A stretch of 63,987 nucleotides of DNA, filler included, from Licmophora abbreviata (GCA_900291995.1; 17 parts of 17 records of this genome joined end to end with filler, not necessarily neighbours in it); one strand, 5' to 3'; positions 1 to 63,987 are shown, counted from the whole stretch's first letter. Translations and numbers: made by a program. The notes: a model not told the origin generated them from the letters alone.

Positions 1-1122
1 AGTGGTTCCTTCCGTGGGGGGTCCGCCTGCGGAGGGAGACTTCGCTTCTACCACGAAGATCTCAAGGAGCTCTTCCCGCACAAAGCAATGCATGGAATTC
101 AGCTTCTGGTCGTCCTCTGGAGTGGCAAGTCTCGTGGGGAACGGCTTGGGCCTTCGTTCAGCTTTGACATGGTCACCAGAAGGCGGTGGACTGCTTGAAG
201 CTGCAAGTCCGAGAAGAATGGACGCGGCGTCCTGCATTCGAGACTTGTCCACAGCTCGAGGACGGGCCTTGGCCTTGGTGGACGGCTTCGCTTTCCGAGG
301 CTTTTCATTGCTCGCTACCGACTTGATTTTCGTCTCGGCGACGTTTTCTACCCCAACCTCTTGGAGCAGAGGGATCCGAGGGACAGGCGTTGGTCGATAT
401 TGGGCTGGAGGGAGGCGAGGGGGTGACTTGACCACTACGCCCCCGGCTCCGACTTCAGGAGCAAGGATCGGATCCGATGCAGACCGAGGGGAGTGAGTGC
501 TGAGCGAGGCGCGGTTGGTCATTGGCCCCGGCCCGCTCATGGGATGAGGCATCCGGGACATGCCAGAAGCTGGTAGCGGCCCACCCACCAGTCTTGGGTC
601 ACCCATGTGCATGGCACCCAGAGATGCGGAGACCGGCGGGGCTGCGTGCGGGCCAGACATGGGACCGGACATAGGCCCAGACATGGGAGGAGGCTGCGAC
701 ATCAGGTGGGGTCTTCCCGGAATGTGTGCTGGCATGGTGCGTCCCATGGGAGGATATTGCTGAGAAGGATGTCGCATGGGGGTGGCACCAAAAGGAGGGC
801 CTTCCCCAAATGATTGGTGGTTCCGGTCAATCATCTGCATTGCAGGCCCGCGAAACCCATCGGGGACTGGCCCGGAAGGACCGTGATGCGGCATCATGCG
901 ATGCATTGGGTATTCAGGGGGTCCTGGTGCCGGACCATGACGGAATGGGTGCCCCATCGGAGGAGGAGGACCATGTGGCACGAACGAACGTGGTGGCGGT
1001 TGGTTTGGATTGCCGAAAGTCATTGCAGAACGAGGATGTGGTGGATGATGATATCCAACAGAATTGCTCCTCATCGATTCCGGCTGCTGTTGCTGCGAGT
1101 TTCCCGTCCACATCGGCGCCAT
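1..1122 (-). CDS. Pro/Met-rich protein with diatom-type 'LATPEDDQKLNSMHCFVREELLEIF' domain (3' end runs off window)
   Basis: Manual translation from ATG at 1122 is open to position 1 (MAPMWTGNSQQQQ...); absent from the ORF track because there is no stop. A low-complexity N-terminus precedes a motif typical of an expanded, uncharacterised diatom family. Confidence 0.7.
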   Translation of the reverse strand, partial: MAPMWTGNSQQQQPESMRSNSVGYHHPPHPRSAMTFGNPNQPPPRSFVPHGPPPPMGHPFRHGPAPGPPEYPMHRMMPHHGPSGPVPDGFRGPAMQMIDRNHQSFGEGPPFGATPMRHPSQQYPPMGRTMPAHIPGRPHLMSQPPPMSGPMSGPMSGPHAAPPVSASLGAMHMGDPRLVGGPLPASGMSRMPHPMSGPGPMTNRASLSTHSPRSASDPILAPEVGAGGVVVKSPPRLPPAQYRPTPVPRIPLLQEVGVENVAETKIKSVASNEKPRKAKPSTKAKARPRAVDKSRMQDAASILLGLAASSSPPPSGDHVKAERRPKPFPTRLATPEDDQKLNSMHCFVREELLEIFVVEAKSPSAGGPPTEGTT

Positions 1123-2213
1123 GATTGATTGTTGTCTCTTTCGATGGCAAAGAGGGATTCAACGACGAAGAGAGATGAGAGGATAGGTATCAGGAGGACC
1201 ACAAGTTCAATGGTTTGACTCTTGCAAGGCATGATTCGCCGGTCGTTGTCGCTGTTTCGTAAACTGCGTTGCGCGACTCGTGAAATCTCAACGATGCGAG
1301 TCTTTTCACTTATCACAAGAAAAATTCAACGGATGATGCTATACAAGTATAGACGATTTTATCTACAATCATTATAGGACTCGGGTACACAGCTCTCATT
1401 TGAATTTCGATAGTGAACTTGTATATTTGTATTAGAGGATGAAGTTTGTTTCGCGACTCACTCTACAGATCGTCATGCGTGTTTGACCCAGGGTGATAAG
1501 CATTGAAGTTTTGACTAGTCTTCTTCGGGAGTAGGAGTCTACGTTAAAATCTGGTATCAAACCTGCCTCTCCCGTGCGGGGATTTATACGTCCCATGTGC
1601 CTGCCCAGACAACGGACATTGTCTACCAGGATCTGTAGGTAGGTTCTACGAGTGTGCAGGAATCAAACGTTGGTCAAAATTGTGGTCAGACGGAAGGTGA
1701 CAATGCGCACGTAGAAATCAGTACAAGTGTACGTGATCACTGCCGGCGAGTCTTGATCGAATTTTCTCACACGATACGAACCGTGGATTTTGCTTTCGTT
1801 GGCAACACTGTACTTCGACCAGTTCTGATTCAGGACCAACGGAGTCGTTGCCAACGAATGTTCAGACTCGCCCCTTGCACATACACCTCGACCTTTCTCA
1901 ACTCCGAATGCGTTGAGGAGTTCGACGATTGTCTTATGGCTATTGGCGACCAGGCGCTGGTGTTAGGTTCGGTGTTTGAGAAGTTTAGGCCGTAGGGTTA
2001 CCTGCCAGGGTTAAATCACGTAGCTCTTTCGCCCGCACCGGCCACGAGCATACAAAGTACTCGAGCACGTTTCGACAAACAAGATGGGTGCTCTTGGCTT
2101 TCTGGTACTAGTAGTCTAGCTTTCCCTCCTCGACCGTCTTCATCTCGGCAGTTCTTCTTGTCTCTCTAGCTAGTAGTAACTTCTGGTAGCTATCATACTC
2201 CCCTCTACTACGA

Positions 2214-2313
2214 NNNNNNNNNNNNNNNNNNNNNNNNNNNNNNNNNNNNNNNNNNNNTTAATTAATTAANNNNNNNNNNNNNNNNNNNNNNNNNNNNNNN
2301 NNNNNNNNNNNNN
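2214..2313. other. Artificial contig linker (N-run + TTAATTAATTAA + N-run)
   Basis: Identical 100-nt linker with stops in all frames, recurring at about 4275, 5852, 8781, 19065, 21551, 26712, 29959, 31323, 33555, 34967, 39493, 45290, 52274, 57509 and 62098. Confidence 0.98.
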
Positions 2314-2728
2314 AAGTATGAGCAAAAACCAGATCACGGTGCACGACTTGACTTTTGAGTACTTAGTACTAGTTGTCTTCTCAGAAACACCATAGTTGAT
2401 TTGTCTCTTGGTCTGCCAGTCAATGATAAAGAGGGCAGGAACGCACGGCGATTTGAAAATGCTTCGGTTCGAGCTCTTCTTGATGAGCTGGACGGGAAAG
2501 ATACGAAGAATCCTCCACGTATCCATTAGTACATTCTCTACGACAAGTTGAACAGCAACTAGTGATTCCTCCTCCGGGTTTCTAACAGTTTGGAAGAAAC
2601 TCGCCCCCCTCCCAAGTACGCAAGTGAACTTGTCGTACAATTTGTATGGCATTCTACTGGTGTAGAGCGTCGTTGCGTTCTACCAGTTTGCTTCTACCGA
2701 GGTCAATATCTGAGGAGAACCAAGCACC

Positions 2729-3701
2729 ATGAAGCTCCTGTCCGTTCTTGCTGCTCTCGTGGCCGCCGGCTCTGCCGCTGCCTTCGCCCCGGTGCCTATG
2801 AGCACTCGGGCAGTAACCTCGACGAAGATGGCTGCTTCGGACGAATATTACATTGACGAGGAACGTCGATTTTTGATGAACCTCATCCTGGTTGGCTCTG
2901 CGGCCGTGACTGTCGGAGGACTTGCTGTTCCGTACATTGCCTTCTTCGTCCCCCCTGGTAGTGGAGGTGGATCCGGTGGAATTCCGGCTAAGGATGCGTT
3001 GGGTAACGATATCCTTGCCAAGGCATACCTCGACTCGAAACCCGTCGGTGACCGCTCGCTCGCCCAAGGCCTCAAGGGAGATGCCACGTGAGTAACATTT
3101 CACGTGCACTTGGTACTGAGAACGCGTAGCTGAACGGAATCTTCCGCGGAAGGCATTTCATGACCCAAACTTTTTGTCCTTGCGTTTTCGCTCACATCTT
3201 CACTCTTCCTCGTCTCTGTTGTATTTAACAGCTACCTGATCGTCAAGGAGGACAAGACCCTCGAATCCTATGGACTCAATGCTGGTAAGTGTCAGGAGTA
3301 GAGCGCAGTTGCTTTCATACAGCAGTCTAGTTTCGTCGTCAGTGGGCACCCTTGCTCATTTTCTATGCTTGCTCTTGTTTTGCTAGTCTGCACCCACTTG
3401 GGATGTGTTGTGCCATGGTCTGCCGCCAACAACAAGTTCATGTGCCCTTGTCATGGATCTCAGGTATGTACGACGAGGAAAAATGGGGTAGCAGCTTGGC
3501 TACCTACGATTTATTGTGCGCTCAAAACTTTTTCGTGTTTCTTCTCATCAGTACTCCCCGGATGGAGCTGTCGTCCGTGGACCGGCCCCGCTTCCTCTTG
3601 CTTTGGCTCACTGCGATGTCGAAGATGACAGTGGGAAGATTCTTTTCAGCCCGTGGACTGAATTGGACTTCCGTACTAATGCCAAGGGATGGTGGAACTA
3701 A
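2729..3701 (+). CDS. petC: Cytochrome b6f Rieske iron-sulfur subunit, plastid-targeted
   Basis: Exons 2729-3087, 3232-3284, 3387-3463 and 3552-3701 (GT-AG). Rieske motifs CTHLGC and CPCHGS, plus GLKGDATY and GPAPLPL. Signal peptide ends AAA-FAP. Confidence 0.97.
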
Positions 3702-4238
3702 GTTGTTATAGCTGCTTCCATCTTGGTTGGCTAAGAGGTAGGATAGATGTTGCTAACGTAACCATATCGCACTCTCTTTGTTCATGTAAAGCAACTCTGG
3801 AATGGACATCAGCTTTACTAGGACAGGATTTCCACATGGCGTGTGTTTTTCTTTTAAGTTTTGTCCTAGCCGGCACTCGTTTCGGTACGCACGAACAAGC
3901 CTTGGCACCGAACCATACTCGCGACAGGGAAACATTTTCATTGTTGGTGTATGCTGCTTCCCTTCCTCTTTCACCAAAAGCTGATGCCTGTTCAGATAGT
4001 AACCCTCGATTGTCGGGAATCATGCGCGTGAGGGCACACATAATTATTTTCCTATTTCTTGACGGGATCCCCTTTTTCATTCAATCCACTTCATCACAAA
4101 CTTCTCATAGCATAGAGGAGACAGATAAACGACGAAAGAAGGCGATGCTATAAAGTCTTATGGCTGCCAACATCGGTCATCATGTCTGCGTCGCACGAAG
4201 TTTGTCCGCGCTCGAAGTCCATTGAGCGCACTCATCAC

Positions 4239-4268
4239 ACCCAACCCAACCCAACCCAACCCAACCCA
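4239..4268 (+). repeat. (CCAAC)n microsatellite at contig end
   Basis: About 6 copies of CCAAC just before the gap. Confidence 0.85.
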
Positions 4269-4632
4269 CAACATNNNNNNNNNNNNNNNNNNNNNNNNNN
4301 NNNNNNNNNNNNNNNNNNTTAATTAATTAANNNNNNNNNNNNNNNNNNNNNNNNNNNNNNNNNNNNNNNNNNNNAAGAACTGGATACGATTCTTTCGTAC
4401 ATTAACTCGAGATGGCAAAGTATGACCTGAGCAGTTATACCAATATCGAGAAATCAACACTGCGAATTGGGTCGTCTCTCATACGACATTAGCAAGAAAC
4501 ATTGGATAGTCTAGACTACTTTCGTACGAGTAATCTACAGTTGTCTAATGATATCATGTCTTCGACCGCCGGTACTGTTGGTACATATCATTAGTACCTA
4601 CTCGTACGAGGTATAGCAGTGCGAAGATCGAA

Positions 4633-5811
4633 ATGTTTAGCGCGCGCAGCTCTCCTCGAAAACAAAAAACAGAGATGCGACGTCGGTGCTCTTCATTCTC
4701 CGCCGTTAGAGCAGAGAGAGACGAGGACTCGATCCTCACTGCTGCCATGACTGCGATACGCTTCTTCTCTATCGTCCGTGTGACATTGATGACGATTGGA
4801 GCATTGACCGTAGTAAGATTGAGTGTTCGCATCTTCTTTTCAGACTTTTCATCGTCATCGGGAACACTCGCCGCCGGTCAGCAAGTAGTAGTCAATGCAA
4901 AGACACGCCGCGTGGGCTCGGACGCTTCGTCGTCCCAAGAACACATTCTACTACCAAAATCATACAACTCGGCCGTCAAAGTCTTCTTCCTCGTCGGGCT
5001 GGAAGGAACGGGCCATCACATGTATTCCGACCTGGTGTCGGAAGCCCCAGCGGGTAGGGTGCTAAACGAAACACGGTCGATCTTGACGGAGCTACACAAT
5101 CTTTTGTATCGACGAGATGTAAATCGTACGAAAGCGCTGTGGACTGCCACATGCCAACGAGGTGATGATCGGAGGCCTAGAGTGACGACAATTATGGACA
5201 AGATTGTCAAGACGCTACGTAGACTCGATGACAGGTTCGTTTCGCAAGACCGAACAGTCAATTTTCACCTGAATGGGATACACGATGTGGGTTCCGGAGC
5301 TTTTTCTTATCCGAACAACAGATTACCTTGTCCAGGATTGAGCTATCCTCATTTGGAGTTATGGTACGAGGCCTGTGATAGGGCCCAAGTGGACTGTCAA
5401 CACATGTACATCTACCGAGATCCGTACAGCGTCGTCAAGTCTACTGTTATCAATCGTGTCTTCCACCGCCATGTTCTGGAAGCAATAGAGGTTTACACCA
5501 ACATGTTGCAGGTCATACACTTTCAGCTATCGAACTTGCCGTCACGCATATTTGCCTGCTGGGACTACGACAAGGCTCCCAGCGACAATCCTCGTTTGCG
5601 TCAAGCTCTCATGTTCCAAAACCAGGTACGGTTTGAGAAAGCCTCCTCCGAGGTGTACAAGCCCAGAGATCCCCTGACGGAGGAAGAGCGGCTGGAAGTC
5701 GTATCGCCTGAGTTGCAACCGTATATGGATTCCATGGTGATAGCGCACCAACAAGTCGTGGATTTGTGTCATCGTCAGGTGGACGAGCTGGGCATTGTTG
5801 ACGAAACATGA
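4633..5811 (+). CDS. Type II membrane protein, putative sulfotransferase-like P-loop fold
   Basis: 392-aa ORF (true start possibly 4747). N-terminal hydrophobic anchor; FFLVGLEGTGHH and YIYRDPYSVVKS resemble the 5'-PSB and 3'-PB sulfotransferase motifs. Confidence 0.55.
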   Translation: MFSARSSPRKQKTEMRRRCSSFSAVRAERDEDSILTAAMTAIRFFSIVRVTLMTIGALTVVRLSVRIFFSDFSSSSGTLAAGQQVVVNAKTRRVGSDASSSQEHILLPKSYNSAVKVFFLVGLEGTGHHMYSDLVSEAPAGRVLNETRSILTELHNLLYRRDVNRTKALWTATCQRGDDRRPRVTTIMDKIVKTLRRLDDRFVSQDRTVNFHLNGIHDVGSGAFSYPNNRLPCPGLSYPHLELWYEACDRAQVDCQHMYIYRDPYSVVKSTVINRVFHRHVLEAIEVYTNMLQVIHFQLSNLPSRIFACWDYDKAPSDNPRLRQALMFQNQVRFEKASSEVYKPRDPLTEEERLEVVSPELQPYMDSMVIAHQQVVDLCHRQVDELGIVDET

Positions 5812-6180
5812 ACAGTAAAACGGGAGACTATCTACGGACTATTCGTTTTTGNNNNNNNNNNNNNNNNNNNNNNNNNNNNNNNNNNNNNNNNNNNNTTAAT
5901 TAATTAANNNNNNNNNNNNNNNNNNNNNNNNNNNNNNNNNNNNNNNNNNNNCCCGCAGAGTCTGCGGGCTTAATAGAATCTATCTGTCAGACCGCAGAAA
6001 ATAGGCAATCCGAGTGACGAACAGGTTGTCACTGAATTTCAAGCTGCCCAAGCCGGATTCAGTCGAGCGTTTGGATCTGGCGAGACATCAATAGGCACTG
6101 TATCGTCAAAACGGTACCCTTCTATTCGCCAGGCTGGTGTCTGCCCATATGGTAGGATCTGAGTGAGCTGTGAAGTCTGA

Positions 6181-6550
6181 TTATTGAAAGTCGCCGCCGC
6201 ACTGGAAGTATTGACGAAGCTGTTCCATGAGGAGCAAGATGGCCTCGCTTTGACTGCATTGATATTCGACTGGAACGTCGTCAGCGCCTTGGGCATTCTC
6301 GCCAGTAGAACTGTACCAAAAGTATGAGAGACTTGCCCGCGAGTCGGCGGTCGTAGTAATAGAGCTCATACTGGAGAAGCTGGTGTCGTCTCGCATATCC
6401 ACATCGAACGGATCAAATCCGTAGTCGCTATCTTCATCGCCGTCGTCCCAGTTCTCAAAATCCAGCCCCAAAGGAACCAGTAGTTCCTTTTTTCTGTAGC
6501 CTACCTCCATTGTTTCTGATATGTGTGGGGTAGTATCTTCTGGCCTCATG
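6181..6550 (-). CDS. Possible small acidic hypothetical protein
   Basis: Open frame with D/E/S-rich composition; no recognisable motif. Confidence 0.3.
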
Positions 6551-6818
6551 AACTCAATTGACAAGATGATTCATTCACATGGACAGGCGTCACACGACGT
6601 TGTGACTGAGACCCTTGGGATGAGTTTGAAGTTGTTGTGAGAGTTTGTGAGCGAGCACCGCCGCGCGCGAGTGGATGACACCTTTGTAACTACGATAAAT
6701 ATGTAAATGATTTTCTTTCTGAACTAATGAATACGAAAAAGGCATCCTGGTCATTGGTCCGCCGAGATGTGCGCCGCCGGCGATGATGATGCCCTCACAA
6801 TGATCGAGGCGCCTCACC

Positions 6819-8471
6819 ATGACGAGATTCTTGGAAGTCGTCCTTCCTGTCGCCGCAGTACTGTCCGCTGCTGCTCTTCTGCTGGTCTGTCTGTGGATCT
6901 TGTCATGTCGTCTGCTTCATCACTTTCGACGGCAGAAAGCTCCTGCAACGCAAGATTCATCGTCGCCCACGATCGTCGTAGTGGCCTTCTTTCATCCGCA
7001 CTGCTCGGCCGGTGGAGGAGGCGAGCGTGTCTTGTGGAAGGCAGTTCAGGTTCTGGGGGAGATGCACGAGGGTGGGGAGTGTGCTCTTGAGGTCGTCATT
7101 TATACCATTGATAAGGAGCAGAAGAGATATAAACAAGGTACTGTATGAGGAACAGACTTGCGTGGACCCACTGGCGTCAACGAATCGACTGTACGGCTCA
7201 CTCCATCATTTTCCCCTTTCTTTCTTGGCTTCAGACGTGCTTCGACATGTTCAGTCACGCTTTTCCGTTGCACTGTCAGAAAAACTGCCTCTCTCCTTTG
7301 TTCATCTCGACCGCTACGCACATTTCTTAGGTACGGCAAGTAGTACGAGAGTCCCTCCTCGTGTTCTTGTCGCTCGTGACTCACGAACTCACCTCTCATG
7401 TATCTCTCTCCACTCCCAGAACCGTGTCGGAGATTTTCATTGCTGGGTGAATCCTGGGGGACCATGAAACTTGTATACAAGGCCTTGGAACGAACCACTC
7501 CTCACGTCTTTTTCGATACGACCGGCTGTGCCTTTACGTACTTTGTGGCCCGCGTGTTAGCGGGATGTCGCGTCGCAGCTTACGTTCACTATCCAACCAT
7601 CAGTACCGACATGTTATCGTTGGTGTGGGAACGAAGACCGTCTTACAATCATGATCCAGATATCGCTAGGAGTCTGCCAACGACCGTCATCAAGCTCGTG
7701 TACTATTCGGTCTTCGCCATTGCATACGGCTGTGTGGGCAGTCTGGCCAATCTGGTCCTGGTGAACTCATCGTGGACATACGGGCATATATCTTTCCTAT
7801 GGAGAGGGGCCTCGCGGAGAACAAAGATTGTATTTCCACCGTGCGATGTGGCGGGCCTCGTGGATATTCCTGTGTCTGCGAATCGACAACGAATTGTCCT
7901 TTCGATCGGCCAGTTTAGACCCGAGAAGGATCATGAGTTACAGATTCGTGCCTTTGCTAGACTCTTGGAGAATCACGTGGAGATGCGCGATGCGAAACTT
8001 GTCCTTGTCGGGAGCTGCCGGGGCGAAGAGGATGGAAACCGAGTCGAGACATATAGATTACTCGTAGAAAGACTGGGAATTGCCAAGAATGTGTCTTTTG
8101 TGCTCAACGAACCATCCTCCGTTGTGAAAGAATGGCTCGGTCGAGCCAGTGTCGGCCTTCATACTATGTGGAATGAGCATTTTGGAATAGGAGTGGTAGA
8201 AATGATGGCGGCGGGCATGTTGGTTGTTGCGCACGATTCTGGTGGTCCGAAAATGGACATTCTGCTTCCAATGGGTGGACACCGGACGGGTTTCCTTGCG
8301 AGTTCAATCGACGGATACGGAGATGCCATGCATAAGGCTCTGTGCATGAACTATTCTGAGACGATTGGCTTGCGAGAGAAGGCTCGGGCGTCTGCGTTGC
8401 GATTCTCTGACGAAGTATTCTCGTCGTCATTCAGAAAAGCTGTATTGGAGAGTGGCTTGCTTACTATGTAG
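6819..8471 (+). CDS. ALG11: GDP-Man:Man3GlcNAc2-PP-Dol alpha-1,2-mannosyltransferase
   Basis: Exons about 6819-7137, 7235-7330 and 7420-8471. Motifs FFHPHCSAGGGGERVLW, YVHYPTISTDM, GQFRPEKDH and HTMWNEHFGIGVVE. Confidence 0.95.
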
Positions 8472-8630
8472 ATAGTAATGCACGTGTCTCGAAAGATATG
8501 CTAATGATAATAATAGTAGTAATAATAGGCTTGACAGTTCTTTCAGCAAGTCTCCAAAAAAGCAGTCGTAAATACACAACGGGAAGTTAGTCGTAAAAGC
8601 AGTCGCAAGCGGCAGGGAGATTTCAGGTCA

Positions 8631-9141
8631 CTATGGGTAACCCTCTGCATGCTCATCTTCCATCTCCGTGTCCGCGAGAGCGTGGAGCGCGTCGTTATCC
8701 GCCGATCCACGCCTGCTCCCGGACTTGCGCCGTTGATTAAAGGCCTCAATGTATTCCGGGTTGACACTCGAGTCAGCAAGNNNNNNNNNNNNNNNNNNNN
8801 NNNNNNNNNNNNNNNNNNNNNNNNTTAATTAATTAANNNNNNNNNNNNNNNNNNNNNNNNNNNNNNNNNNNNNNNNNNNNATGGCTCCAATGAGGACGGC
8901 TGCCCATGGCTCAACAACGCCACATCCACCAGTAATAGCCACCAGGCCGAGCAGCGCGCCATTCATTGCGAATTTCAGATCAAAGAAGGGCTCGCCAGTC
9001 ATGCGCTCCTGGATGATCATGTTGAAAAAGAGGGCGACGACACCCGCCGTGCCGCCAGAGAGCGTAGTGTTGGTTGCAGCCAAGGCTGAGACGTCTCCTT
9101 TTGCACTGTCGCTGATTTCCAGCGTGAGGGCTGATCCTGCA

Positions 9142-9173
<32 letters not shown>

Positions 9174-10099
9174 AACTCCAAGCATCTGGAGGGCAATCGA
9201 GTGGCCTGGGAATTCTCGGGGTGTGTCAAGGGGCTTGCCATCGTCATCATGGAAGCGGCCTCGACGAGGGCCGAGAATCTTGGCGGCTATCAGGGCCGTG
9301 ACACCTCCAGTGAGATGGACTACTCCCGTTCCAGCAAAGTCAATGACGCCAGCTGGTGTAAGCAACGAAGCAAAGGGCGGGTATGAGATATAATATGGAC
9401 GCGCTGAGTGCAAGACAGCTAGATACATGGTACGTACTGCCCCAGAGTGGATCCTCTGAAAATGGGCTCAAGAACCCTTTGGGATTCCAGATGCTATGAA
9501 CCACGACCGGATAAACGAATCCAACCAGCTGAAAGGAAAGATACAAACGAAAAGGATAGATCGATGAATGGCATGGTCGATCAACTGAGCGAGTCCCAAG
9601 CACTCACACATGCACGTACCATGCAAGAATAGCAGAGGTACGCCGCCATCTGACAACGCTCCGCGAGCGTTCCGGCGACGATGGTGGCCGAGGCTGCCGA
9701 GAAGGCATACTGGAATAGCCAAAAGGCGTAGTTCTCCTCGTTCATGAGGAAGAAGTTTGCATTTCCAATGAACCTAGTTCCTCCACCGTTCTTGGAGGCA
9801 TCTCCGAAAGCAAAGGCGTATCCAACGGCCCAGAAGCTAACGGAGGCTCCGCAGGCATCGAGCAAGTTCTTCAGCATGGTGTTTCCCACGTTCTTCTTCC
9901 GCACGGCTCCAGCGCACAGCATGGCAAAGCCGCCCTGCATGAAAAAGACGAGAGCAGCCGCCAGAACGAGCAGGAAAGAGTTGCTGGGACCGGCGCTATC
10001 CCGGGTCTCGTAAATCAAGCCAGAAATACACTGCAGAAGCTCGTTGTCCGACGCATCCCCGCCCTCGGCCTCCACGCACTGTGAATAGTAGTCGCTCAT
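8631..10099 (-). CDS. AMT1: Ammonium transporter (AMT1 family), interrupted by assembly gap
   Basis: Exons 10099-9620, 9528-9438 and 9352-8881, with the tail at 8780-8631. Motifs FFMQGGFAMLCAG, FQYAFSAASATIVAG, DFAGTGVVH and LWFGWYGFN. Confidence 0.95.
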
Positions 10100-10547
10100 G
10101 GTTCAAGCTCTTGTAGGGTCTCTCTCGCTAGAACGGATGTGATATGATAGACTGCATGCAGTGGACTGAAGGATATAATTGACTGCGCTGAAATACTGCC
10201 AGCGCTCAAGGTTCAACATTTCAACATTTCTCAGCTTCCAAACGAAGATTGGCACTTTCCAATACTGCACAGGGAAGCCGTAGAAACCTCTGAGGCTTTC
10301 GTAACAGGTAAATGTACACTCTGAGTCAGTCAAGTCAGAGTGAAACATTGTAAGCAGCATTTGGTGTCGTGGCGATGTCCCACTGATCAAAAGTATGGCT
10401 ACATCATTTATGGTCGATGTCACAGAATTGTCACATCTTCAGCTCAGCTCAGCTCTCAGTGGGCGTCTGGCCGTCACTGCCTCGTGCGATTCCTAGTTTT
10501 TTTTCGTTTTTTCCTATATTTTTTTGTGTTGTCATGGGTTGTTGACC

Positions 10548-11924
10548 ATGGCGGATCCTGCGTTGAGCGCGTGTGAGACTTGCGGCTGGACTGCTGCCCT
10601 CATTTCCATCCTTGCATTTGGAAGTTTTGGGGTACCCATCAAAAGTAGAGCTGCAAGGAGCGTCAATGCGGATCCACTCGTCTTTCAAACTTACAAGTCG
10701 TTCATGTGCCTAGTCACTTCGCCTGTTGTGCTCATGCTCGGACAGCCACTCACTTTTACTCCGTGGGGGATAGTGTCAGGCCTATTTTGGGTTCCTGCGG
10801 GAGTCGCGACCATCTATGCCATCAAGGGTGAGTGAGAGTCCTTGAAGTGGCGGAACTTCCCAACAAGATCACGTGTCATATGCTGACAGTCTCTGCCTCG
10901 ACGCTCTTCTGCTACTCGTAGCGGCAGGACTTGCAGTGGCCATTGGTATCAGCTCTTCCTTTATCGTGTTGGTTTCTTTTGTGTGGGGAATTTTCATCAT
11001 GGGTGAGACAGTCAACTCCAGAATAGGGGCCTGTGTAGCGGTGTCGCTCATGATGCTGGGACTATCGGGTATGGCGTACTTTTCGTCACCGACCGTTTCC
11101 AAAAGCAATGATGAGTTTTCTGCCAAGGAAGACAGGGGCGCGCTGCATGGTTTTGGGGGGAGACATGAAAGATCCGCCAGGAAGAGGATTCCTCCTGTAT
11201 GCAGTCGATCAAAATTTGCAGAGGACTATCAAATTTCCCGCGTTCATGATGAGGAGGAACCATCGGTCCCGACAAAACCGATGGTGATCGAACCTATCGA
11301 TTCCCAGGCAACTGAAGTCATACGGATCGGGGGATGTAAGATATCTCGAAGAGCTTCAGGGATCGCGGCAGCAATGTTCAATGGGATTTGGGGCGGGAGC
11401 ATCATGGTGCCAATGAAGTGGTCATCGTGAGTTCGTTGCGCTAGTTCTGTCTAGAGAGGCATACCTTCGACCTATCTGACCCTTTCTGCTCGCATCTTTT
11501 CCTCAGTGGCAATACCAGTGGGATGGGATATGCAATAAGCTTTGCCATTGGCGCATGGACAGTAACGGTGCTTCTCTGGTTGTTTCGGTATGTATTTCTT
11601 CTTTCTGAGACAGGGTCATTCGCCCGGGCTTACGAGCGACTTCCGTCACTTCACATTCGCGTCCTATGGTTGGCTGGAGGAGCGTCAGGCACCCTGTGGA
11701 GCATTGGCAACATTTTTTCAATGATATCGGTGCAGCATCTTGGCGAAGGTGTCGGATACAGCGTCTGCCAAGCGGCAATGCTGATAAGCGGACTGTTCGG
11801 GATATTCTGCTTTTCGGAAATAACAGGTTATGAAAGGATACTAAGGTGGTTCGCCTCTGCACTGCTAACAGTGTGCGGTATCCTGATGCTCAGTTATGAA
11901 CATCATGCTGGTTCTAAACGATAA
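10548..11924 (+). CDS. TMEM144-like DMT-superfamily membrane transporter, copy 1 (2 introns)
   Basis: Motifs AFGSFGVPIK, DPLVFQ, SGLFWVP, GGSIMVPM and SGTLWSIGN...LGEGVGY; about 10 TM segments. Confidence 0.85.
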
Positions 11925-12143
11925 CTCCTTCGTGTACACAAAGGTAGCAAAGGGCTGCGTCTCCAGTTTCGATGTACTATGAAAATTTTAAAATTTTGAC
12001 TCTGTCGTCGTTGTGGTCTGTACGCCCCCCGTCTCTAGCCCCTAATCACGTGTGACATTCTTCTTCGGATGGAATGCGACATGAATGCGACAGACATGGC
12101 GAGATGTCAAACTCTTCGCCATGCGCCGCGGTCTTCAATCACC

Positions 12144-13529
12144 ATGGCGGACCCTTCAATGACATGCGAGGCCTGCGGCTGGGCAGCTGCTGTCGTGTCT
12201 ATGCTCGCTTTTGGCAGTTTCGGAGCTCCCATTAAGAGCGACGCGGCTAAGAGCGTCAATGTTGACCCACTCGTCTTTCAAACTTACAAGAGCTTCATGT
12301 GCTTGGTCACTGCTCCGGTAGTGCTGTTGCTGGGGCATCCCTTTACATTTACTCCGTGGGGGATTGTATCAGGCCTGTTCTGGGTTCCTGGAGGGGTAGC
12401 GACAATCTATGCTATCAAAGGTGAGTTCGAGCCCTGTGTTACGTGAACTGGCGAGTGCTGGGTCGTCCATGCTATTGACTAGCTACTCAGGTGCCGACAC
12501 TTGCGTGTTCTGTTTGCCCGTGCTGCGTATAGCGGCAGGACTGGCGGTCGCGATTGGGGTCGGTTCATCGTTTATTGTCTTGGTCTCGTTCGTCTGGGGA
12601 ATCTTCATAATGGATGAATCAGTTCACTCGAAAATAGGGGCCTGTGTTGCCGTCTCGTTCATGATGCTGGGACTATCAGGCATGGCGTACTTCTCTTCCC
12701 CTCACATTGCCGAGCAGGTGCATTTTGTGGAAGATGATGATAGCTTGGAAGTGTCTGGGGAGAGAAACATTCAGCCCGAGGATACTAGTAGTACTACGGG
12801 TACGCGAGGGAAACGTGAAGATGGATATCAGGGTGTCGACGTCCGGGACGACACGGAACAGACGACGGGGCCGATGGAAATTGGACCTATCAGCTCCCCA
12901 GCCGATGTTATACACATTTGCGGATGTAAGATATCTCGAAGAGCTACTGGAATTGCTGCAGCAGTCTTTAATGGAGTTTGGGGTGGTAGCATCATGGTCC
13001 CAATGAAGTGGTCGTCGTGAGTTCGTTGCCCTCTTTCTACTAGTGTGGTGTTGTGGGTGTGCACAGATGATTGAAGAGCTAAACCCTGCTGGTTGTTTTG
13101 TTTTCGCGTAGCGGAAGTTCCAGTGGTATGGGATATGTCATCAGCTTTGCCATTGGTGCATGGACGATTACGATGGTCCTTTGGCTGTTTCGATATCTGT
13201 TTCTTGTTGCCCGCACTGGATCATTCTGTTTGGCTTACCAACGGTTGCCGTCGCTGCACGTTCGTGTCATGTGGCTGCCTGGAGGCACGTCTGGTACCCT
13301 GTGGAGCATTGGCAACCTCTTTTCCATGGTTTCGGTTCAGCACCTTGGTGAGGGTGTCGGCTACAGCGTCTGTCAAGCTGCGATGCTAATATCGGGGCTG
13401 TGGGGGATATTCTTCTTTGCTGAGGTGAGGGGGGCGGAGACAATCTCCCGATGGTTCGCCTCTGCGTTCCTGACAGTTTGCGGTATCCTGGTGCTCAGCT
13501 ACGAGCATCATGAAGGTTCCGGTAGATAG
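12144..13529 (+). CDS. TMEM144-like DMT-superfamily membrane transporter, copy 2 (2 introns)
   Basis: Tandem paralog of 10548-11924 with the same motifs and intron positions (AIK|A, KWS|S). Confidence 0.85.
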
Positions 13530-13642
13530 TATACAATCAATGTAGGAAAAGCTAGTTTTATAAGAGAGCTAGCTCATCGGCGATAGATTCGACGACGCAC
13601 TAGCGTCGTCGGTCGGCACTTTCGGATAGACCAACAGTGTCT

Positions 13643-15201
13643 TTACGCATTGTACGACGCCAATGCATCTGCCAACTTCTTCTTGGTATCTGCCAAGACG
13701 CTTCGATCTGCATCGTCCATCAGAACCATAGCATCGTGAGATTCATTCGGTTTAAAACCAACAGCCTGCAAGCATTGCCTGGCTCCGACGAAAGGCTTGA
13801 TCTTGGTTCGGAAAACTTTGTTCTCCATGTTGATAGTTCTGTACTTTTCTTCGTCCGGGTGGTCGACAACATTTCCAACATAGGCCAACATGATTTTGAG
13901 GCATTTGCCTCCATCCCCGCCCGCGCGATAAGATGCCACCTTTTGGATGTACTCGTCAATCTTAGCGGTCGAGACCTTTGGTTTCTTGTGTTCATGATGA
14001 GCGTGTCCCTCTCCAGTGTCATACTGAATTGCGCTTGGGTTGTATCCGTCCACGCCCAGCGTACTTTGAAGCTTGCCGCCATGAGATTTCCGTTCAGCCT
14101 TATCCTTGGCGAGTTCTGCTCGAATACGTTCGCGCTCTCGCTTGAACGCCTCCTTTTCCTTGCGTCGGGCGATCGCATCCCGCTTGCGCTGATCGATGTC
14201 CATCTGCTCTTTGGTCTTGGTCATTTCCTTCGCCATGAAACGTCGCTGCTTCTCGCGTTCAACATTGTCGACTTTCTCCTGTTCTTCCCGCTCTGATCGC
14301 TTCGCCTTTAACAACTCCTTAATTTCCGCAATCTTGATTGCCTTCTCTTCTTCCGTGAGCGGTATGACGGCTGCCGTCGACTCTTGAAAGTCCGCGTGGC
14401 CTGTCTTGTTAGCATGGAGTTCGAGGTTGGCCATATTGCTGAGGGTCTTACCACAGTCATTGCATTGGTAGGACTGCGCCTTCGCTGGTAGCTCGGCTGG
14501 AATGGGTTCGTCAATATCGTCGTCATCTTGATGCTGCATGATCCACTCAATCGCACCGTCGAGTGTTCCCCCGTTCCCGTACAGAAGGCCTTTCTGCGCA
14601 CGCAGTTCAGAGAAGCCCATACTCTCGGTCAACGTCTCGAGCGCTGTCTTATCAAGATTGGCAGTAGGATCCTGGGCCACCTCCTCTTTTTCTTCGGCAT
14701 CCGTCATTTCCACGTCCTTCGTTTCGACTGGCGCCTCGACTGGCGTGGGTTCGGGAGCAGGCACTGACGCCGCCGGGGCGCCCAGTTTCGCGAGGCGCTG
14801 CGCTCTAGCCTCGGCGGGTGTCAGTGCCGCTGCTCTCCCCCGAGACTCTGGCCCGCCGAGAGATCCGCCTGGCAGCCTGCTTGCTGGATCATGGAGCTGA
14901 CACCGTCCAGGTTGACTCCTTCAATTCGATTGACAGGAGTCTGGTTTTGAAAAAGCACGTACGTCGGAAACGCACGGACCTGGTAGTTGTGGATCGCGTC
15001 TCCGAGATTGTGTTCGTAGACAATGCCAAAAGCCACGTTCATAGTGACATCCTGCGCGTACTTGCTTGCCATTTCCTCCAACTGCGGTTTGGACCGCGTA
15101 CAGGGACCGCACCAGGTGGCGGAGAAGCACACGAGAGCGTTCTTGTTTGACTGCAAGAACGATTGCAAGGCATCGGCGGATTCGAGTTCATGGAGCGACA
15201 T
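13643..15201 (-). CDS. Thioredoxin-UBA-C2H2 zinc finger-coiled coil-PUB domain protein (one probable sequencing frameshift near 14837-14841)
   Basis: WCGPC thioredoxin; ESMGFSELRAQKGL UBA; CNDC...HANKTGH zinc finger; YVGNVVDHPDEEKYRTIN...AVGF PUB. Adding 1 nt in the G-run joins the two ORFs (GQSLGG-AAALTPAEARAQRLAKLG). Confidence 0.85.
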
Positions 15202-15607
15202 CTTCGTTTCTCGTTTAGAAGAATGGAGTAAGTCGAAATCAGGGTGGACAATCAATGATGGATCGATCGACAGACAGTTCACGTTGACTCCACAGCTGGC
15301 TTCACATCCATGAAATGCCGAAGCTCGTCGAAGTTTCAAATTGCTAGAATTTCTATTCGACTACGCAAATATATCATCAATACGTTTTTACTGTTCCACC
15401 CTTAAATAGAATCGTTGCGATTTACGTATTCATGAATCCTAATGCCACTGTACGGTTGATGTATCGTGCGAACCGATGATCTACTATTCGTAGTAATCTC
15501 ATAACGGTGTGAATGATACTTTGGGTAGTCGTTCCCTTCGTCCTAACGAGCACCCGGTATCGTACATTATATAGGTCCGCTAGGTTCAAACTACTCCGAG
15601 TATGTTG

Positions 15608-16851
15608 CTAAGCATTTCTAGCCATGAAAGCTTCAGAGAGGCGCTTTCGTTGTTCGCCACCACGCGTGCCTTCAGAGGCACGCACGCCAGGAAGAAAGCC
15701 GTAATTGAGTAGCAACTCCAAGTCCGTCTTGGGGCCATAGTTGACATACAATTGAGTTTCCCCTCCCTCCTCCTTTACCAGACACTTGGGACCAATTCTC
15801 AGGGACATGGTCCCCTTCAAAGGATCGTACTCGATCGTACTGTCTGCACTTTGCAAGTGATTGGCGGAGTCTATGAATGGCAAGAGCACGGCATCCCCTT
15901 GGTTATTGTCCAAGAGATTGAGCAGCGCTGGAGCTCCTGCAATGAGTCCGAGACCCAGTAAGACGACATCGGAAGGATCAGGATTGTCATACAAGAATGC
16001 CCACCCAACAATCGCCGCAAGTACAGGCGCTGCCACTGATCCCACACTCAAGCCGCCCACTCCACTGAAATCGCCACAGAACGCTCTCGAGTGAACTGCC
16101 TCCATGGCCCATTGAAACTCGTTCCAACTCATGTTGCGCGCTCTGCTAAATTTGTCCCGCCACTGCTGCTCTTGTGCTATTTGCGTATCCAGTAACTTCT
16201 TTCCTGCCACTGATGATTCCAGCATGCTTTTCTGTTCCTCCGACCAATGGCGCAAGGCGTCTGGCGCAGTACTAGGAGGGAGAATTGAATCTGGCACCGG
16301 AAGAGGCGTTCCATGAGCCAGTAGCGCGCAGTATCTGTCGCCAATGGAACCACAGATGCTGATTAGACAAGGCTTGTGAGGCGATGGACGACGACACTGG
16401 GGAAAGCTTACCCATATACCTCGCTCTTCTTTCCTTTCTGAAACTCATCCCATAGTTGTTGTGCTAGTTGGACGTCCCAGTCTGGGTCAGAATAGGATGC
16501 CTTCAGGATAAACTCGCGTGGTACGCTGCACACTGACACTGATTGCTCGTCAAGGTCACGTTCATCCGTGTATGTCAGGCCTCTCAGTGAGTCAAAGGCC
16601 ATATGCTGCACGGAAGGAAGACAGAAGGCGTCAGGGGATGCAGCGAACCACGCGTCAAACTCATTCACGCCCCCCAGAACATCAGTTTCGGGTTCGGAGA
16701 TCGAAGCTGGGTGCCGCGTTTGGAGATCGAGGTGCCGAGTAGATCGCGTTCGAGTCGCCACCGTCGGCGGAGCGACCCAGGCCCCAGTTTCTAGTAGGGT
16801 TCCGAGCGCTAAAAGGCACAAGAACATGAATCGTCGTCTCATAATGGACAT
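15608..16851 (-). CDS. SET-domain (Rubisco LSMT-like) methyltransferase with signal/transit peptide
   Basis: Intron 16411-16335. Motifs FQWAMEAVHSRAF, LLPFIDSANH and YVNYGPKTDLELLLNYGF. Confidence 0.85.
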
Positions 16852-17405
16852 AAGGTAGTAGCAAGCACAAGCGTCGCCATCAACTGGATAGACTGAAGTC
16901 AGCCCAAGGTGTTGTTGGTGCTGTTGCTTAGCCCATCACCCATCACTCACATCACACCGACTGTGTCGCCGGCTGTGTCGATCACCGCGTCATCGACGGT
17001 CCGAGAGGGAATCCGGAGTTTGATTTGAAGACAGGATCACACGTCATGAACATTCATCGACACCAACAAATCATCCGTCTCTTCTATGGCCTTACCTGGT
17101 CAGCCCTCATTCATTGCCGGGGAAGCTCCTTGTTTTCTTTCTAGTAAACTAGCAGTACTTATCCAATTTTCTAGTTCTTAGCTCTATAGAAGCATAGCAT
17201 ATTCAGAATGAAACACAGACGAGCCAGAGGCAACCTGGTCGGAGTCCAGTATGACGGTCCAGATACATCTACGAGTAGTCTCGTGGCCATTTCTAGTCCA
17301 GTAGCTGATTTTGGAAATGTGACCCGGGTGCGCCCGTGTTCACAAATCTAGCGTCGACTGTGAGATGGGAAGCTTCCGGTTTCTGTTCGGCCCCTGTCTC
17401 GTCGA

Positions 17406-18105
17406 TCATGGGTCCGAGCTCCCCGGCGCAACATAGTCATTCGACCTCATACTTATGTAAGTTTGCCAGGCTGCCTCCATCAACGACGTCGTTGCGGGAC
17501 GAATGTACACTGGAATCACAGAAAAGGCAATCAAATTGTAGGCATCCAGACGCGAGCATCGTTGAGGGTGACAATGGGCATTTCCTGTACAACGTGACTC
17601 GAGACATCTTCGGGTGTTCGTCCGATGAGGAGTCCTCTGCATACGATGCTGACAGAGTTAACAAAGATTCCGACAGTAGCGATCTCCAACATTGACTTCT
17701 TCAAGACAGAAGAAAAATCGACGCCTGTCCAAATACGGTCCAGTCTGGCATATGCGAACGGATAGACAAAGCCCCCAAATAGGATGCCAATGGCTGCAGC
17801 CGATAGAAGACGGCGGTTGTCCACAACGCTACTGACTCCTCTATTTTCAGTGGAGGCGTCTATAGCTAGCGAGAAGGGCTGGTCGCTCTCGATCCCCTGG
17901 CAAACAAAGACGTTGGATACAGTTAGCTAGCTACAGGTATGCACGAGCGAGGTTGCGACAAGAGCGACGAGATTGATCATTTCCCGTATCCAGCACATAC
18001 CTGAGCCAAACAATCTGAGGCACCAAATAACGTCGCACCGGTTACCCCGTTGAATATGCCTGGCCTCGCCCGTATGGCTGAGAGTACGGTGCGAAAGACC
18101 GTCAT
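17406..18105 (-). CDS. Mpv17/PMP22 family membrane protein (intron; probable 1-nt error near 17541)
   Basis: TGATLFGASDCLAQ, DNRRL, and VWMP(Y)NLIAFSVIPVYIRP...WQTYIS after a +1 correction. Confidence 0.8.
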
Positions 18106-18289
18106 GGTGTCATGGTCAGATGATGATGAACTCAAGCAGTTGACATCTCTGTCGAAAATGCAGAATACGGTCGACGGGAGGACGAGAAAAGAGTTGGCGC
18201 CAAAAAAGAAAAGAGTCTCGCGCGGCGCTTTCGGCGACGGCTGCACATTCTTGGGACTACGAGTATACTGCTTGTGCGTTGCGACGACC

Positions 18290-19571
18290 ATGGCTACCCG
18301 TCCTGCTGGGGACGATGTTCGATCTAATGAGCCCATAGTCCAGGTAGTGGCGTGCGGGTATCGCTCGATCGCGAGTTCCAAGACAGACTTGACCTTTCCG
18401 GCGTGGTTGGTCCGGTTGCCCGATGATGCCTCTCCCAGACCTAGCCGATTGGAGAACTGCTACTGGTGGCGGTCCAAACGTGACTTTCTACTCTTGGGGC
18501 GTGCTGCGAAGCGGGCAGGGTGTAAACGATCTCTTCCCAAGTCAGCCATGGAAAAGCTTTCTCAGCGTGCTCCGTGGAGACGACCAGAGGCCGAGACACA
18601 AGGGACGAGTCTGATCGATGCTACTAGTAGCTCCCGGAATCACTATCATGTGTCAATGACGAAAAGCCTTTCCCATATGGACTATTTCCTGAGGGAAGTC
18701 GAGAATCGATGCTTATCGCTCAACGGCGAAACTTCCCTTACAGTCGCATGGCGCATCTTTTGTCGAGCAACCGACACGACTGGTTTGACTGCTGATGATG
18801 TGGAGTCAGTTGCCGCCGCTGCAGCTGTTCCTAGTCTGCAGGAGTCGTCTCGGTTGGGACAGTACTTTTGTACACCAGAGAATGCAAGACAATTGGTATC
18901 GCTGATAAAAGACTGGATAAAGAGACAGACGCTGACCAAGGATTTGCTCTTTCTAGAGCCTAGTTGCGGACACGGGGATGTTGTGAAGGAACTGTTGAAA
19001 CATGAGAACATCGACTCAACGATTTCCAACTCAACCGTGGTTTGCTACGACGTAGATTCGAAGGNNNNNNNNNNNNNNNNNNNNNNNNNNNNNNNNNNNN
19101 NNNNNNNNTTAATTAATTAANNNNNNNNNNNNNNNNNNNNNNNNNNNNNNNNNNNNNNNNNNNNCTATCGAGCACTGTAGAAAATGGGATAGTGCCGGCC
19201 GGGCACAATGGAGGCTGGGTGACTTTCTGTCGTCGACACCGTCCGACTCGGAACGGCAGTCGACCGTAGTTGTGCTGGGCGGGCCACCGTACACATCTGG
19301 AGCAGGGAGCGGAGCGGCAATGCGAAGAGATCTGCCCCAGTCCTTCTTGTCCCATTGCGCGAATGTTTGGAATGCGGGGCTCATTGGTTTTCTCCTGCCG
19401 GACAGATACCGTAGGGCATCTCTTGCAGTACCCCCAGATTGGCGTTGCCAGACGCACTCCTTGGATTCGTCAACATTCTTTCTGCAGGGACGAATCAAGG
19501 TCGTGCAGCCTTCTGTACTTCAGATGTTCTGTCGACAAGATGACTCGAAGGCAGGAAAGAATCCTGGGTGA
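18290..19571 (+). CDS. SAM-dependent amino-methyltransferase-like protein (N6-MTase/gamma-type motif order), split by gap
   Basis: LGQYFCTP, FLEPSCGHG and CYDVD before the gap; GDFL, VVLGGPPY and FLLP after it. Confidence 0.7.
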
Positions 19572-19671
19572 TAAGGATAGAGTCAGATACACGACACGGA
19601 AATTCGAATCGCCTAGCTCGCTTCCTTGCGGCATTGCAATATAATGAGATCTCGTTTATCTCGTTTTAGGT

Positions 19672-20975
19672 CTACAAGTCCTCCACTCCCCTGGGCCTCG
19701 CGCGACCACGACGGCGCCCCCGTGCCTGCTGGTACTCCGTTGAGGAAGACATCTTGACGTCCAGGACTCGCACTTTCTCTGCCAACTTCATCAAGCTATC
19801 CAGTCCCTTGGTGTGATCAAATTCCATTGAGACGGTGCGTTCCAACAAGACCATGCCATCCGGCTCAATCGTAGCTTTCAAATGTTCGACTTGAGAAAGC
19901 AACGTCGGAATCTGTTCGGCGGGTACTTTTAGATCCTTGGAAAGCTGTGCCACTGGAACGATACTATATATATTCGCCAAATGAAGCACTCGACGATGCA
20001 GCAGTACAACAGCGATGCGTTCCACCATGCCTGTATTGCCATCTTCCTGAAAGACGGCGTGGTATGTTGTGCGCAGCGCAGCAAACGCGTCGGTTTGTGT
20101 CGTACACGCCTTGACGAGATTCAGATAGACACAAATGTGTTGGTCATCACCTTCGCTCTCGGCGGGGGAGGTGACAAATCGGCTGACCGATGAGCTTGTT
20201 GACGCAGGAATTGAAACAGAGCGACCCAGCAGACATTGACACAGCGTCAGTTTCTTCCAGGCAGCCACGGATATGGAGCTAACTTCCTCGACAGGAACAG
20301 AAAGGACAGTCCAAAAAGATCGAATCGCGAGTTGCCATTCTTCACATCCCATGTGTAGCAGCCCTCGTTGATAGTAGTATCGTAAAGTGGTCAATTCAAC
20401 AAAGGTCGCCGAGCCTTTCATAGGACGAGGCCACTCGTCGCCTACTGCTCGACGTGCATACCGATATTGTGCCGCCAAAATACTACATTGCAAGAACTCC
20501 ACATGAGCAGGCGTTAAAACGCCTGGTGATGGCTTCATCCAGCCATGCAGTGCAGTCAGGATTCCCGACTGGGATATATCAGATCGATATGCACAGTTGG
20601 TCGCCGCGGTGCCAACAGCCTAGAGGATAGGATGACAGAGAAGAGGAAGAAAGGATAAAATATGTCCGTCAGGACAAAAAAGAAGAGCTCAGAACGAGAC
20701 TGTAGCACGTAGTCGTTGCAGGCGTACCTCCACAATCTCGAGACGTCCCCTTGGCTGAAGGGCCGCAATACCAGGCTCTGCCAAAGGCATGTGTCTGGCA
20801 GCTGCAGCAAGATACAGCGCTGCCACCCGAGGATCCGACTGTTCCTGCACATATGCGGCTGTGGGCCCGAACAGCTTCGTCAGCATCGCAAGCGACGGAC
20901 CTGCGGACGCGAGGTGCGTTAGAAAGGCGATGGGGTCATCGGAAATGGAGGGTAGGGCGGCAGCTTATCGGCCAT
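19672..20975 (-). CDS. CSN3: COP9 signalosome subunit 3-like (intron; probable 1-nt error near 20955)
   Basis: LTPAH, LRYYY.RG, VSSISVAAWKK, FQEDGNTGMV and a PCI-like C-terminus. Confidence 0.8.
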
Positions 20976-21205
20976 GGTCAAGTCGTTGCCATTGCGATTT
21001 TTGATTTTTGGGAACTTCCGAAGGATCCAACACCGCACGCTCAAAGACCGTGAGATGAGCGCGCGCGATGCCAGCTCACAAAACTCGAAGAACGTCATTG
21101 CAGTGCCCTTGATGAGAACATGGCCTCTGCTTTGCTTCACATTGACAGGACGGCCAGCGATTTCAGATTCATTCTGTCCCCGTCCTTGCATAGCTTAGTG
21201 TTACC

Positions 21206-22991
21206 ATGCCGTCAACGCGTCGACAGAAAGCCACGTTTGGAGAGCAAGAAGAGAAGAATGCTGGAGAACTAGAACAGTTGAAACTGACGCCGACGACACT
21301 CCCGTCAAGAGGCAGTGGCAGCTCGATGGGGTCGTCTACGAGACTTACACTGACTTTGTGGCTGCCAAGCGGGCACGAAATCAGCAACAGCTGCGCAATA
21401 TTGGTCTGATCAAAGCGGTGGACGACCTGCGCGATGCTGCCGCCACCAAGAAGGCGTCTCAACGAGGCATTGCACGCAAGCGCAAGGGGGAACCTGCTGT
21501 CCCCCTGACACGTCGCAAGTCCAATCGACTGGCTGGCGTTCATGCGGACGNNNNNNNNNNNNNNNNNNNNNNNNNNNNNNNNNNNNNNNNNNNNTTAATT
21601 AATTAANNNNNNNNNNNNNNNNNNNNNNNNNNNNNNNNNNNNNNNNNNNNAGTAGTGGAAAGTTTGTCATTGGAGGCCGGGCGACAGCAGCAAACACCCC
21701 GAATGACAACGGCGAAGAACGAGAGTCTGCTGCTCCCGATCATTTTAACGATCGAGTCAATGACGGATCAGGCCTCTCCATCACGCAGGCCGTCGAACTT
21801 TCAGGACCCAAGTGGATCGATGAAGGCTCTTCTGGCAGGGCAGAAAAGTTTGTGAGCGAAGATCTCATCGTCACCAAGAACCGTGCTGTCAAGAGCCCGA
21901 CGTCAGTTGCTCACTGTGTCGATTTCGACTCGAAGGTTGGACAACTCTCGATAGACGATCCTGGTCTTGTTGCCAAAGTCACCCCTGAACGAATCTATTC
22001 TGTGGCCTGTCATCCTTCGGCCGAATCTTTGATTGTCTGTGCTGGTGACAAATTAGGTCATGTTGGGATGTGGAACGTTGACGACCGCTCCGACGACCAT
22101 GATGGGGTTCATCTCTTTCGCGTTCACACGCGGCCTGTCACATGCTTGGCGTGGACACCTACTGGAAGCTCTCTACTCTCATCAAGCTACGATGGCTCCG
22201 TCCGCTGGTTGGACACAGAATCCCAGACGTTCTCACAGATCTTTGCGACCTTTGACGACTCGGTTACCTATCGCAACGAGCTTGGCCGAGGCTTCGACGG
22301 AGGCTACAAGGATTGGGTACAGTACGTAACTCCCGACCATCGGAACGCATCTGAAAAGTGCTTCTTTATGTCAACCTCGACGGGAATGGCGACGCACGTT
22401 GATCTTCGTGCTGGGAAGGGAAAAGTGACCTTCCACGAACAGCTCAGCGAAAAGAAGATCAATACTCTCAGCCTTCACTGCAATGGAAATACGCTGGCTT
22501 CAGCTGGTCTAGACTGTGCAGTCCGCCTTTGGGATATTCGTAAGTTTGGTGACAGCCGACTCGGAAAGCACCAGCCACCGAAAGCTTTTGCATCACAGCA
22601 GGCAACGAAGTCTATCAACAGCGCATTTTTCTCTCCGAGTGGGTCACGACTTCTGTCGACCACTATGGCGGACTCCTTAGACCTGACAAACAACCCCCAC
22701 TTGGCCAAGAACACTTTCAAACCAACCCGTCGCATTCGGCACGACAACCGTACTGGGCGCTGGCTCAGCACGTTCATGGCTCAGTGGCATCCCCAGCAAG
22801 ACATGTTCGTCTCTGGGTCCATGCAGCGACCTCGAGCGATCGATGTCTTTGATGGAGACGGAATCCGATTGCGTGCCATCCAAGGCGAGGCGCTCACTGC
22901 CGTGGCCAGTCGGTGCTGCTTTCATCCGTCTTCAGAGCGGCTAGTTATTGTCGGCGGCAACTCCAGTGGCCGCCTTTCGGTTTGCCGGTAA
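21206..22991 (+). CDS. WDR76: WD40 protein WDR76/Cmr1-like (gap and one probable 1-nt error near 21268)
   Basis: KVTPERIYSVACHP, AGDKLGHVGMW, INSAFFSPSG and HDNRTGRWLSTF; the N-terminus has RARNQQQLRNIGL and RRKSNRLAG. Confidence 0.88.
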
Positions 22992-23227
22992 ATGTGGATG
23001 GAAGGGATAGTGGTGCACATAACAAGGACGAGTCGATGTAACGACAAGAGGCACTTTGGGGGAATTTAAGGAGCTTGTGGTGACTATAGAACTTTCTCTG
23101 CTGATACCTTGTCTAAATCAAATGTGATACCGGTAGTCATGCATCGAGCGTTCCAATCTGCCATGACCCAACCATCCACGTCGATCACGTCGACTTACTT
23201 AGCCAATCAACCATCAGTTCCAGACAT

Positions 23228-23881
23228 CTAAGGTGAGCAGGACGACTTGAGGTAGGCAATTAGGTCCTTGCGCTCCTGCGGTTTCTTAATGCCTGCGAAC
23301 ACCATTTTCGTTCCCTGGGGGTCGATCGAGAATAGGAGTTCAACAATGACTTTGTAGTTAGTTGGGAGGTTTCGACCGCCAAGCTGAAAATTGTCGTCGT
23401 CCTAATACCGCGTCGTCGTCCGGGTAAGTTCTCGGGTTCGCCGCTTACTAAGCAGCCCCCTCGAGTCGATGCCGTCCACGTAAATCCTTTCTAATAAGAT
23501 AGGAACAGACTCGACACAGCGACTCGACTCGACTCGACTCCCGTTGCTTCGCAGTCTGCGGTGGCACCGTCGGTACAGTTCCACACTTCCGTATCCCCAA
23601 AAGTCGACATTGAGGTCATGGCCGTTACTCACCTTGATGTACTTCTTCGGGTTCTCAAGGTAGTCAAAGAGGGTGTCCTCTCCCCACATGATCCCGGACT
23701 TCTTGTTGGCAGACGAGTACGAGTATCCGTCAGCCTGTCCACTCTGTCGTCCAAAGAAGCCGTAGAGATTTGGTCCCTGCTTGTGCGCGCCACCCTGCTC
23801 GACAGTGTGGCACTGCGAGCACTTGGTCTTGAAGACCTTGGCTCCCTTCTTCTCGTCACCGGGCTTTGCTTTCTTCGCCAT
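23228..23881 (-). CDS. CYCS: Mitochondrial cytochrome c
   Basis: Exons 23881-23633 and 23314-23228. CSQCHT heme motif, KQGPNL, and [21 protein letters not shown]. Confidence 0.97.
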
Positions 23882-24329
23882 GGTCTATTCCTGCTGCAAG
23901 TTCAACCGTTGATCGGAGGATTGTGGGCGAAGAGGGAATGAACCTTCGCTTTCGATGAGGTGGTTGCATTGACTGTAGAATTTGTACCGGTACCTACAGA
24001 GGCGAACAAAAAGTGTGGAAGCGAACCTCGAACCCCGCAGACCACACAACACGCAACGACCTTCTTGCGTAGACACAGTACAAGCTCAACGTGCGATTGA
24101 AGATGACGAAGTCACATCAATAGCTGGAATCAGGAATCAGGAGTCACAGAAATGATTTCCGTCTCGTACTTTCACTCAGGGGGGTTACCTTCCTCAGTCA
24201 TGCCGCCGAGGAGCTGGAGCCACAACACAAAGTCAGGTGCCCTATTCGATTCCCTCGCCTGCAATCTCCGCATGAAACTTCAATGTCAGCATGACTTTCA
24301 CTCCAACCTTCTCCGCAAGTGCCTCAAGC

Positions 24330-25500
24330 ATCTGGACGGGACTCTGGCGTACCTGATATCGTACTGCCTCGATGAGGTCGAAGTTCGGCCACGTGGGTTG
24401 CATGTAGCGCTCGCCGAAGCACCGTCCTAGTGGGCCTGCCCCATCGCAACAGATCTCCACACTCCCACGCTCTATTTGGTGAACTTGGCAGAGTAGATTG
24501 ACCAATGTGACCGCGACGACTGTGCAGTACAATCCCCTGGGATGACATTATATCCGTGTATGTGCTCCTCCGACAATGGCAAGTTCAGGACCGTAGCAAT
24601 AAAAGCGGAAGTTCCAAATTGCGTCTTAAAGGAACCATCACAGACAATAATTGCCTCGCCCCGTCGTATCGCCACTGCTATCCTGTCTTCTGCCTCCATG
24701 GCGCATATAGAGAGATCCGATACAGCCCACTGTAGAGAGCTGAGAAGGGATGCAATGGCTGATGCAAGCAAACGCGGGACCGAGGGGGTTATATGGGGAA
24801 GCATGCTGCCAGCATGATATCCTGAATGAGTCCACCAGTCACTGTGCTGTGTGACCTTGGTACGATACACCTGACTGGTTGGGCTACCCGCCGTGCTCGG
24901 GAATGGTCCTTGGTATTTATTCCTCCCCGGGCGTTGTGGGTACCGGTTGTAGTATTCCCAGGTGGACGGTTTGCACCGGTGGTACAGTCTGTCTTCCTCA
25001 GGGTGTAAAAACCAGGGCCACGCCGCCTGAAGGGTTTCGTTCCAGGGCCCAAGCGGAATTGGAAGTGACTGGCTGATCTCTGTGGGACACTCCGAACACG
25101 GATATGAGAGCCTGCCATTGCCATACTCGAGACCAGTCTGGCTGCCGTAGGAATAAGACCTTGTCGTGGCCACACATAAGGTGAATATGCCCACTCATCC
25201 CAATGACCAGCCCAGGCTTCCTTGGTAAGTCTTGTCCCAGCCCCATCCCAGATACTATCTGCCATGGTAACGGCACATAAGTACAGCCGTCAGCCATTGA
25301 GCCGCGCCATTTCCGCTGCCAAATACTGAGTCTTGAACCTCTGGTGCATAAGGAAGCGATCGCCCGTCGGGCAAAGAGTGAGCTGGAAAGTGGCATCTTG
25401 AATCGTCATCCCGTTCTCCCATAAATACCGCCATGTATGTTTGACCCAGCCCTCGGTGACGAGTCCCCCTTACTGGCTGAAATTCTGGCAACTGGGCTTG
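24330..25500 (-). mobile_element. Degenerate non-LTR retrotransposon fragment with RNase H domain (Ambal-like, diatom type)
   Basis: IIVCDGSFK...GTSAF, NVIPG...QS and VEICCDG...FDLIEAVR in broken frames; truncated before the expected C-terminal RNase H motif. Confidence 0.65.
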
Positions 25501-26006
25501 GTTTGCAGCTCGCTAAGAGTCTTGGAATTGGTCCTTGCTTGTTGTTGGAGGAGTTGGAGCCACAGCAGTAGCCGATGGGAAGTTCTCCGCGCCTCCGCTG
25601 ATGATATCTTCCGCCGAAGACATGAATGACCAAATATCTGCCATTGGGGGTCACTCCGAATCTATTCCTTTTGTTGGCCTAGACAGCATGCTGCCTTTTT
25701 GATCTGATTTCTTGATCACAGGCTGGTGACTCTCCTTACGCACCGTCGTACTCTTGCTTTCTTTCACCATGGTGGATTGCTTGATGTGCTTCCTTCACAT
25801 TATTTAACGGACACTTCTATTCTTTTCTAATTTAAGCAATGTGGCTTTCCAAATCACAAAGGCTCGTCCAAATCTGGCTTAAATTGATTTAAAAGTGAGT
25901 GATTGAAGTCTCAACTGGCTGAGTTTTGTGTTTTTGTGCCCATGGCCTATTTTCGGTTCCTTGATTCTGCGCGAGTTTCAGTCCATTTCTTTGGCTGACA
26001 CTTTAC

Positions 26007-26990
26007 TTGAGGTCTCATCCTTTCAGGGAATGGGCGGATCCGAACACCCTGTTTGGCTACATGAGTGTCATTCACTTGGATGAAGAGATCAATGAATATG
26101 CTGTCAAGGCCGGCTTCCCAAATTGGTACTTCACATCCTATAGTCTTTGTCGTGGAATGGTCAATCAGACGGTGTGGAATATGATTCTTGGGGGACAGAC
26201 GCGTGAGGAGGCAACTCGTGTTGTGAAGAACAGAATGCGATGGGCTGTATCCGGAGACACAGTGGAAGACTACCTCACTCCCCTTGGTAAGATTCAACGC
26301 TGTATTTGATTTGTTGTGTTTTGAATGTCTCTTTTTGGTAACTAATGCTTCCATTCCGCCATTTCATAAGTCACACAACGATGCGAGGAGATTGTAGAGG
26401 ACAATCAGGCCAACTTGTTTCCAGATGGGGTTACCAGCATGACCTTGGTGCTGGAGAGGCACCCGGATCTTGCTGGTATCCCCAACTATCTTGTGGGTGC
26501 CAACAACGATGAGCTGCCCGGTCCTTGGCGCAACCGCCGGTTCTGTCATGGAGACGGGCAGCCACCGTGCTTTCTGAACGTTCTCAATCATCTTTGGGCT
26601 GCTGTTGTCCCTCCAAATATGCCTGCAAACTACCTGGCAGGCCTCGCCAATGGGGATAATCTTCTCAATCTGCTTCCCAGTGTTGGCACTAACTTCTTCG
26701 TGACCTTCGGANNNNNNNNNNNNNNNNNNNNNNNNNNNNNNNNNNNNNNNNNNNNTTAATTAATTAANNNNNNNNNNNNNNNNNNNNNNNNNNNNNNNNN
26801 NNNNNNNNNNNGCTATCAGCCACCGCAGCGCCCATCTTGCCTTGTACGAGCTCATCCCTCCTCAAGTTTGGTGTGGGCTTGGGAGCATGAGCTGCGCAGG
26901 CGGAGGAGGAGGTCGAGACGTCATATCTACTACAATGGAGCCCGTTATGATCTCATCAATCTAAGGAGAACTCAGTGTGCATTGCCTTAA
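26007..26990 (+). pseudogene. Tyrosine-recombinase-like gene copy A (C-terminal half, Crypton-like), with intron 26287-26370
   Basis: AGFPNWYFTSYSL(C)RG...RW...TVEDY. Splicing restores YLTPLVTQRCEE. Homologous to copy B down to IYYNG. Confidence 0.65.
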
Positions 26991-27210
26991 TTTTTGTCGG
27001 ATGTTTCCGCGATTGGCCCGGTTGGCATCGCTGTGTTCCCGCGATGCGTACAGATGCCTTGGTTGTTGGAATTGGAGGCTTGGTGATGGAGATATGGCCG
27101 TCAACGTTTTTCCAGTTGGCACTTTCGATTTTTGGCGTCTTACTCACTGCCCCTTGTTACCACTCCTTGTTTCTTTTCAGGCACTTATTTAGTACCCAAT
27201 TCTATATCAT

Positions 27211-29958
27211 CATGTTCACTGCAGGTGGTCGTATTGCTCCTGGTGGTGCTCTACTCCAGAATGCGATGGGACAGACCATGGCATTGGCAGAGGACAAGAC
27301 ATCCATGAGTGGGATTGGTTTGCCCCAAACTCAAAGGTTGCCAGGCTCCGTCAACAATTTGAGAATGCACTGATTCCAGCATTTCTGCAGTTCCAGGTAG
27401 CACAGAATGGCCCAGATGCCAATGATCTCCCGTTCTACCAGGCTGCCGCACTACGTTTGGTTTGCTCTTGGGCATTTTCGTCCAGTGGTATCATTTCCAC
27501 CAGTAAGTAAGCAAGCTGCCCTCTGTAAGTTTGTGTTCCAACTGCTTGCTCTGCATTCATTTTCTCACATCACTCCTTTACGTGCAATGTGCTCCTCCCA
27601 CAGTGATGACGGAGTTGCAAGCATCAACTATTTCTGGGGTGCACCTCTCCGTCATGTCTATGCCCTGTTGGGCAGGTGATTTCCTGGTCTCAATGCATCC
27701 ACATGTCAATCCAGAAGAGGGCGTCAACCTTTTGCTTTGTTAATCCCGTTTCTTGATCCGCATGAAGGACTTCGTGTATGCCAGGCTCGGCAGTCTTGAT
27801 CCTGAGACCACTGTTAGAGTTTGTTTGCTACACCATCACCAGATTAAGAGCTAGCCCTCACTACAACCAGATTGAATATACATTGAGAATTGAGCAAGAT
27901 ACCGTCCCCACAGTGTTTGCTTTGGAGTTTTGAGTCTTGGTGCTGGTAAGTGAGAGTTTTGTACTTTGATATTTTTGTGGTTTCATAGTTGGGATCGTAT
28001 CTTGATAACAACTTGCCTTCTGACTCTATATTTGTTTGCTACACCATCTCCAGATCCAGAGCTAGCCGTCACTGCAATCGGATTGGATATACATTGAGAG
28101 TTGAGCGAGATACAGGCTATCAAAATTGGTTACTTTAGATTCTCATGAGTTCAACTCTGTTTGCTTTTGATTCTATCATGAAGCATCCACTCCTCAACAA
28201 ACTACCTCTTTCCTCTTCTACAGATTACTTGCTAGCATCTGACATTCTTTGTAGGATGGCCACACAAAGTTCTGGAGCTTTTGACATGGTCGCTCAGGCT
28301 TGCCAGGGATCATCCAGCTGTGTTTGATGAACACAAGTCACGCAAGAAGAAGAGGCTTGTGAAGCAGCGCATCAAGGATGATGTGGCTTCTTACTTTCAG
28401 TATCTAGTCGGCCTTGAGGGTGAGGGAGCGGATGAGTGGGCTTGGTGGGAAGCCAGCTCAGAAGAAGGGGCCACCAAGGGTATCAATCATCTACTCTCAT
28501 CTACTCTCTTCATGGCCTTTGAGGTATTTATGAACCACTTCCCCAAACAGCTTGCCCATGCTGGCTCGCCAAAGGACCTTTTCAGAGCTCTGAAAAAGAA
28601 ATCTCCCTCACTTTGCAGTGCAATGGAATACGGAAAGAACATGAGTGTGAACCGGCTACATGACAAGAGTGGTGCGTGGCCCATGTACCGGCTGTGATGC
28701 ACATCCTCTTTGCCGGTGTGTGAATCCCTCTCCTGCTACAGGATATAAACTTGCTGCCTACATCCATGCAAGTCTAGATCTTGGACACAGAGGGATCTCT
28801 TTCCTCCAAAGGATGCCCTCCAAACTTCAACAGCGAGATGGGAGCTGGTGGGCCCAAGCTCCAAGCTCCAAACAAATCATCAACCAGAACTTTGAGTATG
28901 CTCCTCTGTCGGCGGACACTGTCTATTGGCTGGAGAAGTATCTTGTGTCAAAACCATTCTCAGATCTTGAGAGTCCCAACAACCTGTTTGCCATCTCATC
29001 CATTGAGTCTCTTGATAGGGACTTAAGCCGGCTTTGCATCTGGGCAGGTTACCCAAAGGCTTACTTCAGCAGCTACAGCCAGTATGCGAAAGGGATTTGC
29101 GGACACCGTCATTTGTAATGCAATTCTAAGTGGAGTTGGTTGTGCAGAGGCGATGCAAATTGCAAAGGGGCAAGGTGGCTGGAGTTTCAATGCAAACACA
29201 ATCCGTTTCTACATGTCGGAGTTGGTCAACCGTTGCCAGTTGGTCTTTGGCAATCCAGCTTATGTCAATGTCGACTGTTTCAGCACTCATCAGCAGCAAC
29301 CAGATCTCATGGCCATCCCGGATTCCTTGGGCCCGGCTCCGCTGTTTGAGATGCCTCAGTGCTTCCGTCCCAAGAGGATTTGTTCCAATGATGGAGAGCC
29401 TCTTACTTTCGTGAACACCCTACAGGAGATTTGGCGGATGGTTCGTACTCCGGAAGACCAGCTTTTGTTTGCGAATGTAGCGAATGGTGGGATACTTACT
29501 TCGAGGTTGGCAGTGATGGGCACTCGCTTGTGGGACCAGTTCGACGAGCAGATCCATGACACCTGCCTGGGACCAGGCCTGTACCAGTCTAGCTCCCAAT
29601 CCTGACATTGCCGCGCACGTCCGGCAAGCTTGTGCTACACTGTTGAGCATGATTGTGCATTCAGCCTTTCTCACACCAGCTATGGTCCAGCAAGCAAACT
29701 TTCCTGTGCTACCTGGTGGTCATATCTTGGACTTCTGTTTGCTGCCGCGCCTACCAGACGACCATGTTGTCGTTGACCGTCCCAAGTTCAGTGTCTGCAG
29801 CTCCAACACCTCGGATTTGGGAGGTCTCAGGATGCACGCCTTGCGCAGGAGGAATCTCAAAGTCAGGCTCACTATTTACTACAATGGACAAGAATGGGAT
29901 GTGAAGGACTTGACCAATGCACAGTGTGAGTTGTTGAAGAACAATGACAATCCTGAAA
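27211..29958 (+). pseudogene. Tyrosine-recombinase-like gene copy B (Crypton-like), frameshifted
   Basis: LGHRGISF (Arg I), AGYPKAYFSSYS-MRKGF (box II), GGWS and IRFY (Tyr) within 28256-29958; upstream degenerate ORF pieces from 27211. Confidence 0.7.
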
Positions 29959-30210
29959 NNNNNNNNNNNNNNNNNNNNNNNNNNNNNNNNNNNNNNNNNN
30001 NNTTAATTAATTAANNNNNNNNNNNNNNNNNNNNNNNNNNNNNNNNNNNNNNNNNNNNTCGGTGAACAGGAGAATCCACAGGTCGGAACTTGGAATTGGG
30101 CAGCAACACAGCCCTAAGTAGTAGTCTTATGCATTAGTTTAAATTAGTTTGTGTGTCATGTAATGTTGTATCTCATCTTGTATTAACAAATAACTCCTCC
30201 GCCTCCCCCC

Positions 30211-30974
30211 GTGTTCGTATCGAAGCTAAGCCTAGCCTTCCAACATGACAGATCTTCGCAAGCCTTTGGCTTGTGTGTTGTTGCTTTTGAACATGACGAA
30301 TAGTCGCGAGCCTTTGAATGGTGTGTTGGCTGGTGTGTTCGTATCATAGCTAAAGCTAGCTTTCACACATGACAAATAGTTGCGACCTTGGCTTCTGTGT
30401 TGGTGTGTTGGTGTGATAGCTAAGGTTTGCTAACGACCATGACGAATCATCGCAAGCCTTGGCTTCTGTGTTGGTGTGATCGTATCATAGCTAAGGTAAG
30501 CTTTCGACCATGACAAATCGTCGGGAGTCTTGGCTTGTGTGATGGTGCGTTTGTGTGATAGCTCAGGCTAGCTTTTGAACGTGACGAATAGTCGCAAGCC
30601 TTGGCATGTGTGTTGCTGTATTTGTATCATAGCTGAGGCTGGCTTTTTGGTGAGTTCGTGTGATAGCTAAGGCTAGCTTTCGACCATGACAAATAGTCGC
30701 GAGCCTTGGCTTTGTGTGTTGCTGTGTTCGTGTGATAGCTAAGGCTAGCTAACGACCATGACAAATCGTCGCAAGCCTTGGCTTTGTGTGTTGCTGTGTT
30801 CGTGTGATAGCTAAGGCTAGCTAACGACCATGACAAATCATCGCGAGCCTTGGCTTTGTGTGTTGGTGTGTTTGTATCATAGCTAAGGCTAGCTTTCGAA
30901 CGTGACGAATAGTCGCGAGCCTTGGCATGTGTGTTGCTGTGTTCGTATCATAGCTAAGGCTAGCTTTCGAACGC
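30211..30974. repeat. 72-bp tandem repeat array (about 10 units, some truncated)
   Basis: Unit GCTGTGTTCGTGTGATAGCTAAGGCTAGCTAACGACCATGACAAATCGTCGCAAGCCTTGGCTTTGTGTGTT, e.g. starting at 30721 and again at 30793. Confidence 0.95.
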
Positions 30975-30992
30975 GACTATATCCTTGTTCCC

Positions 30993-32570
30993 ATGTCTCC
31001 CAAGAAGAATCCCTACTACTTGACCCCAGCAGCCTCCAAGAGGGCCCCTGCCATTGCCCCTGCGAAGACTGTGACGCCATCCAAGAGGAGGCATCATGAT
31101 TTGGACGAAGAGGACTCGGTTGAGGTTGCTTCTGCGTCTGCTCCAAGAGCTACTGCGACTCGATTCGCAGCTGCAAGTGCTCTAGGTGCCGGTGCTTTGG
31201 TTGTTGCCGGTGGAAATGTGAGGAATCCCATGGCTCTCTCGATGCAAGCGTTCCCTGGGGCCATGCCTTCTCAGAGTTTGGAGCCTGTGTTGAACATGTT
31301 GATGAGCAAGAACCATCTGTTGNNNNNNNNNNNNNNNNNNNNNNNNNNNNNNNNNNNNNNNNNNNNTTAATTAATTAANNNNNNNNNNNNNNNNNNNNNN
31401 NNNNNNNNNNNNNNNNNNNNNNTGTGCCCAAGTCACATTCTTCTTAGTAGTGAGTTCACATACAAAACGTAGCTATGACAAATATTTATGTGATGACTCA
31501 CATCTTGCCCACTTGCAATGTAGTTCAAGTTCTGCTGCCAGGACTCATCCTATGGTCGTTCCTGGGGTTGATACAATTATGTAGTAAGTTTGAAGGGAAA
31601 AAATCTGAACTGGCCTGTCAAGAAGCAGGTCCCTGTGAGAAGTTACAGTCTGAGATAGTCTACAGTTTTGCATTCACAGCAGTCTTGATGAGAGTTTTGT
31701 ACACAGGTATCTTTGTGGCTTTATTTCTTGACAACCATTCACCCTCTGACCATCTTGATTTGATTGTATGCCATCTACAACAGACTCGACTCACAGCTAC
31801 GTGCCAGTGCAATCAGAACCCAAATCCATTGTTGTGCACAGGTATCTTTGTGGCTTCATTTCTCCACAACCATCCTTCCTCTGACCATATCAGTTTGTAT
31901 TGTACGCCATCTACCGGCTCCCAGCTATGCCAGTGCAATCTGATTGAAAACCAAGCTGCAGTCTGAACAAGTTAGCTGAAGCATCCTATAGATTTTGGTG
32001 AGTTTCAATTGTGTGTCTCTCTTGCTCCTAATATGAATTCTCACTCACCAACTGACTCTTCTTCCACTTGTCCAGATTACTTGTTACTACTTTATTGTTT
32101 TTGTTAAGACAGGAAACTCTTTTTTGTAACATGGCCACAAGAAGCCCAGGAGCTTTCGACTTGGTCCTCGGGCTTGCCAGAACTCATCCTGATGTTTTTA
32201 AAGAGCACAAGTCCAGGTAAGAATGTACTTCTAGTACCTAGTTGGCCAGGAGGGCAACCGAGCTGATGAGTGGTCTTGGTGGCAAGAGCACCCACTTGTC
32301 ATCATCCTATGTGTTTATGTCTTTCGGCCCCACTTTCATAAACAATCAAGGCATGCCTCATCCAAACCTTCCCCGTTTAAGTACGGCACCCCCCATCCCC
32401 TCTTCCACTACCACGTATTATACAGATCTTACACACGCCTTGTTCCTCACAAGGGCCCCCAGGCTCCTTTGCGCTAATTCTACCCCAAACTTCAGACTTT
32501 GGAGAAATCAACATTTGACAGGGACATGAGGGGCTCTGTATGGCTGTTGTGGCCCAGTGTTTGCCTGGAC
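30993..32570 (+). pseudogene. Tyrosine-recombinase-like gene copy C (N-terminal part only, degenerate)
   Basis: MATRSPGAFDLVLGLARTHPDVFKEHKSR and GQEGNRADEWSWW match copy B MATQSSGAFDMV..LARDHPAVFDEHKSR and GLEGEGADEWAWW. The upstream DNA is also similar. Confidence 0.6.
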
Positions 32571-33654
32571 GTATCATGTGATGAGTGGAGAGAGAATAGA
32601 ACCCATGATGGCACTGACAGCCAGGCTAAAGGCTCTTAATGAACTGTGGAAAGTCCGGCCAGCTCGAATATGACTTCTTACATGGGTCGGCCGATAGAAA
32701 AACCCGTAGTGAAACACACGTAGATGGATAGGCTTAAAGGGCTCAATCCGTTCTCCCCTTCAAAAAGTCAATACATACTTGACGTCCAGCCAGTGGATAT
32801 ATTGTCCTTGCAGGCTTTCCCTCAGTGCCTAAACAGAAACTATGGAGTGGTAAACAGAAGTTTAATACCTGACGAGCGACTTAAAATGATTAGTCGTGTT
32901 TTCCCTTCAATTTAAATTTCCAGTGGCCTTTATCAATTTGTGAATCTCATAATAGAAAACAATTGCGAATACGTTTCTCATCTCAGGGAAGCTAGTAGCA
33001 CATCCTTTTTTCTCTGTAGCCATTTTGCGAAGTAGCACTTGGATCAATACTTTTCTTGCGAGAGGCTTTGGACAGTAATGCGGGTGAGAGCGTCGCTAGA
33101 AGCATCGTTATTTCTGTAAATTCAGTCGAACACAATTGTCACAGTCACAGTTGAAGCTTTCTGCGTGACTCACTGCTACGTTCTCGCATTTGTTCTCCTC
33201 GTCATATTAAAACCCACCAATAGCCATGGCATTGCCTCTCTTCCTGATAGAAAATGAGGGCTTCTGAGGACTATGCTGCTTGAAACGAAGAAGAAGAATC
33301 AGATGCAACACATCTTTGCACCGGCACTCGTCGTCAAGAGCCTGCCCCCCATCGACGCTGATTTTTCGTCAGGGATAAGGGACGAGTTGCTGACGTACGG
33401 AGGGTTGGACATCTCCCTGCCATCAATTGGGTAACTGTCAAAAACGACCACCAAAGAAGCCCCCAGCAGCTTGACATAAGATTGACGTTTATTGCAAAAG
33501 ATAATCAACGTGAAGATTACTCTTTGTTGTGCCTCTCCCCATGGGCCCATGGGGNNNNNNNNNNNNNNNNNNNNNNNNNNNNNNNNNNNNNNNNNNNNTT
33601 AATTAATTAANNNNNNNNNNNNNNNNNNNNNNNNNNNNNNNNNNNNNNNNNNNN

Positions 33655-34814
33655 CAACAGCCTGGTAGCCTTTTTTGGTAGACAGAGGGAGTACGGTCTG
33701 TGCTGCAGATGTCCTAGAGCCTTGTTTTGTGTTGGCCATCATTGAAGCATGGTCAGTGGGTCACGCCTTGTATGGTACAGTAACAGCAGGGGGGGGGGGA
33801 GTCCTTGACATGTCATATGAGGGCCTCCACATTGCCATGAGCAGGGTTGCTCCTCCATGGCAACAGTAGCCTGCACCAGCAGATCTACCTTTCTTACGTG
33901 TCAGAGCTGACTCCGAACTTGGAATTCAATTTCTTTTTGTCGGATCCGGATCCTCGGAAATGTGACTGTCCTTGGCTTTTTGCAGGGTTTGAGCCCTGGG
34001 ACTGGCTGGACGATCCACTCATTTGTTGGGAGCCAGTGGCGTCCTGAGTTCCTGATGTTGCACTGGCTGCGCCGCCTCCAGGGGCATTATCGTCATTAGC
34101 CATGGTGCTGAACTTTATGGGGTGCTCAACTCGTATTGACGCCACTGATTGTGCGGATGTGCACGTGTTTGGCTGTTACTTTGGTGATAGTGTGGACTCG
34201 GTCTTGTTCAGTCACAGTGCGACGGAAAAGGGGATACTTCCTTTGTAACTCGCACCATATCACCGACTCGGTAAGCCTCAACGCCAGCACGGGCGGAGTC
34301 ACTTGGCCTGGGCAACACGGCACGGAACGCTGGTGCTGTGATTTACATGATGAATAATTAATCCTTCCTGGCTGTACTCTCAATCGTTCCAATGGTCATA
34401 GCATCACGTACGGTGAATGTAGGCGGGAGAGCAGAAAATACTTTGTTGGGGAATCGAATCAATCAATCAATCAATCTGCCAACGAGTTGGTGGCAAATAC
34501 ACGTCTGACCGCCTGTCTTGTTGGCACAAATTCGGGGTTTGACTCTTTAATTGTAAAGCTTGTTTGCCCGTCTTTACTTCGACCTGCCTATTTACAGATG
34601 ATCTGCATTGCAGATGATCTATGTTCTATATCCATACACGAAAGTATATACTTACGGGGAGATACCAAACTAACCCCACCCTGCAGCGGTGCAACCCTAA
34701 GGACTGGGGGTATCAACCCTACGGTCCTTCCGGTATCTAGCATACAGGATTCACTGTCGATGTGAAACCCTACTGTTCGTATGTTCATGTCCTGTTTATA
34801 TATTGAAGATAACA
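33655..34814 (-). mobile_element. Probable 5' part of an LTR retrotransposon relic: LTR-like 34444-34814 plus degenerate gag-like start at 34103
   Basis: 371-bp segment bounded by TGTT...AACA, followed on the minus strand by a leader and a G/S/Q-rich ORF start (MANDDNAPGGG...) that breaks down. Confidence 0.4.
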
Positions 34815-35349
34815 CAGTTCAGGGTGGTGATGGACGGAGGTGCAACAGTGGTTCAACACTTGGTTCGACTTTTGAGGATCGATTCTGAGTTGGGGCTATC
34901 TTTTTGTCGAGTTGATATATGTATGCAGGAACGTATATGGTAGATACATCATCTGTACTAAAGAGGNNNNNNNNNNNNNNNNNNNNNNNNNNNNNNNNNN
35001 NNNNNNNNNNTTAATTAATTAANNNNNNNNNNNNNNNNNNNNNNNNNNNNNNNNNNNNNNNNNNNNACAACGGGTTCGGCGATTGGCCGCTGGCTCGTTG
35101 AACTCCGGGTGACTTGTTACCTCCGGGTGACTAGTTGCTTGGGGTTTCAACAATCTGCAATGCAGATCATCGGTGAATAGTGAATAGGCGAATCATGAAT
35201 CATCTTTACTTTCGTTTGTCTTCCTTGACGACTACTGAGTATCATTTCGGTACGTAGCATCATTTACCTTACTACGAAACCTAGACCACGTATCGTAAGA
35301 AAACCTCGCACACCCACTGGATTCTTTCATTCGAAACCACTTATAGCGG

Positions 35350-38300
35350 ATGCATAACAAGGCCTCTTCCTGGGAGATCGAAACGCCGGCGCGTCAAAGC
35401 ATAGACGTTGACGAGGCCGAGGGTCTACTGAGCGGAAAAGAGGATGAATTCGATCGGCAATTCTATCTGGCAGAAGAAGAAGGGGGGTTTGTCGTAGACC
35501 AGTCTGAAATGGCTGCCACGGGTGATATGGGAAGATTTTTGTTCAACAACGAAAAGACGAAGGCCCGCGAAGCGGAAATGGAACGAAAAAGACAAGATCG
35601 CCCCGGCCGAGTTTCGGCAAGGAAGAGTGCCCTGCAAGATGATCAACAGGCGTGGGAGGAGAACAGATTACTCAGCTCTGGTGCGGCGGTCACGGGCGAG
35701 GTTTCGCTGGACATTCGAACAGGTGAGGGTTTGGTTTTGATTTGTTGGAACCTGCCTGCTGATCGTATGAATCGTTCTCATAGACACCGTCTCTAACTTT
35801 TTATTCTCAGATGATGACACGAGAGTAACCTTGTTAGTCCATCAGGTGAAACCTCCTTTTCTTGATGGTCGGGTTTCATTCTCTACTGTCCGGGATGCCG
35901 TGCCGACTGTGAGAGATGCTTCGTCAGACTTTGCGAAAATGTCTCGAGATGGGTCAGCTACGTTGCGTGCACTACGTGAGCAGAAGGTATGTGCATAATG
36001 TTTGCAGATGTACAGAGTCTTGCATTCCGGGCTGACTGTATCATTACCGCCCCAATTTTTTCAGGAGAAGAATACTATGCGGCAGAAATTTTGGGAGCTA
36101 GGAGGCACGCGTATGGGTGACGCGGTGGGCGTCAAAGAAAAGAAAGACAGTGGTCAGACGAGTACGAAGGATGCAGAGACTGCCGATGGCGAAATTGACT
36201 ATAAGAAATCAACTGGATTCGCGGAGCACGTTAAAAGGAAGAAGGATGCCGATGGAGCTGTGTCTGACTTTGCCAAGAAGAAGTCAATCCGTCAACAGCG
36301 AGAGTACTTGCCCGTCTTCTCTGTTCGCGAGGACCTCCTTAATGTTGTTCGTGAAAATAATGTGGTCATCATCGTCGGGTATGTTCTCCTGGGGACAAGC
36401 CGGTGTCTTCAAATGTTCGTTGACTCACTACCTCGTTCTCTTTCTTCTCGTGCAATATCAGTGAGACTGGGAGTGGAAAGGTAAGTCATGCTGGCAGCCA
36501 CAGCAAAGTTTTCAATAGCTGTAACTAATACTTACTTTTTCTTTCGTTTGAAGACAACACAACTGACCCAATATCTGATGGAAGAGGGCTACTGCGAATT
36601 TGGGATGGTAGGATGTACGCAGCCGAGGCGAGTCGCTGCCATGAGCGTAGCAAAGCGAGTGAGTGAAGAGGTGGGGGCTGGTGTTGCGGACAAAGGAGTT
36701 CAACTGACGGAGAAGGAAGAGCTCGGTGGGACTGTTGGGTACGCAATTCGTTTCGAAGATCAAACCAGTGACCACACGGTAATCAAGTATATGACCGATG
36801 GTGTTCTCTTGCGCGAATCCCTACACGACCCTGACTTGAACCGGTACAGCGCGATTGTGATGGACGAGGCGCATGAGAGGAGTCTCAACACGGATGTTCT
36901 ATTCGGTGTCTTGAGGAAAGTCGTTGCTAGGCGGTCGGATCTGAAGCTGATTGTTACGAGCGCAACGCTTAGTGCCGACCTCTTCAGTAACTTCTTCGGG
37001 GGCGTCCCAGTCTTCCGTATTCCGGGTCGGTGAGTCGATGATGCACACCCTTGTAACCCCTCTGTTCTCACAAGAGTCTCACCTTCTGTTTCATTTGCTT
37101 TCTATGTAGGACGTTTCCTGTGGAAACTTACTTCTCCAAGTCGGTGCAAGAGGACTACGTTATGGCCGCAGTGAAGCAAACTCTGCAGATACATTTCAAC
37201 AGCCCTCCAGGTGACATATTGGTCTTTATGACTGGACAAGAGGACATCGAAGGAACCTGTAAAGTGCTGGCACAGAAAATGGAACAACTTGGGGGGGAAT
37301 CGCCACCATTGCTGGTTCTGCCAATGTATTCACAGCTGCCAGCCGATCTTCAGGCCAAAATTTTCGAGGCTGCTCCGAAGGGAGTTCGAAAGTGCATAGT
37401 CTCGACGAATGTGGCTGAAACCAGTTTGACAGTGGATGGTATCAAGTACGTGATCGACTCAGGTTTCTGCAAGCTGAAAGTCTACAACCCAAAGATCGGA
37501 ATGGACGCGCTCCTCGTCACGCCTGTCAGCAAAGCGAACGCAAAACAACGAAGTGGAAGGGCCGGTCGTACCGGTCCAGGATTTTGCTTCTGTCTTTTCA
37601 CTGATCGCCAGTATCGAGAGGAACTCATGGAAAGTTCTGTTCCCGAAATCCAGCGAACAAACCTCGGCAACGTTGTGCTGCTGTTGAAATCTCTGGGCGT
37701 GAAGAATCTGATGGAATTTGATTTCATGTCTCCGCCTCCGCAAGACAACATCATGAACTCTTTGTACCAGCTTTGGATACTTGGCGCCCTGGACAACACG
37801 GGAGACTTGACTCCGATGGGAAAGCGTATGGTCGAATTTCCTCTTGACCCGCCCTTGAGTAAACTTCTGCTCTTTGCACATGAGCAAGGTGGCTGTTCGA
37901 CTGAAATGCTGATCATTGTGAGCATGCTGAGTGTACCCAGTGTATTCTTTCGCCCAAAAGACCGAGAGGAAGAGAGTGACGCAGCCCGTGAAAAGTTCTT
38001 CGTTCCAGAGAGTGACCACCTGACTTTGCTTAATGTCTATCTGCGTGCCAAGCAGTACAAATTCGACCCTCAATGGTGCACGCGGCACTTCATCCACTCC
38101 AAGGGCATTCGAAAGGCCCGAGAGGTCCATGCACAGCTCCTCGACTTGATGCGCCAACAGAAACTCGAACCGAAGAGTTGCGGTGGCTCCTGGCAAGCTG
38201 TACGGAAATCTATCTGCTCTGCATATTTCTACAACTCATCCAAGATCAAGGGAATCGGCGAGTACATCAACATGCTTTCTGGCATCCCCTCATCGCTGCA

Positions 38301-38688
38301 TCCGTCGAGTGCATTGTTCGGACTGGGCTATACTCCGGACTACGTGTGCTACCACGAGTTGATCAGCACGTCCAAAGAGTACATGTCGTGCGTGACGGCC
38401 GTGGAGGGCGAGTGGCTGGCGGAACTCGGGCCGATGTTCTTTAGTGTGAAGGAATCGTTCGAGACGACCTTGAAGCGGCGTCAAGAGAAAAAGCGGGAAG
38501 AAGCGGAGATGGAGAAGGAAATGGCATTGAAGCGTCATCGAGAGAAGAAGGAGCAGCGCGAACGCGAGCGAATGGCTTCCTTGCAACAACACGAGCTCGG
38601 GAGTCGAGGTGCAATCGCGACTCCGGGCCGACAGAGCAACGCCACATCGAAATTCAGGCCAAAGAAGAGAGGACGATTGGGTCTGTAG
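35350..38688 (+). CDS. PRP16: Pre-mRNA splicing DEAH helicase Prp16/DHX38
   Basis: [60 protein letters not shown] and QRSGRAGR; about 5 introns. Confidence 0.96.
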
Positions 38689-38759
38689 CATTCTAAGAAA
38701 AGCAAAACATTACAAACATGAGTGTCTATGAATACCACGTTCTACTCTGGCGGGTTGCC

Positions 38760-39332
38760 TTACTCGGAAAGCATGCTATCTGGGATTTCTTTCGTAAGTC
38801 CTCGCTTTTCTCGCTCAGCCTTGGTCCACACCTGCGGAACCTTTCGAAGACCTTCGAGATTGTACTGATGCTTCTCTTTGAGACAGTCTGTCAGCATATT
38901 GTAAGTCTTGTCACTCATCTGTGGTTTCCGGTTCATGATCCAGCAGTAGTCGCGATTGGGATACCCAATCATGACGTATTCATACTTCTCATCCACCTCG
39001 AGGATCAAGTAGGGCATCTTGATGGGCCAGAATGGCGATACCTTCCAGTTCCCGCTGTTTGTCTTATCACCCTGCACCCATCCCTTCTGAGGAACGCTTT
39101 TGAGTGGGGAAGTAATCGGCTCTTTGTTGTTGTAATGAAAGTCAATGTTGATGTCGTGGCCCTTCTTGTTCGGTGCAAGCGAGTAGCGTTCGACAGCATT
39201 CGAGCAGGTTTTCTCGAACATGGTTGGTTTCACGGCAATGACGAACCAAGTTCCCATGAGCTGCGAGGTATCACACGAGGCGACAGTCTGTAAGGCAGGG
39301 AGCGTAGAGGTAGCGGAAGAAGAGTTTCCCAT
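38760..39332 (-). CDS. Lipocalin (Blc/ApoD/TIL-like)
   Basis: LMGTWFVIA (SCR1), YLILEVDEKYEY and YCWIMNR; starts MGNSSS. Confidence 0.88.
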   Translation of the reverse strand: MGNSSSATSTLPALQTVASCDTSQLMGTWFVIAVKPTMFEKTCSNAVERYSLAPNKKGHDINIDFHYNNKEPITSPLKSVPQKGWVQGDKTNSGNWKVSPFWPIKMPYLILEVDEKYEYVMIGYPNRDYCWIMNRKPQMSDKTYNMLTDCLKEKHQYNLEGLRKVPQVWTKAEREKRGLTKEIPDSMLSE

Positions 39333-39925
39333 CGTAGCGAAGTAATTTGATTCGATTCCTGCGGAGAAAGACGAGCAGGCATTGCAGCGTGCGGAACCAT
39401 GTGTGAGTGAGAAAGCTTCGCGCGACAAGGCAATGGCCACAATCTCGGCCCTCGCTTTTCTCTACCGCTGCTTACTCACCCTGGAACTGTTCNNNNNNNN
39501 NNNNNNNNNNNNNNNNNNNNNNNNNNNNNNNNNNNNTTAATTAATTAANNNNNNNNNNNNNNNNNNNNNNNNNNNNNNNNNNNNNNNNNNNNCCTCGTAG
39601 GAAATGTACTGAGCTTTACGGGAGGCAACGACGTGTCGGGACCGGATGAGTCACCGCGGTTTTCAATTTGGCGCGCCATCGCCTGAAGGCAAAAGTCCCT
39701 CTTTCGCACGACCTTCAGATCCATTTGATGAAGGTGAGACTACCATGGACATTATCAAACAACTGTACTATCTGTCTTCACACATGCCTCAACCAAGACA
39801 GCAAAAAAGATTAGGCAAGCCAAGCTTGAAACGTCGCTAGGAGTAGGTAGGTAGCTATTGCTAGGTCTCGAGTTTAAGGTACGGCTACACGGTGGCATTA
39901 GGGCTATACTACCCCTTAGTATGTC

Positions 39926-41231
39926 CTAGAAGAACTCGTCCGCTTCTAGCCTGGGGTTCACTGCTACTTGCAGCTCCTCATCGATCGTTGTCGCTGGTGA
40001 CATCCTTACAGCCAGCAAATACAAGCCGTAAGTGACGAACGGCATGGTCAATTGAATGAGATAAGGAATCATCCGCCGCAACGTCCCTGCAGGCGTCGTC
40101 TTCTCTACCGTTGCTTCGTCGTCAGCAATCGGTGACTTGAGTGTCTCATCCTCCACGGAAGATTTCTTCTTCTCAGTCTTGATCCCCGCTCCCATCTTGG
40201 AATACATCGCTTTACTCTTCCTGTTGTACTCTCGTTTTCGACGCCCCAGCTCGTCTCGGAGCTTCTTCACCTCAGCGTCCTCCGGCACTACCTGCTCGGC
40301 AGCCGCAATAGCAGCGTCACTCTCCTCGTACGAGCTCGAAGGGTCCAACATGGCTGCACGTGCTGCGCGCAGAAGTGCCTTCACATTGTCTGGGTCATGC
40401 AGTAGCACTTGAGTGGCGGCTTCCTTAGCTTTGGCATAGTCCTTTGCACGTAACTCCACAGCAGCGATATTATTCAGACAATCAATCAGGATTTCTTGGG
40501 CTTCTTGGTCATTCGGAGACTCGTCAACGACGTTCGTCATGGCGTCGGCAGCGCGCTTGTACAGCATGATTGCCTTTCGTTTGCCGTGTCCACCAAACCA
40601 TTCATTCTTATAGCAGTCATTGCCCATCTCCTTTCTACTCATGGCAATCTGTAAGCTCGTGGCATTGTGTTTGATTTCTTTGACATGAACCTCATAGACA
40701 ACATTTGACTTTGGTGGCAACTCGTAATCTCCGTGTTTTCGCCCAGTGAGGCCGTACGCATACTTCGAGTCACTGAAAACAAGCGCGCGGTCTCCTCGTT
40801 TCAAAAAGCGAACGCCCATTTCAAGAGCCGGAGGCACATCCTTGTCACCGACCACGATCAGCCAGTCCTTTGCGTCGTGAAAGATCGGGCCGTTCGCATC
40901 GTCTTTGTTGTCATCCGAGCCGAGGTGACCAACAAAGTCCACCAAAACGACGCTGCCCACATCACAGGCTTCCGCAGATCCGTCTACGTCGTCCGCTGCC
41001 TCCAGCACCTGTTGCGTTGGAAGTTATAGAAATATGTTTAAGAAGACGAGGAATTGACATGCCGACAAGTTTCTTACGTGGCTCATCCCTACGCACCTTC
41101 ATTTGAAGATCACTGCCCATGAGATCAGTCCACATTCCAAACCGGTCATGTTTTGATCCTTCTGCTTTGCCCTCGTCCTCCACGAGTTGTGGATCAAGAC
41201 TTGAATCCTGAACTTGTTCGATGGAAACCAT
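39926..41231 (-). CDS. FKBP-type PPIase with TPR repeats and C-terminal membrane anchor (FKBP8/FKBP42-like)
   Basis: Intron 41096-41009. PALEMGV...YAYG...PPKSNVVYEV; TPR segments KEMGNDCY, CLNNIA and DPDNVKALLR; hydrophobic tail. Confidence 0.88.
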
Positions 41232-41634
41232 GATGGATTGGTAACAAGTTCAAAGTACCGTACTCGTAGAAGGTAAGTTTCAAAGTCTTCAACTTTTTGT
41301 GGATGTTTCGATGTGTAGAGTGTCGGACTCGACTGCGTCGGGGTTCATCATGGCTTCTTCGATGCTCTTGCCAGGTGCGACACTGATGAGACATGAACCA
41401 CGTTGCTGCGTCTGATTTAGTATGAAAGAGTTCGCTCCAATGTCTTCTTCATGTCGTAGGTATCTTTTTGGACCTGCAATTTTGAGATTTTAGATTTGGT
41501 GTCACACTGTTCGGTTGATCGTGTCATCAGGGTGTCAACTCCAAGACATTGCCGAAGCGTATCTTTCGGGTCTCACACCTTCAACACCCTCTCAAGAGTT
41601 GCTCGTCCCTTCTTGATACCACCAGAGAAACACG

Positions 41635-42504
41635 ATGCTTCGCTCATCCGCCCTCCTCTTCGTCTTCGTCGCTGTCTTGGCTGGCCGCACCGAAGCACGC
41701 TCGTTTGTGCCTCGAGACACCTTGACCAAACCCCTGCCGTCCACGGCATCATCGAAGGCTCTCGACCTCCGCGGAGGTGCTGGGCCACTTGATGTGACAG
41801 ACACCGCCAAGGTGGCCACCGCCATCAGTCTCGTGAACGGCGTAGTTGTCACCCTGTCCCAGAAGAAAGCTGCTGAGATCTACGGAATGCCTCGAAGCCC
41901 CACGGTGGATAGGTACACCGAGATGATTGGTTCAACTCTCCTCTCTATTGCCATAACGGCATATTGCCTCTTCTTCAAGGGCACCACTGCCCAGTCCGCG
42001 GTCGGTATTTCCATGTTTCCGTGGATTATCCTCTCTCTCAAGGATGTGCTGAATGAAACCCCCAAGGGTCTGGGCATTGAGATGACCGGCTCGTACCTCA
42101 ACCTAGCCATCACAACAGTGACTGCCTATTGCCTTCTCACAGGCACCAATGCTGACACCGCTTGGAAGTTCGTGACAATGTTCACTACGGCCAATGGCGT
42201 GCTGATGGCACTCGCCACCGAGACCGCCAACAAGCTCTGGGGTTACACCAATGCTAGCAGCGTAGAGACCTACCTCGCCAAGAACCATGGCTACTTCCTC
42301 GCAGGCCTCGGCACGTTTGGCCTCGCCCTCAACAAGGGAGTTGACAGCATGAAGGCCTTTGGTTACTCGTGGATCCCTCTGATGGCGGGCCTGATCGATG
42401 GAAACTTCATCAGCCAGGGCGTTGAGGAACATGGTATTGAGAAAGGTCCCCAGTACGTCTGGATGCTCCTCATGGCAGCGTTTATCTACACGCTGGCAGC
42501 TTGA
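41635..42504 (+). CDS. Multi-pass membrane protein with signal peptide and LRGG presequence motif
   Basis: 289-aa ORF with C-ending codon bias; signal peptide, ALDLRGG, then about 8 hydrophobic segments in two similar halves. Confidence 0.75.
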   Translation: MLRSSALLFVFVAVLAGRTEARSFVPRDTLTKPLPSTASSKALDLRGGAGPLDVTDTAKVATAISLVNGVVVTLSQKKAAEIYGMPRSPTVDRYTEMIGSTLLSIAITAYCLFFKGTTAQSAVGISMFPWIILSLKDVLNETPKGLGIEMTGSYLNLAITTVTAYCLLTGTNADTAWKFVTMFTTANGVLMALATETANKLWGYTNASSVETYLAKNHGYFLAGLGTFGLALNKGVDSMKAFGYSWIPLMAGLIDGNFISQGVEEHGIEKGPQYVWMLLMAAFIYTLAA

Positions 42505-43002
42505 GAATCACATCACACAAGTCTAATATCATCATCATCCTGACGGCGCACCATAAAACAGCAGACGGCGCCATGTCCCTCATGCACGAAAGCGCCAAAA
42601 AGCCAGGTAAATAGTCCAGTGATACACGAACTACGGACCGGGAAAGGGTTAAACTAAGCACCGTAGTCAATGATATGCTAATAGTCGCACTTCATGATAC
42701 CTCCTTTGGCTCTGGTCTTGTGAATGGAAGCCAACTGCTCTGGGCGGTCTTCTCTCAAACCAGGGGACGCGATGTCCTGGTAGACTAAACGGTAGAGAGA
42801 CACAAAAGGACTCTCTTACGAGTCTCAGATCCCTGACTCCATCAACATCAGAGTCGACCCAAGTGGGGCACCATGCTCAGGGAAACTTCACGTTTCACAG
42901 TTTCAAGTTAACATCGATCGAATGGAATGCTCTTATGACGGAGGCTAGGACCGCATCAAGACACTGCGAAAGCATCGGCTGCTCAAGCAAGCACAGTAAG
43001 TT

Positions 43003-43395
43003 TCACCCACTCTCGAACTCCTGAAAACACTTGAGAACCACCTGCAGCGAGTCGTAGAAGGAAGACATCGAAACGCGTAACAACCTTGTCTCGGTCGCTT
43101 CGAATCGGCTGCGAAATATATGATCGACGTGACGAGGTGAGCCAGCACTCATCACTTTCAAACGGAGACTTCAAAACGGTAAGAATTCCACTTACACTCT
43201 CATAACTACCCGGTGTTCACCTCGGAGGTCCAGTGCAAAGGTTCGCCTTACTCGATCGCCTACTTCAGGATCGACTTTGAGTGCGCGACATGCATTCTCG
43301 GCCTGACTTGCGGTTGGGAAGCAAATCTCCACTTCACCCTTGTACGGAAAGGACTGCGTGGCATTATCTCCGTGATCTCGTTTTCCAGTTTCCAT
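43003..43395 (-). CDS. PCC1: EKC/KEOPS subunit Pcc1/LAGE3
   Basis: Exons 43395-43196 and 43108-43003: ICFPTASQAENACRALKVDPE and FEATETRLLRVSMSSFYDSL...QEF. Confidence 0.88.
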
Positions 43396-44211
43396 GGTGG
43401 TACCGGTACTGTAAGAATGTGTTACTGGCACATGGAGCGGATTACCATGAGTGTCGTCGATCGCGGTATGATGCGGTATGATTGTTGATTGTGATGAGAA
43501 GCTGAAACAGTGGTCCGATGGATGGAAACGACGGACGACGAACCTGCGAACCCGAAATCGTGTGGCGAGTGCGTCCTCCGTCGGTGAGCCCGCGCAAGAT
43601 GCTGTTACCATTTTTTCATTTTTTCATTTTTATTTTTGTGATGATGATGCATGTTTTTTCGAAACACGAAGCGTGACCAATGAAAGAAAGAGAACCTGTC
43701 AAATTGAAAATGATGAGCTTCCCATTTTGATTTATATAAGTATTATCATACTTATAATATTCATAAAGAAGTGGCGAGCACAGCTGCATGTGAGTTCTGG
43801 TAAATTTTGACACGGAACGGATGGTTTTCGTATCATACTATACGGATTTTGAAGGACATTATTTGATTAATTTAGTTAAAGGGGAGCCTCGCTGACACTC
43901 CAAATTTTTGCAAAAGAGCTTCGCCAGTCGTCGTCACACCCCGAAAAACTGTAAGGAGCACCTTCATCATCGCCAACAAGCCGTACTTAGACTTGAGGTG
44001 TAGGTCACACAACGCTCGACTCCCAGGTTTGGCGTGATTCAGTTGTTGACCCAAGACGTCTATTGACCCATCGGACCGCAGTTGCCGTTCAAAACTTTAA
44101 AGCAAAGCCCAAGAACGACCGCAGAACAAGGTTGAAGACTCGCCGCGACTCGACTCGACTCCTATCGGCTAAAAGCATTGGACCATAGCAGCGATCACTC
44201 TCAGTCTCGCG

Positions 44212-45952
44212 ATGATGAACCCGAATGAGAAACCCAGTCCCCTTTTTGGCGACGTTCACGACAATGATGTATTGTGTGGTCGCGGAGGATCTGTCAATTC
44301 ACACCCCGGAAACGAGCGCTTCCGACAGCTTGTCGAGAAACGCAAACGCGTCTACCTCACAGCTCGTTTCAAACGAGAGAAGCGTCTCATTGCCTCTTCA
44401 ATCGTGTCCGAGATCCGGGCACTGGAACCGCCTGGCCAGTTCCTGTCAAAAAACTCAATCACGGGCAAGTGGGAGGACATTGGGGACGAAAAGGCGCGTG
44501 ACAAGACTAGTCAGGCACTCCGTGAGAATGCTCCTTCCATTCGAGCCGAGATTGAGACGGAGATTCACGAGCAGCGACGTGTCGAGATGGCTCAAGATGA
44601 GGCAGTCGTGAGCTCCGCTGTTCCAGCTCCCGCTGGGCCACCGCCACTTTACTATGCTCAATGGGGATACTACGGTGGATTCTATGGCGGATGGGGTCCT
44701 CCGCAAGATATGTCGGGCCACCCACAAGGGGCATACTCGGGACAGCACCCTGGGCAATGGCCGCAGGGACCCTACGGACAAGCTACGAGCCCGGAGAACA
44801 ATATGCCACCGCCTGCGATAAGGCCCGAGACCACGCTCTCGAGCCATCGCCACTCTTCTGCAAAGTCACCCGTGCGTCCTCCAGCTGTACAATCTTCAAG
44901 ATCAGAGGACTCCCGGGGATCAGCACTCGACAGTATTCCCAACTTTGTCAACGCGGTACCTTCCTCCATCGCTTCATGGACCAAGAATAGCTTTAGCTTT
45001 GCCGATCCGCAGGACGATAACCTTTCAACGACATCTAGCAAGCGAGTCACGTTCCGGTCAGAACAATCTCCGCAACGCGGCTCCACAAAGAGACAGCGCT
45101 CTTCAGCGACCCCAGCTGACATTGGATACCCCTCCGAGTCCTCCGCCGATCCAGGCTCGCTGCTTTCCCAAGTGGCGAATCACATTCTGGGTTCGTGGGA
45201 CACTAGTGGCATTGCTTGCTCGGCCGACCCGGAGAGTGCCGTGGACGATCGCGCCATGGTAAAGGCAGAACCAGCAGAGATCACCATGGNNNNNNNNNNN
45301 NNNNNNNNNNNNNNNNNNNNNNNNNNNNNNNNNTTAATTAATTAANNNNNNNNNNNNNNNNNNNNNNNNNNNNNNNNNNNNNNNNNNNNGCGCCATGGTA
45401 AAGGCAGAACCAGCAGAGATCACCATGGAGGAAGTCGGTCAGGAGGTTGAGTTGGTTGACGATCTCCGCATGGATTATGATGCTATGGATGCCGATGACG
45501 ATATTCGCGAAGAGACTACAGACATTCAGAGCCCAGCTGAAATAGATTGGACTACACGGGTTGGAAGCTGCCACACATGGCTCCCAGAAGCACCGTCCTT
45601 CTTCTCGATGGGAGGGCAAAATCCTCTGTCTCCGTCGGCTAGTCTGGAGATGGATCAGTCAGCAACAGGGGTCTCGTTGGGAGGAGCCTCTCTCGCCCAG
45701 CTCTTCAAGGACGACGGCTTGGCGGGACCAAGTGCCAGTCATGATCCCATGGCTTCTCCTCGACACAGTATGAATCAGCGTGTGCTCAACCAGATTCCTT
45801 CGTGGGAGCGCAGCTTTCGCAGCCACAGTCCATCCACAGTTGCCTCTGACTCATCATTCTTGTCGAAGAGAAGTGAGACGCGTCTTATGAGTCCGAGAAC
45901 TTTGAGCCCCCGGAACTCGATGGAATGGGACCAACCGAAACTCCGCGAGTGA
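44212..45952 (+). CDS. DUF6824-type diatom protein (spans a gap whose flanks overlap by 39 nt)
   Basis: DVLCGRGG..NSHPGNERFR...KARDKTSQALRE; 45251-45289 is repeated at 45390-45428. Confidence 0.85.
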
Positions 45953-46057
45953 AGTCATTCGCTGATCTTATTGTATGTGATAGAAAGTGCAATATGGTAT
46001 GTATCCGTTATAGTGGATACTGTTATACTTCCATACCGTGTGCTACTTGTACTCTAG

Positions 46058-47587
46058 CTAGTTGTCACCACTACCACTGCTGGTGTGTTTGGGATTGCTT
46101 GCTTGATTCTTGCGACGTCGTCGCCGGGGAGGAACCCGCTTGTTTGTTGCGTCTGACATTGCGGACCCACCGATGGCTCCAGAAAGGACACAGCCTGTGT
46201 CGTTGCTTCTTTGCCTTGGGCGAGGTGCCGGCGGAGGGATTGTGGCCCTCCACCACTCTTGGTCGTCCCCGTCATCAGAGCGTGACAGAATGGTTGTAGG
46301 TGATGCATTTTTCTGTTGCCCCTGCAAGTACAAGACAGTCAAATCGACAGCTTGGCGTGCCACTGGAAAGAGCTCATCGGTCAAAGAGTTGCCAGCCTTG
46401 ACTGTTCGACGCCCATCGTCGACGAGGCGAAAGTCGGGACCGTAGCGTTCAAAGTGGTCGTGTCGGGGCACATCCTTTGGTAGTTCGCTCCACAGCATGC
46501 CCGGACGTGCTCCCTCACATGCTGCCGCAGTACATAGAAGAAAAGTTCGAGCTGTTGCCGCGGGATCGTATCCGCCTGCACCCAACAAGAGGAGCTTGCG
46601 TTTCGAGGACCCGCAGAGGTCTGCTGTCAATCGAACACATTCGGCAATCCCTTCTGGGGACAGGTTCCAGCCTGCATCCGTGGAGGCTACGAGAGGATCC
46701 CCTTGAAGTCCATCCGCCCCGACACAGAGTACTACAGCTTTTGGATCGTATGCACCACACAAGCTGGTCAAGGTGTGTTGAAAGAGAGCTAAAAAGTCGG
46801 CGTCACGCACACCAGATGGTAGGGGTAGATTGAGATTGTGCCCAACGCCGGGAGTCTGATACTGACCCTTTTCTCGGACAGATCCCTTTGGAAAAGGAAA
46901 GAAGCCAGCCGCGTATCGATGAAAGGAGACTGTCAGAACCTGATCCGTGTCATACAAGGCTCGCTGAACTCCGTCACTGTGATGAATATCAATATCTAGA
47001 TACAGTGTTTTGAAGGATTGGCCTCGAAGGTAGTCCAGAGCTAGGACAACGTCATTAACAAAGCAGAATCCACCAGCATGCGCTGCATGAGCATGATGTC
47101 GCCCACCGCCCCAATGAATGGCCACATCCGTGCTGTCACTGCTGAGCAAGTGCGCCGCGTGCAGTGACGCCCCGGCCATGTAACGACAATACCTCCAAAG
47201 ATCGGCACGGGCGGCAGTGTGAGTGGGCATAGGACAGTCATCCGTGAGTCCCATACTCTCCAGCAGCTGGAAAGAAGGCAGCGGCCGGACTTCTTGTTCG
47301 TCAGTACCGTCGTAGTTACACTCCAGGAGATCGAGATAGTAAGGTGCGTGAAAACGCTCCATGTGTTTGCGAGTCGCGCGCTTAGGAGGGTACACCTTGA
47401 AAAACTTGGGAGGCTTTTCGAGAAAGCCACAAAAGTCGAGTAGAGCGGCCAAGAGTACGTCACGGTCCTGATGAATGTACTGCATTGCATGATGGAGGAT
47501 GTCTGCGTACGAGTCGGAGTGCAGCAGGGCCACTCGAACGCGACGTCGGCGTCGTTTCTTCTCGGCAGGACGTTCCGAAGGAGTCAT
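46058..47587 (-). CDS. Class I-like (HDAC8-like) histone deacetylase
   Basis: GGRHHA...GFCFVNDVV, YLDIDIHHSDGVQ, GADGLQGDP and GAGGY. Confidence 0.93.
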   Translation of the reverse strand: MTPSERPAEKKRRRRRVRVALLHSDSYADILHHAMQYIHQDRDVLLAALLDFCGFLEKPPKFFKVYPPKRATRKHMERFHAPYYLDLLECNYDGTDEQEVRPLPSFQLLESMGLTDDCPMPTHTAARADLWRYCRYMAGASLHAAHLLSSDSTDVAIHWGGGRHHAHAAHAGGFCFVNDVVLALDYLRGQSFKTLYLDIDIHHSDGVQRALYDTDQVLTVSFHRYAAGFFPFPKGSVREKGQYQTPGVGHNLNLPLPSGVRDADFLALFQHTLTSLCGAYDPKAVVLCVGADGLQGDPLVASTDAGWNLSPEGIAECVRLTADLCGSSKRKLLLLGAGGYDPAATARTFLLCTAAACEGARPGMLWSELPKDVPRHDHFERYGPDFRLVDDGRRTVKAGNSLTDELFPVARQAVDLTVLYLQGQQKNASPTTILSRSDDGDDQEWWRATIPPPAPRPRQRSNDTGCVLSGAIGGSAMSDATNKRVPPRRRRRKNQASNPKHTSSGSGDN

Positions 47588-47996
47588 ATTCTAAGCTCTG
47601 TGGATGATTCCGTTCTTCTGAGTCAGCCTTCGTTTGTGAATGAGAGCAGAGTAGAGAAAGGAGTGATCAGCGAGCAAAGAATCAAGGAAGAGATGAAAGA
47701 GCAGCCTACTCGTACTGTCGTCGGGGTGATCGCTCGTCATCCTCGTGGCGTCGTTGTTGTCATTGGCAGTGTCTGATCTCACAGATCTGCGCGTGCGTGG
47801 ACGCGCAAATAAGAAACTGGTCGGAAAAGGAATCAGGAATCTTTCGTGTGAATATGCTCAAAAACCTAAATTAATATTCCCCCGTACTTTTCCAAACCCC
47901 CTTCACAGAATTCTAACCGGCGATGTCATTGCCTCAATGGGTGCTTGCTCAAGGTTCAAGAGGCAACAAACACTCCCTGTGCTCTTGCAGAGAACC

Positions 47997-49677
47997 ATGA
48001 AAGGCCTAAGAGGATTCCCATGGGTCCTAGTGCATGCTTTGATAGCGACGTGCGGTCAGAGTTCCGCGTTTGTCCGAAATTTGGCGTCGGGATGGACGAT
48101 ATCAGCACCACTCACTAGTACCCAGATCATGCAATCGGCATACCGCGACGATGCCTTTGCATCTGGGGGAGGAACGCACAATCCTCGGAATGCCACCGTC
48201 ACAAACCAGCTGAATCTGAATCAAGACACTCCAGGCGTACAGCAACCATCACTCAATAAGCAATCGGTCAAACAACGAGGCAAGTGCGTTCCAGTTGTTG
48301 GCCCGCTTGTGAATGCGCCGCCACTACTAGTGGGCGATAGTATGGCCATTGATCAGCCCACGCCGCTACAGTGGCAAGCGCTCTATGAGAGTGTACTATT
48401 GCATCAAGAGTATATGAACCTTCAGCGGGACCAGACAGACAGCTCATCAGGTGGTGCTGATAGTAACAACGGCATTACAGGGATCGATGCCGCCCCGCTC
48501 ATTGCCATCATTGACGAAGCCACTGGAAGCACGAGGTGCGTGAAGACTAGTCGATTCCGTCTGCTACGGTCTTGAAACTTATATCTGACCTCTTGCCTTT
48601 TTGGGTGCTCTTTCGTACTCTATACTCAGCGGCAACACTGGTCGCTATGCGACGCTGGCAGCTATCGTTGGCATTTCTCCGTCGAGCAGACGAAATGACG
48701 AGGAATGCGACGTGTCAGATATGGACAATGAAATTAGCTTTCTAGACTCGTTTTCTGGTGAGGTTCCTACGACATCAATTCAGAGACCTCTTGAGTCTTG
48801 TATTCGACTAGTTGGAATTGGACGGGCCCAGCTACGTGACTACTTTTACAAGCTGCCTACGGAGGAGAGCAGCAATGATGATGATGAAATTAGTAACGAG
48901 AAAGAGGAGGACGAAGCATCTGAATCGGATGACGATCATCCGGTGGAACTTTCTGATGATCCTCCCATTATCATGGCCGAGTTCGATATGCTAGTAGACG
49001 ACCTGCAGCGGCATACGGAAAACAAAGATATCGGCATGAAGGGTGCCAGCAGTAGCCACGCGTCTCCAGTACATGCGCTGAACGACATGTCGACCATACA
49101 CAACAAATTACTCCGTCTCCACAATGAACGCCTCAAATTGGTGCGCGGATGCACCGCGGCGAAATTTCGACTTGAGCGGCGCGATTACTACGAAGATCTG
49201 GATGGCATTGGGCAAGTGACTTCTTCTTCCACTGACGCAGATGACGATGACATGGTGCTGCAAAATTTTGTACGAGAATACAACTTTGATACATCGAGTC
49301 ACGATGGATCGACCAAATTGGATCCCTCCGTACTATTGGAGCTCGAGAACTACGGAATCAGCACGTACTCAAGCATGTCTTCCCTGATTGACTTGACAGA
49401 CGTGGCCATGCAGCAGCTCGCTCCGTACTACTCGCCATCCACACGACAAGAAGAAGAGTTCCGCTATGTGGTGAACAGTTTTGTCTGCTTTCGAGCGCTG
49501 CACGGGTGGTGCGGCAACGATGACCTGGCGTGGGCTTTGCAATGCACAAACACGATCGAGAGATTGCACAGAGCGCACGAAATCATGGATCAGCATACGG
49601 CGTTGTTAACGCGCATGGCCGAGCAGCTAACTCATGACTTGCGAGAGTGCGGGGAAGAGTGTACTGATCTGTGGTGA
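47997..49677 (+). CDS. Plastid-targeted hypothetical protein, possible Lon N-terminal-like domain
   Basis: Signal peptide ending SSA-FV; intron 48536-48629; IRLVGIGRA and WALQCTNTIERL resemble Lon substrate-binding domain motifs. Confidence 0.6.
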
Positions 49678-49962
49678 ATCTGAAGTTGTTAAGTGTGGCG
49701 ACATTTGATTACTCCAAGCAAGTTGTATTATAATACAGATCGCCCTTGCGACATAGTTGGACATTCATTCTCTTTGTTTCCTCTCCGACGTGACGCGTAT
49801 CGCCATGTAAAAAATGCAAGGGACAGCACGACAGACAAGGAGAAAACCGCGCCGCCACACACACGCAATTGACACACTGCAGTCACACATTTCTCACGCG
49901 ACGCATTCTTGTCCTTACCATCAGGCCCCAGGGTCAACGAGCTTCCGAAACCCGCATTCACC

Positions 49963-50925
49963 ATGTTTTCGGCCAATGAGAACCTAACCCTTCGCCAGGA
50001 TAAGCGACGAGTCGTTGCTTTTGTGGAAGAGGCGATTCCTGATCATGTGTTGGACGCTGGAACAATGGTGCTCGCTATGCAGGTCAGTTGTCGAGCTCCA
50101 GGCTGTGTACCTCTGGAAACCGTCATTTGCGTGGTCTTTCCCAGAACTCCGGGCGGCGAGGAAAATGAATTGCTTCCCGGGCTTGCGGAGAGTAAGAGTG
50201 GGTGCACGTACAAAACGAAGGTGCTCAAGCCGATGGCGGAGATCACCAAGCAAGACGTTCTCGAAGCGCTTCCCCCACAGTTCGTCGGAGGACTGCGCTC
50301 GACTGAAAAACTCTGCTTACAGGCGCGAGACGTCATGTTAGCGCAGGTTACTCAGCTTATGGGAGATGACGACCTGCAAGGGAAACGGCTTATGGCATCT
50401 TATCTGCAGCAGTGTCTTCAAGAATACATCGACCGCGATTGCATCCCTCCAGAATACGGAGAGCCTTTTCCAGACACACCAGTCGATGATGATCCACCAT
50501 TCGCGACATCCAATGACAATGGCCAACTTACTAACAGCATCATCCAGTCGACTGGGAACTTTGTCGTTCGACGGGCTGCTGACAATGAGGATGCATCACC
50601 AACAGTGCTCAGCGTTGCACCGAACTCTCAGGAGACAAGAAGAAACACAGTAGTTCATCGAACTCACACCAAAGAGGACGACAAACCCGGCTCTGCTACA
50701 GCAACCGCTACAGAACGTAGTTTGGCAACTCTTTCATCTACCGTTTCCAGTGCATCGTCCATGGATTGGAGGAGACAGCAGTCAGTGAACAAAGCCATGT
50801 CGTCACAGAGCATCATTTCGCGGTTGTCAGAGCGTGAGCATCCGCCAGGAGTTCGACGTACTGGCTGTCCTTGCTGCGACCCAGATAACCCCAACAACTA
50901 CGTCGATAGCATGATGATGCTCTAA
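49963..50925 (+). CDS. Hypothetical Cys-motif protein
   Basis: Long ORF with QVSCRAPGCVPLET and C-terminal GCPCCDPDNP. Confidence 0.7.
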   Translation: MFSANENLTLRQDKRRVVAFVEEAIPDHVLDAGTMVLAMQVSCRAPGCVPLETVICVVFPRTPGGEENELLPGLAESKSGCTYKTKVLKPMAEITKQDVLEALPPQFVGGLRSTEKLCLQARDVMLAQVTQLMGDDDLQGKRLMASYLQQCLQEYIDRDCIPPEYGEPFPDTPVDDDPPFATSNDNGQLTNSIIQSTGNFVVRRAADNEDASPTVLSVAPNSQETRRNTVVHRTHTKEDDKPGSATATATERSLATLSSTVSSASSMDWRRQQSVNKAMSSQSIISRLSEREHPPGVRRTGCPCCDPDNPNNYVDSMMML

Positions 50926-51077
50926 GAAACTGATTGCCACGCAAAGTGCCTTCTAGCTACAGTTGCGCACATACAACTCTAAATGAAAAGCGTCTTCTAA
51001 AATCTGATCAGTATCTCTGCGACGACGTAGCTTGCGATACTCTTCTAGCTGCTGATACTCACTTGTCATGAGGCATC

Positions 51078-52084
51078 TCACAAGGAATTTCCAGACTGAT
51101 CGAGCGCGACAAAGGAGTCTACCGCTTGTCGCAACGCTACTCCATCCGGCCCCTTGTAGTCCTGCTCGAGCGCACTCGCAAAGACGGCCATGATGTTTCC
51201 GTCGTTTGACTCCAAGGATGCTTTGGAATTAGTGATACGAAAGAGCTCTGATACACCATACTCCTCCATCAAGAGTTCTGGCTTTTGTACTTCGATTTCG
51301 GTGCGCAACTGAAAACTTAGAATCTTGCCATCTTTAGAGACACTGATAGATCCTGGGACAATTTTGGAAGTCGATTGTCCAGGCTTATCACGTTCCCGTC
51401 GCAAAATTATCAACGTAGCAATAGCAGTAGCATCCCCCAGGCTAGGAAACGTGGACAGGTCTCCAGTTGGATCGATGCCATTTTCTTCCAGCAGGACTCG
51501 CGTTGGGAATCTGAAGCGAAAAGCGCCAGCTTCAATGAGTCAAAAAAAAACCATGGCGACACATATATCTGGAAATGGAACCCATGCTTGTGTTTCTGTA
51601 CTCACCGTTCTACAGCCACCACCTCAGCCTTTGACATGTCACCCGCTGTAAAGATAGAAGACCCTCTTCGACCCTGCCCCGTCTTGGCGTCCGGCAAGTC
51701 ACCCTTTGCTGATCTCCGAAGTGCAAAATAGTTCTTGGGGATTGTGATGAGGAAAAGTGGATCAACAAAATTCTTCATTTCAGGGAGTCCAAAAGTTTGC
51801 GCTACTTCTTCATCCGCATAAACCACAGACGCAAGAGAGGAGGACGTCCCAACAGCCGCTGCCGTAGCTAAAAGCTGCTGGCACCACCGCCGACGACCGA
51901 TCAAGGCCGTAGTAGTGTGCTGATGATGCTCGTGGTGGTCATCGTCGACTGAAGCCTTCAAAAGAAAACTCCTAGAGGTTCTCACCCTGAACAACGGCGG
52001 TGAGAAACCATCGACTGTGTGCACAACAAGGAACAGCCTCAAGAGGGAAATAACGAGGGACGACCGCATGATCACCATTGTCAT
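51078..52084 (-). CDS. PsbP-domain-like thylakoid lumen protein
   Basis: Signal peptide (VDG-FSP), twin-Arg GRRRW with hydrophobic stretch and VYA-DEE cleavage site; intron 51605-51511; C-terminal AVDSF. Confidence 0.75.
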
Positions 52085-52608
52085 CGTCAAAAAGGAAATT
52101 TTGTGGGGTGCAAAAATCAAAAATCGCTGTGATGAAACTGACGTCATTCGAGTCGAACGGGTCAACCCAACGCTACGAGGTCGCACTTTCTAAAACGTGC
52201 AAAACCAGTCATCTCGCTGCTGGTCATCTCGGAGACACATCTGTTCCGCGCGTTACGCTCACGAAGATTGATGNNNNNNNNNNNNNNNNNNNNNNNNNNN
52301 NNNNNNNNNNNNNNNNNTTAATTAATTAANNNNNNNNNNNNNNNNNNNNNNNNNNNNNNNNNNNNNNNNNNNNGCTGTGATGAACTGACGTCATTCGAGT
52401 CGAACGGGTCAACCCACGCTACGAGGTCGCACTTTCTAAACTTGCAAAACCAGTCATCTCGCTGCTGGTCATCTCGGAGACACATCTTCAATCTGTTCCG
52501 CGCGTTGCCCTCACGAAGATTGATGAACGATGGCACAGTGTATGTTCAACGTGTGGTTGTGTCCCGGCGTCAACCTGAAGTCACACAGACCTGACTTAGC
52601 TCAATTCA

Positions 52609-54593
52609 ATGGCTCCTTCTTCCTCGTCACGTCGTGCGGCGTCGAAGAATGGTTCCGCATTGACACAGTATTTCCTGGTAATTCTGATGCTGTTTGGATG
52701 TTTGACCTTGTGGATGAACACGCTGCATGGCGGTGGCAGCAATGACCAGAAGGCAATGATTGAAGCCTTTAAGAAGAATCATTTCTCTCATCGAAGTATC
52801 AGGGAAATGAAGAAAAAGAACCAGATACAAGGAACTGGTGAAATGGAGGACACTGCTGACACGGATGATGCGGAAGAGGATGCACGCCATAACGAGGCAG
52901 AGATGCGTCAGCAGCTTAAGGAGGGGGAGACGCGCCTGAAGGACGGCCATGTGCTCACTGGCTTGACCTGTGACGTCCACGGAGGGCCTGCTCCTGAAAA
53001 TTCAAAAGAAATGGTCTACTGGGAAGATATTGAGTCCGACAGTCACTTTGTGAGTCCTTTCCACGCAAAGGACCGGAAACAGTACATGACGTTCGAAAAA
53101 GACCAAGGCGGATGGAATAACGTAAGTATGCTCTCTAGAAGGACCCTAGTCGCGATATCGTCTCAAATCGCTCACCAGACTCCGCCAACATTCTTCTTCA
53201 ACTCCCTTGCAGATACGAATGAGTATGGAATCTGTTCTGGCCCTGGCAGTAGCGACCGGACGGACCCTCGTGCTCCCCCCAGAACAGGGCATGTACCTCC
53301 TTTCCAAGGTAAGAACTGGAGTCGGCGTGTATCATTGCGACACTTCCGTGTCGACTCATCCGCTATTCTTTTGCTGTTCCAAAGGATGAAGCTGGCAAGC
53401 AACGTAAACACTTTTCGTTCAATGACTTTTTCCACATGGAATCCATTGCCAGAGAGCACGATGGACTGGACATTATTCACATGAAACAATTTCTAGAGGA
53501 CGTGGCCATGAAGGGACAGCTGAAAAACACTGAAACAGGTCTCGTGGAATTTCCACCAGAAAACCGGACAGATTGGGACGGTGCGAACAACCATCAACTC
53601 TACGACTACCTCCGTCGAGTCACATTCTGGCCGTGGTGGGACCCCGAAGACTGTATGGCGGCCTTTCCATCCAACCCGCAACATAGTGATAAGTTACGGC
53701 ACATGAAGGAACAGATTGACAAGAATGGAGGATTTCCTTCCTACGAAGAGTTTGTGGGAAAGCCGAATCCTGTAGACGCTCCTCCAGAAGCCCGCCTCAA
53801 GGAGAATTGGGCTGGTCGCAAGGATCTCTGTTTGTACAACGAGACATTACAGGACGCGCCGGTCGTTCACTTTGGGTACGACTATCGTGGCGCTGGTGCA
53901 CGTTTGCTTGTGCACTGGTACGCCTTCCTCTTTTTCGAGGATTGGCGCCATGATTTGTTTTTGAAGCGCTTTGTACGGGACCACGTGCGATATGTAGACG
54001 AAATCCAGTGTGCTGCGGCCCGAATTGTATCGGCATTGCGGGAACGTTCCAAGGCTCGGGGAATGGGCTCAGACTTTGATACATTTCATATTCGTCGAGG
54101 AGACTTTCAGTACACTGTGACGCGTTTCGAAGCCGACCATATTCATCGAGTGAGCAAAGACAAGCTGACTCCTAATGCAACGGTATACATTGCGACAGAT
54201 GAGCGCAACCGGACATTCTTTCAACCACTGGCTGATCACTATGATGTCGTCTTCTTGGATGATATGAAAGACCTCATCAAGGACGTCAATACTAATTTTT
54301 ACGGCATGATTGACCAGCTGGTAGCGAGCCGTGGTCGAGTCTTCTTTGGGTGCTGGTTCTCGACCTTTACTGGCTACATTATGCGGCTACGAGGCTACCA
54401 CGCGGACGAAGAAGAGCAACCCGGGTATGAAGATGGCATTGTACCGAACTCCTTCTACTACGCTCTCGAAGACCGCAAGGAGCACATGCAAACGTTCTAC
54501 CCGGTGAAGAAATCATTCTATGCTCGCGAGTTTCCCGCGAGCTGGAGAGGCATCGATAAGGGCGCCGAAGAGCTGTCTTCTGCCGTGGCATAG
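52609..54593 (+). CDS. GDP-fucose O-fucosyltransferase family protein, copy 1 (2 introns)
   Basis: GGWNN|IRMSME, GRTLVLPP, HIRRGDF, YIATDE, MIDQLVAS and STFTGYI. Confidence 0.9.
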
Positions 54594-54995
54594 ACGTTGA
54601 TAAGCTCAACACGCAAAAGTAGTCTACACCCTTACCTGTCCTGTTCTTTAGTAGTCTAGCTCAGAATAGTGAACACAAAAAATCGCATTGGTACCTGGTA
54701 CCCGGTCTACCGGAACGGGTATGCATAAAACCCACTCGAAAAGAGTCTACACGGACGAGGGACAGAGCAGTCACACAAGTTTGGCGCGCAAAAATTTCGA
54801 ATTTGAGACGAAAATGACCTGATGGCGAATGCCGACCTCAACGGCGACGCAACATTGAGTTACTTTCACGGTCTCAAATTCTTCACGTGATAGACCCCGA
54901 CGGCTAAATGGGCCAAGGACGCTTAATTGTCACGAGCAGCGTCCGGAAGTAGTACCATCGTACGTTCTGATAGAGGGACAGAGCAGAAAACTCCG

Positions 54996-56693
54996 ATGAT
55001 ACGGACGAACAGTCTCGTGTCGCACCTCGCTCTCTTGCTTACGGTGGGGTGCGCGATAACTCTGACTCTCGATATTTTCTGGGTATTTCAACTTGATGAA
55101 AAGGGATTAGAACTAGTCCATCTCTTGCAGTCGAGGAGTCTGAAGCTGCGACTGATAAGAGGAGGTCAAGGGGAAGTATCGCCAGTAGTGTCGTCCACGT
55201 TCTCCTCGCTGTCTTGTCAGGCGCATGGAGGGCCTCACAATGAAGCAGCCACAGAGGAGATGGTGTACTGGAAAGACATTCCTTCTGATAAGGCCTATGT
55301 CAGCCCTTTCTACACCGATAGCGATGAAAAGTACCTTCTGTTCGACCCGGATGTGGGAGGCTTCAACAACAAGCGCATAGCCTTTGAGACTTTCCTTGTC
55401 TTGGCTCATGCCATGGGTCGAACGCTGGTGTTGCCGCCCAGGACGTGGTGGTATGCATGTGCACCGCAGAATGACACTTTGCAGAGCAGCCCACGAAACG
55501 GGTTTGACGACGTGTTTGACGTTGAGGCTCTGTCACGGCAACAAAGAGGTGTCAGGATTATCTCAACGGATGAATTTCTCGAGCAATACGCGTTGCAAGG
55601 CAAGTTTCGGCACTCTCAGACCGGAAAAGCAGTGTTTCCACCGAAAAACAAAACAGACTGGAACAAAGTATTTCCAAGACAGCTGAGATTGTGGTTAGCA
55701 AATGTAGCCCATACCATGAACTGGCGTTACGAGGACTGTGTCACCGCGTTTCCATCGCGAAAGACGCCAGAAGCTTTCGGACACATCGAGGAAATGTACA
55801 GTGACCTCGTTGCGAGACACGCCTGGAGTGAGAGGAATGTGACGCATCCAGTGCCTGTCGATGCACCACCTTCTGATCGCCTTATTGAGATGGTTCCAGA
55901 ACCCACAAGTCTCTGCTTGTACACAGAAGATATCCACCAGAAAGACGTCATCTACTTTCATTTCGTTGTTGACTTCAGCAAGCCCAACTATCGGGATGAC
56001 ATGATTCGACTCCTCGTATACTTTTATTCGTTTACGTTCTTCGAAGATTGGATGCAAAGCTTACGCATGAAACGAATGATACGCGATCATGTGCGCTATC
56101 GAAATGAGTTTCAGTGTGCGGCGGCCCGCATCGTGTCTGCCGTGAGGGAGCGAGCAAAGCAACAGGGGTCCTCAGGAGAGTTCGATACTATGCATATTCG
56201 ACGTTCGTCCGATTTCAAGGGGCAGTTTGGGAATCTCATGTCAGCACAGGCGATTTATCAAGCTTCCAGGGCATACTTGGAAGAAGGCAGCTTAATCTAC
56301 ATTGCGACAGATGAACCAAACCGTACCTTCTTTGAACCCCTTGCGAAACACTACGAGTTGGTGTTTCTGAGCGACTTCGACGACCTGATACCAGGGTTTC
56401 ACCCGTACTTGCTCGGCATGATCGACCAACTTGTAGCGGTGAAAGGCCGCACCTTTGTGGGAACATGGAGTTCGACATTCACAGGATATATCAATCGGTT
56501 ACGAGGCTACCATGCAACAAAGTTAAAGCTGGAGGACTACAGGGATGGAGGGCTCAATAGCTACTACTACAATTCGCCAATCAAGAATGAGACAAGAGCA
56601 TACCGTTCGCCGGTGAAAGCTTGGTTCACTCGTGAATTCCCGCTCGCATGGCGTGATATCGATCATGATATCGAAGAAGTGTCGATCTCCTGA
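54996..56693 (+). CDS. GDP-fucose O-fucosyltransferase family protein, copy 2 (intronless)
   Basis: GGFNNKRIAFE, GRTLVLPP, HIRRSSDF, YIATDE and STFTGYINRLRGY. Confidence 0.9.
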   Translation: MIRTNSLVSHLALLLTVGCAITLTLDIFWVFQLDEKGLELVHLLQSRSLKLRLIRGGQGEVSPVVSSTFSSLSCQAHGGPHNEAATEEMVYWKDIPSDKAYVSPFYTDSDEKYLLFDPDVGGFNNKRIAFETFLVLAHAMGRTLVLPPRTWWYACAPQNDTLQSSPRNGFDDVFDVEALSRQQRGVRIISTDEFLEQYALQGKFRHSQTGKAVFPPKNKTDWNKVFPRQLRLWLANVAHTMNWRYEDCVTAFPSRKTPEAFGHIEEMYSDLVARHAWSERNVTHPVPVDAPPSDRLIEMVPEPTSLCLYTEDIHQKDVIYFHFVVDFSKPNYRDDMIRLLVYFYSFTFFEDWMQSLRMKRMIRDHVRYRNEFQCAAARIVSAVRERAKQQGSSGEFDTMHIRRSSDFKGQFGNLMSAQAIYQASRAYLEEGSLIYIATDEPNRTFFEPLAKHYELVFLSDFDDLIPGFHPYLLGMIDQLVAVKGRTFVGTWSSTFTGYINRLRGYHATKLKLEDYRDGGLNSYYYNSPIKNETRAYRSPVKAWFTREFPLAWRDIDHDIEEVSIS

Positions 56694-56748
56694 GCACGCA
56701 ACTCTTTTTACTAGACAAGCCATAGCCAGCTCAATGTACAGGTTCACT

Positions 56749-57414
56749 CTACAGCGTAGTAGATGTAAGCTTGTCGTTTACAGCCGCGTAGGCCACTCTT
56801 GTACCCCCAACGATGAGTAGCGTGGCAATCATGGTCACAATGACAAAGGGAACAGGTGGAACATATCCCTTGAATACACCTCGAAGGACACACCCCATGG
56901 GAACGGCGACCATCCATCCCTGCGCTGTTCTTACCATGGCTCCCGCCTTCGTCAGGGTCGCGTCGTCTCGATAGAGTCCCAAGAAGGGTGTAATGGTAAA
57001 CCAGGATAAGAGAAAGGGCAAGGCCACCCACAAAACAGCCAGTGGATCAATACTACCTTCGACTGAGTGACTAGCCTTGCCCACGGACGAAAACACGAGG
57101 ATGGCGACAAGATCCAGAGCAGCCAGTACTGGACGATCCAGAGGGGACGAGCCCGCAATCTGTTGATCGTCAGGCAAGGGATCAAGGTTACTTCCAGAGC
57201 TCATAGAAACAGAAGATTTCTGAAGAGAATCGATGCGTTTTACACCCAACGCGCGGCGACTTGACTTCGAGACTGCCATGACAGATTGAGTCTTCGCCGA
57301 CCTTTGTACGAACGGCGGCGTGTCAGCGTGCGGAGCAAAACCGAAGGCTAGATCGAACTTCCACAGTAAGCTGGTTACGAGTGCAGTTTTAAGGATCCAG
57401 CGTATGACAGACAT
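56749..57414 (-). CDS. DUF3054-like membrane protein, plastid-targeted
   Basis: AFG-FAP presequence; DLVAILVF..VGKASH, ALPFLLSW, W...VPMG..LRG and F..VTM. Confidence 0.75.
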   Translation of the reverse strand: MSVIRWILKTALVTSLLWKFDLAFGFAPHADTPPFVQRSAKTQSVMAVSKSSRRALGVKRIDSLQKSSVSMSSGSNLDPLPDDQQIAGSSPLDRPVLAALDLVAILVFSSVGKASHSVEGSIDPLAVLWVALPFLLSWFTITPFLGLYRDDATLTKAGAMVRTAQGWMVAVPMGCVLRGVFKGYVPPVPFVIVTMIATLLIVGGTRVAYAAVNDKLTSTTL

Positions 57415-58140
57415 GGTGCAGCACAATCTCTTCTTTCGAGGAATGGTGAAACAATCAAAGCGGTCTTAGGTCTACTGGTACGATGAGGCGGTGATGCCAT
57501 ACATTCAANNNNNNNNNNNNNNNNNNNNNNNNNNNNNNNNNNNNNNNNNNNNTTAATTAATTAANNNNNNNNNNNNNNNNNNNNNNNNNNNNNNNNNNNN
57601 NNNNNNNNAAACAACGAATACAAGCTCGAACATTTGACTCTGGTCCGCATCACCAAATGTGTGGAGCCGCTCATCGAGTGTGATAGTGAACCATCACACT
57701 CAACGCCGAATGGGGGGACTGGTCCCTCACCTCGCGGCGAAGAAACGAGCGAGTAACGCACGAAGCGAAAGTACTCGCTCGACATGTACTTTGCTTTTCA
57801 GCGAAGCCTCATCACCTGAGCGAGTCAAAGGGTTAAGAGAAGAAACTTGGGAAGCATGGGAAGGCTCGATGTCCTTCCGGTACCGCGTCATGCTGCCGGT
57901 GGGAGAATATCCGTCCCACCGATATTGCCGATCCCAACGGTGCCAACCGTGAGACCGTCCCATTTCTAACTCCGTCTTCGACTCCCGTCACGATCAGAGT
58001 GCCATGGTCGGTTCATAGACAAGGTCATGTGAACCCACTAACAAATACCCCCCCACGGCCCCACGTGTTCGACGTAACCATCACCGCTTGTTCCGGACCT
58101 GGTAGTTTTCGGCTGGTCATTGAAAACAACAAGCGGTGAG

Positions 58141-59598
58141 TTACAAATTGGCAGAGAATCATCACCAACAGTGGTACACTTGCCTGGCGTCCGCGTATCT
58201 TTCTAGAAGTGACATGTGTGGTGTGGATCCTCGCGCCCGTTCCGCCTTCCTCCATCTGTTGTTTGCTTCAATCACGTCCTGAGGTGTGCCTTGGTTTCTG
58301 GCCTGAGATGTAGCACCCCGCTTGAACGATCTCGACGCACTGAACTCATCCACCACATCCACCTCGGGGTCTAGCAGCTCCGGGGACAATTCCTGCAGCC
58401 GTTGCAGGAGACCGTGAAAAAGAACGTTCATCTCCCCAATTTTCGCTCTTTGAATCTTGTTTCCTTTTACGTTCGCCGAACGAAACATCGGACCTTTGTC
58501 AATACCCAAAGCCGCGTACCCGGTAATCGCCCTGTACATCCACAGAGCGTACTCCAAGCCCGAAACCGATTTCTCTGCCAAAGGTTGAATGTAGACCTTC
58601 TCGCCCACTTGCCTCTTGAAGCGACCCACCATCCCTAGAGGCACATGTCGCACCTCGGGGTGGCGAATCGACTCCTCCCAATGCTTCCTGATAATGCCCA
58701 GGTCCGTCCTGACTAACTCTTCACCTCTAGTGGCTCCTCCCAAGCCCGCTGTTATCATAAAGCCCGCTAGCGCCGTCTTCAAGCGGCCCTCTGGGTCATT
58801 CGAAAAGGTTACCCAGTCGTCTTCCAGAATCTTCTGTATGCCGAGCGCTTCATGGATGGTAAGGGGGCGGTCAGGACACCAAACGTCTCCCATGCGCCGA
58901 TGACAGCCTTGCATGAAACGCTTGTACCATAGGGTGTTGGTAGGACTGTTGGTGATACCGGCAACAGCCCCTTCGCCAGTGAGAAACATCGCTCCCATCC
59001 CGCCAGGAGTAGTATGCACGTAGTTCGAAAAATGGGATCGGACCTTTCGAATAGTCTCAAACTGAACGTATTCCGAATTCCTTCCCCTCTCCAACGACCG
59101 TAGAAGTAGGATCACGGCAGGCCCCATGCCCCAATCATCCTTCACAGGGAAAGGTCCTCTCGGAGGGTATGGAGAGACGAGACGCAGGTTTGCTGCCTCT
59201 CTGAGATAGCGAACAGCCTGACGACGATTGTCCTCCACCGTGGCCCTCTCCCTGGCCCAAAAAGCGTCCAGTACGGCTCGCCTGATCGCAAGAAGATTCA
59301 GGTCGTCCACCATGTCTCCTGCCTTCGGGCTGGATCCGTGAAGATTCCAAAAGTGGCAGACATCGCACTGGAAAGGACACAACAAGTAGTCGCCGTTTCT
59401 AGCCAGTCCGAACCGGTCTGGGTCGTCGTCTTCCATCTCTTCCTCCGTCATCAGGTTGTCATCCAGATCCATCGCTCTCAAAACGGGGAAGGCATCCTCA
59501 CTCCTCTGCCTGTAGCACTCTGCGTGCCAAGCCCCATAACAGATCGGGGTGATCGGGGACCTCCTGTACCCATAGTTGGCGCAGCAAAGCCCCTTCAT
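58141..59598 (-). CDS. Tyrosine recombinase of DIRS-like element with Cys/His-rich N-terminus
   Basis: GATRGEEL (Arg I), SRSFKRGATSQA (box II), NRWR and LERY (Tyr); CCANY..C..AWH.EC and CPFQCDVCHF. The track ORF stops at 58162; small indels probably mask a true end near 58141. Confidence 0.88.
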
Positions 59599-62097
59599 GG
59601 ATCCAATCCTGGCTCCACACTCGAGGCAGTTGGTTTTGGAGATCAACCAATCGTGGGTTGTTTTTAAGTCGCCAAGGTCTAAAAGACAGCAACGGAGAGG
59701 TGAGAGCCAGCACCAAAGGTTCGTGACATGAATGGGGCCACAGGTCTGAACCGCAGGGTAGGGTGAAAATGAGGTCCGAGGCCTTGCGAAGCTGCTTTCG
59801 CCAAGCATAAGTCATCAACGCCGGACACACGAAAATGTGAGCGTTCCAAGGTCGCGCGAGAATCGGCTCGCACATGAGCTCGAGTGTCGCCTGCGCAATT
59901 GCCGGAGGAGGTGCCCAGATGAAACTCCCGTCCCTTGTTGGAGCATGGAACCAGTCAGCCGGGGAGCAAACCTGCCACTTGGTCTTTCTAGGAAAAGTAA
60001 GACGGAGCCAGGCCACCAGGTTTGGGCTCAAATCGAGAGCAGTCCTTGCCAAGGGGACGAAGCCGAGGAAGGATTTCCCAGACAAAACCCCGCTTGTAAG
60101 ATCTCCACGCGATGCTCCGTCGGTGCCCTGCACTATCATCCTCGTTCCGGCCACCCATACAAAATGAATAAACAGCTGCCCCTTCATTTCCAAAGAGCGG
60201 AGTCGCTGGACAAGATCATGCAATTTTGGAGTAGTAGCCCCACCACGATGAAACACCATTTCCGAGACGAAATTGTCAGTGAAAAGAAAGAGCTCCGAGC
60301 CGAAAGCGATCTTTCCCGTCTCCAACAATTCTTCAAGTCTCCTCACGAAGTTGGCAAGCTCTCGGAAGTTGGACGACCGCTCCGAAATCTCGGACCGCCA
60401 AGTTCCATGAGAAACGTCGATTCTGCCGTCTTGGTTGGACCAAAGCGTGGTCCCAAAACCGCCTCCCGAGGCATCTCCGAACAACAGAGCTACCAAGGTA
60501 CCAGTAGGGCGCACCAGTTGTCGAGGGGGTTCTAGTGCACGGGTGAAGTCGAACAACGCTTGAACGTCGTTTTTCAAACGGGGAACTGCCCAAACATGGC
60601 GTGGGGGTTGTTCGCTCATCGAGTCGATCCCAGGAACTTCCATAGCTAGATCATCATCCCCGTCTTCGTCGAGATACGCCTGCCACCCGAACTCGTCCTG
60701 ACCCAATCCTCCGGTGGACTTTGAGATTTTCCATCCATCCGAATCTCTCTCGGGCCGCCAGGAATTCAACGTCAAGTACAGTCCTTTCAAATAGGGTTTC
60801 ATGGACTTGTAGGTTCTAGAAGCGTAGACCAAGAAACTTGTTATGGACTCCAAGCGCTTGAAAGGGATTGTACCTGCCGGTCCGGTGTCGTCAAAAACGT
60901 CTAGCATTGCCTCTGGACAGAGGTCCCGATGGCCCAAAAGCTGGGATCGAATCCAACCTATGCGATCCTGCACCTTGGACCACCGCTCGGGGGAGAGCGT
61001 CCGGAAGACCGATGCTCGCCCATCGGCCTCCAACACTGTCCCTGCCCATGCCCCCGGGGTCGCAGAGGACTCTCTCCTTTTCCGGGCCGCGTCCTGCAAG
61101 CCCAACCAAGTGCACGTAGTGGCCACTTGTTGACTCGCTCTCCAAGCTTCTTCAACATCACTTCCAGTGTTCCGATTGTCGTCAATATACAGCCTGATAT
61201 CGGAAGCAATGCGGCCATCCTCGCGACACTTCCACATCCAGGGGTGCCTAGGGTCGTACGCGGGCGTACCCGGCAAATTTAACACGACTCGCGACCACCG
61301 AAAAGGATTGTTGTCATCTCCAGAGTCGCCGAGGGTCAGGTACTTTGCACGCGTGGACGACTGGGCTCCCTGATAAGGAGAGCCTGTCAGGCCCATCGCG
61401 GGCCTATTCCATTTCAGATATACGCCCCTGCCCTCATCCATTTCTGGAAACAAGCTTGTGACCTCGACACCCGTGTAGCCTTGCATGTCGGCATGCAGCC
61501 GAAAATTAAGGAACATCTCTCCGTAGTCATTGTCTGCCTGAATCGTGTAAGGCATAACGATCTTCTCCAAGCTTTCGCCCGAAGGGAGTGCAAACCAAGG
61601 GGCCCAAGTTGCTCCATTCAATCCACTCCTAGAGCCGTCGTACACCATCCGAATATCCGGGTCAGTCCCGTCCGATGCCTTGGGTACAGAGAATTTGTGC
61701 ATTACGGATGTGATGTCCTCCACCGGCACCCTTTCCAGGTAGCCCTTGTCTATGACTGACATGATCTTCTGCCTTTCCTTTTCCCGCAATGTCGGATCTC
61801 GCTGAACCTGCTCCCGATCGAAACACTTGGGCGGCGTATTGCTGAACCTCGGGGCCAGACCGTCTCGAGTTTCACGCACGTACTCCTGCGGCCACCTCCA
61901 GAAAAAGGGAAACGAGCCCTTGTCCCAGTTCCACCACGATGATTCGCAGGCGTGCCACAAAGCGATGCACGCCGCGCGATCTGTCGCGACTGCTTCCTTC
62001 TCGTCACGAAACCAACCCTGAGTTTGGGCCTGTGCCTTCCATCCCAGGTAGCTCACGTATACTCTCCTCTTCCACCACGGAAGAAGCAGGCGATCCC
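59498..62097 (-). CDS. Pol: reverse transcriptase + RNase H + MTase-like tail (5' partial)
   Basis: FSVPK..D.RMVYDG, DYGEMFLNF, MGLTGSPY and YIDD (RT); GDASGGGFG, SNFREL, FTDN and TDGASRG (RNase H); FIWAPPP. Confidence 0.93.
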
Positions 62098-62197
62098 NNN
62101 NNNNNNNNNNNNNNNNNNNNNNNNNNNNNNNNNNNNNNNNNTTAATTAATTAANNNNNNNNNNNNNNNNNNNNNNNNNNNNNNNNNNNNNNNNNNNN

Positions 62198-63927
62198 GCT
62201 ATGTCACTACCCGATCCGACTCCAATTGCCTCACGGTGGACCTCCATGGCGCTCAAAGCTGCCAATTCTGAATTGTAATTCAACACGTTAGCGTGGTTGT
62301 TTGATACGTGGCCGTTGGGTGACGAACAAGATTCGTTGTCATCGTCTCCACATGTGTTTGGCACTCCATCGGAGAGGAAAAACAAGAGATTCGAGCCGCC
62401 TGAATGGGGAGCGTCATTCTCAAAATATTCCACGACTTTGTCGAGAGCATCGTCAAAGTTGGTGATTCCTCCATGTCGTAGGGCAACGAGCTTGTTGTAG
62501 ATATCAGGGTTGATTGCGCTCTCGTCATTCGGATCACTTGGAGGGAAGTGGCCCAAATATGATGCTGTCTGAGAGAACTTGATCAGGCCAATGTCGACAT
62601 TTTCATTGTTCAAGTTGGAGGATGCCGCAACTGATTCGATCATTGCAATTATGGAGGCGATCTCTGCGTCTAAGATCTTGTCAGCGTATCCGTCTCCATT
62701 CACGTCTCCGATTGAGGTCCCTCCAAAATTTCCGCTTGTACTTCCCGAGACGTCGATCACAATTGCGATGTTGAAGGGTGGGACGTAGGTTGGAATGGTG
62801 ACAGTACCTTCCACGCAAGTGTTTCCGTTTCCTGTGAACGTTTGAGTCCTCATCGAAAACCTTTGGGTTTGATCTGCACCAGGAATTACTTGCAAGTCTG
62901 TAAGGGTCTGCATCTCTCCAATACAGACGCCGTTGTCTGGCAGCATTTTCTGGTACCCCTCAAATCCGGGACCACTGCAATGGCCGTGATAGATTTCAGG
63001 CTCGTACGTTCCGTTCGAAACGCTGACTGGTGAATTAAGACACCCATCTTCGAATTCACTTCGCGTGGCATGCCATTCTTCAATGGCGTCGCGACAAATA
63101 TCAGGCATGGTATTGTTGTCGTATGCACAGTTCCAGGGCTCCCCACAGGTAGACCCGAGAGTGGCAACTTTCATCTCGGTAAAATTTTCACTGCAGCCGG
63201 GATCATTGATTGCATCACCGTAGCTGCAGGGATCCAATGTGGTGACCGCATCAGAGTCCCCGTAGTGCAAACTCAAGACACCGCCGAGGCTCAGCTCAGT
63301 GATACCGGTATCATTCCATCCCGTGATGGGATTATACGTAGATTGTTGGATGTCTTGTTGGATGGCATCGAACGTTGTCTGGTTAGGCTTGATGACCATA
63401 AAACCAGTATTCACGGGCTCCGGTGTTCCGGGCAATGGAGTCGGGCTTCCTGGAGTAGGTGGCTGCGGTGACAACAGAACCTCCTTGGTGGGGTCAGCGA
63501 GGAGTTGGGTATAGATGTCGTTTGGCGAGCCTAGCATTTGCGTGGTGGGATCGATGATGGCAATGAGATCGTGCTCGTCCATTGCGAAAGCATTGAGAGC
63601 AATAAGGCTGTTAAGTTCACCGTAAGCAATGGCGTCCTCGACCTCAGGGTCTTCGACGGCTGTCGTGTTGACATTTTCGCCCCAAATCTTGACCCAAAAA
63701 CCAAGATCTTCAAGGACTTGCACACGGTCGTAGTCCGTTCCATCCGGGCCTTGACACGTGACACCATCCGGATGGACAATGGCGTAAAAGGTATGGGTGT
63801 AAAGGTTGCCTCCCGTCTCGTGGGCTTGATTGACGTTAAGGGTAAGAGTAAGCATCGAGTCAAAGAAGGCTCTCCCCGGGTCGATTTGTCCCTCGGCGAA
63901 TGTCTCTGGACAGTTTGGCACCGGCAC
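62198..63927 (-). CDS. GT8-like glycosyltransferase domain fused to von Willebrand A domain (both ends incomplete)
   Basis: YAIVHP, VNTGFMVIKPNQTTF and CGEPWNC (GT8-like); IVIDVSGST, GGITNFDDAL and FLSDGVPN (vWA MIDAS). Confidence 0.75.
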
Positions 63928-63987
63928 GACATAGCCAATGTCTGTGGGGGCGGATCAAGCGGGGGGCGTGGATCCTACGTGCGTTGT

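Follow-up and report, generated by a model that had tools for sequence, protein, structure and literature searches.

Three homologous gene copies, which we call A, B, and C, lie side by side and all on the + strand in the window, the whole stretch of 63,987 nucleotides analysed here, which is made up of 17 contigs joined by artificial N44-TTAATTAATTAA-N44 spacers. The homology is far above chance, with A matching B in four pieces (tblastn E 3e-10, 2e-13, 2e-11, and 1e-7) and C matching the N-terminus of B over three pieces (E 2e-12), so the three same-strand copies of the preliminary description are real; the motifs that it quoted for A and B were also found on checking the sequence. The features of the locus, with the evidence for each, are as follows.

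25992..26286, + strand: preserved exon 1 of copy A, the end of the catalytic domain (YSLCRG, RW, EDY); tblastn, alignment, sequence
26287..26370, + strand: intron of copy A, 84 nt, GT-AG (GTAAGA...AAG), phase 1; sequence
26371..26711, + strand: exon 2 of copy A, where the C-terminal domain starts, reaching the end of the contig; tblastn, alignment
26814..26990, + strand: C-terminal piece of copy A on the next contig, stop at 26988-26990; tblastn, alignment
27820..28113, + strand: two 83-nt direct repeats, 88% identical and 211 nt apart, upstream of copy B; repeat comparison
28256..29958, + strand: full-length gene body of copy B from its ATG; tblastn, alignment, sequence
28292..28292, + strand: frameshift 1 of copy B, one base more than in copy C; DNA alignment, sequence
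28692..28695, + strand: frameshift 2 of copy B, one extra base within CTGT; sequence, alignment, independent contigs
29080..29083, + strand: frameshift 3 of copy B, four extra bases between the ..YS and MRKG.. codons (box II); sequence, alignment
29562..29565, + strand: frameshift 4 of copy B, a CCTG tandem duplication; sequence, run comparison
30061..30117, + strand: last 18 codons of copy B (..WNWAATQP) and its stop; tblastn, next contig
30211..30965, + strand: 71/72-nt tandem array with some 10 units, beginning about 100 nt past the copy B stop
32062..32381, + strand: copy C, a B-like 5' remnant with its ATG at 32131; tblastn, DNA alignment

The stretch had been called a scaffold, and it is in fact joined contigs, not continuous sequence, but the order of these contigs is real because copies A and B each run in register across a junction, and these are two consecutive junctions, which answers the doubt raised beforehand about whether the contigs are physically adjacent. 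Copy A resumes in register at 26814-26990, and a single alignment with the database relative P0016 covers 25992-26984 (E 5e-63) and crosses the contig junction; the end of copy B likewise stands on the following contig. The genes around the cluster are ordinary eukaryotic genes, with WD40 and cytochrome c genes flanking it upstream. On the opposite strand, 0.8 kb upstream of the cluster, there is an RNase H-like ORF (24472-25194), which is taken as a lead only.

Copy A begins at about column 261 of the family alignment, with everything N-terminal of this column absent; its N-terminal half was sought upstream and was not found even at E<=50. It lacks the core-binding domain, the first catalytic Arg (Arg I), and the catalytic Lys, and of its remaining catalytic sites (Y, C, W, Y) the second catalytic Arg (Arg II) has become Cys. 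After splicing of its intron, copy A would read ...TPL|V..., like the relatives P0005, P0016, and P0017, while P0010 has an in-frame insert of 25 codons that is read through at this same site. The piece at 26814-26990 is of the A type, being 56% identical to P0005, with about 73 codons missing in the contig gap and a C-terminal end shorter than in the relatives.

Copy B reads R, K, Y, R, W, Y at the catalytic sites and has no in-frame stop in the frames used, but it is broken by four frame-breaking indels. The LGHRG...FSSYSMRKG set quoted for it is present in its residues, though FSSYS and MRKG do not stand in one frame, given the four extra bases of frameshift 3 between them. Reading these frame changes as introns was rejected, since each is of 1 or 4 nt and homology continues directly on both sides; the claim of an intron-containing family is not supported, there being one intron, in copy A only. 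Sparse contigs of four other runs were compared with contig 8 only, and frameshifts 1 and 3 fall outside this coverage. Over 839 nt of contig 8, frameshift 2 included, contigs of three of these runs (X2, X3, and X5) show no difference from it, and the sequence around this frameshift is 100% identical in two of them (X5 at 28614-28814 and X2 at 28690-29027); the related run X1 lacks the 4 nt of frameshift 4, which restores the frame in X1.

Copy C consists of about 70 nt of upstream DNA in common with B followed by about 60-90 codons of the gene's beginning, interrupted by frame changes and a deletion of 40 nt, and no homologous sequence was found downstream of this remnant. Short repeats related to those upstream of B also lie upstream of C, at 31689-31943. 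No shared flanks were found between the A and B units, nor any long direct or inverted repeats bounding the region, artificial spacers aside. No copy at this locus can now make a full enzyme, given that A is truncated and has lost Arg II to Cys, B is frameshifted, and C is a stub.

The nature of these proteins is best seen in their intact relatives, which have 550-600 aa and carry a Cre-like core-binding plus catalytic domain at about residues 27-350. The fold was modelled on the intact relative P0012, which is 28-38% identical to the pieces in the window, and not on copies A, B, or C themselves. This AF2 model (mean pLDDT 75.5) gave 33 Foldseek matches in the PDB at E<=1e-3, the best being 1pvp_A (E 4e-6) and those listed being Cre and Xer recombinases. 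With VIA-align, model residues 31-351 superpose on Cre 1crx_A with Z 15.7 and rmsd 7.1 over 268 aligned residues, and the catalytic domain only superposes on 3nkh_A with Z 12.4 (rmsd 3.7, 180 aligned) and on lambda Int 1ae9_B with Z 10.2. The structural check proposed with the preliminary description, that of a tyrosine-recombinase (YR) protein, has thus returned a Cre-like two-domain fold in which the residues align to the H-x-x-R, W, and Y of Cre. At the level of sequence, hhalign against Cre is weak (E 0.043), pairing HSLRAG with HSARVG, GGWS with GGWT, and YYLD with NYIR, the window pieces give no Pfam match, and PF00589 is reached by 2 of 17 family rows, weakly (best E 0.0018, 18.5 bits against a gathering cut-off of 27.1). 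A sequence-profile search of the PDB returned two chance rows only (E 1.1).

Apart from the His, the catalytic residues are kept in the database relatives, with Arg I in 10/10, Arg II in 9/10, Trp in 12/13, and Tyr in 13/13; the Lys is found in 8/10, and in the remaining two it stands one column on. At the position of the HxxR His, His is found in one relative of ten, the others having Y, T, S, R, S, S, Q, K, and G. Copies A and B do both have Tyr at this position, as had been reported, but the "YxxR variant" that was built on it does not stand, since a Tyr at such a hypervariable position defines no family; full activity is also uncertain because the His is not conserved. Beyond the catalytic domain, the family has a conserved C-terminal domain of about 250 aa that ends W-x-x-A-x-T-x-P in intact relatives. 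Its model, made from P0005 (pLDDT 71.9), found no Foldseek match in the PDB at E<=1e-3 (best 0.85) and none among 48,161 chains at Z>=5 in a wide VIA-align search (best 3.8). Taking the fold and the residues together, we consider it highly probable that these proteins belong to a family of the YR fold and that all three copies in the window are defective.

This is a small, rare, and unannotated eukaryotic YR family with a new C-terminal domain. The family search gave 11 matches among 1.84 billion representatives, two of them spurious on reading, and the family comprises 10 clusters and 18 members, all from JGI, ENA, or Logan assemblies; the members P0004 and P0002 are encoded on contigs of 15.5 and 8.2 kb, respectively. 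No member came from a named diatom proteome or an MMETSP transcriptome, though both sources were in the database searched, and no oomycete or named-diatom protein was among the matches. The neighbouring HDAC gene, by contrast, matches named diatom proteins from NCBI, EukProt, and MMETSP, and on this ground the diatom origin proposed beforehand is upheld, the host being diatom-like. Homologue searches with P0006 and with a family alignment returned only P0006 and P0012, and metagenome contigs gave no relatives of P0012. Three scans of 2.9 million viral contigs also gave no relative (0 with a HPDLA.IPNYL-motif pattern, none with P0004, and none with P0016). A metagenome locus and a bacterial locus picked up by a degenerate HPDLA.IPNYL DNA pattern were discarded as chance, being motif matches only (34-39 aa, E 0.006). 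For DUF6824, no literature mention was found. In the tree, A and B fall into separate clusters (support 100/99 and 98/96), each together with sequences of other origin; they are old paralogues, each closer to these sequences than to one another.

Among eukaryotic YR elements, the closest by published description is CryptonS (PMC3212892, Kojima and Jurka 2011). The survey's account of this group describes a YR with no GCR1_C and with a conserved C-terminal region, in oomycetes and one diatom, Phaeodactylum tricornutum; most CryptonS have TATGG termini, and the Crypton catalytic tetrad is given there as R-H-R-Y. Set beside that description, and not beside CryptonS sequences, the present family is likewise YR-only, RT-less, of low copy number, and of a stramenopile host, and after its YR there is likewise a conserved C-terminal region other than GCR1_C. 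It differs from the published account in that no terminal direct repeats of 5-6 bp or TATGG ends could be assigned here, no C48 peptidase ORF was found here, and the His of the tetrad is hypervariable. TATGG itself is at chance level, with 84 found against 73.8 expected. DIRS, Ngaro, and PAT elements also encode a eukaryotic YR, but theirs is accompanied by terminal repeats and by an RT and RNase H encoded on the strand of the YR, whereas no RT or other transposon domain (Pfam), and no RNase H or gag on the YR's strand, was found in the ORFs of 23.4-34.8 kb, the sole RNase H-like lead being the opposite-strand ORF mentioned above, and no LTR or ITR was found apart from the spacers. The absence of an RT, claimed beforehand, therefore stands for those ORFs. 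With Cre of phage P1 and with Xer and lambda Int, the family shares the two-domain fold and the aligned box II, Trp, and Tyr motifs, but its sequence identity to them is 12-15%, it adds the C-terminal domain without PDB match, it has no conserved His II, and its genes are eukaryotic, one of them intron-bearing.

The reading that we favour is that the three copies are relics of a Crypton-like, YR-only family derived from a mobile Crypton-type element, and we hold the chances of this to be about even. Homology, fold, residue pattern, defects, and contig adjacency are what we observe; the catalysis and mobility of the family, like its Crypton affinity, are what we infer. Intact members would grip DNA in the manner of Cre, with the conserved Tyr attacking the scissile phosphate with the aid of the two Arg, the hairpin Lys, and the Trp, and the strands would be exchanged by way of a Holliday junction. 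For an element with a YR only, the outcome would be excision as a circle and then re-insertion at a short matching sequence, as in the Crypton model.

A weaker but serious candidate, which we think possible though rather unlikely, is a host gene family, lineage-specific and not mobile, that descends from a YR, either domesticated or a cellular recombinase, and stands here as an old tandem array shaped by duplication and loss and now dying. The A and B sister clades split before the divergence of their nearest database relatives, the DNA upstream of B and C is common to both, as from segmental duplication, and the WD40 and cytochrome c genes flank the cluster upstream. The intron position that A shares with P0010 fits vertical gene inheritance as well as a transposon, and the homologue contigs, of 2.3-3 kb with one ORF each, could be transcripts. 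YR-derived eukaryotic genes can indeed persist without mobility, as the domesticated Crypton YRs of the DUF3504 type do (KCTD1, ZMYM, and WOC), but the latter have lost the catalytic Tyr and the second Arg according to the survey's account of them (PMC3212892), whereas this family keeps the Tyr in 13/13 and Arg II in 9/10 besides Arg I, Lys, and Trp; Pfam DUF3504 had no match among the family rows. Two further points against a host gene family are that no member came from the named diatom proteomes or MMETSP, and that all three copies here are broken, so that these genes are dispensable.

A bolder form of the mobile reading, which we consider improbable, would make this an undescribed YR family outside the four Crypton groups, with no need of the HxxR histidine and with a new C-terminal domain, whose incoming elements recombine into a site beside resident copies, or inside their flanks, and so build same-strand arrays. 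Mobility, on which the favoured reading also depends, and the integration in tandem proposed beforehand found no backing at the locus, where no element ends or terminal direct repeats could be defined, no near-identical copies exist within the 64-kb window, and A and B share no flanks. Because A and B are 33.8% identical across 260 aligned columns and cluster apart, the array is old or of mixed lineages and not a recent tandem insertion.

Less probable still, indeed very unlikely, is that the copies served as integrases in some larger element inserted here with several recombinases, be it virus-like, polinton-like, or a composite transposon. Integrated algal viruses do carry YR genes, the idea of a larger element carrying several recombinases had been put forward in the preliminary description, and eukaryotic Phage_integrase and ALOG clusters are among the nearest feature clusters in the Atlas; these, like the opposite-strand RNase H-like ORF, are leads only. 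Against it, no domain of a capsid, a polymerase, an RT, or another mobile-element protein was found in 23.4-34.8 kb, no element ends or long bounding repeats were found, the viral contigs gave no relatives, and the flanking genes are ordinary eukaryotic ones. Slightly less likely again, in our estimate, is an assembly artefact, in which the contigs of this stitched window would not be adjacent or the frameshifts of B would be sequencing errors in an intact and working gene, for although frameshifts 1 and 3 escape the independent contigs and frameshift 4 is absent from X1, two genes stay in register over two junctions and frameshift 2 recurs in identical contigs.

For this genome, the finding is an ordinary one: the three copies are dead and call for annotation as pseudogenes. 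Few eukaryotic transposons are as poorly known as YR-only elements, with one diatom Crypton case reported in the 2011 survey's account (PMC3212892), and, most likely, the locus adds modestly to an element type already known. If the array-building reading were true, the 72-nt array after B, and likewise the repeat-bearing DNA that B and C share upstream, would be candidate recombinase-binding sites. The locus nonetheless defines a small family in which a Cre-like fold is joined to a new C-terminal domain, in which the HxxR His, supposed to be essential, varies freely, and whose intact relatives are open to biochemistry.

The three copies A, B and C of the tyrosine-recombinase (YR) gene are pseudogenes. 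The YR family they belong to is small and unannotated and has a new C-terminal domain. Translation of the region, and a tblastn search of the window with the pieces obtained, bore out the preliminary description of three homologous plus-strand copies, with the motifs quoted there present in the copies, and no additional copies were found by tblastn elsewhere in the 63,987 bases. Copies A and B match over 51 aa (43%, E 3e-10), 191 aa (26%, E 2e-13), 85 aa (35%, E 2e-11) and 53 aa (40%, E 1e-7), their identity being 33.8% across 260 aligned columns, and C matches the N-terminus of B in three pieces (E 2e-12).

Features of the YR cluster and its surroundings
21651–26711, 26812–29958, 30059–31322, 31423–33554: contigs bearing the YR copies, four of 17
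26712–26811, 29959–30058: junction spacers within the cluster, examples among 16
21651–22991, plus: WD40-repeat ORF, ordinary host gene, upstream of the cluster
23402–23884, minus: cytochrome c domain ORF, ordinary host gene, upstream of A
24472–25194, minus: 240-aa ORF upstream of A, no Pfam match
~25992 (alignment column 261) to 26711, then 26814–26990, plus: copy A, abrupt start
26287–26370, plus: copy A intron, 84 nt, GTAAGA...AAG, the single convincing intron
27820–27902 / 28031–28113: 83-nt direct repeats upstream of B, 88% identical
28256 (ATG) to 30117 (stop), plus: copy B, spanning the entire family alignment
~28292, plus: B frame change 1, one extra base relative to C
within 28692–28695, plus: B frame change 2, one extra base
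29080–29083, plus: B frame change 3, four extra bases between the YS and MRKG codons
29562–29565, plus: B frame change 4, CCTG tandem duplication
30211–30965: 71/72-nt tandem repeat array, ~10 units, from ~100 nt past the B stop
31697–31817 / 31832–31943: related direct repeats upstream of C, 79% identical
32131 (ATG), plus: copy C, B-like 5' remnant

Each copy is damaged in its own way. The N-terminal half of A was not found upstream, even at E≤50, so that the core-binding domain is missing from this copy together with Arg I and the hairpin Lys. Its box II reads YSLCRG against YSLRRG in its closest relative, P0016, so that Arg II has been changed to Cys. The predicted splice product of its intron, TPL|V, recurs in the relatives P0005, P0016 and P0017, and P0010 has at the exact intron site a 25-codon in-frame insert, a read-through of that intron. 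The copies had been called intron-containing, which holds for this one intron in A; the four frame changes of B are indels, since gap-free homology flanks each of them, and introns were rejected as their cause. The frames used in B add up to 547 codons without an in-frame stop, and this copy thus looks like a young pseudogene. Contigs from four public sequencing runs (X1, X2, X3 and X5) aligned sparsely to contig 8, which bears the body of B (15, 5, 4 and 3 of 30 bins), and bear on frame changes 2 and 4 only. X2, X3 and X5 matched it over 839 nt with zero differences, an X5 piece (28614–28814) crossing frame change 2 and an X2 piece (28690–29027) beginning at it. X1, a diverged relative with pieces from <90% to 100% identical to contig 8, is without the four extra bases at 29562, so that its reading frame is restored at that point, and this CCTG duplication is an indel polymorphism of related populations that breaks the frame. 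Of the breaks in B, at least one is thus genuine and one polymorphic. Copy C comprises ~70 nt of upstream DNA in common with B, then some 60–90 codons damaged by a 40-nt deletion and frame changes, after which homology ceases.

The maximum-likelihood tree covers 13 rows and leaves out near-duplicates, fragments and two spurious matches. Copy A falls beside P0016 and P0010 in it (support 100/99), copy B beside P0001 and P0003 (98/96), and the two clades are sisters (99/98). Given these separate clades with outside relatives, A and B are old paralogues and not a recent local duplication. No non-coding DNA common to the A and B units was found; C is nearer to B.

The copy B piece from box II to the C-terminus, searched with HMMER in full against 1.84 billion representatives (E≤1e-3), returned 11 proteins, two of them repeat proteins judged spurious once inspected. 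With P0012 added, the family amounts to 10 clusters and 18 sequences, all of them from JGI, ENA or Logan assemblies and either annotated 'hypothetical protein' or unnamed, with intact members of 549–602 aa; none belongs to the named diatom proteomes that the same database contains. No Pfam family was above threshold in any of 17 rows, PF00589 being weakly reached by two (top 18.5 bits, cut-off 27.1). The YR fold was found on the AlphaFold2 model of P0012, an intact relative 28–38% identical to the window pieces (16-row alignment, mean pLDDT 75.5), which gave 33 Foldseek matches in the PDB at E≤1e-3 (best 4e-6), those listed being Cre and Xer recombinases. VIA-align superposed it on Cre with Z 15.7 and rmsd 7.1 (268 aligned, model residues 31–351), catalytic-domain-only matches had rmsd 3.5–3.8, and type IB topoisomerases came lower. 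The family profile matches phage P1 Cre weakly (E 0.043), and in that alignment HSLRAG, GGWS and YYLD of the family pair with HSARVG, GGWT and NYIR, and its VKQ Lys with the TKT Lys.

Catalytic positions in the database relatives covering each site (P0004 and P0014 of the ten rows form one 90% cluster)
Arg I: conserved in 10/10
Hairpin Lys: 8/10, the other two having Lys one column on
Arg II: 9/10
His II (HxxR): His in 1/10 (P0012), the others Y, T, S, R, S, S, Q, K, G
Trp: 12/13
Tyr (nucleophile): 13/13

The Tyr at the His II position, described as a "YxxR variant", is real in A and B, but it is no family signature, since the residue varies across the relatives, where the position is unconstrained. 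The keeping of the nucleophile and both Arg argues for probable retention of the chemistry, in contrast to domesticated DUF3504 domains as treated in PMC3212892. The C-terminal domain (~250 aa; motifs HPDL..IPN.L, LPGP.R..R.C.NDGE and terminal W..A.T.P), modelled from P0005 (pLDDT 71.9), had no Foldseek match in the PDB (best E 0.85) and none in a wide VIA-align search of 48,161 chains (best Z 3.8).

According to the published description (PMC3212892), CryptonS, the stramenopile group of Cryptons, occur in oomycetes and one diatom and combine a YR with a conserved C-terminal region that is not GCR1_C; the architecture and host of this family match theirs. We give a Crypton-like origin of the family an even chance; TATGG, the usual CryptonS terminus, occurs at chance frequency only. 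The main rival, a non-mobile YR-derived family forming a birth-and-death host gene cluster, accounts nearly as well for the early separation of A and B and for the conservation of the intron; we consider it rather unlikely. The catalytic set is kept, named diatom proteomes are without the family and all three copies have decayed, three points that speak for an element that is mobile, or at any rate dispensable, and against a core host gene.

In line with the RT-less description, neither an RT nor any other mobile-element domain was found in the ORFs of 23.4–34.8 kb, and no long repeats bound the cluster besides the artificial spacers; a larger integrated element is very improbable. A short motif is common to the regions upstream of B and C (27951–27986, 31689–31724). 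After the tandem array, an ORF with ATG at ~30995 and no family match runs into the next gap. Among Atlas clusters, an RNase H type-1 family comes nearest to the 240-aa ORF (score 0.95), which is no more than a lead, and this ORF may be a retroelement remnant beside the truncated 5' end of A. Broken ORFs in other frames follow it as far as 25678.

The 32 runs of 44 N make up 16 spacers of the form N44-TTAATTAATTAA-N44, so that the window consists of 17 stitched contigs. Copy A breaks off at contig end 26711, ~73 codons are lost in the gap, and its C-terminal piece on the next contig (A-type, 56% identical to P0005) falls with the rest in a single tblastn alignment to P0016 (25992–26984, E 5e-63); B halts at 29958, and its conserved tail, ..WNWAATQP plus stop, lies at 30061–30117, at the start of the next contig. 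With both copies in register over these consecutive junctions, the contig order is real there, contrary to the non-adjacency that the preliminary description had named as a refutation, and an assembly artefact is highly unlikely. Open frames reach both edges of further junctions (e.g., 45289/45390, 62097/62198), and their meeting at several of these suggests that the file order follows the real scaffold. Ordinary eukaryotic genes lie on other contigs, among them ALG11, a PUB/UBA protein, a COP9 subunit, a WD40 protein, a DEAH helicase, an FKBP, a histone deacetylase, two O-fucosyltransferases and a DUF6824 protein. The GDP-fucose protein O-fucosyltransferase ORFs (53313–54593 and 54927–56693, plus) are neighbours, apparently a tandem pair. 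The deacetylase has 112 relatives at E≤1e-30, the named ones almost all diatoms (Chaetoceros, Thalassiosira, Cyclotella, Stephanodiscus, Conticribra, Skeletonema, Attheya), the remaining two being the ochrophytes Triparma and Chrysoparadoxa; named matches reach at most ~57% identity and unnamed metagenomic sequences up to 68%. By these matches the host is diatom-like, though no sequenced species is close to it.

Overall, the original observation is confirmed and its interpretation supported in part: the locus adds a new member to an already known kind of element, and its interest is modest.
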